Shown in pieces: positions 1 to 64,000 of a stretch of DNA of 64,000 nucleotides (positions within the stretch are counted from its first letter, which is position 1; each line of letters begins with the position of its first letter). The stretch covers positions 9,920,001 to 9,984,000 of the forward strand of contig CP158635.1 of NCBI GenBank assembly GCA_050273025.1, given 5' to 3'. The stretch is from Cenococcum geophilum (lineage: Eukaryota). The notes beneath the pieces are model-generated. The model saw only the letters and a program-made list of their open reading frames with translations. It did not search any database and was not told the origin of the DNA. A program made the position numbers and the translations under genes.

Positions 1-3000
1 CTTCGTAGCCTATCATCATTGTTCTCTCGCTCGACGGATTCGATCAGCGCTCACTCTCGGGCAGGCGCAGGGAAAAGTAAGAAACGAACACCGCAATTGA
101 ACATTCCTGGTCAAGAACGCTGGCAGGGCTTGACCCGCTATCTTGATGAGAGTCAGCGCGATGAGCATGATGAGTGGGATGCGGTTGAATACGCCAGGAC
201 ATCCCTCATTATTGATTGTCCTTGCATCAATGTGAGTTTTTACTGGGATGTCCCAGGGCCTGTGCCCTTCGATCCCGACTATGCTGCATCATGCTCTTCC
301 ATCCACAAAGGGGACATTAATGGTGGAGCCCCTCCTGAATATGGGTTAGATGTTCAAGTATACGGAGGTACGATCAATTACGGACCATGGGCAGACAGAC
401 ATCGGGCCATTTTCCAGTCGTTCTTCTTTCCGGGGGCCCATGTTGATGCTATCCCCGCTGAGCCTCTACGTCCCGGCGAAATTCGTATATTCTCCGTATT
501 TAAGCTGTACCTAAGTATCGAAGATGACACCGTACTTCGTATTCCTGTTCGAGAGCCGTCAAAGGACTGGAAGTGGAAAGGCAAAGCGCACACCGTCGCA
601 GGCCACGGGAAAAACGCCCCGGAGAAAGAGAAACCAAGAGGAAAGGGTAGGCGAAAGTCCGTTAGGGGTAAGCAGCGCGATAAAGGCGCGCCAGGCCCGA
701 ATGTCAGACCTTTCGCCTGGCTTGATATTAAAGTTGCTTCCGATTCTACAATTACTTACATGATGGATATGGTCGCCTCGAACAACGGCTATCGAAACAA
801 GTTAGATGTTGACATGCGCGGTTCGGAAATCTCCTCTAGCGTTAACCATGGCTTGTTGTGGAGATCCGGCGGCTTAGCATTAGACTGCGACCTATCGAAT
901 CCCCTTAGCTGGAATCAACTTAGGAAATGGGCCTTTAATATTTCCTGCGATAGCCTGGAGCTATTTCTGCTGCGAGACCACCTATTCCTACTCACAGATC
1001 TTGTCAGCGACTGGGGTTCAGGACCGCCTCCTGATTACTTTACTTTTGTTCCCTTCCAGTACTTTCTTAACGTGGATTTCCACAACTTTAAGCTTTTCCT
1101 GAATACCAACGACTCAAACATTGTGAACAATCCCTCTGACTTGGACGACAACAACTTCGTAATTCTATTTGGCCAGCGGTTACGTGCTAAGCTGACAATT
1201 CCTTTGGACCATTATCGGCCCCTCCAGAACGAGATTCCGTTCGATGTACAAGCTCAAGACTTAGGGCTCGAGCTTTGTATGCCACCGAAAAACTCACTAA
1301 GCACATTTGTTCGCTCGAAAAATGTAGCGAAGCTGGGGGGGCTGACCATATCCGGAAGCCATAACTATTTCACAGAAACGTCCAGCGCCAACACTGATAG
1401 GCTGCACCTTGATATCCATGGAACAAGGCTCTCATTGGACGTATACGGTTTTCTCATTCGTCATTTTATGAAGATCAAAGACAATTACTTTGGCGATGAC
1501 CTGCACTTCAAGACTTTGGAGGAATATCAGGGCCTCCCAAATCAAAATCTGGCAGTGGACGGCACCACACTATCAGACCAACATGTGAATAAGTCTAATG
1601 ACCTTGACGTTATTCTTTGCATCTCTGTGGATCAAGCCAGTGTTTTTGTAGCCTCCAATCTCTATTCGGCGGAGAATAATATCAGGGTGGATCTTCCATA
1701 TGCATCAGCAGACCTCAGATTCACAAACTACTATATGGACCTCATGGTAAACTTCAGCCCATTGAGTGTATCACTTGGCGCATCGGTTACAAATCCTGGA
1801 ATACCCTTGGAGCCGAGCGGACAGACCGAGATCTTCATTGAGTCGGTTGATGTTTTCGGACATCGGCTATTTGGACTGCCGCCAACAGAACCCACGTACG
1901 TGTGTAATTGGGATCTCAATATTGGAAATATATCTGGGGAATGCTCTAGTGAGTTCTTGGAAAAGGCTGCGGGTGCGGCACGCTCTTTTGCTTTCACTTT
2001 CGACGACGACGAGAATGCCCTACCGCTAGCCAAGCCGATAATCATTCATGACTCAACATTTCTACGGCTCAAAACTAAAACTGTTCGTGTGTGGCTGCAC
2101 ATCGCAAAGGATGTCGTACTCATGAGTACCGGACCAGTAACTCTTGAATTTAATGACCTAGCTACGTCAACTTTCTCTCAGCGACTAAAAGTATTGATAC
2201 CTGACCTGACAATAGCGTGCGTCGATGCAAGGTCTGCTTCACGCCATCGAACGCGTGCAGGAGAACGTCACACTGTCGAGACACATGCATACCTCCAAAC
2301 GACTTTGGCATTAAACATGCTTAAGCGAAAACTTGACTTCGAAGCAGAACGCGAGAAACAACAGTCTCATATGCGGAAGGAGGATCAGAGAACTCACCGA
2401 ACGCCATTTCTATTACTGGAAGACCAGCAACTTTCTGCTAGCCAACATCCTCAAAATCAGAGTAAAGTAAATCCTCCAGCTATGCAATTTCCGTTGATAC
2501 CACATCCGATCGTTGTCGAATCACAATACGGCTCCAACTCTGGCTCCCAAGCCTCTTCAAGCAATTCATTAAACCTTGAATATACCGACATGGGCTCTTC
2601 ATACGATAGATCGTCGATCAGGGGGAGGCCGTCCAGGCCGGTACCCCTACGTTCTTCCTCAACTGGATCTCTAATACACAGTATCCGCAACGCGCACCAG
2701 CTCAGAGGCCATAAACATCCTGTTGCTTCTAGCCAGAGTAGGACTCTAGTAGGCAGATCTCATTCTCGTTCTGAGAGTGTCGATTACTCATATACTCTTC
2801 CCGGCGACGAAGAGCGGGAAAAGCGAGGGTTACCTCCTTCATCTGTTGCATTCTCAAGCTCTCTGGCAACTCCGTACTTTCCGTTAGACCTCGTCGAGCC
2901 CGATTTATCTGACGTGCCTCCTTTTCCAGTGGCTTCTGGAGAGCCTTACGACCCTGAAGACGATTTACCCATATTTGACGACGTTTCTATGAGAGCTTTT

Positions 3001-6000
3001 AACGAGAACTTTAACCACACCAGTTTTCTCATAAGCGCAGAGCCTGGCATCCGGATTCACTGCACACCTCACGCAATAAAATGTGCGGCGAACCTAGTCG
3101 ATATAATCAGCCCTAAGCACCCTGAGGAACTCCTAGATGTTTTCCAAGTTGACGTGATGTCTAAGATTCTAGATCTTCAGAAGCGGCGAGAAGGTAAAGG
3201 AAAGTCGAATGAAATCAGCCTGCGAATACCTTTTACTCATGTACGATTTGCCAATGAGTTCACCAAGAATTCTGGTGAGTCGGAGCTTGAGAAAGACCAA
3301 TATGATCTGATATTAGATCAGTTCAAAGTTGCTGCGCGAATAAAGGACTTTCAGGGCGAGCATGCTGGTGAAAACACCGTGTCGCTGCATTCTACTCTTG
3401 GCTCACTTAATATCTCTGTTAAGGAAAGATGTCTTGATTTACCTAATGAAGATGTAGCTGTTCAGGCCCAAGTGAACGATCTGCTGCTCTGGGTCTTGAA
3501 AGGCAAACACGCATCGGTAAACCTTTCTTTCAGGGCCTTTGAGGTTGCAACCGCAAGCAAGAAGGTGGAATATCTTGCTTCACTCATTCACCGTACCACT
3601 CGACTTGCACAAGAATTTGCTACAACGTTTGGAAACTTGAATGTTGAACAGCAAAGGCGCCTTCGCTTCCTAGCCTGGTTCTTGACCACATCCAAAGGCC
3701 AAAGCCCGGACCCAGCATTCTTGACGAGACCCTCATACGCCATACGCGCTGCCCGTGATCATCTCCGAAATCATGATTCCTGGAAGATCATATCTCGCTT
3801 CCGTTATATCTACCAGTGCTTGCCGGATGACCAGAAGTCAGAGCTCGGGCATTGTTGTCAGAAGAAGTTCACAAGTTGTCCGAGCGATGCTGAGGAACGA
3901 GTCATATCAATGTGGGATCAGTGGCGCACTTGGGATTTAGCACATGTCAAGAAGAGCTTGGCGATGCGAAGACTTTATGGCTCAATTGCTGGAATAGAGA
4001 AAATATCTCCAAAACCGATACCAGTCTATATTGACATCAAATCAGCGGGTATTAGATTGGTCGTCGACCCTGGACCGAAACAAAGTGAGGCCTCTATGCA
4101 AATTGTGGCGATCAATCTTATTATGCGCCCTCCGCCTAAGCCGACCGGTCTTATGCTTCTCGAGGCCGAGAAGCCGAAATCAACATTACTTCAGATCAAT
4201 TCTAAGAATAGTACTGTGCAGATCAGTTGGGAAATTTGCGAGCTTATTGAGTTCCTCATGAAAATGTTTCAAAATGTGATACCTGCGGAAGGCCTGGTTG
4301 CTGGGGGAGACGTTGAACCAACACCGCAACAAAAAATCCATCATACTGAAGAGCAGCCTGAAGACCACGATTTTCAGGTGATCTACGTAACTGAGCACGC
4401 TGAATTCGGTCTCGATAGTATAAATCTGAGGAGCGTCTCCATGGGCAGGGATCTACAACTGTCCCTTGTTAGATCCGACAAAACGGCTTTAGGAGAGGGT
4501 AACACCTTAAGCATATTGGTTCATGCTGATGCAGCAGCTACAAAATTGCTTTCAAGGTCCCGCCTGATGTTGGCCTCCAGATTGGATCAACCAAATCTCT
4601 CTTTCTCGCGATACGACAGCGGTGATGTTGGGAATTTATCTGAAGATTTCAAGATCGCAGGTGTGAGTAGGATGATTACTGTTGAAGTTAAAGAGGATGT
4701 ACTTGGTTTCCTTGAAGTCTTTGATTCTGTTCTGTGTGATGAGGTTGCCTATTTCCAACGCCAAGCTATCCTCTTCCAGGATTCCAGCAAACCAAGGCCT
4801 GTGGACTCAATCAACTCGGACAAGCGTTTCCCGAATATCACAGTCGCTTTGCTGATGGATTCCTACCTCATCGACATCACACTCTTGCAGTCCCTCACCT
4901 GGTCAATCTCTGGTGGGCCTGGTAGAGTCTCAGTTACTCCAGCTTTGGGACGGGAGACCACGCTGAACATTGATTTGGATCTTGAAAAACACTCACATAA
5001 AATGTACAGCAGTACAATTGATGGTTCAAACGTCATCGCTGCTCTGGAGCTGCCTCCTGTTAACGGTACGATAAGTGTAACACAGACCGAGAGGCAGACC
5101 ACCCTAAAAGCCTCGGTGATCGTTGATGCTATTACCTTTCAAGCTTCGGAAATACAAGGACTGGTCACTACTATCAACAAACCGGGGATGTCGAGCGTTT
5201 TCCATACTGCTCGGGATGACATTGAGATTATTAAAGGTCATTTTAGCGAGATCTTTCCCGATACGGCCCGGACTCCATCTATCGAGCTTCCCCCTGCGGC
5301 AAGGGATCTGATTTTCGGGATACACCTTACGCTTGCTGGCCTGAGCATTCTTGCCAGCGCCCCTGGACAGAAACCTGGATCTGCAACGGCCAATCTTGCC
5401 CTCAAACTGGCTTCCATTCAGATGAAGGCGACAAACATTTCTCCCAACGAAGATGGAATTCTACCTCTACCTGAAATTACTGCTCGCCTTCAGCAAATTA
5501 GCGTAGAAATGGTGTTATCTGACAAAGAAACTGTTCGTCACTGTGGAAATTTAACATTCGGTGCTTCTTTCCATGCAACTGCAGAAGATGGCTCACAATC
5601 TGCAAAGAGAGTTTATCGCATCCGCAGTCCAGGCCTAGAGGTTAACGTTTTTGCCGACACTGCATCCGCCGTTGTTGATGTGTTAAATCATCTTCAGGAT
5701 AAAATCAAAGATTTAGATCTTTCAAAAGAGAAGAAGTACCTTCGAAGACTTCGCCCTAAGAAAAGTCGCGCATCCAATAGAGACTCTAAGGTCGTTGCTG
5801 CAAGTGCGAGTGAAGAAGGTAGCGTCAACTCTAGTGCGCTTTTCACATCTGCTTATTCGCTCGAATTGCTGGATATTCAAATAAGCTGGATTGTTGGAAC
5901 TTCTATCACAACATATCTCGGCGTTGAGTCAGAAGATCTGGTGCTGTCTTTTCAACGAATCGACTTGTCGACAAAGAGAGACGATGCTGCTCGGTTAATG

Positions 6001-8703
6001 ATCGAGGACATGCAGTTGCAAATGATTCCATCGTCTGCCGATAAGAAACAACGATCATTAAATTCAGCACTACTGCCAGAGGTTGTTTTCAATGTTGCCT
6101 ACAGCTCCACCAAAGAAGATCGTAAGCTGGCTCTCCAGGCAGCAGGAAAATCTCTCGATCTGAGGCTGGAATCCCGTTTCATCCTACCTGCAAGTATACT
6201 TGAGCAATCAATTGCCCTTGCTGGAAAGAAATTCCGCGCAGCCTCCGCAACATGGAATACAACGCCCACATCGAGCGGCTGCCAAAGAAAGAGTCCATTC
6301 GGGAACAAAAGGTTGTCCTCACTTCTGGTAGATGCTGATTTCGCTGGTGCTGTCGTCCATTTGCAAGGTAACACGGGTTCTAACAGTACGAGCACACGTC
6401 TTGGTGGATCGAGAGAGAGCCGTACACATCAGAAAGGAAGATATAGCCAATTCGTAAGCGATGGCTCGACGAACAGCACCTCTTTACGTGCTCCCGGCGT
6501 TGCATTAAAGGTTGAGTACAAAGACGATGGCCAGGAGCCCTCACTCAATGCCGAATTGAAAATCGATGCATCTAACAATACTCTTTACCCAACTGTGGTC
6601 CCTCTAGTAATGGAAATCTCGAACAGTATTAAGGAGGTTATTCGAGAAACGGATGAATCTGGTGGATCAGAGAAAGAAGAGCAGCTCAAATCTTCCAGCA
6701 AGCTACTTGACGAAGAGAATCTAATAACAGCCGATCCGAGCGCAATTCTTGGAAGAACCCGCTTGAGCCTGGGTATTCGAATATGCAAACAGGAATTCAC
6801 ACTCAGTTGTCAACCTATTGCCAGAGTTGCCGCTACAGCACGTCTAGAGGACATTTATGTTACAATCAATAGCGTAAAATCCACTGATCACGGCCATTTC
6901 TTCGCCGTTTCTGCAGCATTCGAGAAATTGCAAGCCTCTGTACAACATGTTTACTCTCGAGAATCAACGTTTGGATTTGATGTGGAATCAATCATCCTCT
7001 CTTTTATGAACAGTAAGCACCTAAGTGGGACTAGTGGTATCTCAGCCATTCTCAAGATCAACCCAATGCGGACACAGGTAAACGCACGCCAATTGCAAGA
7101 CTTCTTACTCTTCCGCGAAATTTGGATTCCTCCTGAGGTACGACAGGCGTCAAAGCCTCCCGCTCCGTCAGTTAGCACGGAGCCTCAGGAGTATCTAGTC
7201 CAACGCTATCAGCAAGTTACAGCAGCGGCAGCTTTCCCATGGAATGCGAATATTGCCATCGCAGAAGTATTCGTCGAACTCGACCTTGGTCAGGCCATCG
7301 GAAAGACCTCATTGACAGTATCTAATCTTTGGGCATCCTCCAAGAAAAACTCGGACTGGGAACAGAACCTATGTATCGGCGTTGAAAAGGTCACAGTTGA
7401 TAGCTCAGGCCGGACGAGTGGGTTAGTCGAGCTGTCTGGCGTTAAAGTACGAACGTCAATTAGTTGGCCGTCGCGGGTCATCAGCATTCGCCAGACACCA
7501 CTCATTCAGGCTTCTCTTGGCTTCCAACGATTGCGAGTCAAGGCTGGATTTGACTATCAAGCTTTCGTCATCGCTGACATTGCAAATTTCGACTTTCTAA
7601 TGTATAACGTACGAGAGCAGCTGAAGGGTTCGCGAGATCGCCTTGTGGCGATTCTCGACGGAGACAAAGTTCATGTCTTCTGTACCGCGACTAGCGCAGC
7701 CCAAGGACTTGCTCTCTTCCAAGCTCTTGAGCGCCTTGTCCAAGAAAACCAGCAAGCTTACGCGCAGTCACTCAAAGACATTGAAAAGTTCCTACGTCGC
7801 AAATCATCTATGGTACCATTCCGCACGGCATCCCAGACACTTATCTCCACGAAACTACATCCAGACGCTCTCAAAGCGCCAATATCCCTCCACACAGACG
7901 TGGTCGTTACTCTCCGCTCCGTTAACATTGGTATCTTTCCCTCAACCTTCACTGACAGCCAAATTTTCATGCTGGAGGCCTCAGACAGCCAAGCTCGATT
8001 CGCGGTAGCGCTTGAGAAGGGCCAGATCCATTCCGTGCTCGGGATGACTTTGGGCCAGCTCAGCGTAGCTCTTGCCGGCGTGCCTCAACCCAAACACACC
8101 AAGAGCCCCAACGACATCACGGTCGAAGAAGTCGTCGAGAGCGCGCGAGCAGCGCGCGGAGGCACCATCTTGCGTGTACCAAAAGTCCTCGCGACCATGC
8201 AGACGTGGCAGGCGCCCGACTCAAACCACATCGACTACATCTTCAAGTCGTCACTGGAGGGCAAAGTGGACGTCGGCTGGAACTACTCGCGCATCTCCTT
8301 CATCCGCACCATGTGGTCGAACCACTCGCGCTCGCTCGCGTCCCGGCTCGGCAAGCCGCTGCCCGAGTCCGCGCTCAAGATCACGACGCCGGAGAAGCCC
8401 GAGACGAGCGCCGCTGATACGGGCGGCGAGGCTGACGCGCACGACAAGACGTCCGCGGAGAGAGAGAAGATCACGGCGGTGGTGAACGTGCCGCAGAGCA
8501 GGTACGAATATACGGCGCTCGAGACGCCGGTGATTGAGACGCCGCAGTTGAGAGATATGGGCGAGGCGACACCGCCGCTGGAGTGGATTGGGCTGCATAG
8601 GGATCGGTTGCCGAATGTGACGCATCAGATTGTTATTGTGACGTTGCTGGAGATTGCGAAGGAGGTTGAGGATGCGTACGGAAGGATATTAGGGTCGTCG
8701 TGA
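1..8703 (+). CDS. CSF1: Csf1/BLTP1-family bridge-like lipid transfer protein (5'-partial; the frame is open from base 1)
   Basis: Uninterrupted ORF of about 2900 aa. The C-terminus ...IETPQLRDMGEATPPLEWIGLHRDRLPNVTHQ and the internal INYGPWADRHR motif match fungal Csf1 as recalled. Confidence 0.9.
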   Translation, partial: LRSLSSLFSRSTDSISAHSRAGAGKSKKRTPQLNIPGQERWQGLTRYLDESQRDEHDEWDAVEYARTSLIIDCPCINVSFYWDVPGPVPFDPDYAASCSSIHKGDINGGAPPEYGLDVQVYGGTINYGPWADRHRAIFQSFFFPGAHVDAIPAEPLRPGEIRIFSVFKLYLSIEDDTVLRIPVREPSKDWKWKGKAHTVAGHGKNAPEKEKPRGKGRRKSVRGKQRDKGAPGPNVRPFAWLDIKVASDSTITYMMDMVASNNGYRNKLDVDMRGSEISSSVNHGLLWRSGGLALDCDLSNPLSWNQLRKWAFNISCDSLELFLLRDHLFLLTDLVSDWGSGPPPDYFTFVPFQYFLNVDFHNFKLFLNTNDSNIVNNPSDLDDNNFVILFGQRLRAKLTIPLDHYRPLQNEIPFDVQAQDLGLELCMPPKNSLSTFVRSKNVAKLGGLTISGSHNYFTETSSANTDRLHLDIHGTRLSLDVYGFLIRHFMKIKDNYFGDDLHFKTLEEYQGLPNQNLAVDGTTLSDQHVNKSNDLDVILCISVDQASVFVASNLYSAENNIRVDLPYASADLRFTNYYMDLMVNFSPLSVSLGASVTNPGIPLEPSGQTEIFIESVDVFGHRLFGLPPTEPTYVCNWDLNIGNISGECSSEFLEKAAGAARSFAFTFDDDENALPLAKPIIIHDSTFLRLKTKTVRVWLHIAKDVVLMSTGPVTLEFNDLATSTFSQRLKVLIPDLTIACVDARSASRHRTRAGERHTVETHAYLQTTLALNMLKRKLDFEAEREKQQSHMRKEDQRTHRTPFLLLEDQQLSASQHPQNQSKVNPPAMQFPLIPHPIVVESQYGSNSGSQASSSNSLNLEYTDMGSSYDRSSIRGRPSRPVPLRSSSTGSLIHSIRNAHQLRGHKHPVASSQSRTLVGRSHSRSESVDYSYTLPGDEEREKRGLPPSSVAFSSSLATPYFPLDLVEPDLSDVPPFPVASGEPYDPEDDLPIFDDVSMRAFNENFNHTSFLISAEPGIRIHCTPHAIKCAANLVDIISPKHPEELLDVFQVDVMSKILDLQKRREGKGKSNEISLRIPFTHVRFANEFTKNSGESELEKDQYDLILDQFKVAARIKDFQGEHAGENTVSLHSTLGSLNISVKERCLDLPNEDVAVQAQVNDLLLWVLKGKHASVNLSFRAFEVATASKKVEYLASLIHRTTRLAQEFATTFGNLNVEQQRRLRFLAWFLTTSKGQSPDPAFLTRPSYAIRAARDHLRNHDSWKIISRFRYIYQCLPDDQKSELGHCCQKKFTSCPSDAEERVISMWDQWRTWDLAHVKKSLAMRRLYGSIAGIEKISPKPIPVYIDIKSAGIRLVVDPGPKQSEASMQIVAINLIMRPPPKPTGLMLLEAEKPKSTLLQINSKNSTVQISWEICELIEFLMKMFQNVIPAEGLVAGGDVEPTPQQKIHHTEEQPEDHDFQVIYVTEHAEFGLDSINLRSVSMGRDLQLSLVRSDKTALGEGNTLSILVHADAAATKLLSRSRLMLASRLDQPNLSFSRYDSGDVGNLSEDFKIAGVSRMITVEVKEDVLGFLEVFDSVLCDEVAYFQRQAILFQDSSKPRPVDSINSDKRFPNITVALLMDSYLIDITLLQSLTWSISGGPGRVSVTPALGRETTLNIDLDLEKHSHKMYSSTIDGSNVIAALELPPVNGTISVTQTERQTTLKASVIVDAITFQASEIQGLVTTINKPGMSSVFHTARDDIEIIKGHFSEIFPDTARTPSIELPPAARDLIFGIHLTLAGLSILASAPGQKPGSATANLALKLASIQMKATNISPNEDGILPLPEITARLQQISVEMVLSDKETVRHCGNLTFGASFHATAEDGSQSAKRVYRIRSPGLEVNVFADTASAVVDVLNHLQDKIKDLDLSKEKKYLRRLRPKKSRASNRDSKVVAASASEEGSVNSSALFTSAYSLELLDIQISWIVGTSITTYLGVESEDLVLSFQRIDLSTKRDDAARLMIEDMQLQMIPSSADKKQRSLNSALLPEVVFNVAYSSTKEDRKLALQAAGKSLDLRLESRFILPASILEQSIALAGKKFRAASATWNTTPTSSGCQRKSPFGNKRLSSLLVDADFAGAVVHLQGNTGSNSTSTRLGGSRESRTHQKGRYSQFVSDGSTNSTSLRAPGVALKVEYKDDGQEPSLNAELKIDASNNTLYPTVVPLVMEISNSIKEVIRETDESGGSEKEEQLKSSSKLLDEENLITADPSAILGRTRLSLGIRICKQEFTLSCQPIARVAATARLEDIYVTINSVKSTDHGHFFAVSAAFEKLQASVQHVYSRESTFGFDVESIILSFMNSKHLSGTSGISAILKINPMRTQVNARQLQDFLLFREIWIPPEVRQASKPPAPSVSTEPQEYLVQRYQQVTAAAAFPWNANIAIAEVFVELDLGQAIGKTSLTVSNLWASSKKNSDWEQNLCIGVEKVTVDSSGRTSGLVELSGVKVRTSISWPSRVISIRQTPLIQASLGFQRLRVKAGFDYQAFVIADIANFDFLMYNVREQLKGSRDRLVAILDGDKVHVFCTATSAAQGLALFQALERLVQENQQAYAQSLKDIEKFLRRKSSMVPFRTASQTLISTKLHPDALKAPISLHTDVVVTLRSVNIGIFPSTFTDSQIFMLEASDSQARFAVALEKGQIHSVLGMTLGQLSVALAGVPQPKHTKSPNDITVEEVVESARAARGGTILRVPKVLATMQTWQAPDSNHIDYIFKSSLEGKVDVGWNYSRISFIRTMWSNHSRSLASRLGKPLPESALKITTPEKPETSAADTGGEADAHDKTSAEREKITAVVNVPQSRYEYTALETPVIETPQLRDMGEATPPLEWIGLHRDRLPNVTHQIVIVTLLEIAKEVEDAYGRILGSS

Positions 8704-9131
8704 TATCGAACAGGAAAAGATTGCATTGAGAGGTATAGGGAAGTTGATAAATGTATAGATGGTCTGTAAGCAGATGGCATCAGTTGGGATGGTATGATTA
8801 TTTGTAACATGTAGCTGTGGCATTACTTGGGAGGCGTGGAGAGTAGCTTCATGCTTTGTTATTTTGGCGTTGTAGACAGGGGCTGTAGTTACAAAACAAA
8901 CCCATAGTAGGAATAATTTTTCAACGATCTAAACATCGATTGTTGCGAAAACTGAATAGAGGTATCACAACAAATGTAGCCAGGCATGCCATGCATTCTA
9001 TTTAAAGACAACTTTAAAATTGCCGAGTCGAAGCTCGCGATTCTCACAAACTACCCACGCCAAAAAACGTTTTCAGCGCCTTTATCCAAACGACACCAAG
9101 AAAAAAAAAAATGGTAAAACGTACTATTACA

Positions 9132-11331
9132 TCACCGTTCATCACCGAACGCATTCTTTAACGCCTCAAAGTGGGATTTCATCTCCTCTGCAAGCCTCCC
9201 GTCCGCATCCGCGATAATCGTGATGACAAGGCTGTAGTTGTTGCAAAGGAACCTGTCCCTCTTCCTCTGCTCCCCAATACCCTTGCTCAACCTGGTCAGA
9301 TAGGCTTCGAAGTCGCTGCGCAGGCGACCAACGCTGTTGGAGACAGGCTCGTCATCACCAGCCTCGGAGCTCAGGGCCAAGATGCCCTGCAGCAGACTGG
9401 CGAATTTTTGGGTGAGTGGGTGAGGGGCAGTGGACTGGGAAGTGTTTGTTGAGGAAGCTAGGATTGATGCGGAGGCAGATGGTCTGTTCGGAAGCGAGGC
9501 TGCGAGGCGTCGGAGCGACTCACAATGCTGGTCGATGATGAGCTGGAAGCGTGGCCATAAGAGCATGTTCGTGGCGTTGATATAGCCTTCGACGGTAGGA
9601 ACTTTGCGGCGTTGGAGCTCGAAAGCAAAGTGCTGATTAAAGCGGACGCAGAGCATGATGCCAAGGGTATCTGTGGTGGTATCTATGAGTTGTTTGGTGA
9701 GTGATTGACCGAGAGCAAACGTCGGTTCAAATATTGAAGTGAATGTGCGGGAGATGGTATGATAGTTCTGAACAGGACTGAAGTATGTTGTTAAGAATGT
9801 GTATTCAAATGAAGCGTTATCGATCAGGGCGAGATTGAAGGCTCGAAATGGTACTTCAAGGTAATGGGTTGTCTTTTCTTCTTCAGCAACATACGCTGTC
9901 AAAGCTGCGTGGGAGGGATTCTTCAGGAGATCCATTCGCCGACCTAGCGAGAAGGCATCATGTGTGGCCGGCATCATCCTTGAATTACTCAGGAGAGGTG
10001 CGCGCTTAGCGTTGTCGTCTTGCCCCAGTACATCATGCTTATCGAGAGCATGAAGCTTCATCTTTTCTAAAGCTTTCTGATAACGAGAGAAATGGTTTAA
10101 GTAATACCAACGCATAGTGTAAACGTAGGCTTGGCTGATCTCCTCTGCTAGCTGAGGCTGGTGCTTTGCCAAAAAAGCATACAGGTCTTTGTACTCGAGG
10201 AAAGTTTGCTGCTGGATAATTTGGGCGTTGATACTCGGAGATCGAATGGCTTTAACCTGCGCCACTATGTAGTCCCGTATGCGTTCAACAGCCTGATATG
10301 ATCAGCACCGATTTTCCGCAAACACCAATTAATCATACCTTGTTTATCAAGTCCTCTAGTAAAGGCTTTACATCTCCAAGAGCCTTGGCATTATTTTGCT
10401 CCTTTGACTTCGCATTGATAGTCCTCGACCGTTTCTCAAGCTCTGATAATGCTTTGAGAAAGCCATCATCAATTGGACCTTCTGATATCTTTCTTACAAC
10501 AGCTGGCGATATGCTAATATCCTCCACTGCAGGACCCAAGAATTTTTCCACCACTTTCCGATTATCCAATTTAGTGTTCAATGCAGTAGACCGAGACTGG
10601 AGCGTTTCGATTTCGGCCGAGACAGCCCCGAGATCAGATCTGAAATTAGTGAGATACATCTCAACGGATTTGAGCACTTCATCACAGGCCTGCAAACTTA
10701 TGGATTAACCCAAGCTAAACCCAAAATTCTTCGTACCATATCATACCAATATTGACCTATGAAGGTCCTCAAATTTATCCTTTTCTTTTCCATCTGTGGA
10801 ATATGAGTATGAACCGATGTATGTGGAAGGAATAAACGTACATTCTTCAACTGATTGCGCACTATATGTATGTACACGAGAAATACGCTGTGTCGCATCG
10901 CTCTCTGCTTCTGCGAATGCTTGCAAACTTAGTCCGCGGAAGTCTATATCGCCCACTAATTCCACAGGCCTTGCCGCCGGAACACCTTTTGCGACACCTT
11001 CTTGCCCAGAAACAGTCTTTCGTGGTGGGCCTCCAATTATAGCCTCTAGCACCTTCAGAGGGTCCGGAATGTTTGCGGGAGGCACGCCATTGCCTTGGCG
11101 TCTGCGTCCTGCGTCATTTGGTACACGTGAGGCTGTTGGAAGACTAGCTGTTGAAGAGGTAGGAGAAACAAGAGATAGAGACGAGGATCGCGGGTTCAAG
11201 CCAGGCCTTGGGGGCAATGGGCCCGGCCCAGGCGTAAGATAGGGTCTTCGTGGAGCTGGTGAATAGGAGCGGCCTTGCGGTGGAGGAGTTGCGCTCGGAG
11301 TCGATTGCGCAGAGAAGCGGTCTAGCCACAT
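9132..11331 (-). CDS. VPS52: GARP complex subunit Vps52 (Sac2 family), 4 exons
   Basis: Exons about 11331-10842, 10793-10747, 10690-10339 and 10292-9132, with GT..AG introns. Motifs FRSDLGAVSAEIETLQSRS, IRSPSINAQIIQQ, LLWPRFQ and FLCNNYSLV. Confidence 0.92.
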
Positions 11332-11678
11332 TTCGCTAGACTGATAATGTTGTTACCTGAACATGGTGCGGCCAAGGCTACTCGGAGGCAATCCTGGTCT
11401 TGCAAGGCAAGAGAGAAATCTGAATATATTATTCTCTTTGTTCTAAGTCTGGACTGTCGCAAGCTTCCCCGTCAAGGTTCGCGCCGTCTCGAAGCTCAGG
11501 CGGCGTAATATTTTTTCCGAGTCCTAGCGTGAGCCTCGATTTCTTCTTTGCTTCCCCTCGTCTTCGACAAATCCCACAATCCAAGTTCTCCCCATCAAAC
11601 CCTCTCTTCAAATATCCACTCACCTCTGCTGCCTCTTCCTCCCATCTAGTCGCTTGAAGCAGACACTCATTTATCACC

Positions 11679-12392
11679 ATGGCCGACAATGATGCGCAGG
11701 TGAGTAAACTGAGCGCCCGCAATTTTATACCCCACCTTTATCGATTACTGCTGCGAAAGTGCTCAGGCATCAAGGGGTGGGATTTCTTCAGAACATCGTG
11801 CTAACGCCATTTTCGTAGCATGAGCACACCTTTGAGAGCGCCGATGCCGGTGCCTCTACCACCTATCCCATGCAGTGTTCCGCCTTGAGGAAGAACGGTT
11901 TCGTCGTCATCAAGAACCGCCCCTGCAAGATCGTCGAAATGTCTACCTCGAAGACCGGCAAACACGGCCACGCCAAGGTCCATCTCGTTGCCATTGACAT
12001 CTTCACCGGCAAGAAGTTGGAAGATCTTTGCCCTTCCACTCACAACATGGACGTTCCCAACGTCCGCCGCCAGGAATTCCAGCTCGTGAGTACTGGCGCA
12101 CGTTCCCCTCTCATCTTCCGGGCTAACAGCAGTGACACAGCTCGACGTTACCGACGATGGTTTCCTTTCTCTCATGTCTGATGATGGTACCACCAAGGAC
12201 GATGTCAAGCTTCCTGAGGGCGAAGTCCACGACAAGATCACAAAGCTCTTTACAGATGAGGGAAAGGATACCAGTAGGTATACTCTCTGGTTTTATTGGA
12301 GTACACATGGCTAATGTCATTTAGACGTCATCGTTCTCACTGCTATGGGTGAAGAAGCTGCTATCGATGCCAAAGAAGCTCCCCGCGGTTAG
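11679..12392 (+). CDS. HYP2: Translation factor eIF5A, 4 exons
   Basis: Hypusine motif [12 protein letters not shown]. Exons 11679-11699, 11819-12085, 12141-12273 and 12326-12392. Confidence 0.97.
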
Positions 12393-13048
12393 ATAACTTT
12401 TCGCGTTGGACATTCAGGGCGACCAGCAGGAAGCAATTCGGGTGGAATGTTGGCAGATCAGATTAGGAAAAGTCAGATGGTTCTACATTCTTTGTGTAGA
12501 TCTATTTCTTTGTGCGCTATCTTGGCGTTCTCCAGCGCTATCCTTTCACCTATGCTGATGACGACCAATGTTTGTGGGTTCTCTAGGGTTGTCTTGGGTT
12601 ATTTGCATGGCTTCACGCGTTCACACGCTGGGGGATACCTAGTTATGAATCTTTCCCCGTTCAAAAACAGCTATGATCTGATAGGACGAGGAATTAGACT
12701 CCTGTTGCCAAACATGTTTCCTTGAATTTTGTTGCTGAATTGGTGTGGTCCCAACGAATCTGCTGTGATTAAAAAAAGAGAAAGGGTCCCTTGAGCGGAT
12801 AATGGAAGTATTCGCCAAGCAATCAAACGTCTGGACCAGCTGGCTGGCCCGAAAACTTATCGGAGTCGACTTGGTTCGTGCGTCTGAGAGTTCCATCTAA
12901 CATCGTATACTGCGTCAGGCGCGCGTATTGCTGTCGCACAAAGCGTTGCGCGACTATCCCATAGTTATTATTAGGCGAAAACTATTGAACGTAATCCCAA
13001 AACAAGTGGCCTCGTTTGGCGACTTCCAATCACCTAATGAATTCCGAA

Positions 13049-14972
13049 ATGGGATCTCATTGGAAGAAAGGTGAAATCTGTGGAGTAGACAATTGCCGTT
13101 CACGATTATACACTGTTGACGAAAACGACGGCTATCAATACTGTGAAAATGGCCACCGAAGAGGAGTAAGTCATCTCACAAGCGAAGTGAAGTCCGTCTA
13201 TCTGATTGTCGAAGTAGAATACGCTTGTTATTGGAGAAGATGAGGATCAGTTTAATCCACACGCCAAAAGACTACGTAAAAAATCAACTGATGAAACAGA
13301 GAAGACTTATCAATGTAGGTCACTTCTTCAAAATGGTTCTGTAGAGCCTTCAGTCAGATCTTTACAATTTCTCTATTATAGTTTTCGCCGGCCTAAAATC
13401 ACTATTTCTCTCCCCTACCATATCATTGTTCACACAACAAAGCATTCATCTCAGCATAATTGCTACTTCATGCCCGCTCACTATCATGAGTATAGATTTC
13501 AAAGGTCGTGAGGCTTTTGACCTTTACCTGCAGTGCTACCAATTAATACTGCGGCATCAAATATGGTTTATGGTGCATTCGAAAGGCTTGCCCGCTGAAC
13601 TTGAGGTTCGTCTTAGGGCATTGAGGATCCCCCCAATTCCTGACTTGTGGTTGCTCATGTAGGTACTTAGAATATCATATTTGACCTTTGGGCTCTCCGC
13701 ATTTCTACCCTAAAGGATCGAATAGATGACGCATCAGGAGATGAAAGCCAGTCGCAGATGTTCAGCTCAGCCTCCGAAGGAGAAACGGACCATGATGGTG
13801 AAGCGCCGCGCTTGGGCAGACGCGGGAGAAAAGTAAACGACACTCCAAAACTCATCGACACGCTGGCTCTATGCTACCTAGGCACTCTAACGCTACGGCT
13901 ACCGGTAACGTTGGGAGACCTTCATGATTGGGTCACAGAAGGCGACATGGTATATATACGGGCTATTAAGTCTATCCCTGTGCCCATGAAAGAGCGATTA
14001 CCATCAGCATATCACTCCTCTCTCGACCCAAATAGCACTCTAAAGTTTGAGCGCCTGCATACAGCAGTACTTGACCTCGTTGTTTCCTATCGGAGGGATT
14101 GTGGTGCCGAATTTCCGCCGCTCAACCATCCACTCCTCCTATACCGATACATGAAAAGGCTAGCACTCCCACTAGAAGTTTATCCCGCTGTTACAAAGCT
14201 TGCGCGACTTTTGGGTTACACTTTTACATACCGTCTCGAGCTTACTAATAAGCGAGCGCGGATTACCGATATTCCAGAAGCACAGCTGATATCTCTCATT
14301 ATCGTATCTGTGAAGTTGTTTTATCCGTTCGATGACGTGCGTCGGTATCCTTCTATGGTAACAGAACCGGCGGCAGCGGTGATTGATTGGGATGCATGGA
14401 AAGACGCTACAAGCAAGTTCAGGAAAACGTTAGAGGTCCCTGATAAGATGAAGGCTGGAGAGCTGATGGCTGTGAAAGAAAAGGATGTTTTCTCGATGTC
14501 TGGTTCCCAGATGGACCAATATCTGGATTGGTACCAACGGACATGGACGGATGAATCAGTGCGGGAGCAGGACAAAGACAGTGATTTCCGAACCGCTCTC
14601 TTCAGGGAGTTTCCTGTTGGGCCCAACGACGAACAAAGGTCTACCAGCCCGGCGGCAATCAGTGAGAAAGCGATTCAGGAGGCAGAGACGGAGAGGCTCA
14701 AGGTTGTGCTAAGCAAGTTGAAGGCGAGGGCCGTCATTACGGAAGAGGAAGCCCAAGATCAAGGAGACATCAAACGGCCGGGGAGCCAGTATAAGTATTT
14801 TCGAAAAGAAAGCGATCTTCCCGATAATGCTAAGATGTTCTACGAAGAGGCTGCGAAGATATCTGGGCTTTCGATGAAGATGCTTGTTAAAGCGGTATTC
14901 TTGACTGAGATGAAGATTCAGCGAAGGAGTGATGAGCGACGGAAGGAAAAGAGGCGGAGAGAAGAGCTGTAA
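13049..14972 (+). CDS. RRN7: RNA polymerase I core factor subunit Rrn7/TAF1B (spliced)
   Basis: N-terminal zinc ribbon CGVDNC...YCENGH, followed by spliced exons FDLYLQCYQLILRHQ and LALCYLGTLTLRLPVTLGDL. Alternative ATG at 13037. Confidence 0.82.
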
Positions 14973-15393
14973 TTACTTATACTTTTTGACGTGCTCCACG
15001 GCATGTGATTATAGAAATCCCATGTGCTTGTAGTATGATGAAGCATGCTTCGAGGATACGTAACAAGGAGTAATTAACAGTTCCCCAAGCGCCAGAGAGG
15101 TTTACGACACACTCGGTGCGATATCCAAGTAATGCATTTGGTAATGGCTTTGGATACTTAGGATAACTTTGCAAATTTCTTTGCACAATTCTAGAGTTTT
15201 CCACGCCCAGCTAAAATCCATATGGCGTCGCGTGCACGACTTTATCAATCGCTCATGGGATAGATGTTCTTCCTGTATTCCTGAGATTGTGAGCAGAAGT
15301 CGATGCAAAAGTACTATACAGCAATTCATAATATTTGATTCGTGAAATATAATATTACTAGGCGTCATAAATTTAGAGAGAGGGGAGCCTGTA

Positions 15394-15632
15394 CAGCGTA
15401 GAAATAAGCGGCCGATATTGGCACATGCGCAACCACTAAAAATCGATTCCCGAAGATATATTACTACTCTAATACTTTGTCATTTGCTCATTACGTCTTT
15501 TATAATCGTGTAGACGCTTTATATAGTACTTGTATATATTCTAAATCATCTTCTAGTCCATCTCCTCCTCAAACAATCGTCGATTTTTGGTGGTTGCGCA
15601 CGTGCCAATATCGGCCGCTTATTTCTACGCTG
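15394..15632. mobile_element. Tc1/mariner-type MITE (239 bp)
   Basis: TIRs of about 55 bp (CAGCGTAGAAATAAGCGGCCGATATTGGCAC... / ...GTGCCAATATCGGCCGCTTATTTCTACGCTG), TA on both sides, AT-rich core. Confidence 0.85.
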
Positions 15633-15773
15633 TACAGGGAGCTCTCTGTTTGAAGCGTCCCGCCTCGCTTAGAAGCCACTAGCGCACACTCGATTGTCTT
15701 GGCGCCCAAATCCACGACTTCCTCGACTTCGTTTGACAACCTCACGATCATCTCATCGACGAATTTCGCAACC

Positions 15774-15938
15774 AGTAAGTAGTCAGCCCTTGCCTCTGTA
15801 TTAACTAATTTGGACGCACCGGCTAATATATCTCCCTAATTAAAGTGCAGATGTGAGTCTCCCACTCGATCTAGGTCCCGCGATGTAGTATCTCGAATCG
15901 CCACTGACATTTTTCCGCCGGCAGCTTCGTCAAGACCC

Positions 15939-15970
<32 letters not shown>

Positions 15971-16541
15971 TCGAGCGATACCATCGACAATGTAAAGTCG
16001 AAGATCCAGGACAAGGAGGGCATTCCCCCGGACCAACAGCGCTTGATCTTCGCCGGAAAGCAATTAGAGGATGGTCGGACGCTTAGTGACTACAACATCC
16101 AAAAGGTACAGAAAACCCTTCTTTCCTGCCCGTGCATTAGTCAGTGGGGTTTTTTGAAGTTGGGATATGGGTATCCGAGGCAATATGGATATGCTGACCT
16201 GGGTATCAACGAACAGGAATCTACTCTCCATCTCGTCCTTCGTCTCCGTGGTGGCATCATCGAACCCTCCCTTAAGGCCCTTGCCTCCAAGTACAACTGT
16301 GAGAAGATGATCTGCCGCAAGTGCTACGTATGTGATCCCCTCTATTATCTTGTTCTTGGCTAGAGAGGATCTACCGAGTTTCTATGGATCAAATTCTCCG
16401 GCTCTTCCGCATCCCCTCCAGCAGACAACAATACTAACTATCAATTTAATTTAGGCCCGACTTCCCCCGCGTGCTGTCAACTGCCGCAAGAAGAAGTGCG
16501 GCCACAGCAACCAGCTACGACCAAAGAAGAAGTTGAAGTAG
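15774..16541 (+). CDS. RPL40: Ubiquitin-60S ribosomal protein L40 fusion, 5 exons
   Basis: Exons 15774 (the A of ATG), 15846-15852, 15925-16105, 16217-16327 and 16455-16541 splice to [11 protein letters not shown]...[23 protein letters not shown]...RPKKKLK. Confidence 0.95.
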
Positions 16542-17657
16542 ATGTGTGTGTTGGAGGTGTGGAGGAATGGAGAGAACGGTTACTTTATCAGGAGGCGTTG
16601 CATACTTGGCGGCCAGTTTCGGGGTTGTAGACTAGCCCTCAGAATTTTCCTTGCATCTGACAACTCGGCCTCCAAACGCTTCATAATGGTTTTGACTAGT
16701 GATTGTTTGACCGCTTGCGTTCGTCTCATTACCGGAATCTTCTGACCAGTCCGCTTCACTTACGGATTCTCCGATGGCAATGGAACCGGATGGTGTCCTC
16801 CACCTCTTAACGGCAAGTTTGGCGGCGCGACACTCGTTAATCCGTCTGAAGACTATCCTGCGGATCAAAGAGCTTATAGATAAAAAAAACCTGAAGACTA
16901 GCACCACAGATCATTATCCACTCCTTTGCGATAGTCCATTAAGCCCATAGTCAATTCCCAATAAAAATCTGAGAATATAGCATCACGTGCTTTCGCGTTT
17001 CCTTGGCGTTGACGTCATACATCACGAAATTGTCACACGAGATGTGAATTTTTGAAATTTCTTTAGAAAGCCTGTCCACTTTTCGAGTACACGCTACATC
17101 CACTACCTCGTTTATCTCACTAGCTCTACACATACCAGGAATTGCATGGCTCAGAAAACCGAAGCCAGCTATGGAGTACAATCCACACAAGTCCAACGCT
17201 AAAAAAAAGACACGGTGTTCAAGAGACAGGTAGGATATATAGACAGCAACGCTGACAACAATGCCACCGGTCGTGTCTAATCGAATGAAAACACCCTCCC
17301 GACCTCGGAAACCCGTAAGGTACAGTAACAGGAGCACAAGTTTGTCTAACGCCCGAAAATGCAAAGATGGGGTTGAGAGGGAGATAGGGCTGGGAGATTG
17401 AGTTGGCCTGTGCCGGAAAGGCAAAATTTGGTTTGAATCAGCATAGACATGAAATGTTGTGGTATCAAAAAACGCCGCGCTATGCTGTCGCGAGAAATAA
17501 AGAAATTTCAGAAGAAAGGTGAAAGTGGAAGGGGTATTTGATTGAGTGTATAATCGTGTTTTCGGCGCCACGATTTGAAAAAAACTGTACAATAGCCTGC
17601 AAACAGCAATGTGAAATGTCGCGGTCTCGTCAACAAAAAACGGAGCCGGTGTCTGCA

Positions 17658-19326
17658 TCAATGGCGCGGTCTCTTCCAGTAGTATTGCTATTAACTGTCA
17701 GCATGCGAATTCGCCTATTGGAGCCAGCTCCGTCCTTCTCAATTGAAGACTTACCTTATGAGACTTTCGCACCGCCCTAAGCCCTGTCCCACCAATGCCT
17801 CCAACAACAGCATCTCGCCTCACCTGATCAGAATCCATCTCCGGCACGTAATAGAACTCGTTCTCAAGCTGTTTACCGGCTGCGTCCTTGCCCTCGCGGT
17901 TGATTTCACCAATGCAAGGGATGCTGTCGAGAAGCCTCTTAAGCTCGGGGGACGTGAGCTGCGTAGACTCTGTGGCCTCGGCAGAGTCGGAGTCCTTCCC
18001 CGGGTTGGGGGAGGGAATGCCGCTTTTAAGCTCTGCAGGTAGGTTGCCAAGAATGGTGGAGAGTGGGATGGAGTGCAGACGCGAGAAAGCAAGCTGGTTG
18101 ATGACATGGTTCTTGATTGGCGATTCGTTTAGTCGACACGTCGATTCAGAACTTGTATGTTGCTGTGGAGAGCGAGAGGATGTCAGTGGGCGGCGGCGGC
18201 GCATGGATTGGGTGGGTGTATTGCCGCTGCTGAAAGAGTTGAGGGATGCCATTCGTGGGAGGAGATTCTCGCCAAAGGGACCGAAGGAATGGATAATTGG
18301 GTCGTTCTCTTCATCACCATCTGAGAAGTCATCGGAGTGGAAAGAAGATAGCACGCTGGACTGAGAGGCCTTGGCGTCATTGGCGGATACGGGCCGTGAG
18401 AGGAACGAACGAATTGGAGACTCTGTAGCAGCAGCGATATTACTCCCGTTGTCCTCTCCAGCATCAGCATCTTCATACACTTGAACCGCTGCATGAGATT
18501 GAAGATCAGAATCCGAAGCTAGGAACGTCGAGGAAGCATTAAAGTTAGGCTGAGCGATAGGACTTGGAGAAATTGGCGATCTTGGAATAACTGGAGGACT
18601 CGAAGCAAAGTGTTCCTGAAAAGGACGGCGCAATGGCGAAGATTCCTCGTTCCAAGTCGAATCCGAACGCTGAGAGTCCATCGATAGTTTCCTTTCCGTG
18701 TACGGCCACGCGATCAGTACGCGAGCATCCTGCACATCCAACATGACCTCTGCCTCTGGTTTCTCAGACACAAACGATTCTCCCTTGCTCAATTCATGCA
18801 CTTGTCCCCTGCAATGCACCTTCGCTCCATTCCAGCCCAAGCACTCTATCACAACTTGACCGTGTTGGCGGGACGCGTTCGGGGCATGGTAAACGGCTTG
18901 GATGTGGACGCGTGAGATATGGCGATTCGCCGACAATTGGTAGTCCGAGGACTTTGAAGATCTGCCCATACGAACGGGTTCGCCGTTCACTGGAAGATCG
19001 ATCGAAGGCACAGCTCCTAGAGGCATACGCTCCGAGAGCGTCGACATAGTACGCTGAAGGCCGGGGCGGACATGACGCGTTGGTGAAGAGGGCAAGATAC
19101 CCGTAGACGAAGTAGGTACTGGCGTAGGGTAATACTTGAGCTCTTGTTTTGGGTGAGAGGGCGAGTCCTCGTTATATTTCCGCTTCGCCGACAGAGGTCG
19201 TGGAAATGGTGAGGACGAGAGAGGCTCGAATGCAGGCAGTAACGATGGCTTCCTTATAGGCTCAGGCTGCTCTGAAGATGTGATAGAAGGTAATTGAGAA
19301 CCTTCCCTGCTAGGTGAGGAGTCCAT
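17658..19326 (-). CDS. TOS4: FHA-domain transcriptional regulator, Tos4/Plm2-like
   Basis: FHA motif MGRSS...NRHISRVH...GWNG. C-terminal REGKDAAGKQLENEFYY; intron 17754-17688 leads to the terminal exon QYYWKRPRH*. Confidence 0.85.
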
Positions 19327-20737
19327 AGCGTGAAGAATCTGTGTAGACGCGATCAAGGGCTTCTCTGGCCTCTCCAAGCACCGGTTGATATGCAGCGCGA
19401 TGAGAGCGGCTCAGATGAACGGAGACGCGATATATTAGTAGTTGAAATGGAGAGGATGAGGAAGGGGATGGAAGGAGAGTGTTAGGACAGCAAGGCCATG
19501 AGGTCAATTGAAGAGGGAGGAGGTCACGTCTGCAAGGCCCGGGGCCGTGAGCTTTGTAGACGCGGTTGTGGGTTTTTGGTCAGACACGCTACTAAGCTTG
19601 GAGCAGTGACCAAGGAACTTCTTCGTGCTGAGCATAACTCAAAACATTATTCACCCACAACAGATTAAGTAGTTTTGTGCAGATGCAATAATTAGAAAAT
19701 TAGGAGGAATCGAATGCATCTTGCAATTCTCCAGCTCTATATAAAATCCTAGCGTTGCATACGTCTCGGGATTTTGAAGCTGATTCTGCAAACCTATGCA
19801 AAAGTACATTACACATAACTTTTATCCCACCTTCTGTCCTCAGATGTCGCTATCTTATTTTCGGCCCGAATACGCTAGCCCAGCCCCTCAGCGCTGCATG
19901 TCATTATTAGGCTTCCAGGCGCGTTTACTGGTGCACTTCTTACGCGCCGTGATGTGATCTTCATGCAGCGGGCTTCGCAAATATCCTGAAGGATCAAAGA
20001 GCTGAAGAGCTGGCTACTTCTCAGCGGGGTTCTGTAAGCTCCATTATTACAAGTTCTGGTGTTCGGTGCGGAGCTCTTGCAAAAGAATCAGAAATTTCTC
20101 AATTGTGCCTCACATACCGCCTTTTAGTGAGCATCCTTGATGTCCTCGTGTTCTGCAAGATTGCAGATGACCCACTCTACATACGGAAGATTTTTTTTTC
20201 CTTCGGCAATTCCACAGTTCGCACGCGAGCTAGTTGCACGGTCCCAGCCCCAGGAGAACGAAATAGACGCGTCTTAAAACTGTGATAATGACCGCCTAGG
20301 GTTATGGTGAGGCAACCTGTTTCAAATTGGTGATGCGAGCGGGTCAGCCTTCTCGCGATGAAAAATCCTATCGTGAACATGGATGCAGTTATACAGGTAC
20401 CAGGGCTAAATCTGCTCAATTCATCTATCCTTGCAGTTTGTGGGCTCTCCAAAATCTCGAATCTTTACCATCTACACCTTCAGATATCCATTGGAATAGT
20501 TTCTTTAGAGACCTAATGGTTTACTGAAATAACTTGGAAATAACTTGAAAATAACATCATCCCAGGCGCGTGGTGTGGAGATGTAAGATGCAAGGCCTGA
20601 TGCAAGGCCTGGCTGTGACAGCCGAGGGTGGCATAATTAAGGTTTCTCCGTTCCGCGCCGGCGGTGAGACTTCACACGGCAATTCAAACTACGAACTTTT
20701 TTTGCGGTGCAGCTTGAACAGTATCACAGTGCGAACA

Positions 20738-22084
20738 ATGACGAAAACGGAGACTAGACTCACGACCAAGGTTGTGGAGGGGACGCCATATCAACTGGAT
20801 TCAAACCAGGTATGTTTGTCATGGTGTTGCGCTTGATAGGCGCTGATCGTGAGGTTTTTTCAGACTATTCGCGCCGCCGAAGCATTGGTCAAGCATATCA
20901 AAGCGGAGCAAAAACGGATAGGGAGTTCTGCGACCAAGAAGAGCCTACTTGCCGAGGGTGACTCGAGCGAGGATAATGCAGCCGATGAGGAGTATGTGCC
21001 AGTCTGGTTGATTCTTGGAACAAAAAAGCATGTCGTAGACCAGAAGAGACTGAAGCCGTCAAAAATGTATGTTTACTCCATTACTCTGAGAAAATCTGAA
21101 GAGTTTTATATTAATTCACGATACAGCGTTCTCCCTCATCCCATCAATACCTCGCCTACAACCCGCATTTGTCTCATAACCGCAGATCCCCAGCGTTCCT
21201 ACAAAGACCTTGTCGCACACGCTTCCTTCCCCAGCTCTCTTTCCTCGCGAATTAGTCGGGTTATTGGCATTACAAAACTAAAAGCAAAGTATAAGTCGTA
21301 CGAGAGTCGGCGCCAATTGCTCGCTGAGTACGATATCTTTCTAGCCGACGATCGCATTATCACGTATCTTCCCAAGACGCTAGGCAAAATCTTCTACAAG
21401 GGAACAAGCAAGCGACCGATACCTGTTAACTTGGCTGCAGGTGTCAAATCGTGGAAAGATAGCGAAGGGAAGAAGGTGAAAAGTGAAAAGGGCTCTTCGG
21501 CTGTGGGCGCGCCGCAGAATGTAGCCCGTGAGATCGAGGCCGCACTGCAAGCTGCGCTGGTACACATTTCACCATCTGTGACGACGGCGATTAAAGTTGC
21601 GAGAGCTAGCATGGCGTCTCAGGAGATTGTGGAGAATGTAGAAGCTGTTGTGAAGGGATTGATGGAGAAGTTTGTTCCAAAGGGGTGGAGAAATGTAAGA
21701 TCGCTGCATATCAAAGGCCCGAATACCATGGCTCTTCCCATTTGGCTGGCGGACGAGCTATGGGTTGGCGAAGAAGATGTGCTAGAAGAGAAGTGGAAGC
21801 CTGTGGAGGGTACCAAGGACCATAAGAACGAGAAGAAGAGGAAATGGGAAGAATGGGAGGATGAGCTGTTGGAGGAGGGAGATAAGCCTCTTAGGAAAGT
21901 CAAAAAGAGCAAGGAGCAGAAGGCGGAGGCTGATGATTTGGCAAAGGAGGCTGTACTTCGAAAGCAGAAGCTTAAGAAACAGAAGGAGGAGGCCTTGAAG
22001 GCAATTGAGGCACCACCAGTCAAAGCGATTGAGGGGACGGAGAAGAGCAAGAAGTCGAAGAAAATTAAGGCTGTTGCAGCTTAG
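20738..22084 (+). CDS. Ribosomal protein L1-domain nucleolar protein (Utp30/Cic1/RSL1D1-like), 3 exons
   Basis: Exons 20738-20809, 20864-21066 and 21127-22084. Motifs ICLITADPQR, YDIFLADDRI and WRNVRSLHIKGPNTMALPIW; Lys/Glu-rich tail. Confidence 0.88.
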
Positions 22085-22272
22085 TGGCGGTTATATGCTA
22101 GGCTAGTAAGGCGTTTAAGGAGTACGATATCAATGGTTGGGCTAGTTATGTTCGAAATTTCATATCATACACAATTCATACACTTCGCATTATCCTATAC
22201 AATCAAGCGTTGCAGCGCCACGTCTACCCGCTCAAAACGCCATCATAAGTCCAAACCGGGAAACATAATTGA

Positions 22273-23283
22273 CTACAGCTCGCCTGAGCTGTCTGAATCC
22301 TGCATCACTATTTCCTCGGCCTCTTTCCCCTTGCCCCCCACAGGACTAAAGAAATCCTTGAAGACCTTCACCAACAACTCATCACTCAACTGCATATGTC
22401 CCCCTTTAGTCTCTCTAAACACCAAACCTCCCTTCTCGTCTAACTTCTTTAATCCCAGCCAGTCCTCCTTGTATATTGCCCGATTCCGCAAAGGTGTCAC
22501 AATCCCACTGGTAAGGTTCGTCACTTGCGCAAACCACCCACTCTCCTTTGGTATCACCGTCGTATCGTCCTTGAACAAGTACATGACGAACTTATTCAAG
22601 CTAGCAATATTCGCAGCGTATTTGGTGTTCTTCAGAACACGCTCGTTATTGATATCAGCCAGGAAATTTGAATTTTCGAGATACTCAGGCGTCGGCTCCC
22701 CGGTGCTAGTATTGCACGAACGATAGTATTGCGCAGGCACAAGCCGCGATTGAACGTAGTTCGACCAGGTATTCACCCTCAACAACGCCATGGCGCCTTT
22801 GCAGAGCCAATCCGTAGGCGCGCAAGCCTGGAACTCGGCAATCCCGTTATGCTGGCTCCCGAACGTGACCAAGTTCCGCACCGGCGGGTTGTTGCATCTC
22901 TCCACATATCCTCGGAGGAACTGCCCGCCTTGCGAGAATCCCAAGGCATTGACGGCAGGCGCAAGCGAGAGGACGGGGTGCACAGCTAGGGTGTCGCATA
23001 CTTGAGCCAGCTGCTCTGTGAGATTGCCGAAGAAGGTTGCGGTGCGGTCAGAGCCTGGGTCCTCGTCAAGTCGGATGTTGTAGACGTATGTGCCGGGGTT
23101 CGTTTCATTGGCGAGTTCGCCAACAGAGACGAGCCCATCAGCGGCGTAGTTGTCGCCCAGGCCGTGCCAGATTATGAGAGGTAGAGGTCGGGAGGGTTTT
23201 GTGAGAGTGGAAGGGATGGCGGAGGCGGAGGCGGAGCTTAGGAAGAGAAGAGTGGGAACGGAGAGATGCATTGGGAGATGCAT
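22273..23283 (-). CDS. Palmitoyl-protein thioesterase 1 family alpha/beta hydrolase
   Basis: Signal peptide, IIWHGLGD, nucleophile elbow GFSQGG, TFGSQHNG and GGHM. Confidence 0.93.
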   Translation of the reverse strand: MHLPMHLSVPTLLFLSSASASAIPSTLTKPSRPLPLIIWHGLGDNYAADGLVSVGELANETNPGTYVYNIRLDEDPGSDRTATFFGNLTEQLAQVCDTLAVHPVLSLAPAVNALGFSQGGQFLRGYVERCNNPPVRNLVTFGSQHNGIAEFQACAPTDWLCKGAMALLRVNTWSNYVQSRLVPAQYYRSCNTSTGEPTPEYLENSNFLADINNERVLKNTKYAANIASLNKFVMYLFKDDTTVIPKESGWFAQVTNLTSGIVTPLRNRAIYKEDWLGLKKLDEKGGLVFRETKGGHMQLSDELLVKVFKDFFSPVGGKGKEAEEIVMQDSDSSGEL

Positions 23284-23448
23284 CTTCAGGGCCCTAGGGA
23301 TAATCAGAGAATAAACATGGATATAGTTATTCGCGGAGAATAAGAAAGCGTGTGGTGGGTTGGTGACGGAGCTGAGCCCGGTAAGTTCACTTACGAGATG
23401 CCGCGCAGGGTGGAGATCTTCTATGACGTTCGTAGTTAGCGCCGCTTG

Positions 23449-23720
23449 TTAGCGCCAGTGTCTTTCAACGACAAGGCTGACTGCCAAATTATCGCTCTCC
23501 AGGTCTACACCAATAAATTCAGCATAGGAAGTTTTACACAAGAATGCCTTCTAAACGTCTTCAGGTCTTCCATACCTCGGCCGCGTAATAATTTTTGTGT
23601 CAGGCGCCAGACCGCCCAAGATATCAAAATAGTGCAAATTCCGATCACGACGTTGAGTACTAGACCAATCACGCTGATCGTGTCGCTTACGGACAGAGAG
23701 CGATGGACGATGGCTGTCAT
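23449..23720 (-). CDS. Single-TM microprotein, family member 1 (66 aa)
   Basis: Exon 1 23720-23576 (145 nt), intron GTATGG..TAG, exon 2 23504-23449. Product MTAIVHRSLSVSDTISVIGLVLNVVIGICTILISWAVWRLTQKLLRGR|DLESDNLAVSLVVERHWR*. Supported by four paralogues. Confidence 0.78.
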
Positions 23721-24098
23721 AATAATTGCGATGAAATATCAACAAAGCAGCTGTAGATTGGGGAGCCAGCAGAGGACTATTTAAGGACGTGGGTAGGTGC
23801 AATTGTGACCGACAATGCCCACAGCGCACGGATCACACCCTCTTTCGAGGGCAGGGCTTTTTCCGAACGTTGATCCGACTAGTCCTAGGCCGGGTTTGGC
23901 CATGGCCCGCCTGGGGTGCGCGGATGAATCGTGGCTGAGCAGGCCGCTCGTGCACGTGACGTGTCTCTGGAGCTTCCAGCATCGCCGGTCCCTCCAGCTT
24001 TTTCAAGGATGAGAGGGCATCTGCAGGGGTTGGCTATCCAAGCATTAGGGCCACTCTGGCACAGGCGAGCCACTCGCTAATGTCAGCCTACCATTATA

Positions 24099-24522
24099 AC
24101 GTGTGTGACCACTCCCTGGGCCACACCAGTCCTCGGGCCGCTCCAAAAACCACCAAAAATCGGGAAAATCGCATCTTGATATCTCAACAACGGCTTTATA
24201 ATAAATTCTAAAATTCCATAGCTAGCCTTTCATGCCCATTCTAAGACTCCTATTAAAGTTCTAGAATAATAAGCCTAGCCGTTATTAAGATATTGAGTTT
24301 TGGCCCCAAATTTTTATCTAAATTGCTATTCCTCTAGAACTACTTAATGAATTACTTCCAAAGTCAGAGTAGAGTCTTAGAATGGGCATAAAAGGCTAGC
24401 TATGGAATTTTAGAATTTATTATAAAGCCGTTGTTGAGATATCAAGATGCGATTTTCCCGATTTTTGGTGGTTTTTGGAGTGGCCCGAGGACCGGTGTGG
24501 CCCAGGGAGTGGTCAAACACGT
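24099..24522. mobile_element. Pogo/Pot2-like MITE with long TIRs (424 bp)
   Basis: TA|ACGTGTGTGACCACTCCCTGGGCCACACC... / ...GGTGTGGCCCAGGGAGTGGTCAAACACGT|TA. The inverted repeat extends about 150 bp. Confidence 0.88.
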
Positions 24523-25137
24523 TAACCCGCCGCGAGCGGCACGTACATGTAGATCAAGGCTTGGTACGTCAAGTCATATGCGGTCGGCGCTATTACGCAA
24601 AGCATATCATAGCTGACGCCCACTCTGCGGATGTGAACCGAGACCCTAAAAGAGATGTCTGGGTGAATCAACGGCCGACACTCTAGGCTAAACAGGCGAT
24701 GCCGCGAGCAAGTTCACACGGCGCCAATCCTACCAAAGAGAATTGGCTTCCTCAGTCAGCACCTACGAGTTTTATAAATCGTTTACCCTATTCCCGTCTA
24801 AAGCTGCGGTTCCTCTTGTGCCTATGCAGTTGCCTCAAGACTTGATTTTCATACAACTAGCCGCTAATAAGCTAGCCCACAGCCCAACAAACCAAAGCTA
24901 ACCCCTCCATAACACCTTAGGCTTATCAACATCGACCTTTTCTTATAAAATCCAGCAAACCCTTGAATAGAGTTTAGAGAACATCTCTAATGCTGTAAAA
25001 GCACCAACGTAGTCTTTAATGGGATAACACAGGCAATGTAACTTCGCGTCAGACGGCTGTTCCTATTTTATCGTACACGCAGCATTTAACATCTTCACTC
25101 AAGGCCTTTATCGCCACGCTTCTGCTCCTCACCTCTA

Positions 25138-27158
25138 ATGCCTCTATGCAAGTTCTGCCAGAATATATCTCCAGAAAGCCTCACAGCGGAATGGCCCCAC
25201 CAGCTTGCTAGTGGCCTAGAGGTTACTAGTTCCGGGTACGAGCATCTCACAAATTTCGAAGATATCCCAGCATCCGCGCGAAGCTGCGCAATGTGCAAAC
25301 TGCTTCTCGACAACTTGAAAGGACCCACGATGAAGCTAAAACCGCATCGAAAACCGCACAGTATTATCCTCATGTCCGACACTCACAGAAGCAGCCAGAC
25401 GGTACCGTGCGGCGTTGCGGGTATCACAGCCCTCGTTAAAAATTCGGACTTGAGGGCGTATTTTCATCTGTATACGCTGCCAGGTTAGAACGTGTTAAGA
25501 TTGTTAAATTGCAAAGGCCGTAGGCTAACATCCTTCGTACGCTAGACTTCCCGGCTGCATTGTCGGGAGACATTACTGGACGGCAAATATCCTCTGACCC
25601 TGGATCCGAAGAGTCTATTCAAAAAGTACTTTCATGGGTTCAAAAATGCTGTGAAGGCCATTCTGAGTGCGGATATGACGACGTTATGGATCGGAAAGAT
25701 GGGTTTCGCAGATATCCTTCTAGGCTTCTCGATGTTAGTTTGCCGCCTTTCGACAAGTCCCCATTTTGTGTTCTGGTAGACGGAAAGGAGGCGCCAGGCC
25801 ATTATATTACCCTGTCTTATTGTTGGGGAAAAAGCCAGGCACTGCGGACTTTGAAGAGTAACTTATCTAAGCACAAAAAAGGAATCCAAGCGGACGAAAT
25901 GCCCAAGACGCTTCAAGATGCAGTAATTGCCACCCGAAACCTAGGGGTCCGCTTTCTGTGGATTGATGCCCTATGCATCGTGCAAGACGATTCCTCAGAA
26001 TGGACTAGCGAAGCCCTACATATGGGCCGCATCTACCAGAACTCCTTCTGCACAATCGCAGCTGCAGGATCCGACTCTTCAGATGGTGGTCTCTATATAA
26101 CCCGTCCGAGCTACAACGACGTAGTGGCATTTCAGTACACTCCGAAGGCCGCGGGCAGTGTTAAAGCACAGAGCGAGTTCTTCATCCGCCCAGTACACCA
26201 TACGCTTCTCAATCGGGTCCAGGAGTCTACATGGAATTCTCGAGGTTGGATTCTTCAAGAACGAATACTCAGTCGTCGCATCGTTCTCTTTGGCTTTGGC
26301 CAGACATTCTTCGAATGCCAGCGTCATAGCATTGGGGAGGACGGTCGGGACCTTGGTTACTACGAGCACAAACGTTTCGGCAATAAAGCCCTTCCGCAAG
26401 GAGAAGACTGGGGCTGGTGCCTTCTGGTTGAGGATTACACGCGGCGCGTTTTAACAGAGCCACGGGACAAACTATTTGCGGTAGCGGGTCTGGCTTCAAA
26501 CATGCATTTGCGTACTGGCAAGAAATATTGCGCAGGGCTGTGGTGCGAAAGACTGCCACTTCACACCCTTTGGTATGGCCAAGATGGTAATATGAAAAGA
26601 CCCCCTTTCAAAAGAGCTCCCTCATGGTCCTGGGCTGCTATGGATGGTGCAGTAATGTGGGAGCCATGGGTCTTGGATGCCAGGGATAGGTGCGAAATGT
26701 CAATACTGGAGCAATTCCATGGATTAGATCCCAGCTCTCCAAGTCTCCCGGACACTTGGATCGAAATTTTGGGTCAGGTCACTCCAGTCGGCCGCTCGGA
26801 TTACACCCTTTTTATAGAAGGAAAAAAGTCCGGGCTCGACTGCAGCATGCTTTATTTGATCGATATCGATAAGCACACGAGATGCTATGCGCTTCTGGCA
26901 AATACGAAGTCAGATGGACCTCGTGAGAAGATTGGTTGGGCTGTGTTTGATGAAGGTGATCATGTCGATGGGCCTTTTGTAGCTGCTTACGTTTCAGAGA
27001 ACAACGTGGATAACAGTAAGAAAAGCAATTCAGCCAATGTTATAATTCTCAAGGCATTGCAGGATCAATCAGGCCAATTTGAAAGGGTTGGGTTGGGAGA
27101 GATAATCTCATCGGAGTGGTTTGATAATGTACCCAAGGAGTCTATAAGAATATACTAA
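25138..27158 (+). CDS. HET-domain (heterokaryon incompatibility, PF06985-type) protein, 2 exons
   Basis: Exon 1 25138-25483, intron to 25545, exon 2 25546-27158 in frame. HET motifs YITLSYCWG, PKTLQDAV...VRFLWIDALCIVQD, MGRIYQNS and WNSRGWILQERILS; later APSWSWAA. N-terminal LCxxC/CxxC. Confidence 0.92.
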
Positions 27159-27608
27159 TATAATGAAATACTCCACAATCTCCCTTCAACCACCAGCAGT
27201 ACCTAACCCAACAGAATCCCATGTAGCATGTGTAATACACAAACTTTGAATGTGTCATTCAAGAAACCAGAACAGCCCGCCCAGGTGGCGAGATCGAGCT
27301 CGAATTGTAGCTACGAGTTCGCTAAAATAGACGAGGCCAGCGAGCATCTAGAGCCTCGATGTTCCAGAAAAGAACTGATATCTGCTCGGAACCGAGAGAT
27401 GACAACTTTTTATGGTGTGGAAATTTATCGTAAGAGAGGTTAGGTTTGTTGGTGAGGCCGGCGCCACCATACAGAATAGTGTAAGCTTGCTAGAGAAAGG
27501 CGGAGATTAGCTTAGCATTTTATTACATTGAGCATAGAAAGTATTTAAATTAGACACAACCGATTGCTTCTTGATATGTGTCAGGGTTGAATGGAGGAGG
27601 TACCTTTG

Positions 27609-27885
27609 TCATTGCCTTCTTCGACCAAATACAAATCGAAGCTCGAAAGATGGGTCCATATCTACTTCATTTAAGTAGGATGTCAATATGAGAGTCACTT
27701 CTAATATTGGTGCGCTTAGAGGACTAGCAAAGTTGGATACCTCTTTGTCTATGACTATTTCGATGGAGCCTATAAGTCACTCCGGCGATGAGTACTGAAA
27801 GGAAAGCCAAGATGACCCCAGAAATATCGAAGCTGAGATTGATCAGGTCGCTACTAGCCAGCGCACGGTTGTGAAGGACTGGCAT
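27609..27885 (-). CDS. Single-TM microprotein, family member 2 (65 aa)
   Basis: Exon 1 27885-27741 (145 nt), intron 27740-27662, exon 2 27661-27609. Product MPVLHNRALASSDLINLSFDISGVILAFLSVLIAGVTYRLHRNSHRQR|DMDPSFELRFVFGRRRQ*. Confidence 0.78.
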
Positions 27886-28831
27886 GATGCTAAAGTAATG
27901 TGAAAGGTAGAATAGAGGGTCAGGCTTTATAATCGCCGAAAGACGCAGATGGAAGAACAATTCGAACTAAGAATTATCAGTGGCCGGAGCAAGATCGATA
28001 AAGAATATTATGGCCAGTTCGCTCATGCTGCAAAAGGTCAGTACTTGTATTTTCCATGAATGTGGTTGGACCATTTAAGTCGTTGTTCTGTGGTGCTAAC
28101 TCGTGCAGAGCCCGGCAACAGGGCTACCCAGGAGAGTATGTGAGTATGCACGATGAGAGAGTATCTCACGAGTCGTGCGACTATATGGTTGGCTAGCGCG
28201 ATCGGTTGCGCAATACATGACATGGACTTCACCGTTAAGGTACGGTAGATCTTTGTACAGCCACCTGGCAAAGAGCAGGGCTTTGCGGATTACAGAAAAA
28301 TTAGCGGCGTGCTGGAAAGCGCGCCATGCCAAAAGCGAACACGGGCTGCGTGGCGCCTCTGAAGCGGACCAGTTAAGCTCTGCTCAGAGTGCTTGGCTGC
28401 TTTGAGAAGATTTTCGTCAAGCTTGAAAGCGGAGGAGCGGTCTTAAGTGATTCTTAAGCGATTCTTGATTTGCTGCCAAGATAAAAGGGCAAGTGACAAT
28501 CCGCCTCTACGCCCACTTCCTTGCATTACCTGCCGATCGTCGTTGTCTATGTCCGCCAATCCCGCCCTCTGCCAACACCCCAGTAACTAACCACCCTCTC
28601 ACGCCTCTATGTGTATATATAACTAACCCCCCTCGGGGTGAGATGCAGTTCATGCGGACAAGACTGCTTATAAGCTCGAATATTTTAACTATAATATACC
28701 AACTAGAATTTTATCAAGTCTTACATCTCTGCACTACAATTGTCAACCCACACTCTCAGCCCTGTTCGCAAAAGACAATCATCATTATCCCGATGGTGGA
28801 TTAAAGGTCAGCCCATGGCACTAAATCGAGC

Positions 28832-29121
28832 ATGATATTCCTCATCGCGCGGTCTTTATCAGAGGATAGCAGAATTAACATCGCGTTCGGCATCCTCGCT
28901 TTCATCTTGTCCCTAGTCTCAATCATCGTCGGGATTGCTACTTGGCGTGTCCACCATCGAGCAACCACGCACACCGATGGTGAGTAGGCTACCATCAACT
29001 GAGAAGTTCTGCATCTGATGGAACCAATGTAGATGTTGAGAACCACCCGCTTTATGACTTTGAGATCAGAATCGGAAGGAGAAGAGAGCTTCAGCGAGCT
29101 CCTTACGGTAGTGGTGCCTGA
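28832..29121 (+). CDS. Single-TM microprotein, family member 3 (78 aa; absent from the ORF track)
   Basis: Exon 1 28832-28979, intron GTGAGT..TAG 28980-29032, exon 2 29033-29121. Product MIFLIARSLSEDSRINIAFGILAFILSLVSIIVGIATWRVHHRATTHTD|DVENHPLYDFEIRIGRRRELQRAPYGSGA*. Confidence 0.8.
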
Positions 29122-31663
29122 GGATGGTTACGAAGTGAAGCAGAGAATCTCTCTGGAAGCTGGCTCAAAATGGTTTAGGGTGCGGCCTGAGGTCGCGCCG
29201 TAAACTAGTTTCGGAGAGAATATTTCTAGTAAGATCGCTTGCTTCCAGAAGCGCATCGTTGCATTTTAAATAGAAAACTTTCTGCCCACGCCCAATCCTC
29301 TGATTAAGTAATTATCTCAATCTGAACTCCTAATCAATTCTCACATCTACCTTATACGTGTAGGCCTTGGTGCCGCTGAAAATCTACTAATATTATTAAC
29401 TAAATAGCGCAGCACCCCTTTTTCTGGTGCTAAGTTCCTGCTGCTTTAAAGCTTTGCTGCGGCGTGCAGCACATCATAAAGGACAATGGAGCGAACCCCT
29501 ACCTAGCATGGAGCCGTGACCCTGTCTAGCCTGTCGAGAGCAGTGAGCCCTAGAGGGTAAATTTGGGCATCCAGAGTAGCGAAGGCTAGAGAAGCGGTTT
29601 GTTTTTCAGCAGGAACGCCTTGTCGAGTTCGCCGTTTTGATGCAACCCTGCCGCTTCGACAAATTAGTGCTTAGCAACGCCGCCAGACCCTCATGCAGCC
29701 CTGTAGCATGCGGTTAGTAAAGTGCCAAAATTACGGCCCCTCGCTGCTCCCATCGCTGCAGGCTCGGCAGCACACCCCCCCCCTTCGTACGCAGCCCGGA
29801 CATCTTCACCTCCCGCCAGTGGCCCCGCGCCGCCGGCCTCAGCGCTAGTAAAATAAAAGCCAATCATCATTGCGTACCCATGCTACACAGGAGGATTTGG
29901 GGCTAGCGCTGGGCTAGGTGAAAGATAAGGGGACTGTGGGGGAGTTTGGTGTCGTTTCGTCGCAGCTCCAGCCACAGCAATTTAGGCGCCAAAACAATTG
30001 CAGTCTCAGGGCGAGGTTGATAATCTTTGAAGATTGCGAGCGGGTGGTGAGTGATTGATAACCTTATTTGCTGGCACTCCCACGCTGGGCAACACAAATG
30101 TCAGAGTCGTCAGAGTGGAGGATGACGGACCTCTGATGACTTTGTATTGTACTGACACCGTCAACCGTGTAATCAAGCGAAGTGCGGAGGGCTACAAGAA
30201 GGCTGCCAATCGCGGTACAAGATGCCTGCCAATTTCCTACCAGCCTGGCGAACCACCTACTGAGCTGCTGGGGCTGTGATCCGTGACCAAGAAGCTCTGA
30301 GGATAAGAGAGTGCGGGGCATCGCCGACAGACCCCTAAGCGAGAAATTAAATTACGCAGCGCTGTGCAGAAAAGAGTAGAGTTTGGTGGTCCTTCAGCGG
30401 CTTCCCGGCGAAGTCGCGGTCGGCTTTGGATATTTGGTAATTTAATTACGGTCTATTCACCATATACACGCTTAGTACTGGATTTCTGGGGTTCTGGAAC
30501 CAGACATCGACAAAGAGCATCCTGCACACTTTTTAACTACTCTGGAATAGTATTCGACATCAAATATTCTTCGCTCTAGCCGTCATTACGACAGTACTAC
30601 AAAAATAAAAAGGGCTAAAGCGTCAAGCCGCAGCCCTAATCCCAACAAGGCCATACCGCCTACAAGCAACTTCAAGGAGCAACGATCTACCAGCTTATTA
30701 TGTTCATAAGCTGCAAGAATTATGCCAAGCTTAACATGCAGGCGTGGGACACTTTTGACATCGTTATACACTTAGAATTGCGTTTCTAGCCCATCAAGTT
30801 GAAGTGAGGGGTATCGTAAGGTCGCGCAGCAGACACGAATCAATCGCATAAAACATCGGTGTATTATTTCTGGATACTAGAGGAAACAATAAGCTCTCAA
30901 TTAGTGACGCAGCTAATGCACACCTGCTGGAGTAATGATAATGACAACCTAGCAGAGACAACTTGTAGCATGGAACCTCGCGCAATGTTTGCTAATCCAG
31001 GCCGCTTATGTGTTTGGCGAATAGATAAATGCTGCGCTGCCTGCAAGCTTGATCCGGGCAGTGACTCTGTAATTCCTAGCTAGGCGATTTTATTCTCTCT
31101 TGTACTCCTCGTATTGGAATGGTTCCGCATGTTGTTTGCAATGGTCTTTCCGTTTGGATTCCTTAGGATTTTTGGGCAGCCTACTGTAAAGAAGTCTGTC
31201 AGTGTATGAATTCTATCATGCGATGAAGTAAGGCTTACCCACTTGTTTGGCTGAGGGGCCGGTGTATCGCAGTGCTTCTCATTGCAATACCATGGTCATC
31301 AAGAGCTCGTGACTAGCTGCCTGAGAGGTCTTCTGCTGAAAAGCTCTAATCCGTAATTCTCTTGGTGCATTGCAGGTATAGAGCCCCTGGTTTCCTGTTG
31401 TCCATTGCCATGCGATTTGTCCTGTGAAAACGAGGCATACCCGGTTAACACTATTTAGGTAGCGTCTGCATGGGCGAACCTGCATGGCTCAAGCTCTCCT
31501 TGAAGATAGCCGCAATACAGACAGGACCCGAAAAGGATAAGGGCGACTTCGAGTCTGGCTGACCGAGCCTCGTTGAAGATACCTGTGGTTGCAGGCGACG
31601 TAGGAGTCCGACTAATCCAGCAGGAAAAGTGAAGGTTTATAGAGCCTACATGTAGACTATAAA

Positions 31664-32104
31664 TCAAGGGGGATCGGAGTTTGGCTCCATAGTCGGTGAT
31701 GCTAATGAATTTTTCGTGCTGCTAAGGTTTGAGGGTTGGAAGTGAACGAAGCGGAGTTTAAATCGTTGGCGGCATTTGGATTGCGGCGCAGGGGCCATGT
31801 GAGAGATCGTCCATTCCATTTTCGGATTGGCGCCTCCTAGCGCTGCCTTCTTTCGACGACAAGGCTGAAGACAGCATCCATGAGACTCGATATCTAATTT
31901 GCGAGGGCATCTATCAGAATCTGCTTTGCTTTACTGGCTGGGGCTAGTAAGGTCCGTACCATTTTGCCGTTGACCCCGACAAGTGACCTTCCAGGTGACT
32001 GCTGCTATGACTATGGCTATTACTGAACACACGAATGCGACGAAGACCCCGATTAAGTTAATCTCGTCGCTGCTCGATAACGCTCGATCTCTGATTATGC
32101 ACAT
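31664..32104 (-). CDS. Single-TM microprotein, family member 4 (exon-2 frameshift; possible pseudogene or tail variant, 124 aa)
   Basis: Exon 1 32104-31960 (145 nt) encodes MCIIRDRALSSSDEINLIGVFVAFVCSVIAIVIAAVTWKVTCRGQRQN; intron 31959-31894. Exon 2 starts DIESHGC, then one extra base puts the homologous VFSLVVERRQR* (stop 31839-31837) out of frame. Confidence 0.68.
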
Positions 32105-32301
32105 TTTGACCCTTGAAGATGCGATCAAAGGAAAACGGTAATGAGAGGTAGTCGCCTAAGGTCAGAAGAGACTTTACGAGAGCGGCACGAAGCATTCATA
32201 AAGTCGGGAATTCGCTGTTTTGCGACATATACAGTTCTGACGTTAAATATCAACCCTTTATAACTCACGGGTTGACAGCTTAGCCCGGAGTTTAACGGGT
32301 A

Positions 32302-32449
32302 ACGTATGACACGGGGTTTTGCTCGTCCCTGAGTTTTGTTTTGATTTGTACATCAAATTCCGCCGAAACGCCAGTTTGGTGGTAAATCGGGAGGCGGTCT
32401 ACTAGCGCAAGCAAAACTCAGGGTTCGAGGAAAACCCCGTGTCTCACGT
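32302..32449. mobile_element. Small Pogo-like MITE (148 bp)
   Basis: TA|ACGTATGACACGGGGTTTT..CCCTGAGTTTTG / CAAAACTCAGGG..AAAACCCCGTGTCTCACGT|TA. Confidence 0.8.
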
Positions 32450-33343
32450 TAGTAAGTTTGTGGCAGTGCTACTTCGAACGTGACCGAAAACTCGTCTACG
32501 TCTCCTGAACCAGCTGAATCATCTCTCCAATTCATACCTCCGAGAAGTTATACATCTTGCTTAGGTGGTACCCAAGATAATATGCAAACGTACCACGCTG
32601 TGGACAAAAAAGTTGGCACTGCGAAAATACCGCGAGATGTCCTCTCCCCAAATTTGTATGCGCAAGCACGAATACACCCATTAATCACGTCCTCTGAGCG
32701 ATAAGCGAGGCCACATTCGCTCGCCCCGCCGTGACCAGCGTGCTCCCTCGACGAATCGCCACCGCAGACCCGAGACTCAGCGGGGGGCTCTGCGCAAACG
32801 GCTGCCTCCCACAATCGCCAAATTACCACAATCCAGATTCTTCTCGCCCGATTCCCTACATAGAGCCAAAGAGTCAAAGAGCTAGAGGGTGGCCAGCTCT
32901 AAACCGCAGGGTTAACATTCAAAAGGAAGCAAGGAAGCAATCTCTAGAAAAAGCCTTACGGCACGAATTACGTCCTCTTTTAAGGCTAAAAAGCTAGTTT
33001 ACGGAAATAAAGGATTAGTATAACTGTTAGACTTTAGTGCCCGTGACCCAGAAGGCATTACTAAAGTAAAAGCGCTTTCTTTATGTATTAACATAAAACC
33101 TCTCGACCAGTCTCCTGTGGCCAACGGACGTGATAATGATGCCTAAAGCGGAAATGGGGATGCAGTCACCGCAACCACAGAGACGTCCGAAAAGCAACGC
33201 TGCCACAGGGATTCAGCCACCCCGCAGGTTGGTGCCGGCACGGTGGAGGAGCAACAGTGAACCGCACTGGACGGAGCCCACAACCACCCCGGCCGTAATG
33301 GAATGCCATCGCCCGCCGTTGCGTCTCGTATCGTTTATGGCAA

Positions 33344-33922
33344 TAGGGGGGTTTCGATGAACTGACGGAAGGTATCTGACGGAAGGTAAAGCTAATTTTT
33401 AGTGCTTACATATACATTTAGCGCGACCTTCCGTCAATTGGTCAGGTAGGGTTTCGATAGAGAGCGACTCTGGTTCATCAGGACCCCATCTTGTACGTCT
33501 TAGCGGCTGCTCTAGAGCCTCATTATTTAAGTCACACTCTATTCTGGTTGCCTGCTTAACAGTTTCGGTGATAATATTTTGGGGTTAGCGGCTTCAATCG
33601 GGCTCGACTTTAGTGGCGCTAGCGTCACGTCTCATTTGCTCCACCAGCTCGACGGTTCAATTAACTTGGCGCGCGGGATTAGAAGACATAGTGGCAAGGA
33701 TCAACTATGCGAAATTTAGAGTCGCTAGCTGCTGTAAACAAAATAGGGGGCTAGCTTGAAGTTCTAATGAAAATATTCATCAAAAACTTTTGATATTTGT
33801 CAAGATACAAATCTGACGGAAGGCCCTACTAACCATATACTACTAGTACGCGACGATCGCCTCGACTCGAGTTGCATTACCTTCCGTCAGATACCTTCCG
33901 TCAGTTTATCGAAACCCCCCTA
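33344..33922. mobile_element. Non-autonomous DNA transposon (TIR element, about 580 bp)
   Basis: TIRs of about 45 bp: TAGGGGGGTTTCGATGAACTGACGGAAGGTATCTGACGGAAGGTAA / TTACCTTCCGTCAGATACCTTCCGTCAGTTTATCGAAACCCCCCTA. Subterminal TGACGGAAGG repeats. Flanks ATGGCAA / ATGGCGA suggest a degenerate TSD. Confidence 0.8.
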
Positions 33923-34084
33923 ATGGCGACCTAGCGAATGGGAGAACCGTAACGCTGCACTTAAACTAATTTAATCTCATTTGATACGTTAATTACTAAA
34001 GACGCATCTTTCCTTGAATACCAAACCGGCACCTGCAAACCCCCCGTACCTCGCAAGCTTGGGCGACATGTGCCCCGCACTCTC

Positions 34085-35178
34085 GGTTGTAAATCAATCA
34101 ACGAGACTTCAATATTGAGTTGAGTTGGGTGCCAAGACCCAATCAATTCAACCAACTGAGAGTTCGCTGGCTTAGCAATTCAATCAATTTGGAGGCTCCG
34201 ATTGAGTTGAGTTGATTGAAGAATATTGAAGCTTTGATATTATATAGAAAATATTACTAGAGTTCACATAGAGCAATGCTTTAAGCCTTATTATTCTTAG
34301 TCTCGCCCACCAAAAATAGCTTACCCGAGCATCGCCCGTTGTTTACACCGTCATATCGCCGCCCGAGCCTTGGCAGGTGAGAGTCTTACTCCTAATTCTA
34401 CGATATCAATTCTACTACTACTAGTTATGGCTTCCAACGCATCAGATGATGGCTAAGCGAATACCTCAGTCCTTTCTACTGCTCGTTCTAATCCTACCGT
34501 ACCTACCAACCTCCAGGGCGCCTCAGATCAGTGTAATTGGCAATACCGACGCGTTAACTACCGAATTCGCACCAGAAGATTATGTAGGAATTGATCGGAC
34601 GCGTCTTCTTGGCTACTATATTTCTCATTCGACAACGGGCTAACGTCACGGGCCTACATGGCAGTACGGATATGATATTGAGCATAGCTACTCCAATGTC
34701 GTCAAACCCCGAACGTATATTTAGCCTTACTGGCTTGCTCCTTACTGCCAGTCGCGCACGACTACAATCTGATATAATTGGAGCTTCAATGGCGCTAGGG
34801 TCATGGGATAGGGAAGGCGTTATTAATATGGTAGATGGGCAGTTAAAGCGGCAGGCAAAGGAAGAGACAATATTGACGGGCGGGGAGGTGAGTCAACACC
34901 ATATCAAGACTCGCGATAGACCTATATTGAGAGCCGGGCGACAGGAAGGACAGTAGGAAATGATTTAGGCGTCGCTAGGTAGGTCGTCCTGCATCAACTC
35001 TATGCCAAGAACTCGTGATTGTTGCTGACTACTACACCAGTTGAACTCAGTTGAACTAGTTGCCAAGACTTCAATATTGATTCAATCAATTCAATCAACT
35101 GAGCTCTCTGCTTACAAAGCTTTCAATTCAATCAATTTGAAGCCTTAGTTGAGTTGAGTTGATTGATTTACAACCCTG
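34085..35178 (+). mobile_element. Internally deleted hAT transposon
   Basis: Termini GGTTGTAAATCAATC / GATTGATTTACAACCCTG with (TTGAG)n subterminal repeats and CTCTCGG in both flanks. Residual hAT dimerisation motif ILSIATPMSSNPERIFS...RARLQSDIIGASMALGSW at 34675-34810. Confidence 0.82.
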
Positions 35179-35328
35179 CTCTCGGGCTGTGACAAGGGTC
35201 GCCTCAGGGTCGAGTGGCCTGACGGACACTTGTAAAACCTGACTGACCTTTATTGGCTGGCATAAGTTAGTAGACTACACATTGAGCGCTAGCGATTGGT
35301 AAAGCCTCCGCAGACACCGATGACAACC

Positions 35329-36123
35329 TTATAGCTTAGGCTTGCGCTTAGATAGCTTCCACTTTGTACTGTAGTCGAAGAGCATATCCGCTTTCGCATA
35401 TTGGCGGTTAGTGCTCAAAGCGATGTTATGCGCGCTGATAAAGTCATTGCCAAGGATGTTAATATTGGCAAAGGGTGATGTCTTCGGTGATCTACGAACT
35501 GGATGGGGGTATCCGGCAATCTGAACAACTAGGGGGGTCCTTCCAACCCCTAAAAGTTCGGCCGCCTAGAGTTAAGTTAGCAGTTAGATATTCTCTTTAT
35601 AGATAGAAGTATTTACATGAGTTGAGAGGTACGTTAATGGGGCACCAGTGTGCACAATAAAGAAAACCCAACGAGCATTATCCTCAAAACTGACCACACA
35701 TGGAAATACCATACGGAACTTTGTGCCGTAGATAATACCAGCGATTTCAATCTTCTTGTTGGCCTCATCTTTAGTCGCCTTCTGGAGATATGGGATACCC
35801 AGGAGTTCCGCAATATCAGTTCGCAGCATATTGTCGCTCGTATAGTCGCTCATATCCGTGATTATGACATCGTGATCTTCGGGATCCACGCCCCCAATAT
35901 CATGGATATCGATGAATTCCCCACGCTCTATAGCCTCCTTGGCCTTCTTCTCAGTGAAGAAGTGTATTGGATTAGGTTCTGAAGAGAAGCGCCGATTGAT
36001 AGTCGCATAACTCGGAGGTCCAGAGAACGGGACTGGCTTGGTGTGGACATGGCGTATGAGAAGAGTATTATGGAGAGGGCTACGAAGAGCCTTGAGCGCT
36101 TGCTGTCTTGGGAGTCTCAACAT
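35329..36123 (-). CDS. Retropepsin-like (single-domain aspartic protease fold) protein with catalytic Asp replaced by His, 247 aa, 2 exons
   Basis: Exon 1 36123-35617, intron GTAAAT..CTAAC..TAG 35616-35566, exon 2 35565-35329. Motifs WVFFIV(H)TGAPLTYLS and NINILGNDFI. Confidence 0.7.
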
Positions 36124-36960
36124 AGCGGAGATTGTTAAAGGCAGGGTTGCAAAGGTAAGGAAACGTCGAGAGGTCTCATTTTTAAGTTTAAGAGACTTTA
36201 AAAATTCTTATAGTGTACCACTGTTTACTTAAATTTTCGGCAATTTTAGTGGGGCTCGCGTACGATATCTCACGAAACGTGGGGACCGCCATAATGGTTC
36301 AGGATCGTCTGGGAAGGATTCGACGCAGTGGGCTGTGGCATGCTATCGATGTGACCGCACCCTATGCACCCAATTTGGCCTGACGGACGAAGCTTGACCG
36401 TGTAGCGGAATCATCCGGTCGAGCTAGTGATAGAAAGACACTGCGTGTAACAAACGCCTTTATTGGAACTACAGGGGAGTTCGTTGCGATGCAGCGGAAC
36501 CCCCCTGCAACATTCTTGGCGCACGGAAAGCCCTGAATCACCATATACCCAGAGTGAAAAATTCTGATTCGCCTGCCCGTAATCTCCAAAAATCGCTCCC
36601 AAACCCAGGTCGTAGATCCACTTAACGTAGGTAACAGGGTTTTTGACTTGAACACTAAAGCTCGCCAAAATGCCAATTTAGTGGTAAATAACTAGTAAAA
36701 GCATATATAATAGTCTATAAAGTCGAATTTTATATAAAGGTCTACTATTTTTAATAATATATATTTTAAAAGCTTAGATTCTATTATATAATTAATAAGC
36801 TTTTAGAAGCATTTCTAGCCATTGTTATAGAGTAATTTATTAAATTATATAGGGAAAATTATAAAACACGTTGACGCGCTTAACAAATCTTGCGAAAGTG
36901 CCTCAGACGTGCTGGACCCCGGTCCGAGTCTGTGGAGTCCAAGCGCTGACAAACCCTTTC

Positions 36961-37231
36961 TCAGCGTCGCTTTTTGCCGACGACAAGGCTGAAGACATAT
37001 TCGTTCCCTTCCAGATCTGTGCGGGTAGGCCAATCAGTAATTGTTCGGCTGGGAGAATGGCAACGAACCTTGTTGCCGTTGCTGAGATTGTCGGTGCAGC
37101 CGCCATGTAGCAACAGCGAGCCGCAAGGTTGCTATTGCAAAAACGATCGAGAGTATTGAGGCAACGAAGGCGAACACGATGCCGACAATATTGATGGAAT
37201 CGCTGGTGGTGACTTTGCGGGGGACGAGCAT
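36961..37231 (-). CDS. Single-TM microprotein, family member 5 (72 aa)
   Basis: Exon 1 37231-37069, intron GTTCGT..CTGAT..CAG 37068-37017, exon 2 37016-36961. Product MLVPRKVTTSDSINIVGIVFAFVASILSIVFAIATLRLAVATWRLHRQSQQRQQ|DLEGNEYVFSLVVGKKRR*. Confidence 0.8.
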
Positions 37232-37375
37232 TGCGGTGTGTGTAGTATCTATAATGGACGATAGAACTTAAAGATAGTAGGCGGGTTGAAATATACCGAA
37301 CGATTTGAATATTTGCTAGCGTGGACTCGCATCCTGTGCCTTGGGGATTGAAGTTCTACTTATATGGCATGTAAT

Positions 37376-37522
37376 ATGGGGATTTTCCACATGGGATTTT
37401 CCACATGGGATTTTCCACATGGGATTTTCTACATGGGATTTTCTACATGGGATTTTCTACATGGGATTTTCCGCATGGGATTTTCCGCATGGGATTTTGA
37501 AAACCACATGGGGTTTTTCCAC
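37376..37522. repeat. 14-bp minisatellite (ATGGGATTTTCCAC)n, about 10 units
   Basis: Direct tandem units ending CCAC x3, CTAC x3, CCGC x2, then degenerate units. Confidence 0.95.
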
Positions 37523-39053
37523 CAGCTGCCGGACGGCTCCTCCAAGGGCCGGCGCAAGGGCTCTGATGCATGAATGACAGGCGTGGTGCGGGCCCCGTCA
37601 GCGAAAGCCACATTTGCAATTTGTTGCCAAGCCTGACATAGGCAACCTTATTCGTTCCTATCGGGGGGGCGAACCGGGCGATCAAAAGCCAGCGCTGCCA
37701 CTGCTGCTAGCATAGCCGAGGGGCGGCACATTGCACTTACTCGCGCCGATTCACTTGGCTATTATCCTTCTGGAAGACCTCTAGAAATCCTAATGCATTC
37801 GTTTGATCAGCCCTCTGCTACCTAGGATGCGCGCCCAAGTCGATTTTTGCATGTGCACCTAAGATGGAGTAACAAACGCACGACTGATCAGATCCGGACT
37901 CATGCAGTTGACTGCTCACCACCCCAAGCCACCTCAAGCCATCCCAAGTCACCGCCTGCGCGTAAAACGCTATCGAATGCTGATTGGTACCGCCCCATGG
38001 CCGTCCATGGCCTGAGGCTATCAATTTGGCAGACGGCCCGCCGGCTCTCTCCAATTGGCAGGACTGGGGACAACAATACCTGGGATCAAAAGGCGGGACT
38101 GGGATGTGGCCGTGTGGCACTGATCATCAGAGTGGTTGCCGCCATGGCAAGGCACTTTGTCGTGGGATTAGTACCTTGGCATAATCAAAATGCAGATGCC
38201 ACTACTGGGAGAAGCTAGCTGTGCTTTTGGGCTGTGCAGATCCCTGTTAGTGTCTAGTCCGCAGGTTTCCGATTGGTAAGACGTGCAAAGCCTCGGGGCA
38301 ACAGAGGGTTTACGTTCCATATGAAACGGAATTCCTCTGCTTAGTCCAGCAACGCCTTGTCACAGCCATTTCATCAGAATACGGCTTGTTGTTCTTCCAC
38401 GACTTCTCAAAGCCCCTCCAGTTCATCCATTTTGAATTTATCGTGGACTAACATGTGAGTCGCAGCGATCCGCGTCTTACAAATTGGGCTTCTAGAGAAA
38501 CTATCGTTCGGCGGACAGCAGCATACGCAGAGTGGGTAACAAGCAAGCTGAAAGGCTAATTTTGGCAAGCCAGTAAGCCGAATAAGGCCCAGCTTGCTTG
38601 CTTGCTTGCCCGCTTGATAGAATATATATATATAAGTTTAGTAGTTGAGAGTCGAATCTAAACATGCGGAACATTGATCCCCCAACGTAAATTTTGACCT
38701 AAGTTTATAAGTAATAAGCTAATTAATTTTAGAGCTTTATTATATAGACTTTAATTAATATATATAGAGATAAGGTTTTCCAGGGGGAGACCCCCTGGGA
38801 CCCCCCTATATAGAGCTTTTGCTTAATTTAGAAGTAGTAATAAGATTAAGGCGCCTTAGTTACTGCTAGGTAAGGATCTACTACAGTAACTAAGGCGCCC
38901 TACTTAAGCTGGGCTTAAGGATTATATTGGTTACGAATCTAGTATATATTTAGACTATAGAGCTTTAATATAGAGCCCTTTATATAGAATCTAATATAGT
39001 AGATTATAATTCCAATTTAAAGCTTTATATACTAAATATTTTTAATGCCTAAT

Positions 39054-42000
39054 TGTCACGGAACCCCGCCGCAGGGGCCTCCATAGGAGAGCCCCGTGCT
39101 CTCGCGTACACCTCGCGTACAGCTTATGTCAGCTACGCGTAGGTATATCACCTCCTTACGCCCTCGACCCTTACGATCGATCGCGCAACGTCTTGTAGAC
39201 TCCTCGAATACATACGTCTTGTAGCCACTGCCCCCGTCCCGTGACATTACGTTGCGCCTTTTTACCACCGACACCCAGCCTATAACCAATTCTACGTCTC
39301 TGCAATACTATAGGCGCTGCTAGAAGCAGCGTGCCTACGAGTTACCTCACTTTATACTTCTAAGGAACCCATAATAGTAAGACAATATTTCTTACTAGCC
39401 ACTATATTAAACCTAAAGAATAATCTAATACCTATACTTAACCTATAACGCCAATCAATCCCAAAAGAATTTAATTTATTAGCCTTAGCCTTAACCCCTA
39501 AAAAGATAGACACTAATAATATCTTATCTTTTATTAACTACACAACTACGGATAAGCAAGTAGAAGGGCTATTACCTATTAAAATTAAAATATAAGACGC
39601 TAAGACGTTTATAAAAATAGTAGCACGAGAACCTAATAAATACTACTACCTTCTATAGAACTACTACCTAAAGCTTACATAAGCCGAGATGCGTACTGCC
39701 TAAGATCGCGATATTATCTAAGACCTATAAGCTCGCGAGGCGCTCGCTAATAACACGCGTTAAGAAACTAAAGATAACCTCCGCGTATCTAAATGCGACG
39801 TCTAATAGTTAAAGAAGGCTAAGATTATACTTATTGCTACAGTTACTAAAAGAGAAGGTATAATTAAATACCTATAATTTTAGCTTAACGAGTATATTTA
39901 TAATAACGCTAGATACCTCTATACTGTATATAACGCCACTTAAGTCTCTACGCCCCCAGCAACTTTACTTACTTAACGCTTAATAAAGGGTTAGCGCTAA
40001 GCAGCCTTACCTAATAAGAACCCCTACTAAAGTAACAACAAAAGCTATAATAACTAAACCTAAGCTGCTACTATAGGGTCTAATGTATATTACCCTAATC
40101 TCCTAGTTTTCTAAGGAGACCGTAAAGAATATAGCTACTAGAAGATATAAATCTATAAAAAACTAACTTAGAGCGCCTGCCTTTTTCTTACAGAAGATAC
40201 TAAGATTGGCTATATTATTAGGCGAATAAAGGGTATACTATTTAATAGACTCTTTACCTAATAGGAAACTAATAGCCCCTAGAAGTAGCAGTCCTACTAA
40301 AAAGTCCTTAATAATCTTAACCTAATATACCGTAACTATAACCTACTAGCCACCAACTAAGCTAAACTATATACCCTAAAGATAAGCCCTACTAAATTAT
40401 TTAACGAGTTCTATATTAAATTCTAGGAATATACCAAAGCCCTTACCTAAGACGATACTAAAGACTAAAAAGATCTCCTTAAAAAAGTCACTTATTGCCT
40501 TAGTTACGCAGCCGCTAGCTATAACTATAATAATATTTATAATATAGTAGCAGCTATATAGAAGATTAAACGACGACTAAATTAAATCACTACTATAAAC
40601 CCTTATCTAAAGACCTCCCTATAAAAGCCCTCTAGACCTACTAAACTACCAACGCCTACTACCCTAAGTAACACTACTGGTTCTAATATTAACCTTTCTA
40701 TACTAACCTTCCTATAGAAGCTACTAGATAGAGAACGCGAGCTACTCTAGAAGCTAAAGTGTTGCTATAAATGTCGTTAAGAAGGCTGTTATAGCTATAG
40801 CCTAAACTGCCTAATAGCTAAGTTTAGTAGCTACTGCCTAATACCTAACCTAGTATCTTAAACACTAAATATATTGCTATATGCCACTACCGTATAAGAT
40901 AAAGACGTAGTAATAGTAGTAGAGTTAGATACGGAAATGGAAAACGCTAAGTTCTAGCCCTAAGTTATAGGTTGGGACGCCCTAATAATAAGGGGATCTA
41001 TATATCGGCCTGCTTAATAGATAACTTAGTAAAGATAAATAGACGGAAATAGATAGTTTTACCCGTAATAGGAACTACTACTAAAAAATAATATAAAAGC
41101 CGTTCTATAATTAATTGCGGAGCTACTAATAAATTTATAAATACTTAATTCGTATATACTTATAACCTACCTACCTTACCCCTTACTAAAGCCCGCGCCT
41201 TATAACTCGCTAACGGTAGTTATACCGTATAGAAGATTACCTATATAGTATAACTCCACTTAGACATAAATAGGCACTAGGAAGAACTTTAGGCCTATAT
41301 TATACCACTTACTAACTACCCTATTATTCTTAAAATAAACTGGCTTAAATAATATAACCCCGCCATTAACTAGAAAAAGAGAGAAGTAACCTTTAACTCT
41401 AAATACTATAGAGAGACCTACCTAGGATATGGCCTAGCCGCCTTTATTTACTCCCTAGGATACTAACCTAAGGAACCCTTATTACCCTACCTATAACTAA
41501 CTACCACTATATAAGTGCTGCGGCCTTCTACCGTATAGCATATAGGAAAGGCTAGACCGTTACCGCAGCCTCCCAATTATAACTATATAAGCTTAATAAA
41601 GAATAAGACTACGTCCTCTATAGTAATAGGATAGATATAGTTAACCTTCTAAAAAATAATGCCCCCATAAAACTCTATGGATTTTTACCTTTAGACTTTA
41701 AAAAGTTTATAAAGCTTAAAAAAGGACTTACTAATAAGGAACTCCGCAAGCTTCTCCCTAAGAGGTACTATAACTTTATTAACGTATACTTATAAAAGAG
41801 CGTAAATATACTCCCCCTATATTAACCTAATAACTATACTATTAATATTAAATAAGGAAAAACGCTACCCTACCTAATATTAAAAGACGAACTTCTAGTT
41901 ATTAAAAAGTATATTAACGAGCACCTTAATAAAGGGTTTATTCACCCCAGCATATCCCTAGTAGCCGCCCCTATTCTCCTTACTAAGAAGCTAAAAGGAG

Positions 42001-45000
42001 GTATTTAATTCTATATTAACTATAGAGGACTTAACGCTATTACAATTAAGAACTAATACCCTATACCGCTTATACGTAAGACTTTTAAGCGGCTTAGCTA
42101 AGCCAAAATCTATACTAAGCTCAATATTATTGCTGCCTTTAACCGCCTCTAAATATAAAAAGGTAACGAATAGAAAACCGCATTTATATCGCGCTTTAGC
42201 CAATTTAAATATACTATTATACCCTTTGGCGTATATAACAGCCTAGGCAGCTTCTAAAGCTATATTAATAACGCCTTATAGGACTACCTCAATAACTTCT
42301 GCTCTGCGTACCTAGATAATATACTTATTTATAACAATAACCCTTTTAAGCATACTAAGCACGTTTAAAAGGTCCTATAGCGCCTTAGGGACATAGGACT
42401 TTATATTAATTTAAAGAAGTATAAATTCTTAGTTATAGAAGTAAAATACCTTAAACTAATTATTACTACTAAGGGTATCTATATAGACCCTAAAAAGGTA
42501 CGTATAATTACTAAATAGTAAACCCCTAACTGTATTAAAGACGTATAAGCTTTCCTTAGTTTTACTAATTTCTATCAAAAATTTATATATAACTTCTTAG
42601 GTATTATAGCACTATTTATAGCAATAATGCGAACAAAGGGCCTTTTCGCAAAAGGAAGAAAAATATATTTACGTTTTATCTAGACGCCTAAATGCGAGAA
42701 GGCGTTCTAAGACCTTAAAGATACTTTTACCAAAGCACCTATCTTAGCTTACTTTATACTAGGACAATAACTCTATTTTAAAACTAACTCCTTAGACTAT
42801 ATTAATATAGGCGTCCTCTTCTAAATAGGTAATAACGGTCTCCTCTACCTAGTTACATTCTATTTATCTAAGCTTATACTATAAGAATATAACTACAAGA
42901 TCTATAATAAGGAACTTCTCGCGATTATATAAGCATTTAAGGAATTCTAACTAGAACTTTCCTTAGTAGAACCTAACTAGCTAACTAAAGTCCTTACGGA
43001 TTATCGCAACCTTAAGTACTTTATAACTATAAAATAGCTAAACTAACGCTAAGCACGCTAGAACGAGTTCCTCTCTAGTTTTAACTTTAAAATCTTATAT
43101 AGGCTAGAAGTATAAGGTACTAAGCCTAATAGCCTAATACGCCGCTTACAAAACCTTCCTTAGTCTAAAGATAACCCCTATAACTAGTTCTAACAATAAA
43201 TAATCCTAAAAGCACAGAATTTAGCCCTAAGTATGCTACCTATAATAGAGCTAACTATACCTTAGCTCTACACCATAGAACTAAAATTACCTCCCAAAAT
43301 TAATAAGCTTATTACCACGGTATATAACACCTCTATTAACCTATTACTATATTAACTTATTGCCGTAAAGACCGCTAGCGCCTATACGCTACTAACTAAA
43401 CTCTAAAGCTTAGGCTAGATTAATATAGTAGCCTTAAAAGTAAAAGAAAATAGGCTCTATTATAGAGGCTGTCTATTTATCCCTAACTTAGAAAATCTAT
43501 AACAGTAACTAATCTAAATAGCCTATAACCTCTAATTAAGCGGCCACCCAGGCAGAGGAGGAACCTATAAGCTTCTTAGCCAATACTACTTCTAGCCTAA
43601 AATAATAGACTTAGTTAAACGCTTTATAGGCGCCTACTACAGTTATAAGCGTGCTAAGGCCTTTAATATAAAGTACTAAGGACTATTACACCCTTTACTA
43701 GTACCTATACGACGATAGGCAGATATCACTATAGATTTCGTTATTAACCTACCACCCTATAAGCAATATAGCCGTACCTATAAGAACATTCTTATAATAA
43801 TATACCGACTTATAAAAGAGCGCCACTACATCCTAACTAAAGGCGTAGCCGTTAGCGATATCACTAACGCCTTCTTTTATGAAATCTACTAATTATATAG
43901 GTTACCTAACTTAATTACGTCCGACTAAGGCATATAGTTCGGCTCTAATATATAGAGACGAATCTACTAACGCCTTAGCATCTCCGTTAAGATATCTATA
44001 TCCTTTTACTATAAAACTGCTAGGTAACTAAAAAACGCTAATACTAGCATAAAAGCGTACCTATAATAGATAGTCGCCTATAGTTAAGATAACTAGGTAA
44101 ATTACCTCCTACTAGGTAAATTCGCAGCGAATAACTACGTCTTAACTACTATAGGACTTACCCCGTTCTTCGTAAATAAGAAATATTACCCCTAATCTAG
44201 TATAGAACTACTAGAACCTATTAATAAGAAACTGCTATATAGAAAACGCCTTAAGATGCTACTTACTAACTAGCATACAGACCGTATAAAAAATCTACTT
44301 AACTACTATAAGGGAGAAATGGCCTAGGCTTAAGTAAAGCAGGTTTACTTCGCCGACTATTATAAAACGCCACTACCGGAGATACGTGTTAGCGACTAGG
44401 TATGGCTAGATATACACAATATCTCTATATAAAGGCCTATAAAGTTACTTAATTATAAGAACCTTAGCCCCTACCTAATTAAATAAGTTATTAATAGGGG
44501 AGCCGTATACGAGCTAGAGCTCCTACCTACCCTAGCCACCCACGGAATATAGCCTATATTTTACCTATAGCTACTACACCTTTACTAGCCTAACCCCTTA
44601 CCGGGGTAGATATAGCCTAAACCCCTACTAGTACTAATTTAAAACGAGAACAAAGACAAGAACTACGAGGAGTGGACCGTTAAACAAATTATTAACTCTA
44701 AATACTTTAGCAAAGGTAGAGGACAATAGCTCTACTACAGAGCTATATATATAGGATTTAATATAAATTAGCCAGAATGGCAACTATAGGAAGACTTTAA
44801 AAATGCAAAGGATCTAATTAGCGACTTTTACTACGCGAACCTATAGAAACTAGGCCTAAGTAGAGATTTTATACCTAATCCTCTATAGGAGCCCTTATAG
44901 AGTTAAACCATTATATATTACTACGTAGGGGCAAATTACTATTAGATTGCCATTAGATTGCGGTAAAGTGCGATTACGTAACCGGAATATTATTAAGATA

Positions 45001-45386
45001 TCTAGGAACTTCAACTAGCGGTTAAAGTTATTTAATTAGTTAGATTTTTAGATGCCAAGCCTTATTATATAATGTTATTTTAAGCCTTTAGCAATACCCC
45101 CCTTTCTTCTTTTCTATACCCTAAGTGTCCCTTCTATATATATATAGTAACCATAGCGTCGCTAGAGCTCCGCCTCTATAGAAGGGGGGGTAGTGTTACA
45201 GAACCCCACCACAGGGGCCTCCATAGGAGAGCCCCGTGCTCTCGCGTATACCTCACGTATAGCTTATGTTAGCTACGCGTAGGTATATCACCTCCTTACG
45301 CCCTCGACCCTTACAATCGATTGTGTAACGTCTTATAGACTCCTTAAATACATACGTCTTGTAGCCACTACCTCTATCCCGTGACA
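39054..45386 (+). mobile_element. Ty3/Gypsy chromovirus LTR retrotransposon A, full length, RIP-inactivated
   Basis: 193-bp LTRs at 39054-39246 and 45194-45386 (TG..CA), TSD CTAAT, PPT GAAGGGGGGGTAG. Decayed protease (INCGAT, ~41110), RT (AYLDNILIY, ~42310), RNase H, integrase and chromodomain (EEWTVKQII, ~44670). Confidence 0.95.
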
Positions 45387-46123
45387 CTAATATAACGGAA
45401 CCTTATAGCAAGTACTACGATAGGCTCGTTATTAGGCTAGGTATATAGGTAATACAAATTAAAGTTAATAACGTAATAATAACTAGTGGAGTAGTTACCT
45501 AATAGATTAACTCTAATTATATTCTAAGAATTACTATAAGAAAGGAACTATCTAGGTAGGGATTAAGGGTCCTTAAATACACAACCGGACTCCTATAAAA
45601 TCCTTCTTATATATAATATACGTATACTCTATCTACTTTATTATAGATCGCATAAATCCTATAAATTATATAGATTACGTTATATAACCTTAGTTACTAT
45701 TCCTTATTATATAGCTTTATTAGTTCTATCTTAGACTATACCTAAATTAACTAACTAGCTTCTTTTAACTCTTTCCTAAGTAGTTATAATATTATACTTA
45801 AAGCGTCCATAACACCATCTCCCTCCTCTTTATCTTTGTCCTTAAAGATTCCTAATATCTCTAAGTTGTTTACTAGAGGTGTAATATCTATCTAATTAAT
45901 TTAGTTAATATTGTTACTTATTATACCTAAAGCAATTTCTTCTTCTTTAACTACCTGTTATATTTGCACTATTACTATAATATTATCTCTTAGTGAGATT
46001 ATACCGTCTCCATATTCTCGCTGCTTAAAAGAGGGGTTAGTTTATATTACGTTGGCGAACCTATCTTCACGACAGCCGTTCTCTTATTTAGAGTATACTA
46101 AAGCGAATATTCGTTCGTCCTAT

Positions 46124-46260
46124 CCCTTAACACGGCAGGGTCCTTTGCCAAGTTCGCTTATATTGACAACTGGATTTAATTAGATATTTACATTAACCCA
46201 GCTTTTCTAATTAGTTAATTCTTATTGATAACCTAAGGACCTAAATTGCCGTGTTAAGGG
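46124..46260. mobile_element. 137-bp MITE with CCCTT termini and AT target duplication
   Basis: AT|CCCTTAACACGGCA...TGCCGTGTTAAGGG|AT. Removing it restores the reading frame of the host remnant ORF. Confidence 0.8.
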
Positions 46261-49200
46261 ATAACGTTCGCTCTATCTCTAATGCTAAATATACGTAACC
46301 TATTATCCTTAATAGTCGTCTAGTTCCCTAATTAATTTATTTTAGGGTCTTATATTTAATCTGCTACTACGCAGCTAGATAATAAACTGTTTATTACTTT
46401 AGCAGAGTTACGCTATTCTTATAACATAGAATGGGAGGCTGCTAATACTTAGCAACGGGCTCTTAAATCTTATCTTACGGCGTTTACTTAGTTAATCTGT
46501 CTTAAAAAGGTTTATAAGAAGGTTTATTTTAAGAAGTAGAAACTTATAAAATAAGGTTTACAGGAACTTAGTAATAAAAGGGTGGACTTTCCTCTAGCTA
46601 AGAAGGAAATAGATCTAAGTAGTTTAGCAACTGCTCTTCTTAGGTCCCCCTTAGGTAACTTATTTTTTAGCGATCCTTCTTTATTAATATTGCCTAACCT
46701 AATCTCTTCTAATACTTCTATACCTTTCCTATAGCGTTCTTTAGATTCTCTAGTAGCTCCTAGGTAGTCTTATTATAGCCTATCCACTTTATCTTATACT
46801 ATATTTTATCGTTAATGTCCTTATAGCTAATAATCTTTAAAACTTACCACTTATCCTTTTCTTATCCTCTATATATATCTACTTTGTAAACTAGTGGCTT
46901 AACATTCTTATATACTAGCTCTAGCATTACAATATGCTATATAGGGTAGATCTTTATTTTAGCTAGTAGGTTTAACTTAAACGTAACTAGTAAAATCCTT
47001 TATTTAATTTTAAAAGGTCCTAGTCTAATATAGTTTAACTTTTTACTTAGTCGTTAGCTCTTGAAAATTTTATATAATAGCTATACTTTATCTCCCTCCT
47101 TAAGATCTAGTCCCTTAGATCTCTTAGTATTATAGTACTTTTTTATTCTCTTTTGTACCTTTTTTGCTGATTTTATAAGGTCTATATAAAGATTTATTAG
47201 TGTTTTTATCCTTTCTTTAGCTGTGCTACTCGTTTTCTTCACTTAACGTAGCGATAGCGATATTCTTAGCTTATATCCGTAATTTGCCTTAAATAGTAAT
47301 ATACCTATTCCTTTTTATAGTGTTGCATTATATATAAACTATATAACTAGTAATAATAATACCTAATTATTCTATGCGTAATTAATATAATATCTTAGAT
47401 ACTGTTCTAGTGTCTAATTTAGTCTTTCTATTTAACCGTCTGTCTGCGGATAATATATAGTAGAAGTTGCTACTCTAACTCCTTATTCTGCCAAGAATAC
47501 CTCCTATAATACTGCTATAAATCTTAAATCTCTATCTAATATAATCTTACTTAGTGCTTTATATCTTATAAATACTTCTTTAATATAGATTCTAGTGACA
47601 TCTTCTACTAATATTTCTTCTGTGCATATTATAAAGTACCCCCACTTTATAAGCTTGTCTACTATTACTAAAATCGTGTTATAATCTTGTCCGGTAATAG
47701 GGTCTCTTAATTTTAGCAACTTTATAATAAAGTCCTATAATATAACCTCCCATGGTCTCTCTAGTATTTTAATAGGTTATAGCCCTCTATATAGCTTATA
47801 CCTTATTAGTTTATTCCTTTAGCAGTCTAAATACTCTTTTATTACTTTTCTTACTAAGCCCTAGATTTTATTAATAATATACTCCTTTTAAAGTCTTAAC
47901 ACTAAGCCTATAGCTTCATTATATCCTTAAGTCATTCCCTTATAGAAATCTTCCATAAAGTGTTCTACTATGCTTCTTAGGATATACTTTGCTTCTCTAT
48001 ATTTATATAGTATTTCTTCCTCTAAATATTCCAACTATTCTTTTAATTATACTTTAAAGATCCTTTATACCTAAAAGCTTTTTAGTAACTTATAAACTCT
48101 ATCTAATTCTTCTTAAGTTGCTGCGATTTTTAGATAATTATACCTAATTAATCCATCTATATCCTTTCGCAGTAAAGCCCCTAATAGCTTTTCGTCATTT
48201 TATAGTTTAGCCTTTTAACTTAAAGTGTCTGCTTGTGTATTATCTATACCTTTAGTATACTAAATCTTAAAATAGTATTCTATAAGCATTTCTGCCTATC
48301 TAACCTATTTTTAGTTAAGTTTCTTTATCGTTAGAAATCCTATTAGGTTTTTATAATCCGTTTTAACTATAAATAGTTTCTTTATGCCTTATAAGAATAC
48401 TTTCTATTCCTTTAGTGCTATAACTATACTTAATAACTCCTTATTATAGATATTATAGTTTAACTCTAGTAGTGTTATCTTCTAACTATAATATGCCACT
48501 AGGTGCTATCTATCTTAATATCTCTATATAAAGTACGCCCCTAGTATAAAGTCTAATATATCTATTTCTATAACCGTCTCTAGTTCTAGTTAATAGATTT
48601 TAAGAACTGGCTCCTAAGTAAATAACTCTTTAACTTTCTTAAATAATTTCCGCTATTCTTCTCCCTATACCTATAGTTCTTTCTTTATTAACCGCATAAA
48701 TAGCTTAATATTCTTTAACCATTGCGCTATAAACCTTTTATAGTAATTGCAAAACCCTAGAAACAATCTTAGCTATATAACGTTCTCTAGTTTTTACCAA
48801 TTTACTATAGCTTTAATCTTTTTTAAATCTATACTAAATTAGCCTAGTTTAATAATAAATCTAATAAAATTGGTCTTCCTAGTAAAGAACTCGTATTTTT
48901 TAATTACTACTAGTATCTATTCCTCTTATAGTCTCTTTAAAACCCATTTAACGTATTCCCTATATTCTTCCTCATTTATTAAGTAGATAATAATATTGTT
49001 AAGGTATACTATAATAAATTCATCTAAGTATTCTCCTAATATATTATTAATATACTTCTGGAACGTTGCTAGTATATTTATAAGCCCAAATTATATAACT
49101 AATAGTTTATATAGTCCTTCCTTTAATCTAAAGGCTGCCTTTTATTCATTGCCTTTCTTAATCCGGATCTAGTAGTATACCTATCTTAGATCTATCTTTA

Positions 49201-49949
49201 TAAAGATTTGCGTATTACCTATTCTATTTTAAATTTCGCTAATTAAGGGTAAAGGATATCTATTCTTCCTGGTAATATTGTTTAACTACCTATAGTTAAT
49301 ATACAGCCTTAGTTTGCCGTTTTTCTTTAATACGAACAGTACTGGATAACCCGCTAATAACTGCAATAGTCTAATGTATCCCTTTTATAAGTTTTCTTAG
49401 ATAAACTCTTTTAGTACTCTACCTTTCTCTTTAATAAGCTTATAGATTAAAAAGAACCTTAAACTTATTCCTAGTTCTAATACTATTTTATAGTCCTATA
49501 CTATATACTTTAACAGTTTCTCGCTTTCTAGTAACTATAGTTTCTTACTATACTTATGGTATCTCTTTAGTATATAACTTAGTCCTTTTTCCGTTTCTTT
49601 ATAGGTTGCTCCTACTTAGTACTATACTAACTTGGCTTATTGTTATATCTTACGCCGTTAAGTATCCCTAATATTAACTTAACCTATAATCCAATTAATC
49701 TTTAGATTGTATTTCTGTAACTAAGGCATTTCTAATACTGCTTTATTATTCCCTAATAGTAATATATTAAAAAACATCTTAATTTATCTCCCTTTAATGG
49801 TTAACTAAATAGGTCCTGTTTTAAGGTTAATAATACCTCCTTTATAGGCTATCGGATCTCCTAAAATTATTACTAATAGGTAAAAGTACTCCTTCTTCCT
49901 ATATGGTAACCCTATTCTTTTAACTGCTGCTAATAATATATAGTTTCTT

Positions 49950-50915
49950 CCTCGTAGGATTACGCCAGTAGGTATGTAAGACGGGAGTTGCGACCCCTGC
50001 AAATGGCAGCTTATGCCCATACCGGCGGAAACAATGAAGAAAGGCGTAAAACTAGAGGCTATGGAAGGCTCCCAAGCCGTGCGAGAGCGTACTAACTCTG
50101 GGAGGAAACTCTTATACAGACTGCTGGGGGGCGGACTGGTACTTAGGCTATCCCTATTATAAGATATCCGTAAGAACTGGTGAGAATCCCTATACGATTG
50201 GTGGTGGTAGCTAACTACTTATGGTTGGGACAAAGCACTAAAAAACTGAGGTAGAGGCCTGGATAAGCAGGCATGGGAAACTCTACTATATTATTAGTAC
50301 TACTAGTATATATAACTACCTAACTACCTAGCAGCCTGGACAACACCATACGGTTTTTCTGTCTCCTCTTAAGGAGTGGTGACCCTTGGCGAGGGCTTAG
50401 CAACTGGGGCCTAGGCGTAAAAGATACCCAGGCATACACACACGTCCCGCTCGCCTTTTGGTATAGTAGTAGTTTATAGATAAATTCCCCTTACGCCTTC
50501 GATAGGCCCTAGGGGGGGGAGGTATGGCGTATATAGCAATGGTCAAACAAGAGATAGCACACAGGGGATGGCCAAGATATGGGAAACAACAGTATAGCAA
50601 TTAATTGGCAAGGCCTAGCTGGGACGTAGTGAACCCTAGCTGGGATAAGCTAGAGAAGGAAGCAGTGGTTCCTAAGGAGTTCGAACATCTAAGGAGGACA
50701 GGACGTAGCCGTAGGCCCGCAGGGCCGCCGCTATGGACAAATATGGCAAACTGGGGTTTTTTATCCTACTAAGGTGGCTTATAGTGTTTTTCCTCCCCCA
50801 ACTATAGGGTTTTTCTTCCTGTAAATTATAAGTTTTTCCCCTGTAACGGAGTAGTCTGCGTGGGCCGCGTAGGATCTATATTAGACGTTAAGCAATGAAA
50901 TATTATTATTATTAT
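49950..50915 (+). mobile_element. 5'-truncated copy of the non-coding non-LTR retroposon
   Basis: 16-bp TSD TAATATATAGTTTCTT (49934-49949 / 50916-50931) and (ATT)n tail. Colinear with about 54090-55027. Confidence 0.88.
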
Positions 50916-51646
50916 TAATATATAGTTTCTTATTACTTTACTATCTATTAATACTTCGAACTATTAATCTTACCACTTAACTTATAAATTTAGGTGTTAT
51001 CCTTAAATTCCTTTAAGGGTCTAAGGCTCTACTACTAGTTCCCTTTAGTTTTATAGGCCTCTACTTTTCCTAATCATTAGCTACTTAATCCTATTTATAC
51101 TTAGTCCACTTTTAGCCAATACTTAGTTTGCTTTTTATCTTTAATATACTATAGATACGTGTTCTCTAGGCATTTCTACCACTATTATCCGTCTAGGCAT
51201 TCTTCTATAAGGAATCTTCTTAGCTAAAGTATTAAGTCCCTTTAGCTTTATACTTCTATAGGGTGCCAACTATATATATACTTAGCGTTTTAATATTTCG
51301 CCTTATCTGGTGCTTAATATATCCTTACTAGGTACTTCTAGTTCTTATCTTTAGGTACTCTATATATATTATACGCATTATCTATATATATAATCCATGC
51401 TAATATATAATATACTTAGTGTCTTAGGTTAACTCTTAACTTATCTTTATCCTTAAGTTTAAACCTTTCTTATGTTAATCTAAGTGTTATAACTTTATTT
51501 ATAGGTACTAAGATTTACCTCTTACTTCTCTAGTCCTCTAATTACTCCTTTAGATCTTTTAACGTTATAATTAAAGCTCCTTTAATATAACTTATAGCCT
51601 TTTCTATAATTAGGTGGTCTTGGATAACTTTTTTATCCAACTATAT

Positions 51647-52089
51647 TGTAAGAGTATATATATTAGGTCCCGCCGCGCTTGCGACAAGTTCGCAAGCACT
51701 CTTAGTCTTTTTGGCCGTATGGCGACGTGGAGGCGGGCCACGTTACAATTGTGCTTGCGAACTTACTGGGGCCAGGTATCGTGGGTTCGATCCCTATTAG
51801 TCACTTCGCTCTAGTATAGTCTAACGCGCATCCGTGCGATAAGGCGTCGGTGGAGATTCCGATTGCTTACGTTACTGGGGACTAACTAATATGGTGATAC
51901 TCTTGGCGATAATCCCTGTGGCCCGGAATGGGCGCATAGAGGAATCCCTGCGAGCGCTCGGGGACGAGCGCGCAGAGGAGAGGGCAATTGTAAGAGTATA
52001 TATATTAGGTCCCGCCGCGCTTGCGACAAGTTCGCAAGCACTCTTAGTCTTTTTGGCCGTATGGCGACGTGGAGGCGGGCCACGTTATA
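51647..52089 (+). mobile_element. TRIM (terminal-repeat retrotransposon in miniature), 443 bp
   Basis: 101-bp LTRs at 51647-51747 and 51989-52089, TSD TATAT, PPT AGAGGAGAGGGCAAT, 241-bp non-coding interior. Confidence 0.92.
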
Positions 52090-52691
52090 TATATATAGAA
52101 ATCTTCCCACTTGTCATTATATTGTTATCTATACTACTTTTAGTATAACTCCTTAAGTATATATGGCTTATCCGTAAGGAAGTATTTTCTTATTATTACG
52201 TTATAACAGCCTTTTATATATCGTCCTTTAAACCTAGTTAAAATCCCTAGATTCTCTTTTTATTCTAGTTTAGTAAGCCATTTAGCTCTTAGTATACCTA
52301 TTCTAGGCCTATTAGTAATTCTTCGTACTAGTATCCTATCCCTTATACGACCTAATATACTAAATCTCTTATCTAGTTTCTAATCTTGCTATAAGGTAAT
52401 TCTTACTCTAAATTCCTCTATAGTTTCTTTCTTTTTGCGTCTTATAAGTAGATTTTTAAAGTCTTCTTACTTCCTAATCTTATTAATAGTCCTTATTTAT
52501 ATATTAAAGTCTTAGTCCTATAGGATTCTCAATCCTAAGCTTACTTTTAACTTAAGCTTTACTCCTACCTTAGTCTAACTAGGCTTAGGTATTCTTGTCT
52601 CGTCTTAAGAGTTTTAAATCTTACTTATCTTATTTTAAGAATCTTATACCTATGGGAAACTCTATCCCAAGCTTATTTATATATCTTTAAA

Positions 52692-52776
52692 GCCCGCGAA
52701 GCCCTACTATACGCGTCCATGTCGCTGCGGGTGGAAACATCATTGGGAAATCATTCCTTATAATGGCTAAGTGCAG
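52692..52776 (+). ncRNA. HDV-like self-cleaving ribozyme (RIP-damaged) at the retroposon 5' end
   Basis: P1 GCCCGCG/TGCGGGT with G.U at position 1; P2 CTATAC/GTGCAG; P3 GCG/CGC; L3 TCCATGT; GG for P1.1; P4 hairpin 52735-52765; J4/2 GCTAA. Confidence 0.82.
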
Positions 52777-55027
52777 AGGTAATAGAGGAGAGCCGTCGCA
52801 GCGCGCGCAGCGCGCTGGTGTTGCGACTCTGTGGTGTTAAGCCTACGACGCGTATATCGCCCTTAATAACACTAGGAGTCCTACTGCCCCTGCTTAGAGC
52901 TCCTGCTATACCATCTAGGGGGGCTATTAAGGGAAACTGGGATACAAAAACCGCCTAACGTATAACTACCTGGCTCGCAGCCAGGCCCAAAACTAGCCTT
53001 ATTTAGCTAGTTAACGTAAACGCGCCCTAGGCGTACAATAGGACACCCTTAGGCTTACACTAGCTCTAAGACCAAAAGAATACGGCAAGGGCGTAGGGAA
53101 CCTCTTTTTATAAGAACTTGTTAAGGTTAACGCGTCGTAGATACTTCGTACAAAACTTATTAAGGCCTTAAGGCCACTATAAAGAACTTATTAAGGCCCT
53201 TCTATAAGGGCCTATCTAGTATCCAGTATACCTAGGTAACTTAAAAAAGGGTCTTAATAGGTGTAGTACGCGCAACCTAGATAATAGCGACGTAACTACG
53301 ATATAATAGCAACGTGACGGCGACTAGATGGCTTAACGAGGTAGAAACATAGGTAAAGCTCTAGGTAGCGGAAACATAGGCTAGCTTTAACGGCCCTATA
53401 GCGTACAACTTAGTCGACTTATAGTTAACCTATAGTTGACTTATAGGTGACTTATAGGAGGGTCTTAATAGGCGTAGTGTATGTAACCTAATGCGTATAT
53501 ATATAAGGCGACTTATAGGAGGGTTTTAATAGGCGTAGTATACGTAACCTAATGTATATATATAGGGGAGGCTATAGGGGAAACACAGGCTAGTTAAATA
53601 AGGTCTTAATAGTTAGAGATATAGGCTAGCTTATAAAAGGGGGGAACATAAGCTTAGTTAGTAGAAGAGGGAGGAGTAGGTTATTTGGTGCGGGACCTAG
53701 TGTCTCTACGGCCCCTCTTCTATAAGACACGGTCGGCCTATTATAAGGAGACTCTTATAGGCAACGCAAAACGGGAACCTCCTGCGGGGCGTAGTGTGTA
53801 GTAGCCACTGCTGGCTCTAAGGACCTTACCCCTTAGCTAGGCTCTAACCCTTAATACACCTAATAGGTAGGTAGGATTACGTCCTAGCTAAAGAGACTAC
53901 TACGTAGCTTAAGAGAACGGATGCGCGTGTTAGTATATTAATAGACGGAACCGTTTATCTCTAAGGCGGTATACTAGCGAGATATGCTTAAGGAGTAAAT
54001 AGGAGTTACTTAAGCAGGAAGGTTTTAGCTAGGCCTAACTATAGAAAGTGCGCCTAAGTCTGCATTATAGGATATAGCTATAACGCCTTTATAGGATTAC
54101 GCCAGTAGGTGCGTAAGACGGGAGTTATAACCCCTAGAAATGGCAGCTTATACCTATACCGGTAGAAATAATAAAAAAGGCATAAAACTAGAGGCTATAG
54201 AAGGCTCCTAAGCTATATAAAAGCGTATTAACTTTAAAAGGAGACTCTTATACAGACTGCTAGGGGGTAGACTAGTACTTAGGCTAATAACCCGTTATAA
54301 GATATCTAAAAGAATGGTGAAATTCCCTATATAAGTAGTGGTAGTAGCCAACTACTTATAGACTAGGACTAAAGCACTAAAAAACTAGAGTAGAGGCTTA
54401 GATAAGTAGGTATATTAAACTTTACTATATTGCTAGCTAATATATAACTACCTACCTAGATAACACTATATAGTTTTCCTATCTCCTCTTAAGGAGTGGT
54501 AACCCTTAGCGAGGGCCTAGCAACTAGGGCCTAGGCGTAAAAGATACCTAGGTATATATACACGTCCCACTTACCTTTTAGTATAGTAGTAGTTTATAAA
54601 TAAATCCCCCTTACGCCTTTAATAGGCCCTAGGGGGGGGGAGGTATAGTATATATAGTAATAGTTAAACAAGAGATAGTATATAGGGGATGGCTAAGATA
54701 TAGGAAACAATAGTATAGCAATTAATTAGTAAGGCCTAGCTAGGACGTAGTAAACCCTAGCTAGGATAAGCTAGAGAAGAAAGTAGTAGTTTCTAAGGAG
54801 TTCAAATATCTAAGAAGGATAGAATGTAGCTATAGGCCTATAGGGCCGCCGCTATAGACAAATATGGCAAACTGGGGTTTTTTATCCTACTAAGGTGGCT
54901 TATAGGGTTTTTCCTCCCCCAACTATAGGGTTTTTTTTCCTATAAATTATAAGTTTTTCCCCTATAACAGAGTAGTTTGCGTAGGCCGCGTAGGATCTAT
55001 ATTAGACGTTAAGCAATAAAATATTAT
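52692..55027 (+). mobile_element. Full-length non-autonomous non-LTR retroposon (about 2.3 kb, no recognisable ORF)
   Basis: 14-bp TSD TATATATCTTTAAA (52678-52691 / 55028-55041), 3' stem-loop followed by TAGACGTTAAGCAATAAA and an ATT-repeat tail, internal tandem repeats at 53410-53560. Confidence 0.85.
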
Positions 55028-58000
55028 TATATATCTTTAAACTAAGCTATTACCCTACTCTATCGGTTACTATCTATTGTAGGTCCTTAGGTATACCTTA
55101 TCTTATCTTAAAAATCTTAGTCGTCTTTTATCTTATTTTAAAAATCTTAAGCCTTTAGCCTTTTACCTTTATTAAGTAATAAAGTAGCGCTAGCAGTTAT
55201 CTACTCGCTTAATCTTTATAAAATATTCTTCCTTTTATCTTATAAAGCAATAGATACTATATTTAACGGTATTATAATTCCCGTTACTAAACCTTGCTCT
55301 ATAGTAGTCTTAGTCTCTACTTCTAATATAACTTCTTTAAGGTTTACACGCTCCTAGTAAGCTACCTTTATTGCCTTATTGTCTATAAATACTTCGCCTA
55401 TATTAAACTCGTTATCTTTAATATTCGATCTGCGTAATAGTTTATTAGTTCCCCTATATTTTAAGGATTTTGGCTTCTATAGCTAATAGCTTACGCCGTA
55501 CTTAGCGTCTTTATAAATTTAGTATATGTTATTATAACAGAACGCAAAACTTCTAATTAAACATTCCTTTATTCCTTATAGTATACTATTATCCCTCTAT
55601 ATATATATATCTTCTACTAGTCTAGTTCCCTTTATTACATAGTAACTCTAACTATCTTTATAATCCCTCGCAAAATAACCTTATTTCCCACAATTTATAT
55701 AAGCTCTATCTTTAAACTACTAACTTTACTATAGAGTCCGCCTAAACGTCTTTTATTACTAAAATCCCTGGTTTAGCCTCTACTCCTTAGTCCTATAATT
55801 ACTAAATCCTTAACCTCTAGGTTTTTATAGTTTCTTACTCTATCTCTTATAGGCTTCTTTAGTACCACTTAGGTCTATTAGCTTTACGCCATACTATAGT
55901 TTCTAATTTAGCTTTAGTCGTTGCGTACTTTACGCCTTATATAACTATAAAACTCTATCCTAGCCCCTCTTAGCCTATTCCCTTTAGTAGATCTAATTAT
56001 TATTTTTAATTACTTAATCTATTAATTCCTATAGGGTGTCCATATCTTCTATTAGGATAATTACGTCCTAGACTTTAGCCTTAAGTCCCTATTTATATTA
56101 TGCTATAAGCGCCTTATTATTCCACTTAACTTATATAGCTAGCGTCTGGAACTACGTAGTATACTTAATTACTAAGGTTCGTTGCATAATATCTTAGAGT
56201 TTTCTTTCCGCCGTAGTTACTACCTCTAGGTCTCCAAATATTTATATAAGTCGCTCTATAAACCCTTCCTAGCTTAAAAATATAAATTATACCTTCTAAT
56301 TAGTAGTCGTCATTCCATTTACCTATATTTCCGTAAGGTAAGGCTTAAACTACTTAAGTGCCCTTCCTAATAGGAATAGTCCCGCATATACTATTCGATC
56401 CATAGGTATTAGTAGCTTTACCCCTTTTTATATAACTTTAAAGTGCATTTACGTAAGAAACCCTTTAAGCTTTAATCTCTCTCTTAAGTATCTCTTAATT
56501 AATAGTAACTTGATCTTTACTGCTTCTATCCTATTAACCCTTTCTTTTAGCGCCGCATTATTTATTATTAATTGGTTAACTATCTCTTATAATTATCCGA
56601 CCGTTATAGGTTGCTATAAGTTAGTATTTACTATATTAGTATCACCTTCTAACCTTAAAGTAGTTGCCGCCGTTAATGGCGTTATGGTAGCTGCTTTTAG
56701 TAGCATATTATTTAACTTTTTATATTTAATACCGTAACTAGGTAGTAATTATATAACGGAACCTTATAGTAAGTACTACGATAGGCTTATTATTAGGCTA
56801 GGTATATAGGTAATATAAATTAAAGTTAATAACGTAATAATAACTAATAGAGTAGTTGCCTAACAGATTAACTCTAATTATATTCTAAGAATCACTATAA
56901 GGAAGGAACTATCTAGGTAGGGATTAAGGGTCCTTAAATACACAACCGGACTCCTATAAAATCCTTCTTATATATAATATATATATACTCTATCTACTTT
57001 ATTACAGATTGCACAGATCCTATAGATTATATAGATTACGTCACGTGACTTTAGTTACCATTCCTCGTTATATAGCTCTATCGGTTCCATCCTAGACCGT
57101 ACCTAGATTAACTAACTAGCTTCTTTCAACTCTTCCCTAAGTAGTTATAATATTATACTTAAAGCGTCCGTAACACCTAATAACTAAATCGCCGTATAGC
57201 TGAAATTAAAGTAAGTTTACTACCCCAACTTAATTAAATACGTATATAGGAAGAGATATAACTATATATAGAGATATCTAATATAATTAAGTAACTATAT
57301 TATTGCCTACCTAGTTCGGACGTATAATAACGTAATAGCTTAGTAATAACGTAATAGGAGGGGGGAGGAGGGGGAGGAGATTAGGGGTGGCTTAGCCACT
57401 ATAAGAAGGTCGTAATATTAGTATAGTATTAAACTTTAAAAATTATATCCTGAGAGCTTAATTAACAACCCCTATATAAAATGTTAATAATGTTTAATTA
57501 TAGAGCTTTAAACCGGTAGATCTCCTAGGAATGCCTATTATAAGTAGCTTTAAGTATAAAATCTAGAATATTTAGTAGTGGTATAAGTATAGGACGGGGG
57601 TATATATTTGCGTTCCTAAATATTATTATATAACGCAATTTTTAGGTAATAAAAACCGCCATTAATATTGCTTAACTAATACCTACCGGAGGTTCCTCTG
57701 TCCTTCCTATCTCCTCTCTTACCTATCTCCTTATTAGATACTATCTATATCGCTATATTAACTAATAGATCCCTTAGTAGAGACTAGGGAGGGGTATTAG
57801 AGCGCCTCTAGCTCTTATAAGGAAGAAGAAAGAAGAAGAGAGGAAGGTATAAAGGAGGGAGTATTTATAGACAGGAGGAGGCCCTACGAGTACGTAATTT
57901 GGTAAGTACTAATAGTATAAGATTCTTATATAAGATGGGCTTAATTGCTTACCAAAATATAGGGTGTCTTTATTATTATAGTGGCTACTATAGTAGTAGA

Positions 58001-59232
58001 GACGCCTTAAATATTTAATATAACTAATTACTTAGGCTGTTAATAAGTAAAAGGTAGGCTACTAATATGGTATAAACAATATAGTTATTAATATTATTTA
58101 TAGCCTATTTTTGCTTCTAGTATATATGTAGATCGTCTTTATATTTAGCGTAGAGCTAGTTATAGGCAGTAAGCTAGTTTAGGTCTAGCTTTACTATTAA
58201 TATAGCCGTAGGTAGTATATCCCTTAGTATAGGCCAACTTAGTAGTTCTAGCTTTAGAAGATTGTCTTTCTTCTTAGATAGGTTAATATACTACTATACC
58301 TCGTTAGTTTTAGCTATATCTTAGATAATAAAGAACTATTAAATCTAATTAGATGGCTTATTAAGGATAAGGTTAATTTTTAATTTAGTAAAGGTTGTTA
58401 TTTTTAGAATTTAATAGTTAGGAAGGGTCTAGGTTAGGGTTTAGCTAGCGTTTTAATAAAACCTTATTTAGATATTCCAAACTTTTAATTTAATTCATTA
58501 GTTTAGATTATTAAAATCTAAAATTTTATTACGGGGAGCGCGATTAATAACCCCTACTAATAGCTCTAACTACGTCTAATTTTTAATTTATAAATTGGCA
58601 GATCTATAGGTAATAGTTATTATAAGTAGCTCTAGGTGTAGTATATATAAAATCTTAACTATAGTGTAGAGAAGTCGTAGCTGCTAATATACAGTCTTAA
58701 GTATTCTCGGAGGTTATATAACTTCTTATATAAGCGATATTTTCGCCCTTTAAAAAAATTAAAAAATTAAAAAAAATTAATTAACGCTATAGATAGTAGT
58801 AATATTAATCCGGTAGTACTGCTAATTCTCCCTATATACTATTGTATATATATCTAACAGCTTTAAAAGCGGTAAGAAGGTAAAACGGATAGGGGGGGGT
58901 TAAAATTTAGAAAATTAGATTTCGTGGTTAAGCTATTTAAAAGTTAGGAAACTAAGATAAATGCTATATTCTTTACTTACCTCTAAGCCAGTATATAATT
59001 TTCTAATTAGGAAAAGTCGTTTATAAGTAATTACTACTACCTCCATGCAAAATCTTCTTATTATACCTCTTTAGTCTTACTTATAGATAACTAAAATTAT
59101 TTTATATTAAACCTATATTTAAATATAAGCCCTAAAAGCTTCTTAACTCGTAAGATTGCTATATAGGTTAGCCTAGTTGTTTTATTCTTTTCCTTAATAT
59201 CTAAAACTACCTAGTTAAGTATTAGGCCCTAG

Positions 59233-59645
59233 TGTTACGGACGCTTTAAGTACAATATTACGACTACTTAAAGAAGAGTCGGAGGAAGCTAGTTAGTTAA
59301 TATAGGCACGGTCTAGGATGGAGCTAGTAGAACTATATAACGAGGAATAGTAACTGAGGTTATATAATGTTATACGCAGTGTATAAAGTATATAAAGGGA
59401 ACGTACGTATAATACGTATAATATATACATTATATATAAGCAGAATTTCATAGGAGTACGGTTATGTATTTAAGGACCCTTAGTCCCTACCTAGATAGTT
59501 CCTATCTTATAGTAATTCTTAGAATATAATTAGAGTTAATCTATTAAGTAACTACTCCACTAGTTATTATTACGTTGTTAATTTACTTATAATACCTATA
59601 CACCTAGCCCATTAATAGGACCCACTATAATACTTCCTATAATGT
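59233..59645 (+). mobile_element. Isolated LTR related to the element-B family (opposite orientation, 3' end interrupted)
   Basis: TGTTACGGACGCTTTAAGTA... is the diverged reverse complement of 57175-56752. Confidence 0.8.
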
Positions 59646-59647
59646 TA

Positions 59648-60100
59648 GGAAAAAATTTACCAGCATCTAATTTTACTTTTCTGCCATTTTAGCATTTTTA
59701 GCATTTTCTAGCATTTAGTGTAACGGCTGGCTGCCTCACAGGTATGGATCTCGGTCGTACGTCGGTGGTCAGATTAAGGTTGTTCCGTTTATATACTTAG
59801 TTGTCGCTGCGTCGCTGCCTTTATAGCTCCTTATCTTAGTCTATTTAATACATAGCCCCTTATTATTGCTTGATCTATTGGATCGCTTCCACGGGAAAGC
59901 TAGCCGTGACATTTAGCCGCTAAATGCCGCATTTATAATTAAGTATTAGCATTTAGCAGCTAAATGCAGCATTTATTACTAAGTACTAGCATTTAGCCGC
60001 TAAATGCCGCATTTATAATTAAGTATTAGCATTTAGCTACTAAATGCTAGAAAATGCTAAAATAGCAGAAAAGTAAAATTAGATACTAGTAATTTTTTCC
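59648..60100. mobile_element. Foldback-type MITE with internal 40-bp tandem repeats
   Basis: TIRs of about 50 bp (GGAAAAAATTTACCAGCATCTAATTTTACTTTTCTGC / GCAGAAAAGTAAAATTAGATACTAGTAATTTTTTCC), TA flanks, about 3 units of TAGCATTTAGCCGCTAAATGCCGCATTTATAATTAAGTAT. Confidence 0.75.
59719..59911. mobile_element. Solo LTR (193 bp) nested in the MITE
   Basis: TGTAACGGCTGGCT...AGCTAGCCGTGACA with 5-bp TSD TTTAG. Confidence 0.85.
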
Positions 60101-60172
60101 TAAAGTTCTATATAAAGTTTAAAGTTCTATATAAAGTTTTATATAAAGCTTTGCGCAAAGCTCTATATAAAG

Positions 60173-63100
60173 TGTTGGCCATGGAGGTAGCTTTACCTAT
60201 AGGTAATATTGACCTATGACGACGGCTGTTAAACATTAGTATTAGCCTAATATCGTCTTATTACACCACCCTCTAGGGACCCCTATAGGGGGTCAATTCT
60301 ATTATATATATTAGGGCTCTTAGAGCCACCTTAAATAAAACAGATTACTTATTTAATTCTATATCTCTACCTATAAGCCAGCTTAAGTCATTTATCTTAA
60401 TACCTACCTAGCTAAAAGTTATAAGCCTGGTAACCTTCTAAGCACTAGGGAGATCTTAGTGGCCAGACAACTACCACTAAGCCTCTTTAAGTATAGTTTG
60501 TTACGAAATATTGCGTGCTTTACGCGTAAGCGCGTCTCTTTACGCAACCTTAAAATAAAAGCTAATATGGCAACCAAGGACTCTATAAACCCTCTTTTAC
60601 TAACCTAGAAAGACTAGCCTATATAGTTTTAATTTATCTGCTAAGAAGTAAGTTTTATAAAGATCTAGGACTATGTTAACCCAGATAAGACGGAGAACGA
60701 AATTAAAGAAAACAATAAGCTAGCCATACCTTTGATAGCAGCAGCTCCTATAGCACCTACAGCAGTACCTATAGATCCTATAGTACTAGCAGCGGATTCT
60801 ACAGCTTCTGTAGCACTAGCAGCGGCTCCTATAGCTCTAGTAGTAACTCTATTATCTACTAGAATAGCTACACCTAGGTTATTAAGTTAAGGATAATAAC
60901 CTTAGCAATCTCTAAAGATATAGAGAATGCTCTTTAAGCTCTATAAGCTCTAATGATAGGATTACCTAAAGCGGGAAGAGAAGCTCTATATATTTATAGC
61001 ACTTTTATATACTACCGTAGGCACTAACTTCTTAAGGTATCTTAAGAATCTTACTATACTATATTTAGTTTTAAGACAGCTAAAGAAGGTAACAAAGCCA
61101 TCTTAAGCTACGCTACAGTAGATAGTATTAGACGATCTTAAGAAACGGAAATAAAGGCCTAAATGCTAGACTCTGGAATTATGGCTTTAGCTTTATATTA
61201 CCATTATATAGAATAGCAAAGAGCTAGAGAAAGGGCTAATAGAGGTAATGGAAAGCAGCGTTATATAAGCCTTTATCTAGGACTATAAGGAGATCTATCT
61301 AGCTCTATATTATGCCTTTATTTAAAAGGTAGCAAAGAGGTTAAAGAAGCTCAAAATGGCGACAATAATTAAGGAATTTAACCTCCTCTACAAGCATCTA
61401 AATACGGGACGTAATGCCTATACTACACTTTTAGGGCAGCCAGCTACAGATCCTATAACATCTACCACCCTAATACCTTCTTAATCAACTAAGGCAAAGT
61501 GCTTTGCTTATAGTTTACCCTATAAGTTAAAGAATTGCAAGCAGCTATTTCAGTCTCTTTAAGGTCCGAACTTTATACTAAATAATAAGTATTTATAGAG
61601 GTATTAGGAATGGCTTAAGGTTCTAATAAATAAGCAGTATTATAACAAAAGGGTTAAGCAAATTAAGAGGGAAGGCCCTAGGTCAAGGACGTCTCTATTA
61701 GTTTCTACTAAAAAGATTAAGGATCTAGATAGGCCCCGAGCTATAGCGGCTGCCGTAATAACATCCTACTTATTATCATTATCGCAGAAATATCCGGATC
61801 TGTCTTTAATTAACGCCTAGGGGTATAACACTATAGCAGATACACACTTCTATAACAATATTAGATACTTCTATAACCTTAAGCCATGCATATCTATAGC
61901 AACAGCTAGAGATTCCGGAGTAGAAATCCATAGATATAGTAATATTAGCTTAGCCATTAAGGTAGGCGAATAACGTCTAACTTAGTATCTAATATTAAGG
62001 AACATAGCTTACGCTTTATATTTTTATACTAATCTAATATCCGCAGCAAAGCTCTATAGGGTTAAAGTAATTATAAAGTAATTTATAAACTACTTACACT
62101 ATAAGGATAACGGAAGCCTATTTGCCAACCTTATAGAATACGAAGGTCTTTACCTTATTAATGCCATCGCCTACTTACTACCTACTCCTATAGCCTACGC
62201 TACCTCTACTAGATTCTTTAAGACCTTAGCATATAATAGAGTATAGTATTAGCGCTTACTATACTACAATATAGAGTTAGTGGATTATTTACCAACTACG
62301 GCAGATAGGGTTAAAGTGGTTAAAACAGACAGAGGAAGGACTCCGTACAGTATACTACTTTATAAACTATATATTCTTAGAAAGATAATATAATAAATAT
62401 CTCACAGAATATCCGCAAAGGGAACCTACCCTTTTAAACATATTTACTTTAATATTATTATAAAGGAAGACGGGTTCAATAGAGATACGTATATAGCTCA
62501 CTTTTGGTATAACTATACAAAGTACCATTATACTTTTCCTATTAAGAACCACAAGCAAGAGACACTACTCCTACTCTTTAAATCAATAATAGCATTTACG
62601 AAAAAATTTAATACTTAAGGTATCCGCATTTAGTATATAGACAAGGAGTAAGGTATAGGCGCTAGGGTAAAGAACCTTATATAGCTTAATAGAGGTATTA
62701 TTAAGCAATTAACGCTATATACCCTAGCTTAAAATAAACCTACGGAGAGGTTAGGGAGAGCTATTTCCAAATAAGTAAGGACTGTGGTTATTAAAGCAAA
62801 GTTACCCATAGATCTATAGCCCGAGTTTATACTCCTTACAGTATTCCTACTTAATTAAACTCCTATTAAGTCCATTAACTAAAAGACCCCATTTAAGATA
62901 CTATATAAATAAAAGCCATAGCTAACAGGACTTTATGTAGCCGGATCTTTAACCTACGTGCTTATTAAATATAGCATTCCTAAAAAGGCAAAGTTTAAGC
63001 TACAAGCCTAAATAGGTTATCTTATTAGTATAAAAGCGTTAAATATCTATAGAATATGGATACTAACTACTAACTACATTATCCGATCTTATAATGTACG

Positions 63101-64000
63101 AATTAATAAGTTAAAGAGATATTAGTCTTTAGAAAAACTAGAACACCTTATTATCTTATAAGCTTAAAAGGACCGTTTTTAGCAAGTCTAGGACTTACTG
63201 GATAATCTTTAAGATGGCAGTAAGGACTAAATAGAGAATTTTAATAATAAACTAGATATAAGACTACCGCATTTAGCAAATATTAACGTTACTCCTATAT
63301 TAAAAAGCATTTAGATCTTAATGGAAGAACTCCGTTAGCTACCTACCTTAAAGCTAACTCTAGAACCGTCTAGACTATCTACGTCTTCGGCGCCTTAACA
63401 GACATCATTTACTACTTAGTTATCTCCTAAAGTTACCAAACCACTATTTGTAGATCCTACACCTTATTCCAAACCTCAGACGATAGCAGGCTTATTATTA
63501 GGGGGTAAGAGACGTTCTAGCCGTAAAAAGCGGCCTACGGTAAAGAAGAAAGATATACTAAATTAGGATTTATAATAACGAGCCTTTGCGGTTTAAATTA
63601 ATAACGGTGACAATAACCTTATTAATCCAGATATAACACCATTAGCTTACGCTTTCTATACTGCTGCTACGAAGACATACGGATATTAAGACGATTTTCC
63701 ACCGCCACTAAAGTCATGGAAAGAGATGCTTAATTATAGGTACGCTACAGAGTTTAAAGTAGCTGCTTATACCGAGATAAAGGCCTTAATGGGAAAACAC
63801 ACCTAGGACGAGGTACGACTAGTTAAGAAAGTTTATCGACTTCCTACTATATAGGTCTTTACGTACAAGGAAAATTTAGACGGCTTTATTACGAGATTTA
63901 AAGCTTATCTAGTTATCTGTGGAGACCTTTAAGCAGTCTTATAAAAGGAGGTTAAAGCTATTACGGTAGCCTATCGGACCTTCCGTCTAATCTACGCTCT
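60173..64000 (+). mobile_element. Ty1/Copia LTR retrotransposon, RIP-inactivated, running off the window
   Basis: 5' LTR about 60173-60416 (TGTTGGCCA...), followed by a RIP-altered copia-type PBS GTTATAAGCC. Domain order gag knuckle (~61500), protease (*GYNTIADTHFYN, ~61820), integrase (~62250-63100), then RT (VFTYKENLDGFITRFKAYLVICGDL, ~63855-63930). Confidence 0.9.

Follow-up and report, generated by a model that had tools for sequence, protein, structure and literature searches.

Five expressed paralogues from an uncharacterised Pezizomycotina family of predicted one-helix membrane microproteins

A stretch of Cenococcum geophilum DNA (64,000 nucleotides, hereafter the window) contains five two-exon genes, g1 to g5, whose sequences place them in a widespread, unnamed and unstudied Pezizomycotina family of one-helix membrane microproteins. 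By sequence, the five copies are ancient paralogues, and the family is very probably a real protein-coding one. The reading to which we lean overall is that g1–g5 are expressed, long-diverged paralogues that belong to an uncharacterised family of 55–120 aa membrane microproteins, with an accessory or adaptor role for the products.

Gene models and transcripts of the five loci

The start ATGs of all five genes are located at the positions given beforehand by a first-pass annotation of the window, and the gene models and regular-expression searches agree with its description of an N-terminal motif, a hydrophobic helix, a basic linker and a phase-1 GT–AG intron. On the minus strand, g1 consists of exon 1 at 23576–23720, an intron at 23505–23575 and exon 2 at 23449–23504, encoding 66 aa, and g2 consists of exon 1 at 27741–27885, a predicted intron at 27662–27740 and exon 2 at 27609–27661, encoding 65 aa. 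The only plus-strand copy, g3, has exon 1 at 28832–28979, an intron at 28980–29032 and exon 2 at 29033–29121 (78 aa). Back on the minus strand, g4 has exon 1 at 31960–32104, an intron at 31894–31959 and exon 2 at 31664–31893 (124 aa as spliced), and g5 has exon 1 at 37069–37231, an intron at 37017–37068 and exon 2 at 36961–37016 (72 aa). The introns of g1 to g5 are 71, 79, 53, 66 and 52 nt long, respectively, and every one is GT..AG and in phase 1. Three copies (g1, g2 and g4) share a first exon of 145 nt, as claimed before, and that of g3 measures 148 nt. In g5 it measures 163 nt, an excess of 18 nt, and the helix end encoded there is matched twice, by two overlapping profile matches, which fits a possible internal duplication.

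Splicing was examined using RNA contigs of three runs and, for a diverged strain, raw reads of one further run (X21). Spliced joints lie exactly at the predicted introns for four of the five genes. The g1 joint (23504>23576) is present in an X8 contig and five raw reads of X21, the g3 joint in X1, X3 and X8, the g4 joint (31893>31960) in X1, X8 and ten reads of X21, and the g5 joint (37016>37069) in X1, X3 and X8. For g1 and g4, the direction of the reads is that expected of minus-strand genes. When words were sampled from a 10-kb stretch, at least half of them were present in 20 of the 24 runs listed, 15 of these 20 being recorded as RNA. Judged by the same mark of half the words, the region is represented among the runs listed in RNA libraries from 17 studies.

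The fifth junction predicted by the first-pass annotation, that of g2, did not appear, as no splicing of the g2 intron is seen among the contigs listed and one contig spans 27604–28410 unbroken. With the intron retained, the product would be 53 aa long and would lack the C-terminal motif. The g2 orthologue in L002 keeps both the reading frame and the GT..AG intron, and among close relatives of g2, spliced-form proteins exist (P0008 and P0009) together with an intron-retained form (P0010). Another intron of 114 nt lies in the 3′ UTR of g2 (27490..27603, minus strand), beginning 5 nt past the stop codon; its joint (27489>27604, CT..AC) is found in X1, X3, X8 and one read of X21. The g2 transcript and the convergent HET gene described below fall on one shared contig.

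Exon 2 of each copy had been described as starting with Asp, followed by an alternating-hydrophobic strand and a basic end. This holds for g1, g2, g3 and g5. In g4, exon 2 opens with D-I-E, but the strand-like stretch is out of frame and the product continues to its full 124 aa, so that the C-terminal motif is lost by the frame shift. The orthologous spliced product from another strain, P0016, has the identical shifted frame. Thus, either the motif is dispensable in at least one transcribed copy, or g4 is decaying. The g4 transcript extends via a second intron at 31184–31238 (joint 31183>31239) to about 30354; it is 1.7 kb long and contains no other long ORF.

Incidentally, three 90-aa ORFs that read in frame through the g1 intron (P0004, P0005 and P0007) were taken as gene-caller products, because the L001 copy, which matches P0005 on the read-through, merely has an intron longer by 1 nt.

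Family membership, conservation and protein architecture

Translated in six frames, the entire 64 kb contain exactly five matches to a regular expression for the N-terminal motif, all of them within g1–g5. A loose C-terminal motif searched likewise gave exactly four matches, in g1, g2, g3 and g5. Membership was also examined with a profile made of 122 distant members only. The exon-1 ORFs of the five genes match it with E values of 2e-16 to 2e-19, and none of the other six-frame segments (1,828 in all) does better than 0.14.

The first-pass annotation had counted a family of five members, which proved far too narrow. An exhaustive profile search of 1.84 billion proteins yielded 132 cluster representatives at E ≤ 1e-3, and the named members, which are 8 of the 30 looked up, belong to Dothideomycetes, Leotiomycetes and Geoglossomycetes. 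The family covers three Atlas clusters of 63–315 members. Word-based homologue searches return mostly Cenococcum-like orthologues, and the wide family emerges solely from the exhaustive profile search; a metagenome scan with g1 orthologues found two loci. Two of the genes had already been annotated, as the products of g1 (P0001) and g3 (P0006) are identical to GenBank K441DRAFT_251070 and K441DRAFT_653211, respectively, each an “uncharacterized protein” of Cenococcum geophilum 1.58. These two are the ones with an NCBI source; in the database searches, the other three were found just as metagenome or Logan ORFs.

That no named family matches was borne out. No Pfam-A family reaches its gathering cut-off in a scan of 11 members or in another of 22 members. 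The best match is Glycophorin_A (PF01102) with 18.1 bits for P0047 against a cut-off of 30.1, and it is matched at relaxed E values by 3 of 22 and 5 of 11 members in the two scans. A match to the Pfam entry Salyut (E of 0.005, 17.3 bits against 27) was set aside as weak and lying partly over a translated, non-coding 5′ leader. A profile search of the PDB gave no significant match, the best being one membrane helix of an adhesion GPCR (E of 0.011) and the rest having E ≥ 0.06. In a protein-language-model search, influenza M2 is the best named cluster at 0.76–0.77, which is below the 0.9 bar of the tool and is a lead only. No publication describing this microprotein family was found in the literature listings searched. 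Two JGI protein numbers are absent from 12 of the 16 supplement files of PMC5023957 and from 9 of the 10 of PMC5816826.

Divergence was compared at nonsynonymous and silent sites. Between the paralogues, pN (0.36–0.56) is lower than pS (0.72–0.87) in all ten pairs, the silent sites being so saturated that dN/dS is not computable. Between orthologues, pN is lower than pS in three of three comparisons, with pN/pS of 0.33 and 0.27 for g1 and 0.15 for g2, each on very few substitutions (6–12 per comparison). Intron identities between the copies are 0.44–0.61 as obtained from forced global alignment of short sequences, no repeated DNA common to the five copies was found, and the tree that splits them is weak, with 48 columns. 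The earlier claim of two-exon genes for single-pass membrane microproteins is supported, as is, as far as substitution patterns tell, the view that g1–g5 have been kept by selection despite deep divergence of their DNA.

In all five products, the motif R-x-L-S-x-D-x-I-N stands in the N-terminal part, ahead of a membrane helix of 22 residues and a basic linker. The features that define the family are also found in all five, namely the N-cap R-x-L-S-x-D-[DN]-x-I-N, a helix with a stripe of small residues, W-x-x-W-[RK] and a basic run. Across 147 family sequences, small residues occupy profile positions 27, 30 and 34 in 100%, position 23 in 92%, position 20 in 69% and position 37 in 71%. The hydrophobic stretch has a median length of 22 residues. 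Lys and Arg are on average more numerous in the C-flank than in the N-flank (4.0 vs 1.46), and net charge is greater on the C side in 139 of the 147 sequences. By the positive-inside rule, we infer that the proteins quite probably span the membrane once with the N-terminus outside and the C-terminus inside, a topology that the first-pass annotation had also proposed.

The family C-terminal motif is G-Y-E-φ-x-φ-R-φ-G-R-x-x. Among 142 proteins scanned, it ends exactly two residues short of the C-terminus in 18 of 23 regex matches. The main tail class, [GS]-[YFW]-[ED]-φ-x-φ-[RS]-φ-G-R, is clear in g2 and g3, and the frame-shifted g4 fails it. The tails of g1 and g5 have a diverged form, S-L-V-V-[EG]-[RK]. 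Other tail classes in the family are E-L-Q-R-I...H-H-G-N and E-L-E-A. Because some members have such different tails, a single shared cytosolic partner is doubtful.

AlphaFold2 monomers consist of one long helix, of which the membrane segment is confident (pLDDT block means of 82–98). On the other hand, the C-terminal tail is modeled with low confidence (pLDDT of 51–57), and the two models disagree on it, one drawing helix and the other coil. A cytosolic β-strand that oligomerises or docks onto a partner by β-augmentation, as suggested earlier, therefore finds no backing in these models. Homo-oligomer prediction with four copies of g1, run without a supplied alignment, scored 0.16 against a mark of 0.32, a value that speaks neither for nor against self-assembly. 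Atlas structure rows were disregarded, being generic single helices.

Possible roles and alternative readings

We conceived that such proteins could serve as accessory or adaptor subunits, as other single-pass microproteins do for pumps and channels. An outward-facing N-terminal tail of about 16 residues would end in the conserved R-x-L-S-x-D-[DN]-x-I-N helix cap. The 22-residue helix, carrying a continuous stripe of Gly, Ala, Ser or Thr at a spacing of 3–4 and closed by W-x-x-W-[RK], would be followed on the cytosolic side by an arginine-rich juxtamembrane stretch, then by a linker that is variable and acidic. Main-class tails also carry G-Y-E-φ-x-φ-R-φ-G-R, ending two residues before the C-terminus. 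The small-residue face could pack the helix tightly on other membrane helices, either of its own copies or of a larger membrane protein. The basic stretch may anchor the protein on acidic lipid, and the short C-terminal motif may recruit or regulate a cytosolic or membrane-proximal partner. This helix-packing accessory or adaptor role is put forward tentatively.

The same stripe could instead let the proteins self-assemble into ion-leaking, viroporin-like bundles, acting as pores or death effectors that, together with a HET gene, would constitute a polymorphic allorecognition or cell-death locus. A HET-domain gene is indeed located between g1 and g2 (25138..27158, plus strand, with an intron at 25484–25545; Pfam HET E of 7e-35), and the joint of its intron is present in RNA; we take this position as context only. 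The region also varies between strains, since synteny with the window ends at 23852 in one related contig, and in another g3 is absent and HET shows a gap of 790 bp. In addition, the proteins are built in general like type III viroporins, with a single helix between a short N tail predicted to face outward and a tail in the cytosol; the language-model lead to influenza M2 points the same way. However, the HET adjacency is a single case, and no NLR, NACHT, NB-ARC or other death-domain gene is found among the 20 ORFs scanned. No neighbor bears a copy of the C-terminal motif as would be expected of an amyloid-signalling pair, for the regexes match the family genes alone in six frames of the 64 kb. 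Presence in RNA libraries of so many studies is odd for a constitutive toxin, and neither His nor a polar residue of the channel type stands in the helix consensus. We thus regard pores or death effectors as unlikely. More improbable is a fuller version of this proposal, by which the proteins would be fungal membrane determinants of death or compatibility, forming viroporin-like bundles whose diversified tails are read by linked HET-domain or other sensors; with this 14-kb array of five ancient paralogues, a dominant forest symbiont would then recognise nonself at a locus that varies between strains.

Equally improbable is that the genes are decaying or non-functional small ORFs, transcribed but unused as proteins, that are left over from a larger gene or a mobile element or act as leaders of neighbouring genes. 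The shifted frame of g4 on its long transcript without any other long ORF would suit this, as would the retained intron of g2 in the contigs listed and the three genes known as metagenome or Logan ORFs. So would the position of g1, which lies directly upstream of a palmitoyl-protein thioesterase gene, its end being 165 nt from the thioesterase start on the same strand. Against decay, the paralogues retain their amino-acid motifs, intact ORFs and intron phase even with silent sites saturated, pN stays below pS in every paralogue and orthologue comparison, the family reaches across three fungal classes, and the copies share no repeated DNA.

Least probable are signal-anchored precursors of secreted or processed peptides, in which the helix would be the signal anchor and the Arg/Lys runs that close g2, g3 and g5 (G-R-R-R, G-K-K-R-R) would be dibasic processing sites. 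Small genes in clusters are a typical arrangement for fungal peptide precursors. Against this reading, the charge bias in 139 of 147 sequences would keep the C-terminal part cytosolic, out of reach of the processing proteases of the Golgi, the hydrophobic median is long for a cleaved signal peptide, and no biosynthetic enzymes are found among the 20 ORFs scanned.

Conservation of the helix is unusually high, and the three positions occupied by small residues in every sequence, together with the fixed distance of the motif from the C-terminus, point to a specific and testable molecular interaction. Gene callers routinely miss small membrane proteins. Just two of the five transcribed genes here turned up with an NCBI source in the searches, and Pfam lacks an entry for a family that occurs in at least three classes of filamentous ascomycetes. 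Its definition would improve fungal annotation and offer a tractable entry to fungal microprotein biology. If the HET link and the strain variation turn out to be general, the family would also bear on fungal self/nonself recognition.

Comparison with known systems

Bacterial type I toxins are small hydrophobic toxins repressed by cis- or trans-encoded antisense RNA. Here, the host is a eukaryote, and contigs merging the convergent HET and g2 transcripts do not amount to an antisense regulator. In amyloid signalling of the HET-S/NWD2 type, a neighbouring NLR gene carries at its N-terminus a repeat of the C-terminal motif of the effector; in contrast, the motif here is confined to the family genes within the 64 kb, and the 20 scanned ORFs contain no NACHT or NB-ARC domain.

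The het-c product is a large glycine-rich protein, unlike the microproteins here. In Neurospora loci of the het-c/pin-c type, a HET-domain gene is linked to a membrane-protein allorecognition gene (PMC2988816). Similarly, the HET-domain gene here adjoins genes for predicted single-pass membrane proteins in a strain-variable region, with such linkage found once and structural variation in two related contigs only. A pair of the het-c/pin-c type would combine tight linkage to a HET-domain gene with allelic polymorphism under balancing selection.

Influenza M2 (Flu_M2, a type III viroporin) resembles the family in its short outward N tail without a signal peptide, its single helix and the basic and aromatic start of its cytosolic tail. 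The gating motif of M2 is H-x-x-x-W in the helix. The family helix, on the other hand, has no His in the consensus or among the top three residues of each column, its Trp is located at the cytosolic end, the proteins are of a cellular host rather than a virus, and the language-model resemblance reaches only 0.76–0.77. As in the dimerisation motif of Glycophorin A (PF01102), small residues run along one face of the helix; however, they form a 3–4 heptad stripe instead of G-x-x-x-G, there is no glycosylated ectodomain, and the score is far under the cut-off.

Single-pass regulators of pumps and channels include the regulins phospholamban and sarcolipin, the FXYD proteins and yeast Pmp1. The family differs from them in having no sequence relationship found in the Pfam and PDB searches, and in being multi-copy, clustered and strain-variable with its own N-cap and G-Y-E-φ-x-φ-R-φ-G-R motifs. 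It shares with them a length of 50–120 aa and a basic juxtamembrane segment, and in both cases function would rest mainly on one conserved membrane helix, with no enzymatic domain present.

Transcription and splicing of the five genes

The five paralogous two-exon membrane microprotein genes of the window, g1 to g5, are real, transcribed and mostly correctly spliced, and they belong to a conserved unnamed family. All five starts proposed by the first-pass annotation carry an ATG. When simple GT..AG introns are used, g1 on the minus strand has exon 1 at 23720..23576, a 71-nt intron and exon 2 at 23504..23449 (66 aa), and g2, also minus, has exon 1 at 27885..27741, a 79-nt intron and exon 2 at 27661..27609 (65 aa). 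The plus-strand g3 has exon 1 at 28832..28979, a 53-nt intron and exon 2 at 29033..29121 (78 aa). Minus-strand g4 has exon 1 at 32104..31960, a 66-nt intron and exon 2 from 31893 (124 aa), and minus-strand g5 has exon 1 at 37231..37069, a 52-nt intron and exon 2 at 37016..36961 (72 aa). Intron phase is 1 in all five. Exon 1 is 145 nt long in g1, g2 and g4, 148 nt in g3 and 163 nt in g5, where the family profile matches the helix end twice; the long g5 exon would fit an 18-nt internal duplication. The spliced g1 product exactly matches an existing GenBank protein, K441DRAFT_251070, and the g3 product is K441DRAFT_653211.

Sampled words from a 10-kb part of the region are present, at least half of them, in 20 of the 24 public runs listed; 15 of these 20 are recorded as RNA, and 17 studies are represented. 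Splicing was examined by aligning three contig-level RNA runs (X1, X3, X8) and the raw RNA reads of a diverged strain (X21) to 23300-37400. Exact RNA joints were found at four of the five predicted introns: g1 (X8 and five reads of X21), g3 (X1, X3, X8), g4 (X1, X8 and ten reads of X21) and g5 (X1, X3, X8). First mates of the X21 junction reads lie on the plus strand for g1 and g4 and on the minus strand for the intron of the HET-domain gene (25138-27158, plus strand, between g1 and g2), the pattern expected of a standard stranded library if g1 and g4 are on the minus strand and HET is on the plus strand. The g4 transcript has a second intron (31184-31238) and reaches to about 30354, with no further ORF longer than 68 aa.

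For the g2 intron, no spliced joint is among those listed for the four runs, in which contigs drop minor forms. The HET gene and g2 are convergent (27158-27604). A single 3.6-kb RNA contig joins their transcripts; it is unbroken from 27604 to 28410, across the g2 intron, and is spliced instead at a 114-nt minus-strand intron (27490-27603) starting 5 nt past the g2 stop. Among proteins assembled from public sequencing runs, close g2 relatives occur in spliced form (P0008 and P0009); P0010 is intron-retained.

The 90-aa ORFs reading through the g1 intron were rejected as gene-caller products. In the related metagenome contig L001 the g1 copy has a 1-nt longer intron, and its read-through matches the database protein P0005.

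Protein anatomy

A regular-expression search of all six frames of the 64-kb window matches the proposed N-terminal motif exactly five times and a loose C-terminal motif exactly four times; no other ORF of the window has the family motifs. Across the family, the protein start, commonly M-P-P-[LI]-x-x, lies at a fixed distance from the helix. An N-cap motif (R 84%, L 85%, S 71%, D, D/N, I 82%, N 84%) precedes a hydrophobic stretch with a median of 22 residues. Small residues occupy profile positions 20, 23, 27, 30, 34 and 37 in 69, 92, 100, 100, 100 and 71% of 147 sequences, forming a 3-4-3-4-3 stripe along one helix face. W-A-T-W-[RK]-L closes the helix, and a run of arginines comes next. Mean K+R is 4.0 in the 12 residues after the helix versus 1.46 in the 12 before, and net charge is higher on the C-side in 139 of the 147 sequences. 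Because the positive-inside rule places the more positive flank in the cytosol, this bias points to an outside N-tail and a cytosolic C-terminal tail, the N-out/C-in topology inferred from sequence.

The main class of the family ends in G-Y-E-phi-x-phi-R-phi-G-R-x-x, a motif that stops exactly two residues from the C-terminus in 18 of 23 regex matches (142 proteins). The linker in front of it varies but includes an acidic phi-E-L-[EQ]-type element; in the Cenococcum genes this element is the D-phi-E with which exon 2 opens. Other tails are E-L-Q-R-I...H-H-G-N-[YF]-V-x-L or [YF]-E-L-E-A. The main-class motif is recognisable in g2 and g3; g1 and g5 have a diverged form, S-L-V-V-[EG]-[RK]. The exon 2 pattern claimed for every copy extends to g4 in its D-I-E opening, but the strand-like stretch of g4 sits in another frame, and its spliced ORF therefore continues to 124 aa. 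Because P0016, a spliced g4-orthologous product of another strain, has the same shifted frame, the shift is real rather than a sequencing error.

AlphaFold2 with family alignments models the membrane segment confidently as helix (pLDDT block means 82-98); the tail, at pLDDT 51-57, comes out helical in g1 and as coil in a Leptodontidium protein. A C-terminal beta-strand, as had been proposed, would be a reasonable reading of the alternating pattern but is supported by no model.

Age, selection and surroundings

Amino-acid identity among the paralogues is 23-42%. Silent differences are saturated (pS 0.72-0.87) with pN at 0.36-0.56, and pN is below pS in all ten pairs, upholding the purifying selection suggested earlier. 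Orthologue pN/pS against two metagenome contigs is 0.33 and 0.27 for g1 and 0.15 for g2, from only 6-12 substitutions each. In a rough N-module tree (FastTree, 48 columns), g1 to g5 do not form a clade; the node of their common ancestor (support 0.73) includes 133 of the 147 tips.

Housekeeping genes occupy the left side of the window (Csf1, Vps52, Rrn7, ubiquitin-L40, an L1-family ribosomal protein, palmitoyl-protein thioesterase). The g1 stop lies 165 nt from the ATG of the thioesterase gene, downstream on the same strand (23283-23449); the pairing is retained in both related contigs, L001 and L002, and the two genes may share or overlap transcripts. Few long ORFs lie between g3 and g5. Past 40 kb (40000-64000) GC is 0.28-0.41 versus 0.46-0.52 on the left, and this AT-rich right-hand third may have arisen from repeats or been affected by RIP.

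Related strains vary at this locus. When L001:1-9866 and L002:4691-8668 were compared with the window, L001 was 96% identical on the housekeeping side up to 23852 and unrelated beyond. L002 keeps g1, HET and g2, has a 790-bp gap in HET (25937-26726 absent), and lacks g3; beyond it there is an inverted segment matching 29167-29689.

Several other elements were observed. Between g1 and HET, a palindromic element (24097-24524) has 153-nt arms (24097-24249, 24372-24524), 97% complementary and 122 nt apart. At its edges (loose ends 24366 and 24478) the RNA reads and contigs run on into other sequence, so the element is probably a dispersed MITE-like repeat. Upstream of g5, some 150 nt from its start codon, is a tandem repeat with a 14-nt unit, GGGATTTTCCACAT (37379-37498, 8.6 copies, 97% matches). 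Two transcribed, spliced units have no Pfam match: a 207-aa minus-strand ORF (35584-36207) and a plus-strand unit at about 34.3-35.2 kb (34300-35200), whose very high contig depth and loose ends suggest a repeat.

Family breadth and possible function

Word-based searches returned mainly orthologues of g1 to g5 in Cenococcum-like material. Searching 1.84 billion cluster representatives exhaustively with a profile yielded 132 matches at E<=1e-3 and 9 at E<=1e-10. Eight of 30 looked-up matches have an organism name, all 'hypothetical' or 'uncharacterized' proteins: Aplosporella prunicola (Dothideomycetes), Trichoglossum hirsutum (Geoglossomycetes), and, in Leotiomycetes, Leptodontidium sp., Acephala macrosclerotiorum (two proteins), Stipitochalara longipes, Oculimacula yallundae and Tricladium/Hymenoscyphus varicosporioides. 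Class was looked up for three of these taxa; the other genera we take to be Leotiomycetes. Sequences sharing 50% identity or more with the window genes across 30 aa or more were counted as close and left out; a profile from the remaining 122 still recovered all five exon-1 ORFs (E 2e-16 to 2e-19), with the next-best window segment at 0.14. In the ESM Atlas, g3 and a Leptodontidium member are nearest the same Ascomycota 'hypothetical protein' clusters (scores 0.90-0.93; 315, 63, 56 and 254 members), none with a Pfam family.

Some Helotiales gene models or ORFs (P0017, P0029, P0121, P0070) contain a tandem pair of N-modules or of C-terminal motifs. Whether these are genuine tandem-domain proteins or merged adjacent genes, they suggest that the family has been duplicated locally in other fungi as well.

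An invariant small-residue helix face is a contact surface for other helices in membrane-helix packing. Because of this face and the fixed-position C-terminal motif, we tentatively favour an accessory or adaptor microprotein acting by helix packing: the face would pack against other membrane helices, and the motif is a candidate partner-binding short linear motif. Next comes a role as pore or in allorecognition, which is unlikely; the only pointers toward it are a single HET neighbour, variation between strains and a resemblance to viroporins that is below threshold, and no NLR domain was found among 20 ORFs scanned. Of these three readings, that of non-functional relics is the least probable.

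The view that no known family is involved holds in Pfam, where nothing is above threshold (11 and 22 members scanned). The best PDB profile match has E 0.011, on a single helix, and no description of such a family was found in those parts of the literature that were accessible. The single-pass membrane microprotein is a known kind of molecule. Within the reach of the literature, Pfam and PDB searches, no earlier description exists of this family, of its motifs or of its cluster of ancient paralogues. The family is a solid annotation-level discovery with a clear experimental path.

Follow-up and report, generated by a model that had tools for sequence, protein, structure and literature searches.

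The locus described here raises the question of how a 2.3-kb fungal element without an ORF came by an exact 5' end and by the means to move. The element lies in a stretch of 64,000 nt from Cenococcum geophilum (GCA_050273025.1, CP158635.1, positions 9,920,001-9,984,000, forward strand), which is called the window below and to which positions refer unless a locus is named. The original prediction, made from the letters of the window, saw at the head of the element a complete but RIP-mutated double pseudoknot of the HDV type whose first base would be the first base of the element. This observation on positions 52692-52780 is confirmed. Copies for comparison were drawn from metagenome loci and from contigs of sequencing runs. 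Taken together, we favor with a probability of roughly 85% the reading that a RIP-damaged HDV-like ribozyme stands at the head of a 1.75-kb leader which was joined to LINE lineages via template jumps of the RT. The features on which this reading is built are collected in Table 1.

Table 1. Features of the window element, its surroundings and two further candidate ribozymes (window positions unless a locus is given)
Feature	Position	Strand	Remarks
5' TSD	52677-52691	.	15 bp, TTATATATCTTTAAA; identical 15-mer at 55027-55041
3' TSD	55027-55041	.	15 bp, TTATATATCTTTAAA; identical 15-mer at 52677-52691
TSD-bounded element	52692-55026	+	2335 bp
Non-coding leader, 1.75 kb	52692-54456	+	element positions 1-1765; ends ...ATATAACTACCTACC (consensus ...ACCTGCC)
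LINE-derived 3' module, 570 nt	54457-55026	+	tail ...GACGTTAAGCAATAAAATATTA
Second copy, 5'-truncated, less RIP-mutated	49950-50915	+	84% identity to element positions 1401-2335 (BLAST)
HDV-like ribozyme, RIP-mutated copy	52692-52780	+	first 89 bases of the element
P1	52692-52698 / 52726-52732	+	7 pairs, G.U at both ends in the window copy
P2	52707-52712 / 52771-52776	+	CTATAC / GTGCAG; one A.C mismatch, one U.G wobble
P2, possible extension	52703-52705 / 52777-52779	+	
P3	52713-52715 / 52723-52725	+	GCG/CGC
L3	52716-52722	+	TCCATGT
P1.1	52717-52718 / 52733-52734	+	CC / GG
P4 hairpin	52738-52765	+	
J4/2	52766-52770	+	GCTAA, putative catalytic C at 52767
Further HDV-like candidate	L009 1227-1317	-	motif match, other metagenome; same in L065
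Further HDV-like candidate	L039 1973-2047	+	motif match, other metagenome

The element, its leader and the LINE partners

The element had been described as lacking an ORF, and in agreement with this no Pfam family was found in six frames of positions 49501-55502, with stops read as X. A tblastn search with P0001, the intact protein of a LINE relative, gave no match anywhere in the window. With neither RT and endonuclease domains nor a tblastn match, the window element is considered to be non-autonomous. The tail is of the LINE type, as had been proposed, since it is common to RT-encoding relatives: the last ~70 nt of the 3' module recur in L023, which carries an RT, and in L018, L031 and L070, in which 3' portions of the L023 body are present. 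The middle part of the module is common only to the second copy in the window and to L001. This second copy has an (ATT)n tail and a 16-bp TSD of its own (TAATATATAGTTTCTT, at 49934-49949 and 50916-50931). Because the two copies possess the same junction but different TSDs, it was concluded that this very chimera was transcribed and retrotransposed. The window chimera has been retrotransposed at least twice, with LINE machinery provided in trans.

The description of the element as an ORF-less unit of 2.3 kb, headed by the ribozyme and ending in a LINE tail, therefore stands, but the element is not a stand-alone family, because its 1.75-kb leader also stands at the head of LINE copies that encode an RT and of dozens of chimeras composed of the leader and a LINE fragment. 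Most of the related loci align to the window element over positions 1-1765 only, and in most of the long metagenome loci the first ~1.7 kb align to the leader at 73-90%. Many related loci differ in length by 50-100 nt around leader positions 720-820, and the leader of the window copy contains two internal repeats of 35 nt (53233-53267 and 53444-53478, 86% identity).

The leader itself was searched for coding and structural content. An ORF1 hidden in it was rejected, as in the consensus of 30 copies, derived by majority or by deRIP, the longest sense ORF comprises 128 aa, compared with 143 aa in the antisense direction. The search for tRNA-like and other known RNAs at the 3' end of the leader was negative as well: in the E-value mode of Rfam the leader of L042 yielded only an HDV model and weak miRNA noise, and ARAGORN predicted no tRNA genes in four loci.

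The bodies to which the leader is attached encode what the window element lacks. RVT_1 was identified in all four of the long TSD-bounded units tested (with stops read as X, E-values of 2e-18 for L023, 5e-15 for L016, 6e-12 for L063 and 1e-4 for L008), and Exo_endo_phos_2 in three of the four. The reading frame of L016 extends over 1,151 codons and is continuous apart from stops; it is related to intact APE+RT proteins of 1,090-1,180 aa, with 35-43% identity, and the LINEs have a single ORF of ~1,120 aa that encodes APE+RT. When the lineages represented by L023, by L016/L008 and by L063/L044 are compared, the leader is 75-90% identical across lineages whereas the bodies are ~65% identical or cannot be aligned. 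Judged by these sequences, decayed LINEs with APE+RT from at least three lineages have the leader at their head.

The end of the leader is constant, ...AACTCTACT..ATATAACTACCTGCC, and the sequence after it varies. In 41 loci, 44 leader-end junctions were recorded, and sorted by their right-hand sequences they make up 32 groups, including 23 singletons; in the nine groups with several members the offsets mostly differ, offset 0 being found only for the pairs L013/L042 and L063/L079. L018, L070 and L031 join the L023 sequence at positions 4759, 4171 and 2992, respectively, and L016, aligned to P0001, lacks the start of the ORF, approximately 33 codons. Inspection of the junction sequences by eye places the joint of L015 inside the RT motif and the start of L023 near ORF codon 5. 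In L008, ~820 nt separate the leader end from the LINE ORF, a stretch that is read here as the putative 5' UTR of the LINE itself. The leader may also be followed by a leader: in L001 and L079 its end is joined to an internal position (~584 or ~165) of a second leader, which suggests leader-to-leader jumps, and L082 and L041 have, by eye, a sequence resembling the leader end directly before ribozyme position ~14-17. No solo leader was seen among the related loci. Splicing was rejected as an explanation for the constant end of the leader, as none of the three right-hand junctions that were mapped is preceded by AG. In L032 a tandem unit of ~34 nt (…CTATAACTATCTACCGCAGGGCAGACGACCTCCT…) directly follows the leader end, ~1840-2000 nt downstream of G1, and the element of L034 is interrupted 134 nt from G1 by an insert with frames of 700 aa, on the opposite strand, and 308 aa.

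A fixed left end combined with variable right ends inside one pair of TSDs is the signature of template switching by RT onto the 3' end of another RNA. An alternative that we regard as unlikely takes the leader to be a 5' UTR native to a single LINE family and the ORF-less elements to be internal deletions, created at the DNA level or by recombination. It would account for the presence of the leader and APE+RT within one TSD-bounded unit in the long elements, and internal deletion is the explanation offered for the R2 SIDEs in PMC3414825. However, random deletions should vary on both sides, whereas the left breakpoint is the same in the 44 junctions and the right partners form 32 staggered groups. 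A native UTR is also difficult to reconcile with the presumed second UTR in L008, with the missing ORF start of L016 and apparently also of L023, and with a leader that is more conserved across lineages than the bodies it precedes.

In the favored reading, in which the RT jumps between templates, the ribozyme of the leader would cut 5' of G1 and would free the RNA from any upstream read-through transcript. The RT of a LINE would start at the LINE 3' tail and copy the RNA to its end, and the insertions created in this way would begin at G1. An RT that reaches the 5' end of a LINE template and jumps onto leader RNA would be the likeliest cause of the chimeras; the fixed 3' end of the leader, ...ACCUGCC, would then be joined to full-length or 5'-truncated LINE bodies or to the leader itself. 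Of this reading, the fold with its conservation, the 5' boundary, the TSDs and tails, the chimeric junctions and the RT/APE of relatives are shown; catalysis, transcription by read-through, template switching and the origin of the leader's 3' end are inferences. A more far-reaching proposal is offered tentatively, as a possibility with somewhat less than even odds: the leader may be a self-perpetuating, ribozyme-capped non-coding RNA that persists solely through re-attachment to LINE RNAs by template switching at ...CCUGCC and lets each new chimera recover, independently of a promoter, a precise 5' end out of read-through transcripts. Such a modular head, serving several lineages, would explain mechanistically the RNAs of the WEIRD type in fungal MINE chimeras (see below).

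The 5' boundary and its surroundings

G1 of the fold, G52692, directly follows the TSD, as the original prediction had stated. Sixteen contigs of X1 contain the 5' flank up to 52691 and continue with the sequence 3' of the 3' TSD. They represent empty sites, and since their 5' flank ends at 52691 they fix the boundary of the insertion. The exact 5' end is upheld beyond the window copy: in 108 of the 108 usable copies, those with at least 30 nt of flank, similarity breaks at -1/+1, so that all of them start at G1. Mean pairwise identity in these copies is 0.32 in the 30 nt upstream of G1 and 0.97 in the first 30 nt, and 103 of the copies carry G at the first position, four carry A and one carries T. 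Left out of the 108 were L041 and L082, whose 5' ends are rearranged, three loci outside the family and a locus whose flank is short.

Exact TSDs of 12-20 bp adjoin G1 in 14 of the 61 loci with enough flank; in a further three only 9 bp are repeated and in 44 no TSD was found. The TSD-bounded units measure 2156, 2305, 2628, 2884, 2951, 3617, 3857, 4023, 4362, 4828, 5358, 5430, 5725 and 6029 bp, and their tails are of several types, in each of which a short motif precedes repeats of trinucleotides or similar units. The flanks of the 108 copies are AT-rich with a T/A bias at -15 to -11 (A in 67 of 108 at -13), which is consistent with a preference for AT-rich nick sites and with TSDs of 14-15 bp.

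The DNA around the window element has features of its own. The insertion target (52400-52690 and 55042-55300) is a repeat of very high copy number, copies of which without the insertion exist; the summed depth of X1 contigs is 388,000-930,000 in the flanking repeat versus 24,000-231,000 inside the element. Positions 1-38000 of the window have a GC content of 0.46-0.52 and normal dinucleotide ratios, and positions 39000-64000 form an AT-rich block of the RIP type (GC 0.28-0.41, TpA/ApT 1.5-2.0, (CA+TG)/(AC+GT) 0.27-0.67). A perfect direct repeat of 101 nt (51645-51745 and 51987-52087, 342 nt apart) lies in heavily RIP-mutated DNA; a relatively GC-rich translated stretch that is present twice lies in this region.

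Transcription start sites usually scatter by a few nucleotides, and this counts against a second alternative, which appears quite unlikely to us: that the boundary at G1 is the TSS of an internal promoter of the leader and that the fold serves RNA stability, translation or protein binding, or that promoter and ribozyme act together. The position of the predicted cleavage site of the fold, exactly at the junction in 108 of 108 copies, speaks against it as well. It draws its plausibility from L1Tc, for which an internal promoter and an HDV-like ribozyme within the first 77 nt are described (PMC3185411), and from the report that HDV-like ribozymes of retrotransposons promote translation (PMC6765202).

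The aligned RNA reads showed no accumulation of 5' ends at G1, a point against the favored reading. In the X21 data (organism B) 3,539 reads aligned and covered the leader and the 3' module; nearly all of them show less than 95% identity and therefore come from other copies. The first mate maps mostly to the minus strand (755.9 versus 19.4 in the bin 54534-54630). An identical contig of 151 nt from an RNA library (X18, depth 3) spans the cleavage site and represents either an uncleaved transcript of the damaged copy or DNA carry-over.

The ribozyme fold and its variants

The coordinates predicted for P1, P2, P3, P1.1, P4 and J4/2 agree base for base with the sequence, and the pair at the cleavage site of the window copy is G52692.U52732. 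With changes in P2, L3 and P1, the window copy may be inactive. Nested-only MFE folding gave structures that were no better than those of shuffled sequences, neither for the window copy (z +1.18) nor for an unmutated copy (z -1.09). Such insignificant z-scores are expected, because the fold is a double pseudoknot and the folding was restricted to nested pairs.

At gathering thresholds, Rfam returned no match anywhere in the window. In the E-value mode, applied to 301 nt, the window copy matched drz-agam-2-2 with 18.6 bits (gathering 38, E 0.0069), the letters common to both being CGUCC..GUCG, UGG.AACAU and AUGGCUAA. The unmutated copy L013 scored 31.8 bits with HDV-F-prausnitzii (gathering 44, E 2.3e-4), 28.3 bits with HDV_ribozyme (gathering 50, E 0.023) and 16.2 bits with drz-agam-2-2 (gathering 38). 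For these two copies the gathering score was reached by no Rfam HDV model; three HDV-like models match L013 in register. The alignments of L013 to HDV-F-prausnitzii and HDV_ribozyme are in register with G1 and place P1 of the model on GCCCGCG, and GGCUAA of L013 is aligned to the J4/2 consensus of both models.

A core search motif of 25 fixed bases was derived from the window sequence and its Rfam match. It occurs once in the window and in none of 100 shuffled windows; it is absent from 596 Gb of prokaryote genomes and from viral contigs. Metagenome contigs contain it at 114 loci, 111 of which form one family with the window copy. Including the latter, the family comprises 112 copies with 79 distinct ribozyme sequences. 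The 25 motif positions are invariant because they were fixed by the search, an ascertainment that does not extend to positions 1-22, 34-40 and 80-89, which are free of the motif and are 90-100% conserved in the family. Contigs of two DNA sequencing runs, searched at 80% likeness, likewise reveal a multi-copy family. Among the 40 of 703 differences listed for the aligned reads none lies inside 52692-52790, and the variation of the ribozyme was therefore taken from the metagenome loci.

The defects in the core of the window copy had been attributed to RIP, with CTATAC derived from CTGCAC in P2 and TCCATGT probably derived from TCCACGT in L3. The family bears this out, as its consensus has both of the predicted letter strings: P2 is CTGCAC (G18 in 100 and C19 in 102 of 109), L3 is TCCACGT (C29 in 102 of 109), and the closing pair of P1 is G7-C. 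Where the contigs depart from the window copy, the change is mostly A>G or T>C (174 and 154 of 529 places in X1), which identifies the window copy as the mutated one.

Pairing was followed through the family in alignment A1 (MAFFT, 81 distinct sequences). The pseudoknotted structure is paired in 95.7% of 2491 cells, as opposed to 37-54% when the partners are slid against each other, and nine pairs have changed on both sides, a number reached by none of 500 shuffles. In L050, L063 and L069, P4 has a double change from GGAA/TTCC to GTAA/TTAC. The variation within the family consists mostly of RIP transitions, and covariation at this level is therefore weak to modest evidence. The pair at the cleavage site, at the base of P1, is GU in 74, AU in 5 and another combination in 1 of the 80 cells with letters. 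P1.1 is CC/GG in 81 of 81 sequences, at positions that are fixed by the search motif.

Stronger evidence comes from the two further sequence types, L009 and L039, which are the only ones available for covariation across types. Since both were misaligned in A1, pairing across the types was checked by script and by eye. P1 forms seven of seven pairs in each type, with GCCCGCG/CGCGGGT in the family, GGAAGTC/GACTTCT in L009 and GGACCCA/TGGGTCT in L039. P3 forms three of three pairs in all of them, as ACG/CGT in L009 and L039. P2 is CTGCAC/GTGCAG in the family, as determined by the script, which covered offsets 0 and 1 only, and GGTATC/GATACC in L009 and AGAAC/GTTCT in L039, both determined by eye. 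The covariation of stems, which the original prediction proposed as a check, is found here, with P1 and P2 compensating across two unrelated types that have entirely different letters. L009 and L039 had no HDV match in the E-value mode of Rfam up to E 1. The ribozyme sequence of L009 is identical to that of L065, and downstream of the latter no informative ORF was found.

The fold, the three Rfam HDV models in register and the compensating P1 and P2 of independent types uphold the identification as an HDV-like ribozyme. That an 89-nt stretch of a repeat can merely by chance be drawn as an HDV-like fold, with no catalytic history, is very improbable: the missed gathering scores and the insignificant MFE z-scores would fit it, but the register shared by three models, the absence of the motif from prokaryote and viral DNA, the compensation in two unrelated types and the 97% conservation of the first 30 nt in copies heavily mutated by RIP all speak against it.

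Relation to known elements

R2, R4, L1Tc, RTE and Baggins elements are established carriers of HDV-like ribozymes at their 5' ends (PMC6765202, PMC3774820, PMC3185411). According to these reports, R2, RTE/drz-Agam-2, Baggins and L1Tc carry the same nested double pseudoknot at their first bases and are cleaved at the 5' junction, as is predicted here. The TSDs and LINE tails reported for the R2/RTE/L1Tc type are likewise present in the elements studied here, and J4/2 GGCUAA and the letters of L3 in drz-agam-2-2 and the HDV models match the present ribozyme. As the type is portrayed in these sources, however, the ribozyme belongs to one element, whereas here the host is a fungus and the leader appears to be exchanged among LINE lineages. 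Elements of the R2/RTE/L1Tc type encode RT and endonuclease; the window element is without both, and of its relatives the four long units named above have the former and three of them also the latter.

The R2 SIDEs are described as ORF-less elements with the R2 ribozyme and the 3' end of R2 or R1, and template jumps are described for R2 (PMC3414825, Eickbush & Eickbush 2012). In the account of PMC3414825 they resemble the window element in their 5' HDV-like ribozyme, LINE 3' end, lack of an ORF and mobilization in trans, and the R2/R1 hybrid SIDEs join the ribozyme of one element to the 3' end of another. They differ in that SIDEs, as presented there, are specific to rDNA, short and formed by internal deletion, whereas the present elements are dispersed in AT-rich DNA and have a 5' module of 1.75 kb. 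The junctions, with their fixed left and variable right sides, point to template switching rather than to an internal deletion of the SIDE type.

The architecture agrees with that of MINE of Magnaporthe, in which a full-length 1.1-kb non-coding RNA, WEIRD, is joined to the 5'-truncated LINE MGL at 28 sites (PMC2104539, Gogvadze et al. 2007). PMC2104539 reports no solo WEIRD and GCC at the switching sites. MINE and the present chimeras have in common a non-coding 5' RNA of ~1 kb or more whose 3' end is joined to LINE fragments of many lengths. As described in that paper, MINE is flanked by repeats of 10-20 bp, has no solo 5' RNA and switches at GCC, and the leader studied here also ends in GCC. 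The combination of a fixed leader end and variable LINE 3' fragments within one TSD pair was found here in units of 2156-6029 bp. The passages on WEIRD in PMC2104539 describe no ribozyme, and here, in a further difference, the partners of the leader come from at least three LINE lineages. This comparison between WEIRD and the present leader is one of architecture.

The elements link three separate literatures, on ribozymes at the LINE 5' ends of animals and trypanosomes, on fungal HDV-class ribozymes and on fungal LINE chimeras with a non-coding 5' RNA. Fungal HDV-class ribozymes are abundant and their role is unknown, and the 5' RNA of the chimeras has been unexplained so far. If the leader reading is true, the ribozyme would explain the exact 5' ends of promoter-less fungal retroposons, and template switching would carry a 1.75-kb RNA module from one LINE lineage to another. 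More than 100 natural variants of the ribozyme, RIP-damaged ones included, are at hand for structure-function work. A full-text search, with most subscription journals outside its coverage, yielded no paper that links HDV-like ribozymes with fungal non-LTR elements or with MINE/WEIRD.

That HDV-type ribozymes as such occur in fungi is already known: 230 variants from 26 species have been reported, with cleavage shown for two (PMC5640933, Li & Breaker 2017). Retrotransposons are not mentioned in the main text of PMC5640933. The ribozymes reported there and those studied here are alike in belonging to the HDV class and in occurring in many copies per fungal genome. According to PMC5640933, the variant of Li and Breaker is cleaved at a C-G pair, its P4 contains a loop E, and P2 is separated from P3 by an additional nucleotide; the present family, with G.U at the cleavage site and no nucleotide between P2 and P3, is set apart from it by that description. 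Members of the family may already be among the 230 sequences. In L009 and L039 a single extra C separates P2 from P3, a feature in which they are like the published fungal variant (PMC5640933).
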